DNA of 63,986 nucleotides, counting the filler, from Basidiobolus ranarum (taxonomy: Eukaryota): assembly GCA_040143965.1 (NCBI GenBank). It is 7 parts of 7 records of this genome, joined end to end, with 100 filler letters (N's around TTAATTAATTAA, not from the genome) between each part and the next. Parts side by side here need not be neighbours in the genome. Positions count along the whole stretch, not along the records: positions 18,515 to 27,660 come from JASJQH010007743.1; 6 more parts are not named here. One strand, given 5' to 3'. The position numbers were made by a program, and so were the translations under genes. The notes beneath the pieces are model-generated. The model saw nothing but the letters and a program-made list of their open reading frames with translations, was not told the origin of the DNA and did no database searches. The stretch's first letter is position 1; the number at the start of each line of letters is the position of its first letter. Of this stretch, positions 1 through 63,986 are shown in pieces.

Positions 1-166
1 AGCACAAGTTTGAAAAATCTATATATCTGAGAACTTCTAAGTTGGTAAAAATATTCTAAGTAAATTCCGATTGAGAATAATTGATAATATCTTAGTGAGT
101 TATAAGATAACAAAGTGCTAAGCTCTATATGACTATATAGGTGTTTAGGCAATGCTAATTTCAACA
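1..166 (-). mobile_element. Ty1/copia family LTR, partial (cut by window start)
   Basis: Colinear with the LTR at 19007-19353. Ends ...ggtgtttaggcaatgctaatttcaaca, i.e. a TGTTGAA terminus on the minus strand. Confidence 0.85.
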
Positions 167-245
167 AACTTTCTACTCAACAAATCAATAAGTTAAAACC
201 ATCAATTCTTCTAGTTCTCCAAATCACTCCCAAAATACTTCAAGA
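167..245 (+). mobile_element. 3' fragment of the same LTR family, opposite orientation
   Basis: aactttctactcaacaaatcaataag...caaaatacttcaaga matches the 3' part of the LTR at 36209-36538. Confidence 0.75.
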
Positions 246-397
246 TAAGTAAGATTAGGATTTTCACAACAATCATTTGACTAGGATTGAAACAATACAT
301 ATTAGACTCATAAAATACTCAAGAGAATATTTGTTTCATTCTCTTGTTAAAACAGAATAGAATAAAGATGATTTTATTGGGGAAATATTGAGAAATT

Positions 398-1070
398 TCA
401 TTCGGAATTTTTGAGTAAAAAACTTGGATCTGCCTTAACTTTCCGTTGAGTAGTTTGATACCAATTTTCGAATGCTTTTAAGGGAATCATATCGTTACTT
501 CCTCCGCTCACATAAGAAGTCACAAAATTATACACTTGATTGAGAATTCTTTCTGCTATAACTATAGGTGAGGCGGCTGGTTTGTTGTTGGAGGTACTCT
601 GTAAATGAGCTTGATATTGTTGCTCCACTAGATTGATCGGTTCAATGGATATTCCTAGTGTGGCGGTAACCCCAGGAGTTGTCGAGTTCTCGGTTCCAGG
701 TTGAAGTCGAAATACTGCCGAAGGTTTGTCATTGGATAACCTGTTGAAAGACCAATGATGAGTTTCTGTTAAGAAGCTTAATATGAACAGTTTGAAATAA
801 CTTACACTCCCAACATTTGCCAGTTCTTGTTGGGCCAAAGGAAGTGTACAGTAGCGGCAAAACCCGGTTCAAAGGGGATGGTACCCAGTAAAAAGACTAT
901 TATGTGATTGATGTTGTGGGCATCTACCAATTCGAATACATATTTGTTGACATCCACTTGTTGAAGATTGGTTTGAACCTAGGGTCAGTATAAACCGTTA
1001 ATAAATTAAGCTTACAGTGATAGTTTAAAGTAATACCAACAAGTCTACCAGCTACAATACAGCCAAACAT
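398..1070 (-). CDS. OPI10: Hikeshi/OPI10 (DUF775) family protein, 3 exons
   Basis: Spliced translation MFGCIVAGRL|VQTNLQQVDVNKYVFELVDAHNINHIIVFLLGTIPFEPGFAATVHFLWP...LSNDKPSAVFRL...IPLKAFENWY. Confidence 0.9.
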
Positions 1071-1148
1071 ACTATACAATAAAAATGAGGAATAGCTCGC
1101 AACAAAGCGAGGTACTCTTTTTATTAAAAAAATTGATTGAAATCACCA

Positions 1149-1222
1149 TGACGTCAGAAGAGTTTCACTAGATTTTTCCTCCTAGTTCGAGATCAGTATA
1201 GCATGACCAACCCTAACCCTAA
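1149..1222. promoter_or_regulatory. CRE palindrome (TGACGTCA) and telomere-like box (AACCCTAACCCTAA) in a divergent promoter
   Basis: TGACGTCA at 1149-1156 and AACCCTAACCCTAA at 1209-1222, between the ATGs at 1070 (-) and 1453 (+). Function is inferred. Confidence 0.4.
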
Positions 1223-1452
1223 TAATTGATATTCAACCTCAAAAAGAAATCGAAACAAGGTAATTCATTCGAATTTGAAACAACCCGGTCAGAATTTTGG
1301 ATTTTATTTCAACATAAGAAAACAATAATTCTGGGAAATCTTGAAAATCAGGACTGTCCTGAAACTATCTGTTATAGTAAGGTTCGCTTCTAGAGTATAC
1401 TGTGTACCAATAACTTTTTAAGTGATTACCTTAAAGTTGTCCTCTACGCGAT

Positions 1453-4400
1453 ATGAAAGAGGAAACAAGCGCGACACAAAAACCAACTGGACTCTCAGTT
1501 CTATACGCGTCAAAGCTCAAATCTCCAGTTTACTCTAAAACAGCAACCAAAGAATTCATTCTTTCTCCAACTAGCAAATTAACTACACCTACAAAACGTT
1601 CCATCTATAACACTAATGCCATGTCTAATCTTACAAACTCGTACGTACCTTATATTGGCCTTTAAGTTACTACTTAAAATGACCACCATTTTTTTGGTTG
1701 AAATTCCTTCGCGTTCTAAATTGATTCCCTTTTTTTAAGATTACGAAAACCTCAATCTACCCCGGAGATACCACTTGAAAATTTCTCTCCTAGTCCGTTG
1801 AAAAGTTACCCCAGTTCTCCAATAACTTTTTCTTCGAAACGTCAACGTTCTTTTGTTATGGATTATGGTTCGTCACAAAAAATATCCTCTTATCCCCGAG
1901 GAAATAAAGGGTACCCATCTAGTCCCTCTGTGGGTACAAAGCAGCATCACATATCACAAACTCTATTAAAAACTCCACACTCTCATGAATTAAATCTACC
2001 TGCTTACATTTCTCCAGAAAAAAAGTCGCTTTTACAAGAAACTCCTCCTACTGCTACCAACAAAAATAAGCACTACCTACCTCTCGAGAAAAACACAAAT
2101 ACTGAGGATAGATCGTCCTCAACCCCTCCTCTAAAAAAATATCGAACAGGTACGATAAAGGAAGATTATATATATCTTTTATATATTTATAGCCATACTT
2201 CATACTTTGACAGTAGAATCTAAATTTTTTGATTTGTAACCATAGATAACATTCAGTCTAAAACAAACCTCCCTGAACAACAATCACAAAACCCTGCCGA
2301 AGTAAAAGTTAAAAGAGCAAATTCTGGCATTCTTTATACACCCCCGAAACCTATCTCCAGCGTATTAAACATCCACACTCAATCTCAAGATCCTCTAAGA
2401 AGTCAAAAAGGAAAGGAGCTTGAGCATCCAGCATCAAAAAATTCTTCAAGTCAACAATTTTCTATAGAAAACAAGAGTCCCTACACTGATGTACCTATCG
2501 AATCTGTCTCAATAAGAAATACCGGAAATGAGGAGGAGACCACCTCTTTCATCGAGGGTAAGTATCTATTATTCACAGGATTGAACGTTAAATCGAATGT
2601 GCATTGAATTTCCTTTGAAAGGGACTACTGGGAGTAACTTGGAGAGGACTGAAGAGCAATCGACTCCAACACTCAACTCTAAATTCTATGGAACCCCCTC
2701 TATTAGATCTACGAAAGAGAAAACAAGCTATTATGACAGTCCAAGAGTTCAAATGGACATTTCTCACGAGGATTCCGTCGATTCCCCCCGTTCATCCATC
2801 TCTACACAAGGAAGGATATCGCCTTTGTTAAAAAAGGCGGTTCACACTGATACGACACACGAGAGATCGTCCACTTCTGACCTTCTAGTTCATGAATCCA
2901 AGAAATCTATCGTAGTGAGTATATCAAATTACGAATTCCAAGAACTACCACTTGAAGAGAGCAATCCTATGGATGATATAGATAGCTTGCCCGAGTGTGG
3001 GATTGAAAATATATCGGAATCTCAAGTCGAGGCCTTGGCGAGCTGTGATCCACTCTTATCATCTGTCCACGTTACTCCAAATGACTCTAATATCACGTTG
3101 ACTCCATCTGAGATTGAGGACTCACAGGGCATTTCTACAGAGAGTGTTCAGATCGACAAGTTATCTCAGGAAGTAGAGTCAGACCTTAATACACCTTCCT
3201 TACCAAAACCACTTGAACTTGACCCTAAGGTACCAATAGAGCAGATATCTAGTACAGAAATATCACAGGATATCTCTGAAGCAGGAGTTGAAGAACAATG
3301 CGAATCCCAAATTCATCTCAGTTTCGACCATACACAAAAGCGATTATTCAATTCAATTTCAACATTAGGGGAGACTTTCTTTCAAGCTACGTATATGTTG
3401 GATAAGCTATTTCCTTTATCTTGCAGTCGAGCTTTTATTTCCCCTCATGGTACTAGTAGATTGTATACCCCTCGTAAATCCACTTTTAACCTAGCGGGTT
3501 TAGAGAAGGCTCTATGGGAAGGAGAGTACCCAACTTTGAGAAAATTTCAAAGTGACTTAACCAAGATGGCCTCAATAGTTCGAAAATCGTATGACGATAC
3601 GGATGTGATTTTCTTTGTCGCCAGAGATTTTTTACGAGCATTGGGTGAGATAATGGATGAAATCTACACACAGGATGTTATCAGTGAATTTCAAATGAAT
3701 TTTCAACAGTATTGGGAGACTCTGACTATTGATGAAATCCAAAATATCTATGCTGTTAAGATTCTTAATCAACAAGAAGCAGAAAGGAGTCATATGGAAT
3801 TACTAGCTAAAGAGATCACAGAATCCATACACTATCCCATATTGGACTTGCTCAATCATCCGTTTAAACCCTCAGTAGTCCGTCTGTTTGTCTCTCAGAA
3901 TCGAACTACCCTTGAAACATGTAGAGATGATCCCAACGGTGTGTTGCTCATTTTGTCAAATATTCAATATGACAAGGTTCCCGACAGTAAGAAAACAATT
4001 GTTCTAAAAGCAGATTGCTTTGTCTGTAAACCCATTGGAGAGAGACACGATATTGATGAAGTAGAAGTGTTACAAAATTTAGATTCTACTAAGACTTGGA
4101 TCAAAGTTTTAGTATTCAAAATAGTCAAACTTGATTTGGAAGTGCCAATCTCACTCCGCTCACAGCTAAGCAAGCCATTCAAGCCTTTTCTGTGTAAAAC
4201 TGACCATCTAAGAGAACATCTGAACGCGGAGTGGTCGCATATGACGCCAAAAAAACTCGATAAACTCGACTTACAATCGATACATGCAATGAATGAGAAC
4301 CATGCTGAAATAGCAACCAGCGTCATCGCCCCCTTAGAAGAACATGTCGAAATAGCAACCAGTGCCATTGCTCCCTTAGAAGAACTTGTCGAAACAGCAA

Positions 4401-6385
4401 CCAGCGGCATTACTCCCTCGGAAGAACATGTTGAGGATCATTCGACCGTACCAGTGCAACCATTGGAAGAACCATTAGATGACGAATTGTTAGTTTTGGA
4501 GGATACCTCGATAAACTTTCAACATACCGCGTTGACTGTTGTTAATTCGTTTACAGCTTCAACTCCAACTTCCCCTGTAACTAAACAAGAAGTGGACAGT
4601 CCCGTGATCCGATTTGATGAAGTTGAGGTAAATGATGAAACAATCAATGAAGATAGTGTCGCATTTAAACTCTCGAGATCGAATACACCCATTTTATTCC
4701 CGAACAGAGATTTAACACGTGAGGATTTGCAAGAGGCTTTAGTGTTGGATCCAGCCTCACACTTCACTGGTGAAAGCTCTAAACCAACTAAAAAGCATAC
4801 AACCTGGAGTGAAAAAATTCAATCAACAAGTCTAGCATCACAACCACAAAGCCATCCATCGTTAAACTCCGGTGAAAGCATAGAAAGTCCTGGTAAAGAT
4901 AAAGGGGTCATTCCCATAGCATCAGCCAAGTTTAGTAGAGAATTAGACGAACAAATAGAAGACTTCGACGAGAGACCTGTTAGAGGTAAATGTTGGGAAT
5001 AACGTGTCCAATAGAATACAAAAAGAGCTACTAATACTTGTCCACTTTGTTCAATCAGGTATTAGTGTCACTCGACCCAAATCTATTGCAGATTTATATC
5101 AACATTTCAAAATATGTAATTCAACGGCTTTACCTTTTGCTGCCTTCGAAGATTATCACCAACTAACTTGCCAATTTCATGATTGATAGTTGCTTACAAT
5201 CTTGGTGTGAAAGTGGAAAAATTGGATGATAATTACAAAACAGCCTTGTCTTCCGATGCGGTCGATGGATTCTTCAAATCAGTACATGGACACCTTCATA
5301 ATCCAAACGTGGTGATTCAGCTCTACAAAGAGATAAATGAATCCACATTTCAAGGACGTTTGATGGAGGTTCTATGTCTCGTGTAAGTTATGTTTATTTC
5401 CTGGCATCAACCACAAATTAGTCTAAACCAAAATCCAGCAAACTTAAAGGCACCAAACGAATCGGTGAGATCATGTCTATACTAGAGAATGAGACCAATC
5501 AACTCGCCGGATTGACCATGCTTAGGTATGGATAACAACACTATGCTTGATTGCCTTCTTAGCTAACTATTATGCATAGATGCCAGAAAACTTTGAAAGA
5601 CTACCTCCACGCTAGGCACAAGATTACATCCCAGCAGAAATACAAGATCATCAGAGACATGATCGTCGCAGTGAAAGTAATGCACGAGAATGGAATTGTC
5701 CATCGTGATCTTTCGGAGATCAATGTTATGGTAAACGAAAAGGCGGGCTCGTTGCTGAAAGACAACAGCCTTAGGCCTAAGGCGGTTATCATTGACTTTG
5801 GAAGAGCTTTATTTGTCAAGGCAGAAGATGTTTCGAAATGGAGCGTACGCAAATATGGCTTTGAAGAGTTGAAACTATTACCAAAAATCCACACCTCACC
5901 GGACCATGGTTACAAAAGATACAGGTAAGTCTACTGGTCTTCAGGCTCTCCAAATTGCATACTAAACTAATGCCTATATAAGATCCATTTGCACATTGCC
6001 AAAACATAAACAGGACCACGACATACTCCCTTACCCTGTTGACCCACTTGCTGAGGATATTTACTCCCTAGGCATCTTGATCTGGCGAACCTTGTCCCAA
6101 CAAAATCCTTGGCCAGGGGTATTTGACGATGATATTCGCGGGTTGAGAGAAATAGTTGGGAGCGAGGACAAGATGCGTAAAGAAATATGCAAGTCGATCA
6201 AGGGCACTAAATGCAGAGAGCTACTCTATGGCTGTCTTGCAGTCAATCCTCAAGAACGTTGGACATCGAAATTGTTGTTTGATTGGATTTGGAATACACA
6301 TAATCGACGTAGATTGATTCGAGAGTTCGAGGCGCATTTCCAAGGACGTAATGCATCCAGAAAACCCTCCAACGTGGAAGAATGA
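1453..6385 (+). CDS. Large multi-exon protein: Ser/Pro-rich N-terminus, degenerate bromodomain-like region, C-terminal atypical protein kinase domain
   Basis: Frame-preserving GT-AG introns at 1641-1739, 2150-2245, 2558-2621, 4986-5058, 5116-5189, 5383-5438, 5526-5579 and 5925-5982. Kinase motifs HRDLSEINVMV, IIDFG, EDIYSLGILIW and NPQERWT. Confidence 0.8.
4301..4434 (+). repeat. In-frame 42-bp tandem repeat (3 units plus a partial unit)
   Basis: Encodes HAEIATSVIAPLEE / HVEIATSAIAPLEE / LVETATSGITPSEE / HVE. Confidence 0.85.
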
Positions 6386-7005
6386 ATAGATAGATTGTTA
6401 GATAGATTTTTCGAATTCTTTTATCTCTTTTTTGTAAATATAATCGAGCCACGTCCAAGTATTCATTTAGCTTTAATTCAAATAGAATATAAACACTGAC
6501 CATTCATCACTGCGCATGCTATTCTTTGCTTCATGAGCTGCCATTATTCTATTTGGATCTGCAGAATCTTATGGGAAATTGAAACACCCATGTGATACTC
6601 TGTAAATGCAAACCGAAACACATCGGCCATTGCTTAAAGCCCAAAATTAAAACATGTGATACATCCAGATGGATCTATATGCATATAGCCTAAGGGTTGA
6701 ATTACAAGCTATTACATCGATACCGTACTTCAAAAGCTAGTAAGGCTGTTTTTAAGAACCCCACCCAATAATATGAGCACTCAAGTTCGAAAACCATCTA
6801 GCAAATTTTCCATCGACGCTCATTGGATAACCAGGGATTGGATTTCAATCATGATTTCGATCACATAAGCAAAGTGAAACACATCAACACCACCCTGAAA
6901 GAGTTCCTTGACAAACGGTATCAAATGGATTTCATGGATGTATCAAACCGCTTCTATAAGAGGTGGCTTGATTATCGGGGTTGGCAATATTTCACCACCT
7001 TTACC

Positions 7006-7623
7006 ATGAAATTGATGAAATTCGTGATCCTCAGTGTTGGTATCCTAAGCGTATCATGTACACCCATTGAACGCAGTGACCTATCTTATTCCCATGATAA
7101 AAGGGAGAGCGACGGGACGGCTGACTATTTCTTAAAAGGGTTAGCTGGCCTCATGGTCAAGTTGGGTCGGACCAAACCACAGGATATACTTGCCAAGATG
7201 CTTACCGGGACAAAGGCTAATTTGGAAGGGGCAGCTCTTGGTAATGTAGTCGATATCAAATCGAAGATGTTTGCCCTTTTGGAGACTTATCAGGAGGTTA
7301 TCACCTTCACCCTTGCTCAAATGAAAAGTAAAGTTAGTCTCTCGAAATTACATGGACTAGCAGATGCTACAGCGCGGAATATACTTGGGCTGGCGGAGGA
7401 GGCCCAGGTAAGAATCCGCAAAGATGCAGAGAAAACCGGTCTGGATAAAGGGAAAATAGACTTCATGGAAAAGGAATTGGGAAATTTCGTAAAAACTGTC
7501 ACTGACAGCTTGAGTAAAGCTAAAAGCGTATTTGAACAGGAATTCAAGCATAATATAGAGCCGGAGAAGAAAAACAAGAAGAAATTTAGTTTAGAAATAC
7601 CACCGGATCAACCACAAGTGTGA
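7006..7623 (+). CDS. Intronless putative secreted, all-helical protein of unknown function
   Basis: ATG at 7006 starts the signal-peptide-like MKLMKFVILSVGILSVSC, followed by a dibasic KR site (HDKR). The ORF-track TTG start at 6823 is probably 5' flank. Confidence 0.6.
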   Translation: MKLMKFVILSVGILSVSCTPIERSDLSYSHDKRESDGTADYFLKGLAGLMVKLGRTKPQDILAKMLTGTKANLEGAALGNVVDIKSKMFALLETYQEVITFTLAQMKSKVSLSKLHGLADATARNILGLAEEAQVRIRKDAEKTGLDKGKIDFMEKELGNFVKTVTDSLSKAKSVFEQEFKHNIEPEKKNKKKFSLEIPPDQPQV

Positions 7624-7948
7624 GATTAAACCCAAGTACAGAGTCAGCTACAAATGTAGAAGTCTGCTACCGTCCGCATAAATACATCTTTGTTAACCAT
7701 AAACTTCACTCTGTTTATTCAGCAATAACTCAGCAACATTAAATAATATCTATTGTAAAGTAATTCTCGAATCACGTGCCAATATTCGATTCAATGCTGG
7801 AAAAGTTTTAGGAATAATTTTGTTTGGTTTTTTAAAAACTGGTTGGGAGTGATTAAGATTCTTTCTTTCCCCCTATTACCATCCTTTTGGTGTTAGATAT
7901 TGCATCGGCTTTCCCTTGGTCATCCATCGATAATTGAAATTAGCAAAC

Positions 7949-8590
7949 ATGCCTCCAAAGTCCGATCCTAATGAAGTTAAGATTAGTAAGTGGAGCTATA
8001 TCTCAAGCGCTCTGTATACATCCATCAAGACTCGTACTAAATGTTCTCTTTATTCTTACTTCAGTCTATCTTAGAGCTACTGGTGGTGAAGTAGGTGCTT
8101 CCTCTGCTCTTGCTCCCAAAATCGGTCCTCTCGGTCTTTCCCCCAAGAAGGTCGGTGAAGATATTGCCAAGGCCACTCAAGACTGGAAGGGTCTTCGTAT
8201 CACCATCCAGTTGACTATTCAAAATCGTCAGGCTGCTGTTTCTGTTGTTCCTTCTGCTTCTTCTTTGGTCATCAGGGCTCTTAAGGAACCCATTCGTGAT
8301 CGCAAGAAGGAGAAGAACATCAAACACAGTGGTAACATTACTTTGGATGATGTTATCGAGATCGCCAGAACCATGCGCTTCAAGTCCTTGGCTCGCGAAT
8401 TGAAGGGTACCGTCAAGGAAATCCTTGGAACCTGTTTCTCTGTTGGTTGTACCGTCGATGGTCAAAGCCCTAAGGATCTTTCCGATTCTATTGATGAGGG
8501 TGAAGTTGAAATTCCTGTAAGTTTTTTTTATATATGGTACTTCATCTCGACTGGATACTTATCCTGCCCTTCTTTCTCTAGGAAAACTAA
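7949..8590 (+). CDS. RPL12: 60S ribosomal protein L12 (uL11), 3 exons
   Basis: [48 protein letters not shown]...VEIP|EN*. Introns at 7986-8064 and 8517-8581. Confidence 0.97.
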
Positions 8591-9008
8591 TTGTTGGAAT
8601 ACAACGTTTATTCGTAATAAATACAAAATACATTCAATATTGTTTTTTGAAATTTATCTTTAGTGTGTCAGTGAGAAGTAGATATGTCAAAACCTAACTG
8701 CGAGAGATTGCTCATTCGACATGCAGTATGAATAGTGATTCGTTTTGATTATATATACTTGATTTCTTAACTTTGGCTATACGAAATAAACATGTCGGAC
8801 CGTTTGGGTTGCCGTTGGTATATATATATATAATATAATTCAGTTCAGGTATGGATGTTAAAAGAACAAAATGCTGTTAAGAGCGAATTCACTTTTATTG
8901 TGTAAAAGTAAATCAGAAATAGATATCGATATAACACAAAATACCCAAAGGATAATATGCTCAGCTATCTAAATGGAGGAATATATACCAGGTGTAGGGC
9001 GGGAGAAA

Positions 9009-9165
9009 TTAGCAAACGGTACCCGAGCTGGAAGCAATTCTGGGCCAGAGATCGGCACATTCCTTACCAACGGGACCAGTAATAGCGGAACCCTTCATTT
9101 CACCCTTAGGGTTAACAATGACACCGGCGTTATCTTCAAAGTAAAGGAAGACACCGTCGCGTCTA
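9009..9165 (-). CDS. RPL23: 60S ribosomal protein L23 (uL14), 3' end only (contig edge)
   Basis: Minus-strand translation [51 protein letters not shown]. Not in the ORF track. Confidence 0.96.
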
Positions 9166-9265
9166 NNNNNNNNNNNNNNNNNNNNNNNNNNNNNNNNNNN
9201 NNNNNNNNNTTAATTAATTAANNNNNNNNNNNNNNNNNNNNNNNNNNNNNNNNNNNNNNNNNNNN
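9166..9265. other. Artificial contig linker
   Basis: 100 nt: N-run + TTAATTAATTAA (stops in all six frames) + N-run. Confidence 0.98.
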
Positions 9266-10228
9266 AAGTGGCGCAGAAATCCGATCGTAGTTATTTTCAA
9301 AAAGAGTTGGAACGCCGGGGAGTTCCGGTACATACTCGTAACCTAGAGCTTGGGGATGTGATATGGGTAGCTCGTCAATTTAATTGTGGTGGTTCGGAGG
9401 AAGAAATCTTTCTTGGATATGTAGTGGAACGTAAGAGGATGGATGATCTTGTGGCCAGTATTAAAGATGGTCGCTTTAAAGAGCAAAAATTCCGACTTAA
9501 CAATTGTGGAGCTAGCCAAATTGTTTATTTGGTTGAGGGGAATGAGGCTGATGGGACAAGAGCATTTGGCGGCTCTACAGCAATTCAAACTGCCCTTTCG
9601 TCCACGCAGGTGGTCGATGGATTTTTCTTGAAGAAAACGGAATCTGTGGATGACAGCATCACATACCTGACTCGTATGACAAGGCAACTTCAATTGATGT
9701 TCACGGTATGATTTGGATTCTGCAAATACTCATTAGAATTCTAGATTAACCTCGCTACTTTTTTAGGATTCAACATTACAAGTGTTACCCGATTCACTCA
9801 TTAATAAGGCCACTTACCTCGCACTTCGCGAGCATCTTGCTACCCTGGAACCTGGGAAAGAATTCTACATTTCTTATGGGGCTTACTGTCAGTTAAATAG
9901 CAAAAGTGGTGCATTGTCTCTACAGGATCTTTTTATTAAAATGCTAGTAACTACTCGAGGTATCACACCAGAGAAAGCCAACGAGATCATCAAAAGATAT
10001 CCCACACCCAAGAGGTATATGACTTGTGAAAATAATCGGAATTATGATCAAGTTATTCTAAACTAGATAATTTATTTTAGCTTATTTGAAGCGTATGACT
10101 CCCTCCATTCCGAAGAAAGCAAAAAACATTTGTTGAAAGATAACGCACGTGCAGTACGTAGAAAAAACATCGGCCCAGCCTTAAGTGAACGATTATACAA
10201 TGTTTGGTGCTCTACCAGCTATGATTGA
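9266..10228 (+). CDS. MUS81: Crossover junction endonuclease Mus81, 5'-truncated
   Basis: ERCC4 motifs LGDVIWVA, VERKRMDDLVASIKDGRFKEQKFRL and YLVE; C-terminal HhH TRGITPEKA...IGPALSERLY. Introns at 9706-9766 and 10015-10080. Confidence 0.93.
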
Positions 10229-11315
10229 GTAAAATTAATCCATGTCGTTGATTGTTCATGTAAATATAATTAAAGATGTATTCTGCTACCCTTCAAAATG
10301 AGCGTGGCGGTACGAGAATATTCACTTTCTATCACATCTCAATTACTTTACATTTTATTCATTGCAAACCATATGCATATAGAATTCGATATTTCTAGTA
10401 CGAGTATAATCATTACCGAGAGGTAAATAAATCAAAACAAACATCAAGCAACCTGATTACTCATCTCGAGGAACCGGAGGCCCACAAGGTTGAATCATTT
10501 TCTTGAATTGAAAAGTGTTAATCGAATAATATCTCTATATGCATCAATTGTTTAGTCAATAACAATACCTGTAACATGTTATAACGTACTCTAGCAGTAG
10601 TCTCATTTTCGGTGATAGCGAAGTAGCTCAACAAATGGTTATGGCCTACGAATGACGCGTATGAATCACGATGTTGATTCGACAACCATTCACTAAATTC
10701 CGGAAAAGGTAAAGTTAACTTGGGTGAGGACTTTCACAACAAAAAAAGAACCCATAACTTACAATTTATTGGTATCAGCATGGCCTGTACCAACGTATTT
10801 GGATTGCACTATAAATCGAAATCTCAAAGTTAATATATCATCGGTAAGGTTTGTTGATCAAAGGTTAAATTGAATCAGGAAATGGAAAACGTACAGTGCT
10901 CAAGTTGACTATTTATATTGAAACGATCCTAGAACAGAGGATTCATTGAGGTTAAGAGAGTAGTCCAACAAAATAAAATTCAAGAAACATTTACCATGTA
11001 AACAAATTCTCTAGAAGATTGAAAGGTGTGGAAGTAGGTTCACCGTCAACAAAGAGCTTTAAGCTTCTTACTTGAAACTTGATCTAAAGTTGAACAAATT
11101 AATTAATTTCGTTTAAATTTTAGACTGCTGAAAAAATTTCATTCACTATTTGAACTCTAGGATGATATTGTCTAGTCAGGAAAGTATGAAAAAAAAATTC
11201 CCTTCCTTTACAGTGGAAATTTATCTTAATTAAAACGGGAATAATTCTTTTTTTTTGAGTTGCTTGGAATATAAGAACTACACTTTTGTTCAAACAACTA
11301 AAAGTATAATAGAAT

Positions 11316-12254
11316 ATGGCTGACGACAACAAACAGACAAAAAAGCAGAAGAAGGCTGATCGTTTCCGTAACAAGAAGCGCAAGTTAGATGATATTGCTG
11401 ATGTACCTGAAGACGATGTTGAAGGTCAAGAAGTTGAAGTTAAGAAACCCGTAGAGAAAAAGAAGGTGGTGAAAGAGCCACCCAAGAAGAAAATTGCCAA
11501 GCACAGGTTTATTGTTTTCGTTGGTAATTAGCTTCTTCTTTTCATTTATTGCAACATTTATATATCAATCATGTGCTGATTTTCCTGTTTTAATAGGTAA
11601 TCTACCATATGAAACCACAAAAGAGAACCTTACCAAACACTTCGAAACTGCAGGTAAATATTTCTCGCAATATACTACCTCGAAGTTTTTATATTTATCA
11701 CTTTGATTTTTTAGGTGGAATAAAATCTGTTCGTCTAATTACCGACAAACAGACCAATAAGCCAAAAGGATTTGCTTTTCTTGAGTTTGATGATCCAGAA
11801 TGCTTGAAGGTATGGTGTGTTTTCCAAGTCATTTGCAACTTATAACTAATAGAAAACATCCTCTATGTTTACAGAAAGCCCTATTCTTCCACCATACCTT
11901 CTTCAACAGACGTAAGATCAATGTAGAGTTGACTGCTGGCGGTGGTGGTCAAAGCGAGGCGCGTAAGAACAAGTTAACCGAGAAGAATGCCAAATTAGAG
12001 GAAGAAAGAGTATGTATATTAATGAACGATATTTAGCATTATGAATCTAGTTCTAATGTTTACTATAGCGTAAGATTTTCGAAACTAAGATTGCCACTGA
12101 AAGAGCCGAGAGAGCAGCCCAAGGTCCCAGAGAACCTCCAGTTGTTCAAACCAAAAAGTTCAAGAAAAGGGAAAGTAGTATGCCTCGACCTCGTGAGGTC
12201 AGTGGTGCCAACAATATCCGCGTTCCCATGAGAAAGTTTGGTGGATCCAAGTAA
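11316..12254 (+). CDS. NOP6: Nucleolar RRM protein (Nop6-like), multi-exon
   Basis: Lys-rich N-terminus, RFIVFVGNLPY, KPKGFAFLEF, ALFFHHTFFNRRKINVELTAGGGG. Confidence 0.8.
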
Positions 12255-12481
12255 ATTAATTAGTCAATAGACATTCTTGCTTTAATTTCTCTTTCCCTCA
12301 CAATTACCAATATCATTTGTTTGCCCTTAAATTTATTCATACTTGGATATTTCATGTAGATATATAAAGCTTGACTTTAAGACTTGATTTTCAATAAGAA
12401 TCAAATAAATATACTCAAGAACTAAATAAATATCCACTTCTCAAGAATCACATAAATACATATTAATTTTATTTTAAAGAC

Positions 12482-13739
12482 TCAGTAAAATATAGTCAAT
12501 GTATCCACATGACGCTCAATCTTCCGTAATTCTCCCACCTTACCCATTTTCCAGAGATAATAATCCAGATGAGTTCCAGTCATACTGCTCAGAGGGCTAT
12601 TTTCCAATGTATGTGCTTGTTTGATAACTCTTTCACATGCCTCCACAGCAACGGCTCTTAGGCGAGCGGAGTTCTCCATTCCAAATTCCTCGTTGTTTTC
12701 GATTTTGTTCTTTAATTCATCTGACAATTCGATGATTGAATAGTGAACCAGAAGAGCAGGCAGCACATTATCTGCGAATACGGTAAACTGATCAGCATCA
12801 TAAAAGCCAAATCTTTCTGGATCTTTCTTTCCATATTTACGGCCCAAATCGCTGGCCAAAAGTTGCGCTTTCTTAAATAAATACACGGGGTTCTCGTCGA
12901 TCACTGACATATCTCGAAATCCTGGGATGACTTGAACAAGGTTACGAACCAACTCAGCCGCAGATGGACCTTTCCAGTCCTCAGGCTTGTCGTTGGGTGG
13001 TTTAGTGACATCCAAAATGAATTTGGGAAAGCTAGAGTAGCCATGAGTCGTCAAGGCATCACCTGTGTCATTCAATACTTTGGTAATCTTATCAGCGAAT
13101 GTACGGAGTATATGGGGTTCACCGATGCGAAGGCCTGGCATGGTTGGGTGATCTTTTTCATCGTGAAGTGGGAGACCAAACATGTTAGATATGTCACTGA
13201 TAGTTAACTCGGACAGCGCTGCTGCTGTTAACGCTTGTCCGGAGATATGCATTGATAAGATTCCAAACAGTATCGTTTCTGAGGCACCCTAGAGATAAAA
13301 TGTAGGTAAGTACCTTCAAACCGATTGCAGGGTTTTCAATATATGACGTTTCTTTACTCTATCGGCACTCTTATGAAGTGGTTTGCGAAACCCACAACCA
13401 AATTCGAGAAGATCCCTCAAAGCCAAAAGATTTATCTCATCCTCTAAATTATCAAAGCGTAATGGGACCGAGAAGGGATCTTGGGTGATCAGGGAAGTAT
13501 ACTGTTCCAAATTTATCTGGTTCAGAAAAGTAGAGATAGCCTCCTCATTGATCTAGGCAATAACCTTAGTAAGCATGATAAAAAGTTTCGCAGTGTTTCT
13601 TTACAATTGTCTTGAAGCGAAATAAAATAACTTTCTTTACCTTGAAATTCGGAAATGAAGCAGAAGCACAAGCATTACAAGAGGTTCTAACTGCCTCAAG
13701 GAAGTTACCCTCGGGAAATGTGATGTTAGTATTCACCAT
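12482..13739 (-). CDS. QNG1: Queuosine salvage protein (DUF2419, queuosine 5'-phosphate N-glycosylase), 3 exons
   Basis: MVNTNITFPEGNFLEAVRTSC...; motifs IPGFRD, YLFKKAQLLASDL, FTVFADNVLPALL, LDYYLW. Confidence 0.85.
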
Positions 13740-13896
13740 ATTAAAAATGCTTAAATTGATAATCTAATTGAGTCAATAAATAAAAGGTAAGGAATAAAAA
13801 TATAGTTGCTAGAATCACCTGACTCGGTTGAATGACGTGTATAAAAATGATTATAATAGCATCTCACCATCTTCTGTTGGAGTACAAATTGCAGAA

Positions 13897-14957
13897 ATGT
13901 TTGACTGTCATGCGCATATTTATTCAACACAATTCCTTGGTAAAGATATAACAATCATACTGCAAGAAGCAGAGTTAGTTGGTGTAAAAGGAATACTTTC
14001 TGTTCCTGAAAAACTTTCTGACGTCGATGAGATTCAAGAGTTGGCAAATTTAAATCCAATTATTAAGCCTTGTGCTGGCTTACATCCTGTCCAGGTAGAG
14101 AAAGATGGGAAAGTTAGGTCAGTCATGGAAGTAGAGGTAGGTCCTATGATCGAGAAAATTAGGGAGCTAAATGAGAAACAAAAGATCTTTGCTATTGGTG
14201 AAAGTATGTAGTTCTTTATACAGAAATCTCCCTTCTATATTGAGCTTCTCGTTCACCTTTTACAGTTGGTTTGGACTTTTCTCCTCACGTATTATCAAGT
14301 GAAATAAACCCAAAAGTCTCAGCTGAAAAGCTAAAAGAGATTCAGTGCTATGTTTTTTCGGCACAACTCAAGGTTGCAAGAGAACTCAATTTGGCGGTCA
14401 ATGTACATTCTCGTTCAGCCGGACATTATGCTATTTCAATGCTTGAAGCGCATAAGATAGAGCTAGCTGTGTTGCATGCATATGACGGAAAAGCAAGCTC
14501 GGCTAAAAAGGGAGTTGAGTTGGGGTAAGTAGCGTATAGACTTATAAGGACGCACAAATTTGTGGCATCTTATTATGTTATGTTAGAGCTCACACTTTAC
14601 TCATGTAGTTACTATTTTTCTATTCCGCCCTCAATTCTTCGTTCTCCACAGAAACAAAAGCTAGTTAGTGTAGTACCTCTTTCCAATCTCCTGTTAGAGA
14701 CGGATTCCCCTGCATTAGGCCCTGAGAAAGGGGTTGATAATGTACCAAGTAATTTAATCATATCTGCTCGGGAAATCGCAAGAATCAAAGACGTTTCAGT
14801 GGAGGAAGTGGTAAGTTCTACTGATACTATTCAACAATCAGTCACAACTTCTAATCGAGTTCAATTGTAATTTCTTCCTATTCAGATTCGAATCACCACA
14901 GAAAATGCGTACAAGGTTTTCCCTCTACTCAATAAAAATCCCTTGCAACAATGTTAA
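13897..14957 (+). CDS. TATDN3: TatD-family DNase (TATDN3-like), 4 exons
   Basis: [56 protein letters not shown]. Confidence 0.88.
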
Positions 14958-15553
14958 AATGAAATAAAGAGTCTTAAATCAAGTTGTAAAGACATCGAAT
15001 ATTTATTATGAGTTAGCCAATCCCGAGGGGAGATGCACATTCAGTTCATAACCAAAACGAATCTTCCAACCCCTTTTATCGTGCCAGAGATGTTCTGATA
15101 CAAGGCCCGGATAACCTCAGTCATTTGACCAATTTCATTCCATGGCCCAGGTTACTTACTATCTCAACGCTCAATTTCAATTGCCCCCAGATCTCACCAC
15201 TACCGATTGCCCAGGAAAGTTTTCTGGGGCCTAGATGTAAGTTTGGCCCTATCTTGGTACAACTGATTCTCTGTACCTTGCAATATTCACCACCCAGCTC
15301 CCCTTATCCACCCCTCTCAGCCAATCGATTCGACAGTGGCGTAACCCTCAGGAAACCCGCTCACCACATGCCCCTTCTTGCGACCCCCTCCCCTCCATTG
15401 ATTCCCATCCACAAAAAGGGCTGCAAACACCTATTCCAGTCAATTTTCTCCTCTTTCCCTTCTCCTCTATCGATAAACCACCCCTTCCAACTGAGTGATA
15501 GATTCATTCGCTCCACACCTTAGTATCTTTCAACGAGACATTTAATCAATCCT

Positions 15554-16465
15554 ATGACTAGACCAAAGAAGGCCAACACTGGGTCCAATATATTTGCTCA
15601 ACTTAGCGTAGCAGATGCGTTGCAGGTACATATGCTCTTTGATCACCCAAAATTGCTGATTTCTTGATGATTGATTGTTCCTCTTTGTCGCAGTTGAGCG
15701 AAAACTACTCAACTCTTGCGGCTAGTATGTTAAAAATCTCAGAGATATACAAAAAAGCAGTTGAAAACGAGGGTAGTCTACTTCCCAAGAAAGCGGCCAA
15801 AGACCCTAACGCTCCTAAAAAGCCCTTCACTCCTTATATCTTGTTTTGTAATGATGAAAGAGATACAATTCGAAAGAAATTCCCGAAATACACCAGTCAA
15901 CAAATCTCTCGAGAATTAGGAGTTGCTTGGAAAGGTCTCAGTGAGGATGATAAAGCAGTGAGTGTAGTATATATTATCGACGCGGTGACTTGAAGCTTTC
16001 AACTTAAACTTTTCTATTAAGGTTTATCTAACGAGACATATCCGTGAGAACGAGGTATATGGAAGAGAGTTGGAAGAATACAAAGCCAAGCAAGGAGTGA
16101 CCGCTACACTTGAAGCAGCCAATCTCATCTCTCCTACCGAAATCCCTGCACCAATGAAATTAACCGACTCCGAGCCAGAAGAGGCCTCTGAATTAAGTGA
16201 CAACAGTTCAGATTTAGGAAAGCACAGTACGAAGGGTAGTTCGGAGAGTGAAGGCGAATATGAAATAGATGATGATGGTGAAGCGAAGCCCGAGTCACCT
16301 AAAAAGCGGACAAAGACCAACGGCCAGTATTACAAGGTAAATGGGGGTAAAAAGCGTGTGAGTGATGATTCCTCCACAGCTGCATCATCACCTGAAAGTA
16401 CACCTCCACCACCAAGTAGAGACCGTGCTAGCCTTCAGAAAAAGAAATCGACAAGGAGAACGTGA
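15554..16465 (+). CDS. Single HMG-box protein (HMGB/Nhp6/Hmo1 type) with acidic then basic tail, 3 exons
   Basis: KDPNAPKKPFTPYILFCNDER...ISRELGVAWKGLSEDDKA|VY...YKAK. Confidence 0.85.
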
Positions 16466-17354
16466 TTTCTCTTATAGCATTGCTGTCCAATCAATCTATT
16501 CTCTTGAACCACTTCGCACTGAAATGTAAAAGCCTCTCTTCCTCTTCGTCATTGTTATTTCTGTCATCATATCTTAGCTAATCTTTCATACTATTGCTCA
16601 CTTGCAACTTCTACACTTTTTTGTCTAATCGTCATTAAAAATTACTACATATCCCTATGATCTATGCTGTGTCTATAAGTAGTGAAGTCGTTGATGAGAA
16701 AGGGAATTCTGGTGTTTGATAGATTAACTGAATGAGGGCGAATGCGAAGAGCTCATTCGCTAACGCTTCGTGTTTAATGTTTATTCTGATTATTCTATAT
16801 AAAGGAAAGGCGAAGGTGAGAATTTATCGCTGAACAGATTTTGATGAAGAAAAGCTATATATATGTTCCACATATATTCTAGAGAAACAAGAACTTGGCA
16901 TAAAATGATAGGCCATCCGTGGAGCCAAATATAGGAAATTTAGATGTCTCCGTAAGATGGTTACCCAAAATTGGACGAGTCAAAAATTTACATGTTGAGG
17001 TAGCTCTAAATAGAGAAGAATCAAGCTAACCAAGATCGACACATAATTTAAAGTTGTTATTGATTATATAGGTTCCTATTGGTATTGTCCATTCGTGAGT
17101 GGGTGGCATAGAAATTGCCAGGTGGAAAGCCGTAACTTGATTGCCAATTTGGGAAAGGCACCGTGGACAAGTAAGAATGAACCTCGACTCCGATCTCAAT
17201 CTCCTATTAAATTGGCACCTCTACTCGTAGTAGAGACTGAATATGCATCGGATTTCTTTTACTACCATCTTCTTGTAACGTCTACCAAACCTTTTTGTTT
17301 TTACTTGTGATTTATTCTTTTTTGTGATTCTCTTTGTTCATAATACCATACACC

Positions 17355-18397
17355 ATGCACGACCAGTTATACGAGAGCTGCTCCGAGAAGGGAGCACATA
17401 TCACGTATGCCAGAACTTTCAACGGAAAAGGTTACCTTTATGTATTGTACCGATACCTTCATTGATAGATACTAACACGATAATACTTGACCATTCTACC
17501 CGGTTGTCGACAGCCTTCAAAATGCCGTATGTTCCCGATGTTTTGACCACTCTATTTGACCCTGAGGTGGAAAAATCCGTAGCAGAATATATGACTTTGT
17601 TAGCGCTCTTTGGTCAAATCACACTGTTCTTTATCCTTCCAGAGGTAGAACGTCAGAATTTCTTTATATACTCCTTTTTGTTCTGGCGATTACTGCACCA
17701 ATTTGGAATTGGTTTATTACTTCGATATCAAAGCATTGATAACGGTCTAGTGCGGTTTGTCGAACAAAGTCAATGCTTCACTAAGGAGAGCTCTTATAAT
17801 AAGCTTGTCACTTCTATTCTGAAGAGTAAAATGGGGGAGAATTACGTATATGAGGTATATATAAGCTGAGTGCTCTGAAAATCCAATCAATTAATCTCAT
17901 TTCTTGAGTTTAGCAAGCGCCTATAGAATTTAATACGTGGCTCCTATTTCGACAGCTTGTAGACTTGATCATTGTTAATGATTTTTTCTCGTACGTCTGC
18001 TTCGCGCTGTCCTTTTTCTACATATCACCCGAATCAACGATATTCCAACTGACTCTTCGATGGGGTATAGGCATCAGCCTCGTAATTTTTCAATTGCGCA
18101 CCCAACTAAGCTTGCAGAGCTCGCCTCAAAATCACTCTATATGTAAGTAATTTTCTGAGCACTTGGGTTCACTGTTGTACGCTGATCTTATAATCCGACC
18201 TAGATTGGGCCAATTTCTTTTTCCAATCGGAAAGAAGGAGCTTTATACGGGGAATAAATGGACCTCTCTCTTCTACAATGTTGGTTACGTTGGTTATTAT
18301 GGAATGTCACTTATCACATCTAGCTATGCGGTTCTATATGGCAGTCTCTTTGCACATGTTACGCAGCTCTTATTTCTTCTTCTGGTTGAAAATCCTC
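17355..18397 (+). CDS. CHO2: Phosphatidylethanolamine N-methyltransferase (Cho2)-like gene, diverged, possibly frameshifted, 3'-truncated
   Basis: TYARTFNGKAFKMP...LFDP, FWRLLHQFGIGLLLRYQS, APIEFNTWLLFRQLVDLIIVNDF, YWANFFF, YNVGYVGYYG, LLVENP. The last two motifs lie in a different frame from YWANFFF. Confidence 0.8.
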
Positions 18398-18414
18398 GTA
18401 AGTAAACCAATATC

Positions 18415-18514
18415 NNNNNNNNNNNNNNNNNNNNNNNNNNNNNNNNNNNNNNNNNNNNTTAATTAATTAANNNNNNNNNNNNNNNNNNNNNNNNNNNNNN
18501 NNNNNNNNNNNNNN
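18415..18514. other. Artificial contig linker
   Basis: N-run + TTAATTAATTAA + N-run. Confidence 0.98.
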
Positions 18515-18576
18515 GGATTTGAACCTGGGACCTCCTTCACTCTAGCAAGGTGCTCTGACCACTGAGCTACCAGTCC
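18515..18576 (-). ncRNA. tRNA-derived sequence (pseudo-tRNA, SINE-like head or Pol III cassette), 3' end lost in the gap
   Basis: GGACTGG TA GCTC-AGTGGTCA-GAGC A CCTTG-CTAGAGT-GAAGG AGGTC CCAGG-TTCAAAT-CC. A and B boxes and D arm are intact. The anticodon stem has a G.G mismatch, and AGA sits with a short variable loop. Confidence 0.75.
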
Positions 18577-18753
18577 TTGTATGCTATGCCTATATTGCTA
18601 GGGAACCTTAACCTAGTCTGTCAATATATGTTACTTTGGCATTTCAGCTTTATAAGCAACTGATTGGCCTTAGACTTTGTGTTCAGATGCAGTCACCATA
18701 CTCCATACTTTCCTCTTTGGGAATTACTGCTTGTACCACAAGTCACCAGACTT

Positions 18754-19006
18754 TCAACAGGCACCTCCCAACATTTCACAAATGAAAAATGTTGATTTGT
18801 GGATTATGAAGAAATCCCAATTAGAGAGTTTTGCATTGTTTTCTTCTCCTACAACAGTGACCCAAAGTCCTTTTTCTTGCAGCAGCATTTTCATTTTAAT
18901 TTTCCAAATTTGATAATTGGTTCCATCCAACTTTTCAGAAGAGGGAAAAGTTTCATATATGTGAAAAGTAGATATTACAGAGAGTGCAAGCTTGGGGCTC
19001 ATAACC
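18754..19006 (-). mobile_element. Internal region of a deleted Ty1/copia element: PBS plus gag N-terminus
   Basis: PBS GGTTATGAGCCC immediately follows the LTR. The ORF contains EKLDGTNYQIWKIKMKMLLQEKGLW, typical of a copia gag N-terminus. Confidence 0.88.
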
Positions 19007-19353
19007 TGTTAAAGTATTTGGGAGCCTATTGGAAGTGAGGTGGAGAACTAGAGAAATTGGTGATTTTCATGTATTGGTTTATTGAGTAGAAAATGACATT
19101 TGTACATTTATCAAGATGTAAATAAGCAAACATATGGAAAGTGTTGAGGAGGGTCCCAGAAGCATGTGTGCAATGTTTCAGGATGATAGTGCAAGTCTGA
19201 AAAATCTGTATATCTGAGAACTTCCAAGTTGGTAAAAATATTCTCAGTAAATTCCAATTGAGAATAATGAGTAATATCTTAGTGAAATATAAGATAACCA
19301 AATACTTGGCTATATATGACCATATAGGTGTTTAGACAATGCTAACTTCAACA
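19007..19353 (-). mobile_element. 5' LTR (347 bp) of the Ty1/copia element
   Basis: TGTTG...AACA termini, adjacent PBS, and multiple homologous copies in the window. Confidence 0.9.
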
Positions 19354-21487
19354 TCATTCACAGTCTGATGAGATAAGTGACACTCTCTTGTACCTCCACA
19401 CTAGAGATATGATTGAAATTCTATTTGTTATACATATGAATTATTTGTAATCACATACTTATCAACATGCCTACATCTGTTCCAATGAATAGAGTTTGCA
19501 GTGCAAATTTTACTATCAACTCATCTTGATTTCATTGTATTTATAAGAAATGTAGTATCACTCCATAGCCAAAGTGAAAGAGAACATTCGATCCTAAAAG
19601 AATACCCATATATGTGTACGATTTCAGAGATTCTTCCATTGTATGATACAACAACTGATATATAGCGTATGTATAGAATATACAGTTGGCTACAAAGCCA
19701 AAGAATGCCTTTATGTTCTATATCAACTCCCAAAAGAGAGCAATTTAACACCGTTATGGATTTGCAAGTTGCGGCATGATGAGAAGTATATGCTCCCATA
19801 ATATTCTGTTATGTATTGAATTAGAGAGTCTTCAAAAGGTTGACTTTACCCGCACAAAAAATTCGATTTTCAGAACAAAGTTAAATTGAAATGAGGATAC
19901 TGTTGTAGATTGGATATGCAGTGTAAAAGTCACTCCCTTCTCGAATGCTTTGCAATTATACCATATTCTCAAAATGCCTCACCCGACATCATTAGCGTGA
20001 TTTCATTTGTTATCACTCATACTGTTAGCGCAGATTTTAGCATTCTAAGCGTCCTAGACAAACTCCACTCCCCCTAACCCTCACTAGAGGTATGGCCATA
20101 ACTATCGTCTATTTTACCGGGCTATAGAAACCCTACTATATTCACATGTTCTTATACTTCCGTTGAATTATAAATGACTCCTTGGCTACGTTTCAGTTGA
20201 TTAGTGTGTTTTGAGTTAATTGGATAAGCAAGTAAATTTCGGTATAGATGAGTGGGTATTGGATGGCGTTAACAATGGATATCAACTAGACTATCATGAT
20301 TGTTGGATCTAACTCGCTATCATAGATCACAATGTGGTATGGATAGGGATAGAATACCCAGTTAAGAATTATATACTAGAATGTGTTCTTCCTTGAATAC
20401 TACACTATATATGGCACCACACGTCATAGTCACCCCTCGAAATAGATATGGACACCTCGCGTCGATGCTATATTAATTACTCTCATTTTTTATAGTAATG
20501 CCAGATATTTGGATAACACGCTACCATATATATCAGTAGATAGTTTCATTTGGTACTGCGCTTACTGATGTGTTTTCTTGGTGAGCAGAAAGGAGCACAA
20601 CGATGATTGGCAGTTCAATGACTCGCTTTTCTAGATGTGGAGCACTTTGAAGGCCAGTAGCATGTACTGCACTAACCCGTAGATAAGCCATTGCAAAGTA
20701 TTTACATCAGCAACAATATAATATGATAGAATTCGTGAGACTGATACTAATGAATACAATAAATCTGGGATTATTCTAAAGTTTAAAGTCCATCAATAGA
20801 AGTCCAATCTATTACCAAATGTAGTAAATCAGATAAAAAATTTAGAATGTGGAAAATTCGACTTTTAACACATTCCATATTTTCTACCGTGATTTTGTAT
20901 GCCAAATATACGAGTGTCAGCACCGGATTAGTGATTGCTGAAGTAGGACATTACTTTATTTAACACTTTTGCCTCAGTACAGCACTCATGATTGATAATG
21001 AACTAAACCACACAAGTTCCTGTAGCTTACATGTGTACATCCCCAAACATGTAGTTGTAAACAAGGATAAGCCAATGTTGGAATTTTTTTCGTACGTTTA
21101 TACTCACTGCCATTTGATAGTAACGGTTAGATATATTGCTCAATATCATGAAATATACTATATATTGAGTGATGATAGCTAACACCCGGTCAAAATTATT
21201 TAAAACTGAAAACATCCAGTCAAGTTTTTGCAATGGTGAGCTAATTGTTCTATTTGTATTGCTCATGATAGTCAACATATAAACATTTCATATTTGCGTA
21301 GTTTACATGCTTTAACAGAAATCGCTTACTTTCCTTTGCGCTCCGTTGTAACAAGTGTACCATAAAGAAAAATTCGCCCTTAAATAAATAATTAATCATT
21401 TTTATAGTTGGAATAGGTATGTAAAGGGGAAAAGCAATCAGTAATTAGGGCCATATAAAGAGGAGAATTTCACAGATGAGGGGAGCT

Positions 21488-21727
21488 TTAACGCTTTAGT
21501 ATACTGTCAGTATTCTGCAGTAACAAAGAGAGTTTTCTGTCCAAATCATCCAGCTTAGTAACTTTTCGTTCATGAAATTCTTTGAGTAACGACTCGTGAT
21601 TCCTTTTTAATTCTTTGAATTCGTTGTCTAGCTGATGATGCCATGGATAGAGAACTCCAACTTGAAAGCTTAATGCGCTTGTGGCAATGGCAAAGTTTAC
21701 CACTGATAGAATCTTAAATTTGGTCAT
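21488..21727 (-). CDS. Small conserved fungal membrane/coiled-coil protein; an upstream exon is possible
   Basis: NFAIATSALSFQVGVLYPWHHQLDNEFKELK resembles a small uncharacterised fungal family. One hydrophobic segment followed by a coiled coil. Confidence 0.65.
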   Translation of the reverse strand: MTKFKILSVVNFAIATSALSFQVGVLYPWHHQLDNEFKELKRNHESLLKEFHERKVTKLDDLDRKLSLLLQNTDSILKR

Positions 21728-24159
21728 CACAGAGTATATAGAGGAGAGACTGGCACAGTGGTAGACTTGGGTATGGCTGCTAAAGTCGCAAGAAGATGAA
21801 AAGGAATCACAGACGTGGTGCGCAGGGATCGATGATGGTGGACCTATGTTTATATTGCTTTGAAAACCTCCGTATTATGGATTGTGAGTCAGGAACTCCA
21901 AAATTAGACCTGTTGCATCGGGCCAGGGGTTCACAAACCCTGGCTCGGAATGCTAAACTTGATAGACCGAAGTACAGGATAGTGGAATTCGAGTCATTAC
22001 TAATATAGAATATTCAGTACCAAATGTCACTACAGAATAGAATAAGTCCATTTCTCTCGCTTAAACACACATACATCTGCTATTGGTTCCTTCATTAACC
22101 TTTTCCGACTTTTGCCTCGTGCAACAAACAAAATTCAGGCATCGATTTGGAAACCATGTCCCACAACCCCATGGCAACTTACCAAGGCAAATATACCTTC
22201 ACGTGCCTGTCCAATACTCCATAGGATCCAAATAACGGGTTGTCACCTACGAAGTTTTCCATCTGGCTACTAGCACTTGAAACAGGCTCAATATTGTCTC
22301 TAAACACACTTGACTTTTTTCAATACTAGTACGGAGCCTACCATACCCATGGCCCTTCAATCGAACCAATATATCTTCCAAAAGTGGGAGAGATTCCACT
22401 GGTTTTTTGAGTGTTAAAATTGGGTGATCAACCGGGCCACATCTATGTAAGATGAGCTAAGCTTTTGAGGAAATGTAACAACGCGAACTAGAGTGCTTGA
22501 ACCAACAAAGCAACCCCTTTAAATTAAGAAAAGCTTGTGTGATTCAGGAAATAATAATTACTTCTTCCTTAATCTAAAGAAATTGAACAATGGTTCAGTA
22601 TAATTCCAAACTTTGGCTTCACTAGATTCAGTAGAGATAACTTTGGTCAATAACGTACTCCCAGGAAAATCGGCAACCCAGAGACTCCCAAGTATTGTAC
22701 CATCTTCAATCTTTATTGGGAATCCTTCAATTAACGCTATGATAAGAATTCCGTATGGAACCTGTGTACCATGTGTCCAAAATATGATTACAAATGAGGT
22801 TCCAGAGGTCAAGGAATCGAACGAAACAAGCTGTATTTGGAACCAGATGAGTCCGGCACCAAACCAACTATTAAATGAATTGTTGTATTAGAAATCTTGA
22901 AATATTGTTGTTAAATATGGTTTTGTAGATTCCTATAGTATTATATCATCCGAAGATCAATCAAATATAGTGCTGGATTCTATTCTGGAATTGGAAGTAA
23001 GAATTCTGCTTAGTCATTGAAATCAATGAATTCATCGAATCGAGATTCGATCCCTATTGTATGATAATCGTACAAAAATTTGCTCACCTACTAAGAATTG
23101 AATGCAGTACTGTTGGTTGAAACGCACATTTTAGTAGTATATATGTTTCAATATGAAAGATTTGAATAATATTTGAACTTCTTTCATAGCTTGTAGTTTG
23201 GTTCTTACTTTTTATACTAAAGAGTCATTTTGTTGTTTTAATCTAAATGCTATATCTTATGGCAAAGATAAGTCTGAGAAAACGAAAACACTGACTGCTG
23301 TTATTATTATAGTAGATGGTACTTGAAGGTTATATTAGATAAGACCCACTGTTCTGATTTGGAACAAACATTACATAGGACATGTCATAGAAGATTGAAG
23401 TTGATAGAAGGCAGCTTTCGAATGATTACAGGCATTGCCATAAGTGTGACGATGTCTATCAATAAACTAAAGTATACCAACACATATCGCTGTTGCAAAC
23501 ATTAGCCACAAAAGTGGTTTCAGTCGAGTGACCTGTCCTATCAAGTGAGATGTCCACACAAAAGCATCAGTCTCCGTCTTCAATATCGATTTCATTCTGC
23601 CTGTTGTGCAAACAGATTGCTTTATTTTGACTAAACATGTCACTTTGCTTGTATGTTGGGACAAGTAGAGATTATCATACACCTATTCAAGTAATAGTCT
23701 CCGATGGCCAAGTCATTGAAAATGAGTAAGCAGTGTTGGTTTCGTATGAGTATGGAAAGTAAACTACGTGGAAACAATGATGCCGCCCTGATTTGAAATG
23801 GTTTTGTTGTCAATCTTCAGCAAAGAATACTCCATAGTGTGCTTTCGTATTTTGGTGCTAGTTTCAACTTACTACACTAAGGCAAAACGTAGTACTATAG
23901 TATCCAGCAAATTATAAATTAGCTGAATTAAAACTCTTAAGGCTTACAACTGCGGTTTTCTACTAGTTGAAATATCACTCTATTTTCGCAACTAGCGGAA
24001 GATGTCTTTAATCAAGACAAGATCAAAGAAGAAACCATGAGACAGAGAATGGTGACGTTTCTTAAGAGCTCCCAGCCAACGATTCTCATGCACAATCATA
24101 TATAAAGATATGATAGATATAGTATGTCCTATCAGTCTTATTATTCCTGTTAACCATCA

Positions 24160-25113
24160 ATGAACTGTAAAGACCTGGTAAAACTTAATGTTGGTGGAAA
24201 GGTCTTCCACACAACCAGATCGTCGCTTGCCAGTTCGAGTTTCTTCATTAATCTCCTTTCTGGCGACCTCATTGAAGGTTCTACCAGTAGGGAATCAACA
24301 GACACATTATCATCAGTAGGCGACATAATAACAACACGAGAACTGGATGAGAGCTCCGAATCTCAAGTGAAAGAAGATCAAATTCCTGTTTCTTACCATC
24401 CATGTTGTGATAGTGAAGTGATATTCATCGATAGGTCACCAAAGTTATTCTCTATTCTCCTAGAGTATCTTCGAACTGGGATATTAAATCTGCCACCATC
24501 GGTTAGCAAAGCCCGAATATGTGACGAAGCTATCTACTACGGAATAACGGGGGAAGAGCATCCTGTATTCGATGTATCACTAGAAAGACAACGTACAATT
24601 GAAACTACGTATCTATTCAAGGAAACATTCAGACAGAGCATCGGTACTGATCGGCCATTAATTCTCAACGCCTCTGCTGCTACGAAAACAATCAATTTGC
24701 TGTCCATCAAAGTCCTGAGCACTGCAATAAACAAGACGATGAAATTCCCCTCTGTGCTTATATACTTAGAGAGCCAACCCATTGTGTCTTCAAATGGAAT
24801 ATTTAATGAGATTTCCTATTACGCAGTGAATGATTGGGGAAACCGAACCATACTTCTAGATATTTTGGTGCTTAATTTCACCAAAAATAATTATTACACT
24901 CTGAATCTGATTCTCGATTCTGGTACTATCTATCGAGTCTCCCTGCGACGTAATCTCTGCTCATCCTGTCAGCGTTGTTCTAGATGTGAATCTCAATATG
25001 ACTTTCCCGTGAAGAATTGCCGAACATGCGAACAATTGTTCGTTCCGTTAGTAGAGATTGAATATAGTGTCCAGATGTCAATGCCAAAACTATGTGAAAT
25101 TCACCCAGAATAG
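24160..25113 (+). CDS. BTB/POZ (KCTD/T1-type) protein, intronless, with a C-terminal Cys cluster
   Basis: VKLNVGGKVFHTTRSSL, IFIDRSPKLFSILLEYLRTG, EAIYYGI. Confidence 0.88.
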   Translation: MNCKDLVKLNVGGKVFHTTRSSLASSSFFINLLSGDLIEGSTSRESTDTLSSVGDIITTRELDESSESQVKEDQIPVSYHPCCDSEVIFIDRSPKLFSILLEYLRTGILNLPPSVSKARICDEAIYYGITGEEHPVFDVSLERQRTIETTYLFKETFRQSIGTDRPLILNASAATKTINLLSIKVLSTAINKTMKFPSVLIYLESQPIVSSNGIFNEISYYAVNDWGNRTILLDILVLNFTKNNYYTLNLILDSGTIYRVSLRRNLCSSCQRCSRCESQYDFPVKNCRTCEQLFVPLVEIEYSVQMSMPKLCEIHPE

Positions 25114-25659
25114 CTACTTTGAGTTTCGATGATGAAAAAGTATGTTAAAGATGTCTCTTTGCGGTATATCATTAATATTCACTACGGATCAGGCAGACTA
25201 CCTTCGTTCCTAAAGCGCAAGATTTATAGCCTATCCTGCTCATATAGACTATATATAGGCTTTATTCTTAAGGAATCTGAAGCGATAATTGGTTTTGTTC
25301 TCAATTTGATATGACACTTGAAAATCTTATTGCTTGACAGTAATGCTTTCTTTTAAGCATTGTAGTAGAAATTTGGTATCAACATTAAATTCTTTGCTGA
25401 CTCTAGATATATTCACCAATTTTTATAAAGGTTATAATAGTGGCCAAAATCACGGCATAAACCATTTGGATTGCAAAATTGGAAGATCATATTGCTTTCC
25501 TTGAGTTTATGAGCTTTTGTGTCCATTCATTTATATTGCTATGTTAAGCAGTAATCAACTGATGGTTATATTTGTTCGGGAATTAGAGGCCAGATTATTA
25601 AGCAGAGTTTAGAGCAAGTGACTTGGACTAGCAAACCATTGAGTGCTAATATCAAATAT

Positions 25660-26138
25660 ATTGTTTGGGGCCTCTAGAATAAGTTCGAAAAATCTTCCAA
25701 GTGAACTTCTCTTGAGAAAGGTAGATGATCTCTTAGTGAAATATATGCCAACTAAATACTAAGCTGTGTATGACTATATAGGTGTTTAGGGAATGCTAAT
25801 TTCAACAATATACAGCTTAATATTTAGTTATTTCATATTTCACTAAGATATCACCCATTATTCTCAATCGGAATTTACTCAGAAGTTCTTAGATATGTAG
25901 ATTTTTCAAGCTTGTGCTAGAAGCCCCACACTTTGCACATATGCTCTCAGCACATTCTACACTTTTGTTCATCTATGTCTTGACAAAACTTTACATGTCA
26001 GCTTTCTGCTCAATAAACCAATAAGTGAAAACCAACAGTTTCTCAAGTTCTCCAAACCACTTCCAACAGGCTGCCAAAATACTTCAACATATATGACTAT
26101 ATAGATGTTTAGGTGCTTAGACATTGTTAAATTCAACA
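25660..26138. mobile_element. Nested cluster of three copia LTR pieces (-, +, -)
   Basis: Pieces at ~25660-25807 (-), 25808-26089 (+) and 26090-26138 (-), each ending in ttcaaca and homologous to 19007-19353. Confidence 0.82.
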
Positions 26139-26274
26139 AAAATATGTTTACAGATAAAGTTCTAAAGGTTAAGGAGGTGAACAAAATGATTTGAATCTGT
26201 AAGGAGATGAATCAAGCAACTTAATTTCATAACCAGTATCAAACTATTAATGATGCTAGCCATAGGCTTTCATG

Positions 26275-26595
26275 TGTTGAAATGAGCATTTCCTAAACAC
26301 CTATATAGTCATATATAACTTAGTATTTAGTTATCATATATTGAACGAAGATATCACCCATTATTCTCATCAGGAATTTACTTATAAGTTCTCAGATATA
26401 TAGATTTTCAAACTTGTGCTAGAAGCCCCCAACTTTGCACATATGTTCCTGGAACCTTCCTCAACACATTCTATATGTCAGTTTGTTTACATCTTGACAA
26501 AACTATAAATGTCAACTCAACAAATCAATAAGTGAAAACCACCTGTTTCTCTGAATCAAAAACCGCTTCCAACAGGCTCCCAAAATACTTCAACT
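26275..26595 (+). mobile_element. Solo LTR with 5-bp target-site duplication
   Basis: TGTTGAAA...CTTCAACT, flanked by TCATG at 26270-26274 and 26596-26600. Confidence 0.9.
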
Positions 26596-27350
26596 TCATG
26601 AATGCACTGTATATACTTCCTCCATCAGATTTTGGTTCAAAATAACAGCCTAGAGCTGAATGAATCTGATCATGCCAGATAGCGCTGAATTAAGCTACCC
26701 AAAGTTTCAAAATACTTGGTGCAATGGGAAATATACAGCACTATATGGCTCAATAAAATGGAGCAAGTGATATGTAAAGACACTGCTATATAACTTCTTT
26801 ACTAGATATACATAATCAAAGCATATTCTAGGTGAGTTTACATTATAATGAACTTGTCTTGGATGGTTATTTCCTGAGGTTAGGTAATAAGCACTTAGCA
26901 GTCACCAGTGAAGTGTGACCACTTCTTTCATGAGAGTTAAATATAGTTTTAAGATTATCACACATCTTGCAACAATCTCTTGTGACAAAGCTTATGGGAA
27001 CAATGATGACGATCTGACCTGATCTGATAACACAAAATGCAACGAAAGTTATGTTTCTCAAAACGCTCTCACAAATTTCATGCATATTGGCTCGAAATTC
27101 TTGAGCCAAGCGTAAGTACCAAAATATCCAGATATCCAGTAGACTACTTACACCTGACCATTCTCGTTGAATGAAATATTATCCCATTTTAATAAAAATT
27201 GGAAGATGCGATACATTATTTGACAATGTATTTGAGAAGCAACTACAAAGTTAAGAATGATGACGTTTCTCGAGCGTCTATAAGTCTCACAAACAATTTT
27301 ATACCGGAAGTATCGTGTTCTGTTCATTTTCTTATTCCTGTTAATTATCA

Positions 27351-27660
27351 ATGAACTGTAAAGACCTGGTAAAACTCAATGTTGGTGGAAAGGTTTTCCA
27401 CACAACCAGATCGTCCCTTGCCGGCTCAAGCTTCTTCACTAATCTTCTTTCTGGTGACTTCATGGAAGGTTCTGCCAGTAGGGAATCAACAGACATATCA
27501 TCAGTAGATGATATCAAAATGACCTGTGAGCTGGATGAGAACTCGGAGTCTCAAGTAAAAGAAGAAGAAGATCAAATTGCCGTTTCTTTCCATCCATGTT
27601 GTGATAGTGAAGTGATATTCATCGATAGGTCACCAAAGTTATTCTCTATTCTCCTAGAGT
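27351..27660 (+). CDS. BTB/POZ protein, tandem paralog of 24160-25113, 3'-truncated by contig end
   Basis: Near-identical N-terminus MNCKDLVKLNVGGKVFHTTRSSLA...IFIDRSPKLFSILLE. Confidence 0.88.
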
Positions 27661-27760
27661 NNNNNNNNNNNNNNNNNNNNNNNNNNNNNNNNNNNNNNNN
27701 NNNNTTAATTAATTAANNNNNNNNNNNNNNNNNNNNNNNNNNNNNNNNNNNNNNNNNNNN
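27661..27760. other. Artificial contig linker
   Basis: N-run + TTAATTAATTAA + N-run. Confidence 0.98.
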
Positions 27761-27854
27761 TTTATTGTCTTTATCATATATGTTATCCCTATCTTTATAC
27801 ACCTAACTATTTCATATATCACATATTAGTTAGTCAACATTATTTAGTCAAATA

Positions 27855-28331
27855 TCACTTAGCTGAAAATCTATTTCTCTTCTTGATCACATTGCTCTTT
27901 AAACTGAGTGGGCGAACTATACCGTGAAGTTTGAGGAATAGGCCACAAGCATTACACAATGGTTCGCCATCTTGAGGATTACGACGCCAAAGAGGAGTTG
28001 TGGTAGTTTGACAATTAGAGCACCGCAGTCCATCTGACGGATCAGATCCTGGAGTAGAAGACTTTTGGCGTCTGCAGACTTTCTTAGACGAGGGAGGTAC
28101 AAATCTAGGTCTTTTCTCGTTACTGTTTAACCACTCTTCGGAGCCATCTGAACCCAAATGATCGGGGCTATCATTACCCTCTTCATGAGCGGGGTCCTTG
28201 ACATTCATTGTTTGTTTGTTCTCTTGTTTGCGAGTATTTGATGGGAAATTAGGCTGAGAGACAAAACTAATGGTATTATTACAATTGCGAAGATCGTGAG
28301 ACAAAGAAGTTGAATAGTTGTTGAATTTCAT
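27855..28331 (-). CDS. Small GATA zinc-finger transcription factor (AreA/Gat1-like finger)
   Basis: [51 protein letters not shown]. Start codon uncertain. Confidence 0.88.
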
Positions 28332-30517
28332 AACAAATTGCCTATATCTAGAAAAGTGATCACTGGTACGAGAGACCTGAACGTTCTTTTTAAATAAAAA
28401 ACCTCAGCTGCCACCTAAACTAAAATGATCGATCAACGAGCTAGTCGATTATAGGACCTTGAATACGCACTAACTCAGTGTCTGGGCTGCTGAATATATT
28501 ACCGGGCTCTGTCTGAACCTTGCAGTTTCTAATAGAAATGATTCATAGATCAATACACCTGATTAAAATTCATAGCCAATTGCGTTAGACAGTAACCGAT
28601 AAAAATCCTCTCTACCTATAGGGTGAAGCTGACTCCTCTCGAAAAAGGAAACAATAAAGTATATTTGTATTCTTTTCTATACTAATAAGTTATATTTATT
28701 CACGAGTAGATTGAAATAGTGGAATTTACTGGAATTTCAATGATTTTGCTTCTCCCTCGTGACTGAGGGGTATCTAATCGTAGGTAGGATTTTATCTTAT
28801 CTCGCTATGTTGGTTCTGCTGCTGTAGGCATTTCATGCATCGAATTGTAAATATTCGTGCTAAGACTTTGCGGTTATTTGGGAATTTACAGGCTTGGAGT
28901 GAACATCCCAGAGAGAAGTGCAGCAAGTGTCCAAAAGTATGAAATATTCCCAAAAGTCACTAGTGCGCTGCTAAACTAATAGAAGCCGCACTGAATCAAA
29001 GATCGTGAGTCGAGGCCGCTGGACCCACTCATAAGAAGAGGCGTCCAATTATGAAGCCTTGTAATAGGAATTCGATAGTAAGTCAATTTTATCCTCAGTC
29101 ATGCGACTCCTTATTTGCTATTGGACAATTCTCAATCCTCAACTCATTCACATCAATATTTTCAAGGTTAACAAATCAGAGGCTACAGAATACCAAATAT
29201 ACTTGGAACGAAAATAGTCGCTAAATGTTCATCCACTTCCTCAAATGATATGTAGATTAATGCAGATATATCAAAGAAGTTGGAGGTGTACGGGGTATGT
29301 CCAGGGTGGTGGTACCAGATACAATCGTCCGCATCCTATCCCAACATGGACATTACCCATGAAACCAATGGAAATTCTAACTAGTGGATGAATGCTTCAT
29401 TTTTGGCATTCCAAACATTCATTTACCGTGGATTTTCTTTTAGAATATGATTTCTTTGGTTAGTTAGTTTGTTTGATTCAAAATAGGGTTGGAGGACTTC
29501 ACTTCCATTTTTGTTGCCTCTATTAACTTCGAATGCAACCTTCTATACTAATCATGTTCTCACATCTCACCGCTCCTCTGTTCACCATTAAGGAAATAAT
29601 TTAATAAATAAAAAAGGATGATGATGAGAATAGAAGAGCTACACTTACTAGGAAAGTCCCTTTTCCAATATTTTTTCTCTACATCCTTGGAGGAGCCAGA
29701 AATGTAAGTATACGACTTCACCAATGAGATGCTATACTGCTTGAAAGAAAATTCGAATCGATGATGTGTGAAGTAAATACGAGTTAATGGTGGATGTGTG
29801 GTTCGTTGAATGGTTCACTTGTTGTCCATCCTACTCCTTCCATGGTTGATTTTGAACTTACTTGATAAGTGATGAACACTGGTTAGTTATTAGGTTATAT
29901 CCTAAGTAGAGTTGCACGTAGGAATACTATGCAGAAGTCATCTTGAGATTCAGCAACTATCCATGCTATTTTCATATATCGAGCCATAGACCCTGGTCTG
30001 AAGGAACAGGTCGAATGCAGATCTATGCACGTGATGAAATCATGGGTGAATGGTGGATAGCCAAATGGTGGTTGGATCAAGTAAGGAATTCTATTACTAC
30101 AAATCAGATGGGCCATTGTCTTATTTGAGTTGTGAGGAAAATCTACCGATTGGAAGGATAATAGTGTCTGAAATTGGGCAATCTAGGCCTTCTTCAGAGT
30201 TGTGATTTAGAGTTGAAACTCAGAAAGAATTATTGGTTGACTATGAAACTTCTTACTAATTGAGGATGGGAAAGTCCTACCCTGGTTAGTACATCTGGTT
30301 ACGTGTGATTTTAATAATCGATCAATAGTTTGGAGGCCATTGTTGTTTAGTGGTGGATAATTAGTGCGATTGCTAACATGAACATGGATTCTAACATTTG
30401 CAATGAAAGTAGCCTCTACATGGGCTTGATTTATTTGTACTATGGTGTCTTAAGAAATCTGTTAATTCGCTATTACTAAGAGTGTCAAGTTTTCATTTCC
30501 ATACATACATGTATGTG

Positions 30518-32259
30518 TTAGCACGGGCGAGAATACGTAATTTGCTCGTTAGTTGATTCTGAATTGGCCTTATCATCAGGCTTTGCTCCAATACATTCAG
30601 CATAGGCTTCTGCTTCAACCTGTGAGCTGGTCTCCAAAACTTCCATGGTATGCATAATATCGTTGACCAAACGATCTATCAGCTCTTCAGTCATACTTTC
30701 GCGCACCACCACGCGGATTACTTCTTCAGATTGTGATGGGAGTTTGTAAGAAGGTAGCATCCAGTAACGCATCTGAAGTAGTCCTGAAACTGCCTTCTGG
30801 CGTACATGAGGATTGGATTTTTTAAAACTTTCCGATAATTTGAATGCTACCAGAGGTAGGCCTTCGTGGAAATCCTTTGCACTCTCTACTTCTCCATCTT
30901 GGTTCTTCTTAATATGGATATTGGAGACTATACTGAAATACCCTGATTTATCTAACGCTACAGATAGTAATCTAGCATTTTGTAAGCATGTTTCCATAAC
31001 CTCTGTATATCCTTCAATACCTAGACGTAAGAAGTTGTAATATTGCGAGATTACAAAGCAGGCAGGTCTGGAGAAATTCAATGTGAATGTTTGCTCCGAA
31101 CCACCAAGGTAATCCATCTCAAAAATCAGATCTTTCGAAAGGTATTCTTCGCCTCGCCAGAGAACCCAACCAATCCCCTGTATAAATTAAGTATGAGTTA
31201 AAAAGCAACAGTACTTGAGTAGATTAGAAAACTCCCTTACCGGGTAAGAGAGCCCATATTTATGTCCACTGGCATTAATGCTCACAACCCTAGGGATTTC
31301 AAATGACCACTTCAAATCCGGATAGCTAAAAGGAGCAATGAAAGCCCCAGACGCACCATCAACATGGATGGGAATGTAGTTACCCGTTTCCTTCTCATAT
31401 TCATCTAATAACTTGGCGAGACGATCTATAGGTTCGAAATGTCCAGTGAATGTTGAGCCTAAAATAGACTATAATACAATCAGAATATTAGTACTTACTA
31501 CGGAGCACAATGTATAATTAGATCAAAATATACGTAGACTCCTATGGTATTCTCATCACATAGCTTCACTACTTCCTCAGGATCTGAAACGTAATTTGAT
31601 TGTTCAGAAACTTTTACGATTCTTGGTTCAACATCGAAGTATCTGGCAAACTTTTCCAAGGCAATCTGTGCATTAGCGCCAAAAACGATGTTAGGTTTCG
31701 ATGTATCTTTTCCCTTCTTTTGGCGGCGTTCTTTCCATTTCCATTTCATTGCAAGCCCGCCCAACATAACGCCCTCAGAAGAGCCCACTGTAGCAGTCCC
31801 AATTGCTTGATGGCTCTCGGGTATCTTCCAAAGGTGTGATAAGATGGAGATACACCTTTGATGAATCATTTGAGTTCCAGTAAGTTCCTCTTGGTTTACA
31901 AAATTTTTCGGTAAAGAGTCCATTATGAGTTTGTCTGCTTCAGGTTCCATCCAAGTGGTGAGGAAAGTAGCGCAGTTCATTAAAGCTCTTCCATCAAGTT
32001 CCATATCATCACGGCAAATACGATATACTGTACCAGCTGGGGTGGATTTTTCCGGCATCTTGAACTACATTAATATAAGGGGGATTAGTCAAGTATTGGA
32101 GAAAAGAAACTATCGAGTAGAGAGAACTTTAGGGATCCCTTCGGAGGCATATCGTGTTCCATATGCGAATGAGTGTAAATGAGGTTCTTTGCGAGCCAAG
32201 AGCTCCCCTCTGGATTCTTCTACCAATTTCTCTGGGTCAATATGTTTAACTAAAGACAT
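30518..32259 (-). CDS. GAD1: Glutamate decarboxylase (PLP-dependent), 4 exons
   Basis: [12 protein letters not shown]..., [52 protein letters not shown] (PLP lysine), TFTLNFSRP. Confidence 0.95.
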
Positions 32260-33917
32260 GATGAATGTTCGAGCACTGAATGGTAAGTGAATGCTTTTTT
32301 GGCTATTTTATAGGGTTTTAAAATATCAAACTCAGATAACGTCACTAGTAAGGCCGATGTGCTCCAGACAAGCCAACTTGTAGTAAAGCACTGTATATGC
32401 CGTAATGAAGTGACTGTATCGAAAATAATGAATGACATTCATACTGTTTGTTATTAAAGGGCTGCTAGTGAAGTAACTGTCGTTTAGTTTACGTCAGATC
32501 AGTTCAAAACAGTCAAAGCCACTGAGAATGTAGAATCATTATTGTAAAAGATATATGAATTGCTGACCTCATTAACACGTCAGTAACTCCAGCTGATGAC
32601 TACGTTACACATTAACTGTCAACCAACTCAGAAGATCGCAACCGTTCAGTCCATAGGCCACATACATATATACATAAAGCCACATGCTCAGCAAATAGCC
32701 ACAGCGCAAGAATGGAAATAAAGTCATGAGCAACCATTACGGAAATCATAAGCCACCACTGGGGTGCGTGATTCCAACTTGAAAGCGGTAATTCCCATTT
32801 TGGACTTCACTTGTCTCCCTTCCACAACGAAGCGTGATTGAGACTTGATTGGTGATATCTAGTACTGAGTTACATTTGTATCTAGTTTAATGTTCGTGAT
32901 TAGCTATAATATCCTCTGTCTCGGACATGAATTTATAGAATGAAATTCAATGGTTGTCAATATCTATTTACTAAAGTGCACAAAATCCAACTATAGTTAT
33001 TGATACTGTGCGTATCTCGGCTATCTCCGACAAAAACTGGTTATCAAACTATCTCTACTATATCCTCAGTATTTTTTATCAACATTATCCAAGCTCTTGA
33101 ATAGTAACTGTGAGGCTTTCTACAAACTTTCTTCTGATTAGCTTGCTTCGATCAAATCCGATGCTATTTGAAATTTTCAAGGCTCTGCAATTGATGGGGT
33201 AACGCAAAAAATTATATACTGACCACCTGCTCAACGTTGAAAAAATTCTTGTTTCATTTTTGCTTTAATATATATATATTAGTTCTATGCGTTCAACAGG
33301 GTTTTCGTAGTATATAGAGTTCTTGTCGAGAAAGAGTTACCAGTGAGGCAATTAGTAGGGGATCAGAGCACAAACATTGTAATTATCATTATATGAAGTT
33401 GTGTGCAAAGGAAGTGTCAGAACAACGTAGTTTTGGTAAGATCACAAACAGTACTTCGAATTGTATAATACCATGAGGGTATCGCAGTTACTGGGGACTT
33501 ACACAAGAGTTGCTTTAGGCCCTTGAACGTGCCACCTCTCCAATTCAATTTGTGTCAAACAGGCTCTAATAGTTAAATATGTTCTTGCTATATACGTCTG
33601 TTTCTGGTCAATAAACACAGCACTTTATAATGAATTTTAATATCAAAATGTCGTAGGCTAAGTATCGCGAGAATATTTTGACAGGTTGGCGAGAGTTGGT
33701 TGGTTAAGGCAAGGTGGTGAGAATATTGGCATTGAGATCAATATTTTGCGCCAGTAGTGAGACTTGTCCAGACTAAAATCATTTAGTAAAATTTCTAATT
33801 TGAAATTACTCCAAATGCCATATATCTGACCATATTAAGTCGCAATTTTTGTTCCTAGAGAAAGTAGCACTCAAATTCTCAGTCACACTTCTTCCTGGGA
33901 ATTCACGACTTTCCCTG

Positions 33918-35574
<1,657 letters not shown>

Positions 35575-35636
35575 TTGAATATACCTTATTATCCTTAACT
35601 CACTCCCAATAAACATCATTTCTTCTTATATGAACC

Positions 35637-35966
35637 TGTTGAAATTAACATAGCCCAAACATCTATATAGTCATATATAGCTTAGTATTTAGTTAGTCCA
35701 TATTTCACCAAGATATCTTCCACTTTTCTCAAGAGGAATCTACTTAGAAGTTCTTAGATATTTAGATTTTTCAGACTTGTCCTAGAATCCCCAAACATTG
35801 CACACATGTTCCTGGGACCTTCCTTAACACATTTTACGCATTTATTTGTTTACCTCTAGACAAAACTATAAATGTCAACTTTCGACTCAATCAATCATTA
35901 AGTGAAAACCACGAATTCTTATAGTGCTCCAAACCACTTGCAACATACTCCCAAAATACTTCAACA
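35637..35966 (+). mobile_element. Copia family solo LTR
   Basis: TGTTGAAATT...CTTCAACA, full-length homology to the other copies. No TSD visible. Confidence 0.9.
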
Positions 35967-36145
35967 GTCAGGAAGGTCCCAGGAACATGTTTACAAGGTG
36001 TGGGGTCTTTTGGATAGATTTGAGAAAATCACATAATCTGAGAACTTCCAAGTAAATTACAAGTGAAAATATTGAATAACAACAGGGAAGTTAAGGTAGC
36101 TTGCTATATGAGTATATAGATGCTTAAGCTATATCATTTTCAACA
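35967..36145 (-). mobile_element. Older partial LTR of the same family, opposite orientation
   Basis: ggaaggtcccaggaacatg...tctgagaacttccaagtaaatt...ttttcaaca. Confidence 0.75.
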
Positions 36146-36208
36146 GATGATAGCTTTAGATGAACTTAAGTATCTCATAGGTTTACAGATCCACATGGAT
36201 ACACAAAG

Positions 36209-36538
36209 TGCTGAAATTAGCATTGCCTAAACACCTATATAGTCATATATAGCTTAGTACTTAGTTATCCTATATTGAACTGAGATATCACCCATTATTT
36301 GATATTGGAATTTACTTATAAGTTCTCAGATATATAGCTTTTGATAACTTGTGCTAGAAGCCCCAATCTGTGCACACATGTTCCTGAAAGGTTCCTTAAC
36401 ATACTCTACATGTTAGTTTGTTTACATCTTGACAAAACTATAAATGTCAACTTTCTACTCAATAAATCAATAAGTGAAAACCACCAATTTCTTTAGTTCT
36501 CCAAACCACTTGCAACAGGCTCCCACAATACTTTAACA
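36209..36538 (+). mobile_element. Copia family solo LTR with near-perfect TSD
   Basis: TGCTGAAATTAGC...CTTTAACA, flanked by CAAAG and CTAAG. Confidence 0.9.
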
Positions 36539-36895
36539 CTAAGCACATCTATAACTTTAAATTGGTCTAAATACATATTAGACTTCTTCAGATGCTACAA
36601 GATGGAGGATTACAAGCCAGTAGCAACTCCCAGAGAACTAAATGCGAAAATTAGTCAAAAATCACATTATAAATGACAATAATTGACCAAATATTGCTCA
36701 AAGTGTTTCATTTGAAAACCCTGATTTCTCGCATCAAGCTATGGTAAGCAAGCTTCTTTCAACATTTGAAATGATAGTGTGTGCATTAGTAAGGTACTTG
36801 GCTCTATAATACTCTTTTAATAAAAACCCGGCTTCATGAATTTTGAATACTACGTGTTTAAAAGCCTGCCAGAAGGCTGTTAGTCTTACTTCCTA

Positions 36896-36995
36896 NNNNN
36901 NNNNNNNNNNNNNNNNNNNNNNNNNNNNNNNNNNNNNNNTTAATTAATTAANNNNNNNNNNNNNNNNNNNNNNNNNNNNNNNNNNNNNNNNNNNN
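36896..36995. other. Artificial contig linker
   Basis: N-run + TTAATTAATTAA + N-run. Confidence 0.98.
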
Positions 36996-37419
36996 TCCTC
37001 AATCGCCTCGATCCATGCAGATACCACCGATCACGCCTGTTCAAGGTCCTGGAATTTCTCCTCTAGCCTATCAACACAGCCCTCATATGAACCCCTACAA
37101 CATGGATCCGTTGATACTGCCACCTCCCTTAGTTCCCGATGAATCCACCAACCGCCATAAGATACCAAGTGGACATGCACGCAATCATTCCTTACCATCC
37201 ATCAGAACGTTGCCGGAGAACCACGACCTCTCCTTATCGCCCTTAGTTCTTAAAGACGCATCTTCTCCGATGGTTTATTTCCCAGGCTCAGCAAGTAAAC
37301 TGATGGCAAGTCAAGATGCTGCATCCCCAATGTTCCTACCAGATCCGATCTCACCATCCAGCTTGAAGCTATCTTCTATCGACCAAGCCCAAAAGGAGAA
37401 AATCCGGCCACGAGTCTAG
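36996..37419 (+). CDS. 3' end of a Pro/Ser-rich, probably regulatory protein (5'-truncated)
   Basis: Frame open from the contig edge; low-complexity sequence including HARNHSLPSI. No domain recognised. Confidence 0.55.
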
Positions 37420-38799
37420 CCCAAGTGATACGCAATTACTACTATTCAAGAATTAGCACCCTTAGAACTCAACCTCGTGCATACACGTTTTGATCGATAG
37501 GATTTCATTGAATCCTTTGTTTATATTTATCTATCATGTGCACCATACCTTTTCCATGTAACATCGATTTGCCAACTTCCATCATATGTATCTTCTTGCA
37601 CAATCAAAGAGTTGAATAGGTAAATTACTGGCTTCAGAAAGCATAGACTTGACTTTTACCAATGGTAAGGCTAAGCCGAGAAAATACATCGCATTCAATC
37701 ATACCATCGAAGAATATCCTCATCTTTGCCAAGAAAACCACGACTGACGGCCAGAGTCTTAGTTTTCTCCGTCTCACCACATTAAGATTGGGATGTAAGT
37801 GATCAACGAGAATTCAACAAACCACTATCTGGTCACACCCATCCCACGTGTAGAGATGATTGGATATAAACTGTCTACGTACATATATGATACCCAGATC
37901 AATCACGGAATTCTTGACTCGCAAGAGAATGTTTCCTTTTTTCCAAATTTCCATATTGCATTCACTCTTGTTCATTCTCACCCCCCTCTCTCTACCCTCT
38001 CCTTCTTTTCACCCCTGAATCATGGTATAACCCTTTATTCCAATTTGTCAATATTCATTTAATATTCTCCAAAGAAATGAGATTGATGAGGTAACTTATT
38101 CGATCGGTATCATCCTAACATGGAGCATATTCATTTAATCCCCCCAACTTCTCCGAACATCGTGAATTTCTGGTCTCCAGTTGTCTCCGATCATCGTGGT
38201 TTTTATCCATTTTCTTGTTAATAAATGCTGGTTATTTTTGTAATATAGATTGATGTATCGATGGGTAGATCAACCAAAAATGATGAAGGTTCATCTCACT
38301 AGTACTTCGAGTATAGTAGTGTATAACGTAGAAGAGCAATAGGGGAGTGCGCATGTGAAGCAGTGATTAACCTCATACCACAGTCAATATTACCAGAATT
38401 GTTATAGAATATTCAACCAAAAGAATGCTACAGGCAGAGAATGATCAACATTGAGATATACCAATCAAGTATCCATGCATCCGATGCAATAGTATTTAGT
38501 TTCAAACAACTTAGATTCAAATGTAACTGGATAGGGAGATAGAGCGTTACATTTCTCCAACTCCATATGGGACACCTCTAATACTCCTATCCCTCATCTC
38601 CAACATCAGGGGTGGCTATTTCATGTCGGAAACGTCGTCTGCATTGTAGATCAATGTCACCAGCTAGTGAACATAAACGAATTCTCCTATGCAAGTGGGA
38701 TATATGGGAAATAAACTGCTAGTGTACCATATCTCATTGGAGTATTTCAAGAAAGATCTCCATATACAAACTGAGCATAAAGACAATTTTGGTGGCATA

Positions 38800-39110
38800 T
38801 TAGATAGAAATGAATACAAAACAAATGGTTCTGCTTCATGGACCCTCATGTATGCATTGAATACTGGTAGTATTTCATTTGGCCACTGTTTCCCCATATT
38901 TTTAGTTCGTTGTAGATGTATGAATATTTGTTAACTATAGAATGGCTGCCATTACTATCAGGGATAACCTCAAGAAAATTGATAGCATTGTCAGAAGCAA
39001 AATACATATTTCCATATATCATCAACATATGTAATAGCAATATACCATTGAGTCTTTATTACCATGCACCACCACCTATCAAGTTTCACTACTATTTGGC
39101 AGGATTCCAT
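38800..39110 (-). mobile_element. Highly degenerate LTR-retrotransposon integrase relic (Ty3/gypsy-like)
   Basis: Frame-broken pieces VKLD...YIAITYVDDIWKYVF, SDNAINFL and QWPNEILPVFNAY..VHEAEPFVLY occur in rve-domain order. Confidence 0.45.
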
Positions 39111-39553
39111 ACCATAGAGCGGTAGGGTGCAGATACTGTAGTGAATATTGAGTTTTAATACTAAAATTGGAGATTTAAAGCAAATTTTGAAAGCATAGAA
39201 TGTTGCCAATTTATCTGGAAAATGAAGGGAAAATTCAATGGAATGAACTGTTTAATATATATAAATCATAGAGCCAATTTTGCATTACAAAAATGTCCTG
39301 AACCAGAAGAAAGGTAAGAAAGTAGTAAACATTTGGATATCTAGTATGAAGTGAATTTCCAGTATACGATTAAATTAAGTGGAAATTGTATCCAAAGCAA
39401 ACAACAATACTATCAAGGAAGAAAATTCGGTTGCATACATCTCAAGCGGGTAAGAGTGGGAGGGGTTGATTCTCTTATAACTATACCTATTGTTCTGATT
39501 CCAAATTTACAACTTATATATACGTGAATACGGATGCTCAAAAAGTCCTTATT

Positions 39554-40562
39554 TTAACATGCTCGATTTGGGTTCATGGTACTCTTGACTAAATCATCGC
39601 ATATCTCTAAATGATCTAAATTCGATGCCAAGACCTCGGACCAAACTGCTTTAGCTGCAACCTGAGAGATAGTGGGCCCTGTCTTTGGTGGTGCATACCA
39701 AGTAGATATTGGATTTAGTGGTGGATTCTTATCATTTATAGTGGACCGTGGTGGTCCATGCTGGGACTGAGGTTGGAGTTGGGCTTTAAGTTGTGACTGT
39801 TGCCAATCCTGACTGGTCCGTCTCACCCAAACAAATCTTTTCACGAATGGGGTCAAATTCCGGATGATTTTCACGTCGTTATCAACATGTACAAATGAAT
39901 TAAGGTTTCGAGCAATGTATTCCTTTCCTTCAGGACTTTGACAAAATACCAACCGACTTTGGTCGATTGCATCATCACTACCAGGCTTAGTTGGATTAAA
40001 TAATCCTGCAGATGAAAACAAGTGGATAATCTGTCGCCGTTCCTCCGGGCTTGATACTTGCATCAAAAGATAAATATCATAGAGTCGAGCGAAAGAGCGT
40101 ACCATAGGCACTGTTCCTTCTAAAAATGCGTAGTTGGGAGTTTTTGGGTCGGGCAGAGGATTCCACACAATAACCTGAAAAAAGAATTTTAAGTTAGCAG
40201 GTGTACAGAAAACAAGAATCCTTTCAAAAGATCCTTACGTTCTTCAGAGAGAGAGTCATAATGGGTTTATTTTTGGATATAGGGTTCAGGAATTTAGTCA
40301 AGGAGCTTCGTCGACGTTGGACCTGAATAACAAAGAAATAGTGGGAGAGAAACGACTGATTAGCCTTTCTTAATTTGGATACAAGTAGATTAGCAACGTT
40401 ACTCACCTCGTGGACTAAGCTGACAATTTCCTGGTCCTCAAGTAGTAAATCTTCTTTAGAAATACGGTTCGTAGTATACCACCAGTAAATACCAGAAGCT
40501 ACAACAACGATACCTGTAGCTATCGAAGAGAGGAGCGCGGTTTTCCGGGATATACGAGCCAT
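39554..40562 (-). CDS. PEX22: Peroxin Pex22 (plant-type), 3 exons
   Basis: N-terminal TM segment; YDIYLL...SAGLF...RLVFCQSPEGKEYIARNLNSFVHVDND..IRNLTPFV parallels the plant PEX22 pattern. Confidence 0.72.
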
Positions 40563-42100
40563 ATTGTAAAGTGCAAGGAGTTTGAAGGCTTGGTAGTATC
40601 TTATATATAATTAAATAATAAGGAAATAAGGAAAAGTAGAAGAACACGATGCTAGAATTCGTATACGAGTTAAGTCTTTACGTGAATAGATAGAAAATAT
40701 AAACCAGTAGTGCTCAGGAAGAACTAGTTCTCTCAAATAAGATTAAAATGAATATTGTCGGGAAAACTAAAGGAGGGATGAGAGAAGAAAATCCGAAAAT
40801 TGAAATTCAGGGACTTGCAAGCAACCTTTTCCTTTGATTATTTTCACATGACTGTCAACAGAGAATTGACTATATGACCGATGACTCGACGAACCAACGG
40901 GGAATAAACCATGTGCATCGTATTATGATCAGAGTGTTCGTTGCATGATTTATACAGCAACTGTATTGATTTACTAATCTACGCATTCCCATATGACAGA
41001 CTAAGGTCACAAGAGGAGTCAACCAACTAGGATAATCTCAAACCTCTATGTACATTAGACATGTTTCAATAATTGAACGGCTTTGGCCGACTACTAGCCG
41101 CTAATATCGACCTTCGCCTGGCACAAGATCGTTGATTCGAATGAATCGAAGCCTATACAAGGTGGACCCTGAAGCGGTTACCCGTTTTATTCCTTATTTC
41201 TTCTTGTGAAACTTTTTCACGCGTTAATGCATTTACTCACATTCTTGACTCACGACCAAGTGAAGATCACATGGCAGCAGAATCACATGAAAATGAATCT
41301 GGGTTAGCAATCATTATTCATTACGTGCACTGGGACTCAGCAAGCGCTGAAATCAGCCTGTGATTCGTTGATTTGTTACAGATCATCTATCTCCAAGAGC
41401 ACACTGTTTCCAGCTAACTATCGAGATCAGTCACTCGTTTTTGCGAAAAAGCTAGCATTGCATACAATTATAGTCTGCACATATCTGAGTGTTCCACGAA
41501 CTAGCCACTGCATATCCTAGGAGAATAAATCAAGCTTCACCAGCCCTGAGCGTTAGCGGTAACTTGCCATTAAGGAAGCGCTACTTTAATTCAAAAGGCA
41601 GTGAACTCAAAACAATTTACTCCATTTCCTACCATCTGATCTGTCACGTGATTGAGATATTAACCAGATCCAATTCTCGGAGTAAAGTAAAGCCTTTAAG
41701 CGCTAAATCGATTCTAATTGTTTGGGGTAGCTCCTATGGAGTACTCAAATTCGCATCCAGTCAAAGAGCAATTAAATGGGAGAGTTCATTCGAAATAGGG
41801 TGTGACAGATCCGCACTTGCTACAGATGATACTAACTAACAAATACACGAAGAAATCTATAATATACTGTGTATGACACTCAATCTAATGGTGCTTGGAT
41901 AATTATGTACTGTACAGGAATCAAGAAACATTGTTTTAATACATGGTTGGAGGCGGTGAAGACAGGGAGTGTGAGAAGGCTAAATTGTAGAGATTTAAGT
42001 TATCTAGATATTAAACAATAGTCACAGTGTGAAGTTATTAATATATAAGAATACAAGACTAACTAGGGATTGCGTGGATGACAAAAGGGTGTTTGAACGA

Positions 42101-43491
42101 TTAACGGGATCTCAGGTAGCGAGAGGCTGTACGACGCGGGGTCATCCGTTGTCTCGTGGGGTGATGAATGGCCTCACTTGACGAGTAATATTGACGATCA
42201 TGATGAGCTCGGGAGCGCAGGAACCCAAAGGCGAAGTTCGATAAAAACAAAGAGCCAAATATCAAAAGAGTGAAAAACATCTGCTTAAACAGAGGGTGTA
42301 TTAGTGCCAAGTAAGTGAAATAGCACATTTGTCAACTGTACCATCGTTTTATAAGAGATTGGCTCTACGAAGTTATTCAGAATTTCAGCAAATGTCTCTG
42401 CAGATACCTTAGCCCTAGATCATAGAAGTGTCAGATAATCGGATATTGCTAGGTCAACAAAGTGAAAAGTACCTTCCAATAACTGTAGGATCTCGTCTCA
42501 TACAAGCTTCCCATATGTTACACGGATTTTCCATAGCTGGTAGACGACTTTCAGGTGGAGCGCATCGATTATCCATATAATTTCTGGAGCACTGCCCGAT
42601 TTCTTGTAGAATTCCTACAATCGATATTAGCATTCCTTCTTAAATCGGCTTGAAGCGTTACGCATTCGTACCTGCCGAATATTCCTCAACCTTAATATCA
42701 ACATCTTTCTGGACAGTATATATAAACTGCAAAATAATATATAGAGAAATTGCAACCAAGACTAGATTGAAGACCAGTTGTAACCACCTGTCAGTAATAT
42801 AAAAAATGATATTGTTAGTACAGAGTAGTAGAATGTATCATAGTGCTTTTGTACCCTGAGATTATATAAGGCATATCACCATCATGAAATCTTCTATCCT
42901 GAACTTGATTTTCACATGACACCTAAAAGTTAATTCCAATTTAGTCAAGAGTAGCTCGATAACTCAAAAGAGAATAATAATAAACCTCTCCATCACTCTC
43001 ACTTAGAACTAAGGTAGAATTTTTCCTGCGATATTTACGATCATCAGTCCTCCTCTTCCTCAAGAATCGCTTCGACTGTTGAATTGCTTTAGTGTTATTT
43101 TCGATCTCCTTCATAGATGATAAAGTTTCCTCTTCATCCAGTGCAAAAGAGTTTGGCGTAGTTAGGATATCAAAGCTAGTTTTGTGGGGGGCGATGGACT
43201 TCGGAGTAATGAAGTTGAAATTATTATTGGAGGGTGGGCCTATAGGCGTGGAAAATAATTCTCCAGCGGTTGAAGCTATATTAAAAAAGATAAATGTGTT
43301 ATTTATGGTAGAAAACATAATAGAAACACTCCTGTTCATGTTCAGTTAGATACGAGGATTACATGAAGAATAGTACACTAACATTGAGCACCCTTCTTCT
43401 TGCTAGGGGTGGTGGAATTGTTAGCAAACCGGTTTGGAGATTGGTACTCAAACTCCATGGGGGATCCGTTCGACTTTTTTGTAAAGTTCAT
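42101..43491 (-). CDS. BRL1: Nuclear envelope protein Brl1/Brr6, multi-exon
   Basis: SPMEFEY N-terminus, DMPYIISG, TM1, VQKDVDIKVEE, four-Cys loop CSRNYMDNRC..RLPAMENPCNIWEACMRRDP, SAETFAEILNNFVEPISYK, TM2. Confidence 0.9.
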
Positions 43492-43980
43492 ATTACACTC
43501 TCGGAAACACGCTAACAACTTAAGTGATACTAAACAGAAAAGGGTAGATAAAATCCAAGTTAAACTAATTAGGGATCAATTAGGGGTTGTTTACTTCATG
43601 TGTAGTGGTATTTTTTTCGCCTTCGCTATAGTTTAACTTCGCTTTACGTAATAAAATTCGAACATCAGAAGTCTTGGCCGATAAACCAATCAATTCTCCC
43701 TACATACAACGAATTTTGTCAATTGGATTGTTTTCATTGGTGATATCTAATAATTTGACACCAAAGATTATTCCTACCTAGCTTACATCTTGGCTCGTAT
43801 TTGCGTTCTTACCTATGGGTTTATACTCGTTTGATAATCGAGAGATAATCATAAAAATCAACTTTTTGTTTGTACATAGTAATACCAAATTATATCAATG
43901 TATGGTTTATTTGATTGCCTATATGTCATCTGGAAATACAGTCTAAGCTCCGTAGCAATGCCATCAACGATTGTAGCATG

Positions 43981-44743
43981 CTAAAGAGAAGAAGCGATGA
44001 TATCTTGGAATTTAATACTAAAAGAGCCTTGTTGCTGACCAAAACCGGAGGCAATCTGAAATTGTACCACTCTTATATCGGAGGTATTTAGTGGTGCAGC
44101 ATTGTCCACGACACGGCCACGGTAGGTAGGCTTAAAGTCACTAAACTTGACAAAGTATGAAGATTTTCTTGGTCTACCTTTAAAGAGATACTTATACTCC
44201 AAAGCACTTTCCTGACTACCGTCGGGATTTTGGTTTAAAAAAGTGTTTTTAAAGCTAATCGAGTATCTCTTATTATCTCCCTCCAAAGTGGTAAATTTTA
44301 TTCCTGAGTACTTCGAGAGGTCCCAGATTTTCTGGTCGGATTTTGTGGCTTGTGAGGCAAAACCTGCGTTGCCCAGCGTTTTGATATCGAGATGTCCATA
44401 AAATCGTGCAGTTTTTTTTTTAGAATCAACTTCTAGGTAACTTTGACTTTTACCACCACGAACTCTATAGAACCAATATTAATGCCTGCTAAGTAGATAT
44501 CATATAGATAGTAAAGCTTTGTTCATACCTGTCATCGACAGCAATGAAATCCTTGGCATCCCAATTCTCGAATAAAGCCTTTGTGACTTCTGTGGTTGGT
44601 GTGAAAGGCGCTTGTCTAAATAAAGCTCCTTTGAAGACGCCTGGAGAAAGGTGGGGAATGCTAGAAAGATGTATATTTTGAGCAGTAACGAGAAGTGGAA
44701 GGCTGAGTAGCAGCAAACACACGAAACTTGTGATGGATAGCAT
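43981..44743 (-). CDS. CIA30-domain protein with N-terminal signal peptide, 2 exons
   Basis: AVDDR|VRGGKSQS, FYGHLDIKTLGNAGFAS, WDLSKYSGI, FSDFKPTYRGR, SGFGQQQGSF. Confidence 0.85.
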
Positions 44744-45797
44744 TTCAACTACGATACAAAGCTGTAGAGTCAAAGCATTTATATTATATACATTGATTCT
44801 CATTACAGATCGAGATATACAGTGGTATTATGCGATTGATTGTATGTCATTCATAATTAGCTACCTTTTACCAAGTCTAAATTAGTAATGTACAGGTCAT
44901 TCTATGTCATGGTTTTAAAACGACCCTTCTTTCTTAGTCTCTGCTGAACCACGTGTAAATCTCCACCAAGATGACATCAGCTCTTTTTATGATAAGAATA
45001 CTGACAAAATAGCGGAAATTCATAGTGTTTGATCTCTAATAGGCTCAATAAAAGGATGACGTTGAGTTAACTAGAACAGTGTTCTATGGAAATGTGACCA
45101 AATTTGTTAGCGCATGCACCTTGCAAAAATTGAGGCTATGAATGTATGTTCATCGAGAACATGTCCAAGCAATGAGCTGAGCAGAAATTTCCCCAAGCTT
45201 TCACTTGCGATAACTCGCTCTCGGATCACCGGATCATTCTAGTCACGACAATGTTAATATGCGAAAAAACCTAGATGCGAATAGGTTTTGTAACTTCACA
45301 TTGTTGTAGTTAATCAAATCACCCTAGGCACCGTAGACTAATTAATCTGATTGATCATTCCAAATATTTGAGATGACACAAGAATATGTAGAATATTAGA
45401 ACTTGAGTAGAATTCCATTTCTCCTCGAGTAACATCAAAACCACCAGATACATTCATATGAATTGAGGCTTTCAAGAGCAATGCATGCCATAGTCATCGA
45501 CAAAACATACCTGGAGCCCAAGTACTTATCGAGGGTTGCGCATGGTTATAATAAAATCTCGAATCCCACAAAAGTAGGTTCTAATGAGTGATTAAAATAA
45601 TTTAGTTCCATGCATATTCGCTTCAATACATTCAATAAAAGAATTGACAGAAATAATATGGAAGTAGTTGAAAAACATTTACAGAAAGTTGAGATGGACA
45701 GATGTGAAAAGTGAAGTCTAGGACGCATTTCAACCATTTATGAAATAATATGGTTCGAACTAACTGTAGAAAATGTGAAGTTTGTTGTTATGTAGAA

Positions 45798-46117
45798 TTA
45801 TTTGATTTCCTCGGTGGAGAAATTGCACTCCATTAAAGGAACCATCTTGGTCTTTTTAGTAATCTTGTACCCCAAGTAAAGACAGAGGAAGAGAACCACA
45901 CCAAGATAATTGGCAGCAAGTGAAGACCAGTCGATAGGGTTGGAGGAGAAACCGGTATATCCTTGTCCAATAATAACCACTACACAAAGGAATAATGCAA
46001 GTAACGGTCCGAAAGGATAGAACATAGCCTTGTATGGCAGATCACTCAAGCTTTTGCCTTGAGCAACGTAAGCCTTACGGAAACGATAGTGACTGGAGGC
46101 AATACCAAGCCAGGCGA
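45798..46117 (-). CDS. Amino-acid permease (APC/YAT family), 3' end only
   Basis: AWLGIASSHYRFRKAYVAQGKSLSDLPYKA...IIGQGY...YLGYKITKKTKMVPL. Confidence 0.92.
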
Positions 46118-46217
46118 NNNNNNNNNNNNNNNNNNNNNNNNNNNNNNNNNNNNNNNNNNNNTTAATTAATTAANNNNNNNNNNNNNNNNNNNNNNNNNNN
46201 NNNNNNNNNNNNNNNNN
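46118..46217. other. Artificial contig linker
   Basis: N-run + TTAATTAATTAA + N-run. Confidence 0.98.
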
Positions 46218-49009
46218 GACTCAATTTACTCTGATCCAGTTTCTTATACACCAATTGCGGACATATACTGTGAGGTGAAGAGGAGGTTGAACATCAGTGA
46301 GCCTGTATCTTCCCAATTAATTAGGACGATTGCCCAGGAGAATGGGAATGGCTCATAGCAACATATTTACCCGTATTTGGCAACCATTGCCCAGTGAATT
46401 AACTAATTTATGCTAGGTCATTAAGTTCTACCTGATTATGGCCCCATTATCTATTGGTCTCTACATCCCCAAAGAGTGGCTGATAGGATAGTAGATTAGT
46501 TGCTTTAAGGAACCTAGATGCTGGTCTTTGTGATTCAGAATTTAATGTAAAACTAGGTAGCTTTTGAAACAGTCTTCGATATAGATGCTTGGATGGCCCC
46601 AAAATACGATTTTAAACGAGAATCCATCTGTTGATGTGCGATCGAGGTTGGTGGTGACGGAGTTTTACATACAATCCTAGGCAATACAAGTCACTGATTC
46701 CTGAAACAGCCTAACTTAATACGATATGGCAATTTGAGAGACCTTTCCAATCAAGGTCGAAATATATTTCATTTGATTGCATATTCGCCAACAGATTTAG
46801 AAACCGTTGTTCAGCACTATTACAGCAACAGATCCGGACGTTTCTGAGCTAGAGCTTACACTTAGAAAATACACTTTTGTGCGGGGCACGGCGATTCGCA
46901 GTAATTCTCACTCACTTCATCAATTCTGGCAATATCTTCCGACCGTCAAGTGCTCCCAGTAGAGAAAAGTAGCCAACAGGAGCAAATATCCATGGCAAGT
47001 GATCATTGGCTTTCTGGGGATGGAAAGAAAACTTGACAATGTGGGAAATTCATCAGCGTTTGATTGCATTTGATTCCTTGTGTTGAGGCATCATTGGGTC
47101 GTATGATGAGTCGACCGAGCTCTCCAAGAAACTGGATATTGATTGGCTCAAGATGAGCCTGAATTATATCGCACACTCTGGAAAAAAGCGGTTGTGCTCT
47201 TTCGTTGATTTCTGTGTACTAGTCTTTGTCTTACATTAACTTTCACAGCCATTAGGATTCATATGTTAAGAAATGCAATGTATCTCTCTTATTTACTAGG
47301 TTTCTTTTTAACTGAGTTTTGCGTCATTATTCCACAGTCCATTTGTCTTTCCTCTCCTGATGATATTTGATCAAGCTATCAGTGTTTTCTTGATCTCTAT
47401 GAAACCAAATCAGATATATGAAGAGAGAATTGCTGGCTAACGAAATATGGCATGAACGGGTTTCTCCAAGAGGTGCTTACTTCATAACGAAAATAAACTC
47501 TCGTACAACTTAAAATCAACCTGTAGTTAGTATTTCGTCGTCTCGTTTATAACAGCTCACATAGAGAAATGCAAACATGAGACAGAGCTCCTTGTTTTAT
47601 ATGGAATATTCTTGCGGTAAACGCGTAGGCGGAATTCCAGGATCAGAGAGTGGGTCTTCAAGACCGTTACGATACTCCGTGAGACTAACTGTATCTGTGT
47701 AAGATTTGCTCATATTCTGCTCCATTCGTCTAGAGAATTGTAATGCTATTGAGAAATGTAAAATCACAGGTATCTCGATCGCTGTAATGACTGGTGACAA
47801 CTAAATCATTGCCAGGGCTATTAGTTGTAAAATTACGATTTTGAAAGAAAGATGCTAATGCAAAAATCTTATGCCGACTGTGTATTCGATGATTCAATTC
47901 GAAACCACATTCACTCAAAATGTTACTTTTCTTCAAGAAGATTGTACTCACACAAAAGTGCTATAGTAAATCTAGCACATACATACTGCTAGTGCTAGAG
48001 TTAGTGACGATAGTAATGATGCTTCTACTTTAAAGTGGGTAAATGATAGGTATATTGCCCATGTTACTAAAATTACTGCCTTGTATAAAACTGATACAGC
48101 CATGTAGAGAAGTTTTCATTGGATTACCACCATCCAGTCTAGCTATAATCTCTTATGTTGCAGTGCTTGAAGTGCTTTTCTTTATTACAATATTATTTAT
48201 TGCTAGAATTTAAGTTCGCAAGTCCATCAACTAGACTTGAAACTCACTAATGCCGAAACAGTCGAGTACAATGTAATATTTGTATTCCAAGAACTTTATT
48301 TGAGGATTTATAAAATTCCTAATTTCCCAATCTTTAAAGTATTGTTTCTATCCTAATGAAAATACCTCACTATAGTTGTCTCTTTAGTTACTCCCATAAC
48401 TAGCATGCTAAGAAACCTCAATTTTCCGAAGGAATAAATAGTTCGAAAGTTCGAAGTCAAACATCTGAAGATACCTATCTAATCCATCCTATACCTTGCT
48501 TGTATCCTTGCTAGGGCATGTGAGGAAGTATGAACACAGTTTTAGGATAGACTGGATGAACAGTGTGGATATAAAGCTAGGAGAAAGTGGAATGCTCCTC
48601 ACCACACTAATAATTACAAAGTTTGCCAGTTACCTAGCTGAATATTCTGGATGACTACATGTCGCCGAATCGTTTAAATCTTGCATGTATACAGGTTTGT
48701 GCTACTGCAATTCTTAAATCATTACTTTATTCATTACGTTACAGAAAGTAGCTACATTTGTCCAGGAAAGATGAAGATGAAAGCTACTTGCTTGCTGCAT
48801 ATTGCTAGGAAAGAAACCAAATATGTCCTTTTAGAGAAACCTTACCGACTAATATTTAGATAAAATGTACATGATTTAACATTTCCTTCCATATTTCTCA
48901 TAGTAATAAAGAATACAAAAGTAAGAGAGTGGAGATGATCGGGTATGTTTACTAAGCTTCATAAGTATAATAAATAGGTAGACAAGTTACATAGGCAGCG
49001 TGCATTGAA

Positions 49010-49849
49010 TTAAAGTTGATCCGCAGTGGCGTCCAAGAGCTGTCGCTGTAGCCAATCCTTTATACTTTCAATCAAACGTTCTCTTTCCTTTACAGTGTCA
49101 AAGAAATGGGTTGACTCAAGCATGACTAGTTCATGATAAGGTGCTGGCCCTAACAAGTGGTCATATGCGAGTGCATCTTCTAGAGGGACCACTTGATCTT
49201 GATTGCCATGTATGGTCAGCACTCTCACTAGAGCTTTGTCAATTCTGCTAGCAACTGACATGTCTGTTTCCGTACGGCGAATTAAATCTTCCTCTCGTAT
49301 AATGTAATCTTTATCCTCATTGGTACCAAACTTCTTCCAAATAAACCAACCATTATCCTTGAGATCCCTTAACTGTTGATCTGTGAATAAATGCAGTGGC
49401 GCTCGAGAAAGATCATATCGAGCTCCAATGTTAATAATTAGTGGCACATCGTTGTACTGTGCTGCGTATAAAAGTACTACGGATCCTCCTTTGGCGTACC
49501 CTACCATACCCCGAATATGTAATCCATAATTGGTACGCAAATGAACAACGGTATCTCGTAAATCTTCCACTTCTTCATAATAGTTTCCGTAGTGGGTCTC
49601 CCCGCCACTTTTTCCATTGCCACGAAAATCCAAAGCAAATGTGGAATAAGGCAAACCCTCGGTTATTGCTTTGATGACTTCACTTTCCTTGCTCTTTAGC
49701 ATGCCATGGCATACCAAAAATACGCCATTATTCGTTGAATGAACATCTCCCACAGCCTCGGTGTCGTCAAATGAAGGATGGACTCGAAGAGTACCACTCA
49801 GATGAAATCCTCTACTGGTATCAAACTCGATTTCTTGTTTTGTCTCCAT
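49010..49849 (-). CDS. Alpha/beta hydrolase fold protein lacking the nucleophile Ser, intronless
   Basis: VCHG, LDFRGNGKSGG, VGYAKGG (elbow), IHGNQDQVVP, STHFF. Confidence 0.9.
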   Translation of the reverse strand: METKQEIEFDTSRGFHLSGTLRVHPSFDDTEAVGDVHSTNNGVFLVCHGMLKSKESEVIKAITEGLPYSTFALDFRGNGKSGGETHYGNYYEEVEDLRDTVVHLRTNYGLHIRGMVGYAKGGSVVLLYAAQYNDVPLIINIGARYDLSRAPLHLFTDQQLRDLKDNGWFIWKKFGTNEDKDYIIREEDLIRRTETDMSVASRIDKALVRVLTIHGNQDQVVPLEDALAYDHLLGPAPYHELVMLESTHFFDTVKERERLIESIKDWLQRQLLDATADQL

Positions 49850-51803
49850 TGGAGCTGAAAGATGATAGATGTGTCTAGTAGAACCTTTCCGAGATATAGT
49901 CGTATTCTTTAAAGATAGAAGGGTTCAAATAATCATTAGCAGGGAAAAGTGGCTTAAAGATAAAAAGACTAGTATTTACTGTCGAAAAGATCCACACAGA
50001 TTATTTTTTGGTTTAAACTACTCTAACGTACAGATGTCAGTTTACAAGTGATGCGGGTTTCTCTATCCTTGTTGTTATGATACTGATATAAAGTGAATAA
50101 GGTGATTCCGGAAAACTGAAAGAAACCCCGAACCCTGATAGAGATATGAGGAGTTTAAGGTAGAGGTGGGAGAAAGAAGGGGATAATTTAACGCATATCC
50201 ATAGCCAACTTCCTGCCAACTTCAGTGCGATTATATCAATCAATTTTAATGAAATAAGAATGAGATTCCATCGGCAATGCATGTCTGATGATGAAGCCAC
50301 TATGTTCGTGATGATTTCCCAACCCAAAAATCATACACTGTTCAAATTATGGTTAAACCAGAATTAAGTCTAACGAATTTGCTGCAGATATTGATGGTGA
50401 TTTACATTGAAATTTACTGAATTCGTTGTTGCCACTTCCATTAGACAGATTATGAGGTATTTAATTGCACTTGGATAAGTGACATTGCTGCACGACTTAG
50501 TAGAAGCAGCTTCGTAAGAACTTGGAGTGAACTCGACCTAGTCATCGCCACGTAACATTACAAATGAAAACCAGATACCAAGATGTTGTTGTCGCTATGA
50601 AGTAGTGGTTGACTACTGGATATCTCTCGTACTATTTATGCCATTAAAAGTGTCTTGACCCTCGGGCTAAGTATAAGTATGCATTGAGTCAGCCTCATAG
50701 GCCGATTTGGCATGCTTGGTCTGATTCTACAATTCACAGTTGTCTTTATTAAACTCACCTCCCAGTTGAAAATCTTGCCGGGATCACGTCAAAAGCATAG
50801 AATGTTGATGCTACCTGCTGCGTTCACATTGTCAAAGCGGTATGTGGTAAAGATGCTTAAATTCTAATCAATCGAGGGTGAAGAGAACATTACTCTTCGA
50901 AAGCCAAACGCTACTATTTAGCTGAAATCTTGGTTAGAATTAGCTACATTGTCGACCACTAGATTATATGGATGGCCTTCAATCTATTCACTCAAGATCG
51001 CTTCGGTAAATACATAATCAATTTATCCATTATTAATCATCTGGCAACAAGTTTTATTACTTGGTTGGCATTGCTGGCACGATTAACTTGGTCTTGACGG
51101 AAGTTTCTAGACCGGACATTGCATTTGAGCCCAGTGTTGGGGATTGATCATATGAGATCTGTCTGTATTAACGGAATGAGGTTGACGTCCGGTGATGGAT
51201 AGCAAATATCCCGGAGTAATTAACTGAAATCCATAAACACAAAGTTAAAAAGTTACACGCAAATAATTTGTTTCAATCTATGCAGAGCTAATTGAGTTAC
51301 ATGAAGGCTACATGGCTACGAGGCACCCCATTCAACAGGTTTATATCCTGGTGACACTACACAATGCATGTTTTACCTTGCTACAAGATTACACTTACAT
51401 TTTCCCAGCTGGTAAAAATACTGCATTGAAGAGCCGATATTGGTATTTTAACTTGGTTTTGACAATTACTTCTGCTAAAGATATCAGCTTGGTTTTTACT
51501 TTTGTATTGTTTTTTTGTTACCGTTGTAACCAGCTTTGGTTAACTACCTACCCAAGTTTGATAAGTTTAAAGTAAATATAGTGTTAGGAATTCGACTCAT
51601 GCTACTTTTGGCCTAAACTTATTAGTTTCTATAATTACCATATGGCTTGAGCCAACTATACGATTAGACTTGGACTTTAGAGTTACTTCATCACCGATAC
51701 TTAGACTCATTGCTTAGTGAACATCATAGCACACACAGCATACTTTTCCTTATCCCTGCTCTCTAAGCCTTTATTGCTTCAATTAAACTCATAACAAGTA
51801 ACT

Positions 51804-52586
51804 ATGAGCGAGGATTTCACCCCTTCCGACTCAGGGTATTCGTCCAATTCCACAGGAAAATTTCGCTCAGTTAGTGATGCTAAATCTTCTCACTCTACCT
51901 GGAGTTGCCATACTGCCACCAAAGTTTTATCTGAATTTCAAATAGAGGAAACAAGTGAAAGAACTTCGACGTACAAGCTGAATAGTCTTGATTCTGTTTC
52001 ACCGCCTTCGACTTCAGCCTTTATTCCCGCACTAAAAAGCGGTTCTGACTTTGACGAAAGGTCCAGAGACCTCAAGGAGAACGAACACAAAAGGAAAGAA
52101 GAAACAGGCTTCGTGTGGTATTGCAAAGTACCACCACCACCCAAATGTTTCCCATATCATAATAATTCAGTGTTTTTACCCAATTTCTATGACACCAAAC
52201 CTTCTAATACAAATTTCACAGATAAATACTCTCGTTCTAAAACTCTATCTCGTAAATCCTCCAGAGAATCACCAAAGCGTGGAGGCCCTCGACTTGTAAC
52301 AAAATTGGATAAACTTAACAAAGGATGTACATCACTTGATGGAGGCCGAAATACTTGTCTTAATCAAGAGCTTCACAACACTGAAAAAAAGAGAAATCGG
52401 AATTGTAGCTTATTAAACGCAGCTAATGCTACTACAATGGAAAATTACCCTAGAAAACCGTTTTCCTTTGTACAAAAATTCCGAGATTGGATTGTAACTG
52501 CCGCCCCAATGGCTACTTTAAAACGTATACCCAACAATTCACAACCTGTAGAACAGACCCAGCAACGCAAAAAACGTCGGTTGTAG
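51804..52586 (+). CDS. Hypothetical Ser-rich, basic protein
   Basis: 260-codon ATG ORF in AT-rich DNA; ends in RKKRRL. No domain recognised. Confidence 0.55.
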   Translation: MSEDFTPSDSGYSSNSTGKFRSVSDAKSSHSTWSCHTATKVLSEFQIEETSERTSTYKLNSLDSVSPPSTSAFIPALKSGSDFDERSRDLKENEHKRKEETGFVWYCKVPPPPKCFPYHNNSVFLPNFYDTKPSNTNFTDKYSRSKTLSRKSSRESPKRGGPRLVTKLDKLNKGCTSLDGGRNTCLNQELHNTEKKRNRNCSLLNAANATTMENYPRKPFSFVQKFRDWIVTAAPMATLKRIPNNSQPVEQTQQRKKRRL

Positions 52587-55214
52587 TCTAAGCAAACAGT
52601 TAAACTCATGCTAACAATGAAACATTTAGTGAGACCATAGACAAAGTCAAGTTAATCATTCTTCGTTCATGCTTTTTTTGAGTCTTGTGTAATTGTAGTA
52701 TGTCTGAGTCGTTCATTTCGTACAATGTCCATCACTCAGCTAAAGCTGATTTCTTTGATATCCACATGCGTGCACACTAACACCTTAACATTTCACACTA
52801 ATAGAGGGACTTTCAATCTGATCAATTCTATATTGCATTTTAATAAAGACTCAACGTAGTTGGCTACTTGGTATTTTAGGAATTGTGAGTCCACTATAAG
52901 TTTCATGAATCATTGCCATAAATAAATGGATATAACAAATATTGTCAATTCCAGGTCTTGTATATATGAATTATGGAAATGCATTGAAGCAGCGCCATAT
53001 TGGATGTACTATATAAAAAATAAATTGAAGCATGTAGTATGTTAAGTGGCAATAAAATGTAGTGATGTTTAATACTTGCAAATACTGTGTCATAGCAGGG
53101 ATATACTCTTCTTTAGAATCAGATACAATTACTCAAATAGCAAAATACTGGTTTCAAATCATAGTAAGTCAGCTTTTTGTCATTATATATTTGGGAAGAT
53201 TGATCGTGGTTCAGTAGATCCTTTTGAATTGTTTCTAGCAGCAGAGCAAACTTGAGGAAAGAGTTAAGGAACATTTCTTGCGCTAGGGATTTCCATGGTC
53301 ATCAAGTCTCTATATAAATTCTGCTCTTAGGGGGATAGGATAATGAAAAGCACCATAAGGTCAGGTTTTTAGATTCTGTTTTAGGCATCCCAAATTAATT
53401 ATAATTAAGAAAAGGAAGGAATTCAATTAAGGAGACTAAATAGATGGAGGTAATTTGGGATAATTGGGTATAGTTCTTTTAGACTAATGGAACAAAAGGA
53501 AGTAAAGTTAGGGGCTTGAGGGAAGTAATCCTTCAATGTTTTGCTTTCGCAGTAATCTTGAAATTGAAATTAATGTTGCTAAGAAAACTTCAAATTTGAA
53601 GTGCCATGAAGTTCGCCTTAGGTGAAATCTCCCCCCCCCCCCGGGACGGAAATCTCACCGTGAAGCATATTCACTCAGGTTGATATCTTTCAATCCATAA
53701 TTCAAACAGCCAAAATCAAAATGTACTCCTTTAATGCAATCTACAGTACGGCTCTCTCTGTACTATTAATGACATTGATTACGGCCGAAGTTACAATTAT
53801 GCACCCTATGGCATTCTCATAATGGAGCCGAGGAGAGGTTGCTACCATTGAGTAGTTTATTGATGCTGCAGACCTTGCCAAGACCTTCAACATCGAACTT
53901 CGTGCAGGGCCAAAGTCGAGGCCCTTGCTTACACTATTGCCCAGGATGTGGATACTGACGAGGAGGCCCGTGGCTGGATGCTTCCAATGAATTTAGCAAC
54001 TGGATACATACTGCATTCGTGTGATCACTAATACAGGCAGCGATCGCTACAGCCACTACTTCAAGATTAAATAAGTTTTTCCACATGCTAACATAGCGTC
54101 CCACTTTTTTATACTTGTAATATCTTCTAGATACCGGACTAAATTAGCTTCTGTTTATCCCAGTTATCGAAATAGGATCTTCTAATTTCCCTTAGATACC
54201 GAAATAAATTCGCCTTCGTTTAATCGATGATTTGAAAGGAAGTCAAAGTCAATTACGAAAATACTTAGTTCCTAGCGTAGAATGTGATAATTAATAAAAT
54301 GGAGTTCTACTGAAACTCTACATATTGTATATGGGCCTTTCGAATGAATAGTTGAAGTAGAAGATGGCTCAGAGTGTAAAATAGGAGCGTACACAATCGT
54401 ATAATTGCTCATTCTAATAGCAAAGATGGTATATCAGAACGGGAAGTAACCCTGATATTAACTAGTACATTCACTCTTAAAAATATATATTTGTATCCAT
54501 ACCATTTAGACAAGGCACATATTTATAAATATCAATCCCTTTCCTTGTGATTTCAACGTCCTGCTGGTATTGCTTTTGCGGTTTTTTGGACCAGTAATAT
54601 ACTTCTAAATGCATGCAAGGGTAAGTATTAAAATAACCAAAATGCAGCTTCCTTCTCGTAAAATAAAGCAAAACTGAATTGGTTAGAACTTCTTTTTTAT
54701 ATCAACACCAATAAACATTACTTTTTGACATCTTCTTCATCAATCTCTTGTTATAAGGTATGATACAGCTGAATAAGCAACTTGAGTTTGATTATTCAAG
54801 ACTGACATTAACATGGTCATGTTCTTTAATGACTATCTTAATTTCTAGCCATTGTAATCAAACCTTTCAACTCTGCAATATCTAAGCTCTATTTAAGCGA
54901 GATTTTATTTTAACTTCATGATGATCCACATTTGCAATAAGAAATTTCCTTTTAAGAAATTTCGTCACATTGGACTGAATGCGTTTAGAGATTGATACAA
55001 CGTGGTATATGTGCTTCCTAGTTTCTAATTGTCGCATGGTGAAACTTTATTCCGATTACATTCAAACTTTAAATCCATGTCTGTCAAATAATTGGACAGT
55101 ATTAGCATGCAAGACATCGGGGCTGATCAAATATCCTTTGGGATTAGCCTCTACATACTTGCTCAAATCCGTAGTGAATGCGTGTGCTACTGGTACAGAT
55201 GCATAAGGGAAATC

Positions 55215-55324
55215 TTAGGGTTAGGGTTAGGGTTAGGGTTAGGGTTAGGGTTAGGGTTAGGGTTAGGGTTAGGGTTAGGGTTAGGGTTAGGGTTAGGGTT
55301 AGGGTTAGGGTTAGGGTTAGGGTT
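55215..55324 (+). repeat. Telomeric repeat (TTAGGG)n at contig end
   Basis: 18 perfect TTAGGG units plus TT, running into the linker with the G-rich strand pointing toward the end. Confidence 0.95.
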
Positions 55325-55424
55325 NNNNNNNNNNNNNNNNNNNNNNNNNNNNNNNNNNNNNNNNNNNNTTAATTAATTAANNNNNNNNNNNNNNNNNNNN
55401 NNNNNNNNNNNNNNNNNNNNNNNN
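55325..55424. other. Artificial contig linker
   Basis: N-run + TTAATTAATTAA + N-run. Confidence 0.98.
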
Positions 55425-55433
55425 CTCTTTTAG

Positions 55434-55880
55434 CTGCTTTACGATAGGGGGTTACAGTCTCTTTGTATCTACTTGCTTGGTTAGCGTGTACACATAGAAA
55501 GTTTTGGGATATCCCAACGTTGGCACTGAATAACTATTTCTCTATTGTAGAAAGATGTCTGGGCTGACGTAAATGAAAAGCACTGGTGAGCCAACTACCC
55601 GTTGTGCATGTGCCGTTGTAAAAGTATCAACGTCTGTGAATAGAGGGACGGCTGAGATTCCTGTATATAATCAATTAGGAATGTAGTGACCAAATTCATT
55701 AAGCATATTCATGTCAGAAGTATTGTTTTGAACACGACGATAATCTAATCTCATTGCGTTTCGAAGCTTATAAGGTTGACTCGCACACTATTTGCAGAGA
55801 GTTACCACGCTATCCCTTCACTGCAACTACTTTGGATGACAACGAATACTAAACAGTTCATCCAGTCAGAACGTTTGTGA
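55434..55880 (+). CDS. Probable 3' end of an unidentified gene with very small exons
   Basis: Repeated acceptor-like sites (55433, 55550/55554, 55643/55645, 55774) and donor-like GT sites. Reading frame ambiguous. Confidence 0.3.
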
Positions 55881-56233
55881 AGATCATACTGTGCCAAAGA
55901 AGGAAGCTCTACGAACAATCTTTTAGTAGAGTGACAATGATACATCATCCACACAGATTTTATTTAACCACCAATGCAACAGTCAAAACAAACTAGCCAA
56001 AATCCATAAAGCTGGTTCGATGGAACTTGTTGGCCATACAGTAAGCTAAACTGTCGAGATATGAGCAAATAATTCCCAGCCTCTGAAATAAAAACCTTGA
56101 GGGTAAAGATAATCATCAACAGTTATGGATGGTGTATTTGTTCTGATTGAGACAACGTGGAAAGGAGAAGAATTAAATGTAGGTAGTGTAAGAGTTAATT
56201 TCAATAAAATAGACGCCACCTGCAAAGAACTCT

Positions 56234-57052
56234 TTATAAGCCCAAATTTTTGCGTACCAACTCTTTGACGATGTGGTTGAACTCGTTTCTATCAGCTCTC
56301 CAGATTTTCTGTTGATAAAAACAATAATTAAGATACTGGCTGAAAATGAAGCGACTATAATGAACTTACACAAGCTTCAATATTGGCTCCACTCTCATCG
56401 TTTGGCTCTGATAGAAGTTGAAGTTTAGAGGAAGTAGCAGAAGATGAAAATCAGCTTGTCACTTACCGGCTAGCATACTGACAACGGAAAGTAAGATCTT
56501 TTCAACAGATTGTACTGGACTCCAGCGTTCAGAGCTACTCTCGTACATATTCGGGTCATCTCCAGGTGCATGTAAAATGGAAATACAAACAACTCCATTA
56601 GAATAAACTATAAGGGTAAGCAAAAATTAAATTAGTGTGATTACACAGAAGCGATCAGATAAAGAGATATACAATACCATTAGGATGAAACATGTCACAG
56701 GTAAATTTCATCGTAGGGGGGGACAGTGGATAATCTTTTGGAAACGTCAAGATGGCAGAAAAGATTCCACCTTCATAAGGGGTTTCTTCAGGACCACTAC
56801 AGAAGCGTCAGAGAAGGGTCATCAGACTGGGGTTTATATAGATAACTTACGCAATCAGTGCCTCCCATTCGAAAAAGTTATCTTCAGAAATGGGCCCAGC
56901 TGTAATGCCTTCGGGGGCATTTACAGTAAGTTCTTGAAAATAGTAGAATTTCAAGGATGAGTTAATTATTATGTTAAGGCTACCACCACCACGGATGAAT
57001 ATTACTAACCCCTATATTCTGTCATCAATCGCTTTACAGCGGTAGCTCCCAT
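56234..57052 (-). CDS. UBC7: E2 ubiquitin-conjugating enzyme Ubc7/UBE2G2, 6 exons
   Basis: [109 protein letters not shown]..|[23 protein letters not shown]...LGL*. Absent from the ORF track. Confidence 0.96.
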
Positions 57053-58128
57053 ACGATTGTACATGATTAAATTGGAAAGGTTGCCAGTAAGAAAGTTACA
57101 AAAGAACCAGATATACTTCGAAAGCGTAACTTTGGAAATTATTTCAACTTCATTCTACATCGATTCATGTCTAATTCTAAGCAGGTGAATGATTAAGTTA
57201 GCGGTTGTGCGATTATTTTTACACAAATTTTCATAAATCCATAAGGTTCATTTATAGCAACTATATATCTGATTAGTCAAATTTTGAATAGAGCTCATGT
57301 AAGTTACACAACATCGAAGATGGACTCTGATGACGATCTATCGCGGTACTTGTCGGCGTTAACCATCTTCCAAGTCTTATGTTGTAATAGCTACGTAGTG
57401 CATCCTACCTCCATAATTTATCAGTTAAGGAATTTCTGTCAGCGTTCACAACAGCAGGCCCCATCCATCCACACTATATGTTAGTGATCAAGGCGGAGGG
57501 AAAATCCGTTTAGCCACAGTTTACCGCACTATTTCTGGTATGCCATGGGGAGTAAGTAAGCTTAATTACAAACGCTTCTAGACATGCCGTAACATCACTT
57601 CAGTACGCCTACTACAATTCGTGTGTAGTGATAACAACATTCCCTAAGATAGAAGAAGCCCAGTGTTTTTGCTACAAATCCCAGTAATTGGCTCACTTCT
57701 TGTTCATTTGGAGGAGTCCAGGTAAAGGAGATTAATTAGCAGCCCACCAATGATTGGATTCTAGGCGGAGGGCCATTTGCCGACACCAACACTCACAATA
57801 TTACCAGCAAGTCCAAAAATACATTACGCGCTTGATCTAAACATTCCCAGGCTAATTATATATATGACATTTTATAAGGTAATGCTCTTCATTGTAGTCG
57901 CAGAAACTTCCATCTAACAGTGTCTACTGATTGGCCAATATTCATTATTATTCTGAATAAGCCTTTATTGAATAGCAATTTGGAACGACTTGTCATCATT
58001 TTGGCCAGCACTGTTTATACATTCCACACAAGGCTCACCGTCGAACCCATATATAAAGATTACATTCCAGTTGTTGATCTTTACAATCAAACCCAGACTC
58101 AATCCTTAAGAACAACCATTTCCACCAA

Positions 58129-58956
58129 ATGAGAGCGTCTCTTTGTTTGTTCTCCACTATCCTAAGTGCAGCTAGCATCATCAATGCCGCCATATACCCC
58201 GTTAATCCTACTGGAGAAACAGTTTGGAAGGTTGGGAGCCGTGTGGAAATAGAGTGGAGTGACAACGAGGATACTCCACATCTCAAAGATATGATGCCGT
58301 TTACTGTAGATCTATACACTGGTTTAGATCAATCGCAGCTCAAGCTGGAAAACATTGCTACCAAAGTTTCCGGTGAAACCAGATCCGTCAACTATACCGT
58401 CCCTGATGTTATCCCTTATGGAAAGCTGTACTTCTTACGCTTTACCGTCTCCAATCCTAAAGACCCAAATGCCCCATTATATTATTGGACTACTAGATTC
58501 ACCATTACCAATACTGACAATACCACCCCCTCTCCATCCACTGCAGCAATCGGAGGTTTAGCCTCCTCAACCTCAAAATCAGCTTCGACCAGCTCTGCTA
58601 CAACCACTGAAAGTATGAGCACATCTCTAAGCTCTTCTCCTGACTCACACTCTTCCATCTCCAGTGGTATTGTCAGCTCCTCTACTGACTCTCATTATTC
58701 TAGCTCAATGAGCAGCATCAGTCCCACTTCTGACTCCAGCTCTTCTAACTCGATGGCTAGCCCCAGCTCCTCCACAAATTCTTCCCCTGTGTCTACAAGC
58801 ACATCTACGAGCATATCTACATCATCAGCTGATTCATCCACCTCCTCAACATCCACAGCATCTCAGACTGAACCTACAGATCATATAAATTCGGCATTAA
58901 CATCAGCACCCACTTGGAGCGTCATTCTTGGAGCTCTCTCATTCTTCTTAATGTAA
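58129..58956 (+). CDS. Ser/Thr-rich GPI-anchored cell-surface protein (Kre9/Knh1-like N-terminal domain)
   Basis: Signal peptide, PTGETVWKVGSRVEIEW...YWTTRFTI, long S/T stalk, hydrophobic C-terminus after NSA. Confidence 0.88.
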   Translation: MRASLCLFSTILSAASIINAAIYPVNPTGETVWKVGSRVEIEWSDNEDTPHLKDMMPFTVDLYTGLDQSQLKLENIATKVSGETRSVNYTVPDVIPYGKLYFLRFTVSNPKDPNAPLYYWTTRFTITNTDNTTPSPSTAAIGGLASSTSKSASTSSATTTESMSTSLSSSPDSHSSISSGIVSSSTDSHYSSSMSSISPTSDSSSSNSMASPSSSTNSSPVSTSTSTSISTSSADSSTSSTSTASQTEPTDHINSALTSAPTWSVILGALSFFLM

Positions 58957-60186
58957 TCATCGCATATCCAAAACGCAACTTCCATTTCTTACCGAAGGAT
59001 CTATATTAGAAGATGAAGTTGCAACAGCATCAAATAAGCATCCCCTAATACATAGAAATAAAGATGGCATTCAAAACTTAATCCGTATTTGTGTTTGCGC
59101 CAACATCACTGATGAGGAGACAGCTTTCGAGTGATTGTATTTAATAATCAAATCCAAAGATCAGATACATGATAGCCCCTCAAATTACAGTTAATATTGG
59201 TTTATATTAGATAAGGATTCGTATTGACAAAGTTCAATTTGCTCTGAGTGTAAATCAACTCCATGTGGCTATTTATAGATAAGATAGCCCCTATCTAGGC
59301 GAGTTTAAGATCCTTTGTACTTGGTTAAATAGTAACTAGTTTAGGTATAATGGATTATATGGGGTCGCATATCTAAAGAGTGTTAGGCAGACTGGCGTGA
59401 TTACGAGTATGGCTTACCATTTCAGACAACTTGGACGAAAGTAGCTGATGTTCCAGTTAGATTTCGAGATGTCATAATGAGTACGCTACTACGGCAAGTA
59501 AGGACTGAACATAAAAATTGCCTCTAATATTGACTTCACACCTCTTTGAACACTGGCTCGTAGCGAGTAATGTTGAGAAGATAATGCTGCTTTTTACATC
59601 ATCGATTGCGTAGTATTTGTGGAGTTTGAAATACGTGTGCATGAGTACTCTTTTGGATCTTTCATCGTGTTTAAGGTGTAGGCATCATCTGATCACATTT
59701 AAGCGACCGCTATCAATCTGTGTGATAGTGACGTGAGAGTCCTAATTAATTCTTGCTGTTGTACCTAGAGAGCAAGTGTAACAATCGTTACTTACAGATA
59801 TTCCAAACAGTGAACTGAAGTTGACTCATGAAATCCAAGCGCAAGAAGTTGCTTAGGTTGCTCTTATGCCGATTGGAATACAAGCGTTTTTATGGTGAAA
59901 GTTAACACACTCATCGACTTTGACCAAGTTGGCGTGGATAAATAGGAACGAGATTTTATCACGCGCTTTAGTAATTTTAAGCAGTTAACTCAGCGCGTAT
60001 GCTTACGTCATGTTCAATAGCCCGGGTCTTTGATGAGGTGATGAATACCTCGCAATTTGGGACGCGGCAACTCTAATACATCAGGTCGAGTTGGAGGCAT
60101 AACGCAGAATATTCAACGGATTTATTTAGCAGATTGATATTTAAATAGGTTTATATTACAGATTTAACATAATATAAATCTTGAGA

Positions 60187-60540
60187 TTAGTGTTTGACCT
60201 CTCCGTTGTTCACCTCTGAACCATGAGAGTGTTCGGATTCTCCTCGCGTCTTTGAGTGAGCTACACCTTTGGCGGTACCATGGTTCAATATGAACTCAAC
60301 TACTTCAGCATCATGGGAAAAGCCAAATACCTTTTCGAGATCACTTTTGGTAGGAGCAATGACAACCCCAGTGTTGCCACCTGTATGAGTTGTATAGACG
60401 TTGTACGCTTGAATCACATCAGTTACTGGTACTGACTTGTCGTCTTTCCAGTCAGCGTATATATCGGCGTGAACGTAGACGAAGAACTCTTTGTCGGACT
60501 TTTCCGGATTGGAGTAGACGATCTTTTGGGTGGCGACCAT
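60187..60540 (-). CDS. RTC3: SBDS/Sdo1 N-terminal-like protein (Rtc3 family)
   Basis: EFFVYV...WKDDKSVPVTDVIQAYNVYTTHTGGNTG..PTKSDLEKVFG...VVEFILNHG. Confidence 0.85.
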   Translation of the reverse strand: MVATQKIVYSNPEKSDKEFFVYVHADIYADWKDDKSVPVTDVIQAYNVYTTHTGGNTGVVIAPTKSDLEKVFGFSHDAEVVEFILNHGTAKGVAHSKTRGESEHSHGSEVNNGEVKH

Positions 60541-62555
60541 TGTAGAGATGAGATTCTTGTTAAAGAAATAAATAGAAGTGTAGTAAAGTGGTTTCGTCTT
60601 CCCACTCCCAAGCTTATATATCCTTTTAAACGGCCAACTACTAAGATTGACCAGTCATATTTCGCTTATGACCTCATGACATGCCTAACCATCCATCTCG
60701 CCAGTGGCTGAGAATTGTGTGTGAGATGGGTTGAAATGCGCAGTCGAGATCTTATCCACTAGCGAGCTAGGAGCTGGAGTTATGGAAAGGATCGCTAAAT
60801 CATGAATCTCCATATTTAAACTGATAATCCTGTTTAGGATGGCAATCATTGACACCCATCCGTGAATTCCAAAAGAATTGATGACGTCGCGTGGGGTTTT
60901 CACCACTTGGTGGTGTGGTGTGGTGTTCATTTCCGTGAAGTAAATGGGAAGAATACCAACTTTGGACCACGAAAAGCCGGTCTATTCCTACTTTACAGCT
61001 AGTTATATAGCGTACTACGTGTATGCTGTTCATTGTGTTACCAGTATATGATGGAATGTAAAAGTGCAAGCCATTGAATTCAAATATCCGTAGATTAATT
61101 GATTTCCCAAAATAAGGTTGCCCCTTAAGTTTCATCCGTGTTAGTCAAGCGAGGTGAGTTTGGAATGCAAAAAGGGCACTTGCAGCATTGCTATTCAGAT
61201 ATCGTTGTACTCTGGCTAGTGGAGACTAGGGCCAAAAGAGGAGCAGAGATCGGGTGCTCACGTGACCATCCTAGATCAGTGCATATTGGATCAGACCGGA
61301 TATCTATTTGTGAACAAACAACTGCTCTAATACTGCAACTATGAAAGTTGGAATGTTTAGTGCTTTTCATTCGCAATCTGATCAAGTACGGAGTGGAGGG
61401 ACACGCATTGGTTAAGGTTTACAATGCTAGAACCCATGGTCCACCTGGTAAGAGAGGCCAGGGATGGTCTACTGGTCAGGGTGCTTTTCATTTGCGGATA
61501 GTTATAAGCAAGTGCCAATACAAATGGGCATCATTTGACCCACACCATGTTTGGGCGGGCTAGTCATCCCGTTACAGATATGGATTGAGAAGCAAAAGCC
61601 TTAGAGTGCTGATTTGTGTACTTGTCTCCCTTTTAACAAAAGATTGGTCGTTAATGGGCAGTGTACTGCTCACACTTTCGCGTGATAGACTTGGAGTGAG
61701 TAGAAACTGTCCACTTCTAAAGACATCAAGTGTAATGATGGGAATCTCCCCGCATTAAGGGTCATCGCTGCAGAATTGGATCATATTGGATGGTGAAAAG
61801 CGCTTGAATCCAAAATCAACCAGATTGGCCTAGTCTGGTCTTTGTTAATAATTTCAACTGCAGTTACAATGTTACTCTCATGAATTATCGAACGAGATTC
61901 ATTAATGATCCTATTAAAGACGGACAATATAGTTATACGGTTCACCAAAAGGGGTTGTTTCCAATTTATACTGGTTGACAAAAGCAAGACTGTAGGACAA
62001 AATAATTTGCTGAGAAATATGGCTCTTACTAAGATTCATGTAAATATTCAAAACAATCCAAAAGTCAGTTGCACCATAGTAGGACTAAATAATAGCAGTT
62101 TGACCATATGATTTCAAGTATGAGCCCAATTAAGGGGAGGGGGTAAGTTTCTGAGGAGGTATGTAGGATATATGCAATTTCGTGCGTATTGACAGATGGT
62201 CCTATTTTCGTCAAACTGACAAGGTTTCTATCCTTCCTTGAGTGTTAGTAAACCTGAACAACCTGCTCTATTTCCCTATTCTAACTTCCCTTTTGTCTAA
62301 CTTGTTCCGAGTTTACCTTCTAACTTTCTTCTGTTATATTTTTATAATATAAATCGTTCAGTCTATTTTTCATAAATATCTGACAAAATTAAGTAAGCCT
62401 CCCTCTAAGCTTTCTCCCCTTTTTCACTACCTCGTATATAACTAAAGAACGAGTGAAAAAGTAACCACACAAGAGATACATCGGTTGGTAACTTGTTTGT
62501 TTCTGTCTGAAACTTTATATTGACTTTAGAATTTCAATTGGCTTCACTTGACAGA

Positions 62556-63986
62556 ATGTCAGCTACTGCAAACCGTCGAAGTATATTAATGAATGGACAC
62601 ACATATGACCAACCAAGCCGGAATCTTGCCCGTACAGTTACCCTTGCTGCTGCACAGGGCCTCCCAGTGAGCGCACAGGAAATCGGCTCGGATTCTCGTG
62701 AGAGTCGCAGATACTCGGTGACTGCTCTTTATTCCATGGCTGCTGAGCAGGATGTTGAAGTAGAAGATGACTTATCAAAAGGTAAGCCTAAAGAACACTA
62801 TTTCATAGTGTTGAACTTATCTCACAAACTTCTCGTATAGCTCAAAAACGTTTAAGGCAGTTGAAATCCAGTATTTCTTCTTTGTCTAAAAAGAACTTCA
62901 CGCTGGAGCGTGATGTCAGGTATCTTGATGGTAGAATCGCCCTTCTTATTCAAAATCATATGGCTTTGGAGGATGTTAAAGTATAGCTCTCTTTTACTGA
63001 GAATGCAAGTCGTTTTGATACTTATGAATGCTTATAGGAAGTAACGTCTCATCTAGACGACGATGAGATTACCGACGGAGCTTTCCCTGACGATCGTAAA
63101 ATGCAGGTAATGGCTAGATTTCTTGTTTCTTTATTGCTTATTTCCAATCCATAATGATATGAAATTCCGATTTCCTAGCAATATGGTGGTCTTTTCTTTC
63201 TACTTCAAACGGAGCCTCGTCATGTTGCCACGCTGGTCCGTTTGGTTAGCTTAAGTGAGATCGATACGCTGTTGCAAACTGTGATGTTCACCTTATACGG
63301 GAATCAGTACGAATCTAGAGAAGAGCATCTGTTACTTACGATGTTTCAGGTGAGTTGATTCGTTGATATTTATTTAAGAGCAAGGGATATATTTATCTAG
63401 AATACCAACCTTTCTACCTGTATAGTCTGTCTTGGCCAACCAATTTGATAGTGCTACCGATTTTGGTGGGCTACTGAGAGCTAATACACCGGTGTCAAGA
63501 ATGATGAATACATACACGAGGTAGTTCCTTTAGACTTGATATGTTGGAGTTTCATCCTGACTAAATAGATTATAGACGTGGGCCAGGGCAATCATATCTC
63601 AAGACTGTACTGTCCGACTGTATCAGTAACGTCATTAAGGATAGAGATCGCAACTTGGAGATCAATCCCCTCAAAGTACGATTGCAGTTTCATTCATCCT
63701 AAAATTTTCAACCCACAGAGTCTTATGTTATTCAACAGGTATACGAGCAGATTATTTCCGATCTTGAGGACAAAGGTCTCTCAGTAGATTTACCTCGTGG
63801 GATATCAGCGGAGGAAGCTCAGGCTCATCCCAAGGTTCAAGCAATGCTCAAACCGCGAACCGAGGATCTCATGGAGATTGCCAATATGTTTTTGACCACC
63901 ATTATTGATTCTATTGACTCGGTCCCTTACGGAATCCGTTGGATATGTAAACAGATCAGGTCTTTAACTAAGGTTTGATCTATAAG
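62556..63986 (+). CDS. gap1: Ras GTPase-activating protein (S. pombe Gap1/Sar1 type), runs off the window
   Basis: [98 protein letters not shown]. Confidence 0.93.

Follow-up and report, generated by a model that had tools for sequence, protein, structure and literature searches.

A tRNA-derived sequence beside a miniature copia derivative in Basidiobolus ranarum: a possible Helenus-type LTR at a contig end

Does a small copia-type element of Basidiobolus ranarum, which opens with an LTR of one family and closes against a segment that starts like an LTR but contains a tRNA-like sequence, belong to a kind of fungal retrotransposon that carries its own RNA polymerase III (Pol III) promoter? The sequence-only reading had proposed such an LTR/TRIM family with a tRNA-derived Pol III promoter. 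Such a proposal makes good sense, yet it is not new: tRNA-bearing fungal LTR elements are already described under the name Helenus (PMC10886601), and the locus is at best a further element of the Helenus kind in a new fungal lineage.

The window, i.e., the whole stretch of 63,986 bases that was analysed, consists of seven contigs of nearly equal length (~9.1 kb; 8.6-9.2 kb) with a G+C content of ~37%. The contigs are joined by artificial linkers (Table 1), so contigs that adjoin in the window do not do so in the genome. Pfam matches reveal ordinary fungal genes (Kre9/KNH, Pex22, GATA, ERCC4, TatD, CIA30, SBDS), and the ORF of ribosomal protein L12 has 98%, 96%, and 94% identity to proteins of Basidiobolus ranarum and B. 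meristosporus. The longest ORF of the window (2585-4999, plus strand, 805 codons uninterrupted) has no Pfam match. The third contig spans 18515-27660, and the locus occupies its left end, read on the minus strand; the contig edge at position 18515 adjoins an N44-TTAATTAATTAA-N44 linker and is situated inside the tRNA-like sequence, as had been claimed from the sequence. The same contig carries two plus-strand ORFs with BTB_2 (potassium-channel-tetramerisation-type BTB) domains at 24154-25110 and 27345-27659, the latter cut by the contig end. The sixth contig terminates at 55215-55324 in ~18 perfect TTAGGG repeats (~108 nt) with unique sequence before them; TTAGGG is the canonical telomere repeat and the run represents a chromosome end. 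K-mer arithmetic on the contig stops was considered and abandoned: one contig stops 62 nt into the tRNA-like part and another at the 108-nt telomere run, no single k-mer length fits both, and no inference is drawn from the point where the contig stops.

Table 1. Coordinates of the features of the locus, of related LTR copies, and of the linkers in the window.
Feature	Position	Strand	Sequence or remark
5' LTR of the mini-element, family LTR_C, 347 nt	19353..19007	(-)	TGTTGAAGTTAGC...TACTTTAACA
Termini of the 5' LTR	19353..19007	(-)	TGTTGAAG...TTTAACA
Primer-binding site (PBS), 12 nt	19006..18995	(-)	GGTTATGAGCCC, directly after the terminal CA of the LTR
ORF, 82 codons + stop	19002..18754	(-)	ATG at 19002; final codon and stop within TGTTGA
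Purine tract, end of the 247-nt internal portion	18769..18760	(-)	GGGAGGTGCC, contains GGGAGG
LTR-type start	18759..18751	(-)	TGTTGAAAG, directly after the purine tract
Spacer, U3-like part of a heterologous LTR or plain flank	18750..18577	(-)	No other copy in the window (BLAST)
tRNA-derived sequence, tRNA positions 1-62	18576..18515	(-)	A box TAGCTCAGTGG, B box GGTTCAAATCC; cut by the contig end
LTR_C copies/fragments	35637-35967, 36206-36538, 26275-26594, 25808-26089, 170-233		
LTR_C inverted copies/fragments	25681-25807, 1-166		
Six identical 100-nt linkers	9166-9265, 18415-18514, 27661-27760, 36896-36995, 46118-46217, 55325-55424		N44-TTAATTAATTAA-N44

The mini-element at the left end of the third contig is a non-autonomous, internally deleted, dead copia derivative on the minus strand. 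It is composed of an LTR, a PBS of the tRNA-iMet anticodon-loop type, ~57 gag codons, a purine tract, and the opening 8-9 nt of an LTR. The order that had been read from the sequence (LTR, PBS, 82-codon ORF, GGGAGG, and an LTR-type start at 18759, all on the minus strand) was recovered with each part at the coordinates then given. The features of the Copia superfamily are all present, namely TG...CA LTRs with inverted termini, a 5-bp duplication (at a solo LTR of the same family), a PBS, a copia-type gag, and a purine tract. The PBS sequence GGTTATGAGCCC occurs once in the window. The ORF matches Pfam DUF4219 (E 3.5e-9) and over 69 aa is 58% identical to the N-terminal part of P0122, a protein of 570 aa with copia gag, protease (Pol beta-barrel), pre-integrase, and integrase domains; the likeness is gone after residue ~57-61. 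Since the likeness stops at ~57-61 residues, the 247-nt internal portion corresponds to the 5' ~190 nt plus the 3' ~55 nt of a copia interior. The first ~57 codons of the ORF are a copia gag N-terminus, and the remaining codons lie beyond the deletion junction. Protease, integrase, and reverse transcriptase are lost from the mini-element, with ~57 gag codons left, and according to Pfam neither reverse transcriptase nor integrase is encoded anywhere in the window. BLAST finds no second copy of the internal portion in the 64-kb window. When the 81-aa gag ORF was used as a query, no candidate copy of similar length was found; the protein search across libraries returned 22 distant matches, the best with 62% identity and none near-identical. 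On its sense strand the internal portion contains three runs of four or more T (TTTT at 18967..18964, TTTT at 18949..18946, and TTTTT at 18789..18785), and such runs are potential Pol III terminators.

The 5' LTR, with AATGA as its 5' flank, belongs to a family designated LTR_C (~330 nt, TGTTGAAATTAGC...ACTTCAACA) that is present at 4 loci of the 64-kb window, with 7 further copies or fragments having 71-88% identity to the 5' LTR (BLAST, aligned). Compared with the leave-one-out LTR_C consensus, the 5' LTR has 86% identity (~14% diverged). The solo LTR at 26275-26594 is flanked by TTCATG/TCATG, and consequently LTR_C makes target-site duplications of the copia type, 5 bp long. The copies form nested clusters at 25681-26594 and 35637-36538, also at 1-233, none of which is accompanied by an internal region. 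Some fragments are arranged head-to-head (25681-25807 inverted relative to 25808-26089, and 1-166 inverted relative to 170-233), and inverted LTR_C pieces occupy 35968-36205 between two direct copies. The tRNA-like part is absent from the 5' LTR and from the 7 other LTR_C copies or fragments, as assessed in the window by box-pattern search and alignment.

What follows the purine tract starts like an LTR. Of TGTTGAAAG, 7 nt are common to the element's own 5' LTR and 8 nt to the LTR_C consensus, with divergence thereafter. The motif TGTTGAAA has only 14 occurrences in the window on both strands, and 6 of them are at LTR_C starts or fragments. We conclude that the LTR start is real, given that it is placed exactly after the purine tract, that the stop of the gag frame falls inside it, and that TGTTGAAA is rare in the window. 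The sequence-only reading had seen no resemblance of the segment to the 5' LTR beyond TGTTGAA, and the alignments agree: in direct orientation, 18759..18577 exhibits no likeness to 5 LTR_C copies (local alignment, z -0.8 to 1.75 relative to shuffles), whereas a control comparison of LTR with LTR scores 323 with a shuffle mean of 32. In inverted orientation the z values are 0.5-2.5, which is not significant after ten comparisons; the two best inverted matches have z 2.4-2.5 over ~70 nt in 2 of the 5 copies, and 13-18 of 500 shuffles reach them. The weak likeness concerned (18590-18661, plus strand) runs against the orientation of the mini-element and amounts to ~65% identity, with gaps, to positions ~166-234 in two of the LTR_C copies. 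Were this likeness real, the spacer that lies upstream of the tRNA-like part would come from an old LTR and would not be a piece of a new one. No second copy of 18515-18759 is found by BLAST in the 64-kb window, the spacer 18577..18750 is free of runs of four or more T, and a 79-aa plus-strand ORF across the junction has no candidate relative in the protein search.

The tRNA-like sequence begins 183 nt beyond the LTR-type start (nt 184 of the segment), on the same strand as the element, and reads GGACTGG TA GCTC AGTGGTCA GAGC A CCTTG CTAGAGT GAAGG AGGTC CCAGG TTCAAAT CC. The earlier description of intact A box, D arm, and B box on this strand stood up well. The combined A-box and B-box pattern has one match in the window with 0 mismatches, still one when 2 are allowed, and 0/100 shuffles contain it. 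Aligned to 18576..18515, the Rfam model RF00005 reaches 37.7 bits, above its gathering score of 29, with E 4.8e-7; the alignment spans positions 1-60 of the 71 in the model, is 3'-truncated, and includes a single non-standard pair, in the anticodon stem. The same model run with the Ns included and without truncation handling gives 22.6 bits, below the threshold; ARAGORN finds 0 tRNA genes in the window, and an Rfam scan of the window at the gathering threshold finds 0 matches. The ARAGORN result and the 22.6-bit score arise because the 3' end of the tRNA-like sequence is missing. Considering ARAGORN, Rfam, and the box pattern together, this is the only tRNA-like sequence in the 64 kb. The fold of the 62 nt alone (z 0.37) is unremarkable, as expected without the 3' half of the acceptor.

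Among the stem pairs that can be seen, 10/11 are intact (D-stem 4/4, anticodon-stem 4/5 with G31.G39 as the exception, visible T-stem 2/2), and the visible invariant bases are all kept (U8, A14, G18, G19, A21, U33, G53, T54, T55, C56, A58, C61). A TATA-like AATATAGG is located ~15-20 nt upstream. The anticodon is AGA and the variable region has 5 nt. Serine tRNAs have a long variable arm, so that a sequence combining the AGA anticodon with only 5 nt in the variable region cannot be one of them. The anticodon arm had been called decayed, and both the G31.G39 pair and the AGA without a long variable arm say the same. To judge from these motifs, the tRNA-like sequence seems to retain promoter features and to have lost decoding features.

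Searches of other collections yielded no relative. The 22-mer of the anticodon arm has 0 occurrences in metagenome contigs and 0 in viral contigs. When the D and T arms were fixed and the anticodon arm was left free, the pattern was found at 5 metagenome loci, of which 4/5 are tRNA-Met(CAT) by ARAGORN, in DNA of 57-70% G+C and with encoded CCA, while the fifth is tRNA-Asn(GTT) by ARAGORN, in a tRNA cluster at 37% G+C. From these calls it follows that the D and T arms are generic tRNA consensus and that no relative of the locus is among the five. The contig with the tRNA-Asn gene (2055 nt, L001; 37% G+C) holds six tRNA genes within 2 kb (Phe, Asn, Leu, Trp, Arg, His) and is unrelated to the locus; it was found solely via the D and T arms of tRNA-Asn, which are common to the query.

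The known elements closest to what we observe are the Helenus elements, which are TRIMs that carry a tRNA-derived sequence within the LTRs and that, together with Cassandra and Ajax, are classed as TRIMp3 (Kojima 2024, Biology 13:119, PMC10886601). The following account is limited to the parts of that paper and its DataS1 that were used here. Fungal hosts are reported only from Pucciniales and a few Agaricomycetes, from a screen that was seeded with Repbase and widened only to relatives of positive genomes. [quoted passage not shown] Their LTRs measure 100-320 nt and hold the tRNA-like part in the 3' half, in same-strand orientation, with a T-run after it. Copia elements are thought to move fungal Helenus, and in one pair of families a copia interior reduced to its 5' 198 bp and its 3' 12 bp makes up the entire Helenus interior, the LTRs being unlike. 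The tRNAscan calls on Helenus heads, which include Thr-AGT and Ser-AGA, often conflict with the isotype model, and tRNA predictions in rusts are inflated by transposon heads (all PMC10886601). We found no report in the literature of Helenus-type elements in Basidiobolus or other early-diverging fungi.

In several respects the locus resembles this description, again as far as the portions of PMC10886601 consulted go. It has a TGTTGAA LTR-type start directly after the purine tract, a tRNA-like part with A and B boxes on the element's strand and well inside what would be the LTR, a short interior built from the 5' and 3' ends of a copia interior, and an anticodon mismatched to its body. The PBS 12-mer GGTTATGAGCCC is identical to that which opens many fungal Helenus interiors in DataS1, and GGGAGGTGCC resembles the ...AAGGAGGTG ends of some Helenus interiors there, as compared by eye. 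Also by eye, the tRNA-like head has in common with some rust heads the GACTGG acceptor half, the D arm, and an identical T arm, a likeness that may reflect no more than common tRNA ancestry. In other respects it differs. Helenus has two like LTRs, whereas here the 5' LTR and the 3' segment 18759..18515 share only TGTTGAA, and the tRNA-like part is found only in the 3' segment, the 5' LTR being from a tRNA-free family; consequently the copy is at best a chimera. The interior here has its three runs of four or more T, in contrast to 0/24 Helenus interiors (DataS1 part 1, by eye; PMC10886601), where an interior free of such runs is a criterion that we drew up from DataS1 part 1 with read-through by Pol III in mind. 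The host, finally, is Basidiobolus, a zygomycete, as opposed to Pucciniales and a few Agaricomycetes (PMC10886601). Of the Pol III promoter proposal, then, the kind of element exists (Helenus/TRIMp3) and the 3' half fits it in the parts of PMC10886601 at hand, but the idea is not new and the locus is not an intact member, having unlike LTRs and a tRNA-free 5' LTR.

Other known systems share single traits with the locus. Cassandra, as described in the same part of PMC10886601, likewise has an internal promoter that goes back to a small-RNA gene within the LTR of a miniature element, but its module derives from 5S rRNA, is present in both LTRs, and occurs in plant hosts, and its transcription by Pol III has been shown experimentally. 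The lineage of Ty5 and Drosophila copia shares with the locus a PBS complementary to the anticodon stem-loop of initiator tRNA-Met (PMC10886601, in the portion used), a gag N-terminus of the DUF4219 type, TG...CA LTRs, and the 5-bp duplication (seen here at the LTR_C solo LTR 26275-26594), and differs in that the copy here is without protease, integrase, and reverse transcriptase.

Our preferred reading, which we hold tentatively and at somewhat less than even confidence, is that the segment is a heterologous Helenus-type LTR joined to the copia derivative by recombination or misassembly. In this case a second LTR, heterologous and of the Helenus (TRIMp3) type, would truly begin with TGTTGAAAG at 18759 and would have nothing in common with the copia LTR except the terminus that integrase recognises. 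The 3' half of the second LTR would carry the tRNA-derived module, through whose predicted A and B boxes RNA polymerase III could be recruited, with the decoding features decayed. Reverse transcription always yields two identical LTRs, and because of this a copy with two unlike LTRs is not a fresh insertion. It would rather be a dead chimera that formed by way of ~190 nt of internal homology between a Helenus-type parasite and its copia partner, either through recombination between nested or ectopic copies or, alternatively, through a short-read assembler threading through the ~190-nt common stretch. The contig would then stop in the most conserved, and hence most repeated, part of the LTR. 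Template switching by reverse transcriptase was considered as a source of the unlike LTRs and rejected, since one replication cycle makes both LTRs identical.

The case for a Helenus-type LTR is in part architectural, five features matching the known family as described in the available part of PMC10886601, and in part probabilistic. A random truncation that spares only 8-9 of ~330 LTR bases would be a ~3% event, and the sole tRNA-like sequence in 64 kb would fall by chance within 250 nt of the element and on its strand in only ~0.2-0.4% of cases, by our estimate. Against a Helenus-type LTR stands the lack of what defines the family, a pair of like LTRs that both bear the tRNA-like part; in addition, the internal portion contains three runs of four or more T. 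The 64-kb window has no second copy of 18515-18759 or of the interior, whereas LTR_C is present at 4 loci. The 5' LTR is ~14% diverged and the tRNA-like part has at most one structural defect, so the tRNA-like part looks younger than the element, or constrained, which also speaks against this reading. Fungal reports are, moreover, limited to Pucciniales and a few Agaricomycetes in the portion of PMC10886601 used.

The alternatives that had been offered from the start, a SINE head or a pseudo-tRNA in the flank, are nearly as likely, and we regard them as a serious competitor that itself falls short of even probability. Here the 3' LTR would have been lost after its first 8-9 nt by deletion or insertion, the spacer would be ordinary flank, the tRNA-like sequence would be a SINE head or tRNA pseudogene unrelated to the element, and its repetition would be why the contig breaks there. 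Truncation is a very frequent fate of LTR elements, and this one already has one internal deletion. That 18515-18759 is without another copy in the window and without likeness to LTR_C also fits, as does a tRNA-like part more intact than the ~14%-diverged LTR, which is expected of a younger, separate element. Fungi are known to contain tRNA-derived SINEs such as the AfuSINE2 families (PMC5063351). Elements of this class (SINE2, e.g., AfuSINE2 of Aspergillus fumigatus) have a tRNA-like head in which the A and B boxes are intact and the anticodon arm is decayed, similar to what is seen here; they start at the 5' end of the tRNA-like part and are LINE-moved, whereas at this locus only 62 nt of a head are visible and any body, tail, and duplications would be beyond the contig end. 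The reading requires two coincidences, a break within the first 8-9 of ~330 LTR bases and the window's only tRNA-like sequence less than 250 nt away on the same strand. A SINE inserted into the LTR would, in addition, put its head at the junction and not 183 nt off.

It is improbable that the junction is an assembly artefact that joined two unrelated loci and made the neighbourhood meaningless. The assembly is indeed fragmented (seven ~9.1-kb contigs), the contig ends 245 nt past the junction, and its last 840 nt are repeat-derived; but the common TGTTGAAA is far too short to mislead an assembler, no overlaps were found between contig ends, and a false join would need a long common stretch, i.e., the internal portion, which already implies a second element family with that interior and this LTR.

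Ty1 and Ty3 in yeast integrate upstream of Pol III (tRNA) genes, and at this locus too an LTR element is situated less than 200 nt upstream of a tRNA-type sequence. Nevertheless, a working or recently inactivated tRNA gene targeted in this manner is a very improbable reading, and the suggestion that a pseudo-tRNA had attracted the insertion fails with it: the sequence passes the Rfam tRNA threshold despite truncation, has all visible invariant bases and 10/11 visible stem pairs intact, and is preceded by AATATAGG, but AGA together with a variable region of 5 nt excludes a serine tRNA, G31.G39 is a further defect, targeting would leave the 3' LTR whole, which it is not, and the other LTR_C loci (25681-26594, 35637-36538, and 1-233) are without a tRNA gene nearby by ARAGORN, Rfam, and box pattern.

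The meaning of the locus depends on which of these readings holds. Should it be a flank with a pseudo-tRNA or SINE head, it amounts to a decayed transposon remnant of the ordinary sort, located at a contig break. A Helenus-type LTR would widen the known range of Pol III-promoted fungal LTR elements, so far rusts and a few mushrooms, to include an early-diverging lineage; there would be support for repeated, independent births of such elements, and annotators would be warned that tRNA predictions in such genomes may be inflated by transposon heads. A still more specific proposal, which we consider rather unlikely, is that Basidiobolus (Zoopagomycota) has its own TRIMp3/Helenus-type lineage, which would have no precedent outside Dikarya and would probably have arisen independently, with a head based on a short-arm AGA body, and that the locus is a recombinant of this lineage with the copia family that mobilises it. 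If this recombinant reading is true, a Pol III-promoted TRIM would be physically linked to its autonomous partner via the common PBS and gag 5' region, and a copia/TRIM chimera of this sort would be a rare direct pointer to the autonomous element that serves the parasite.
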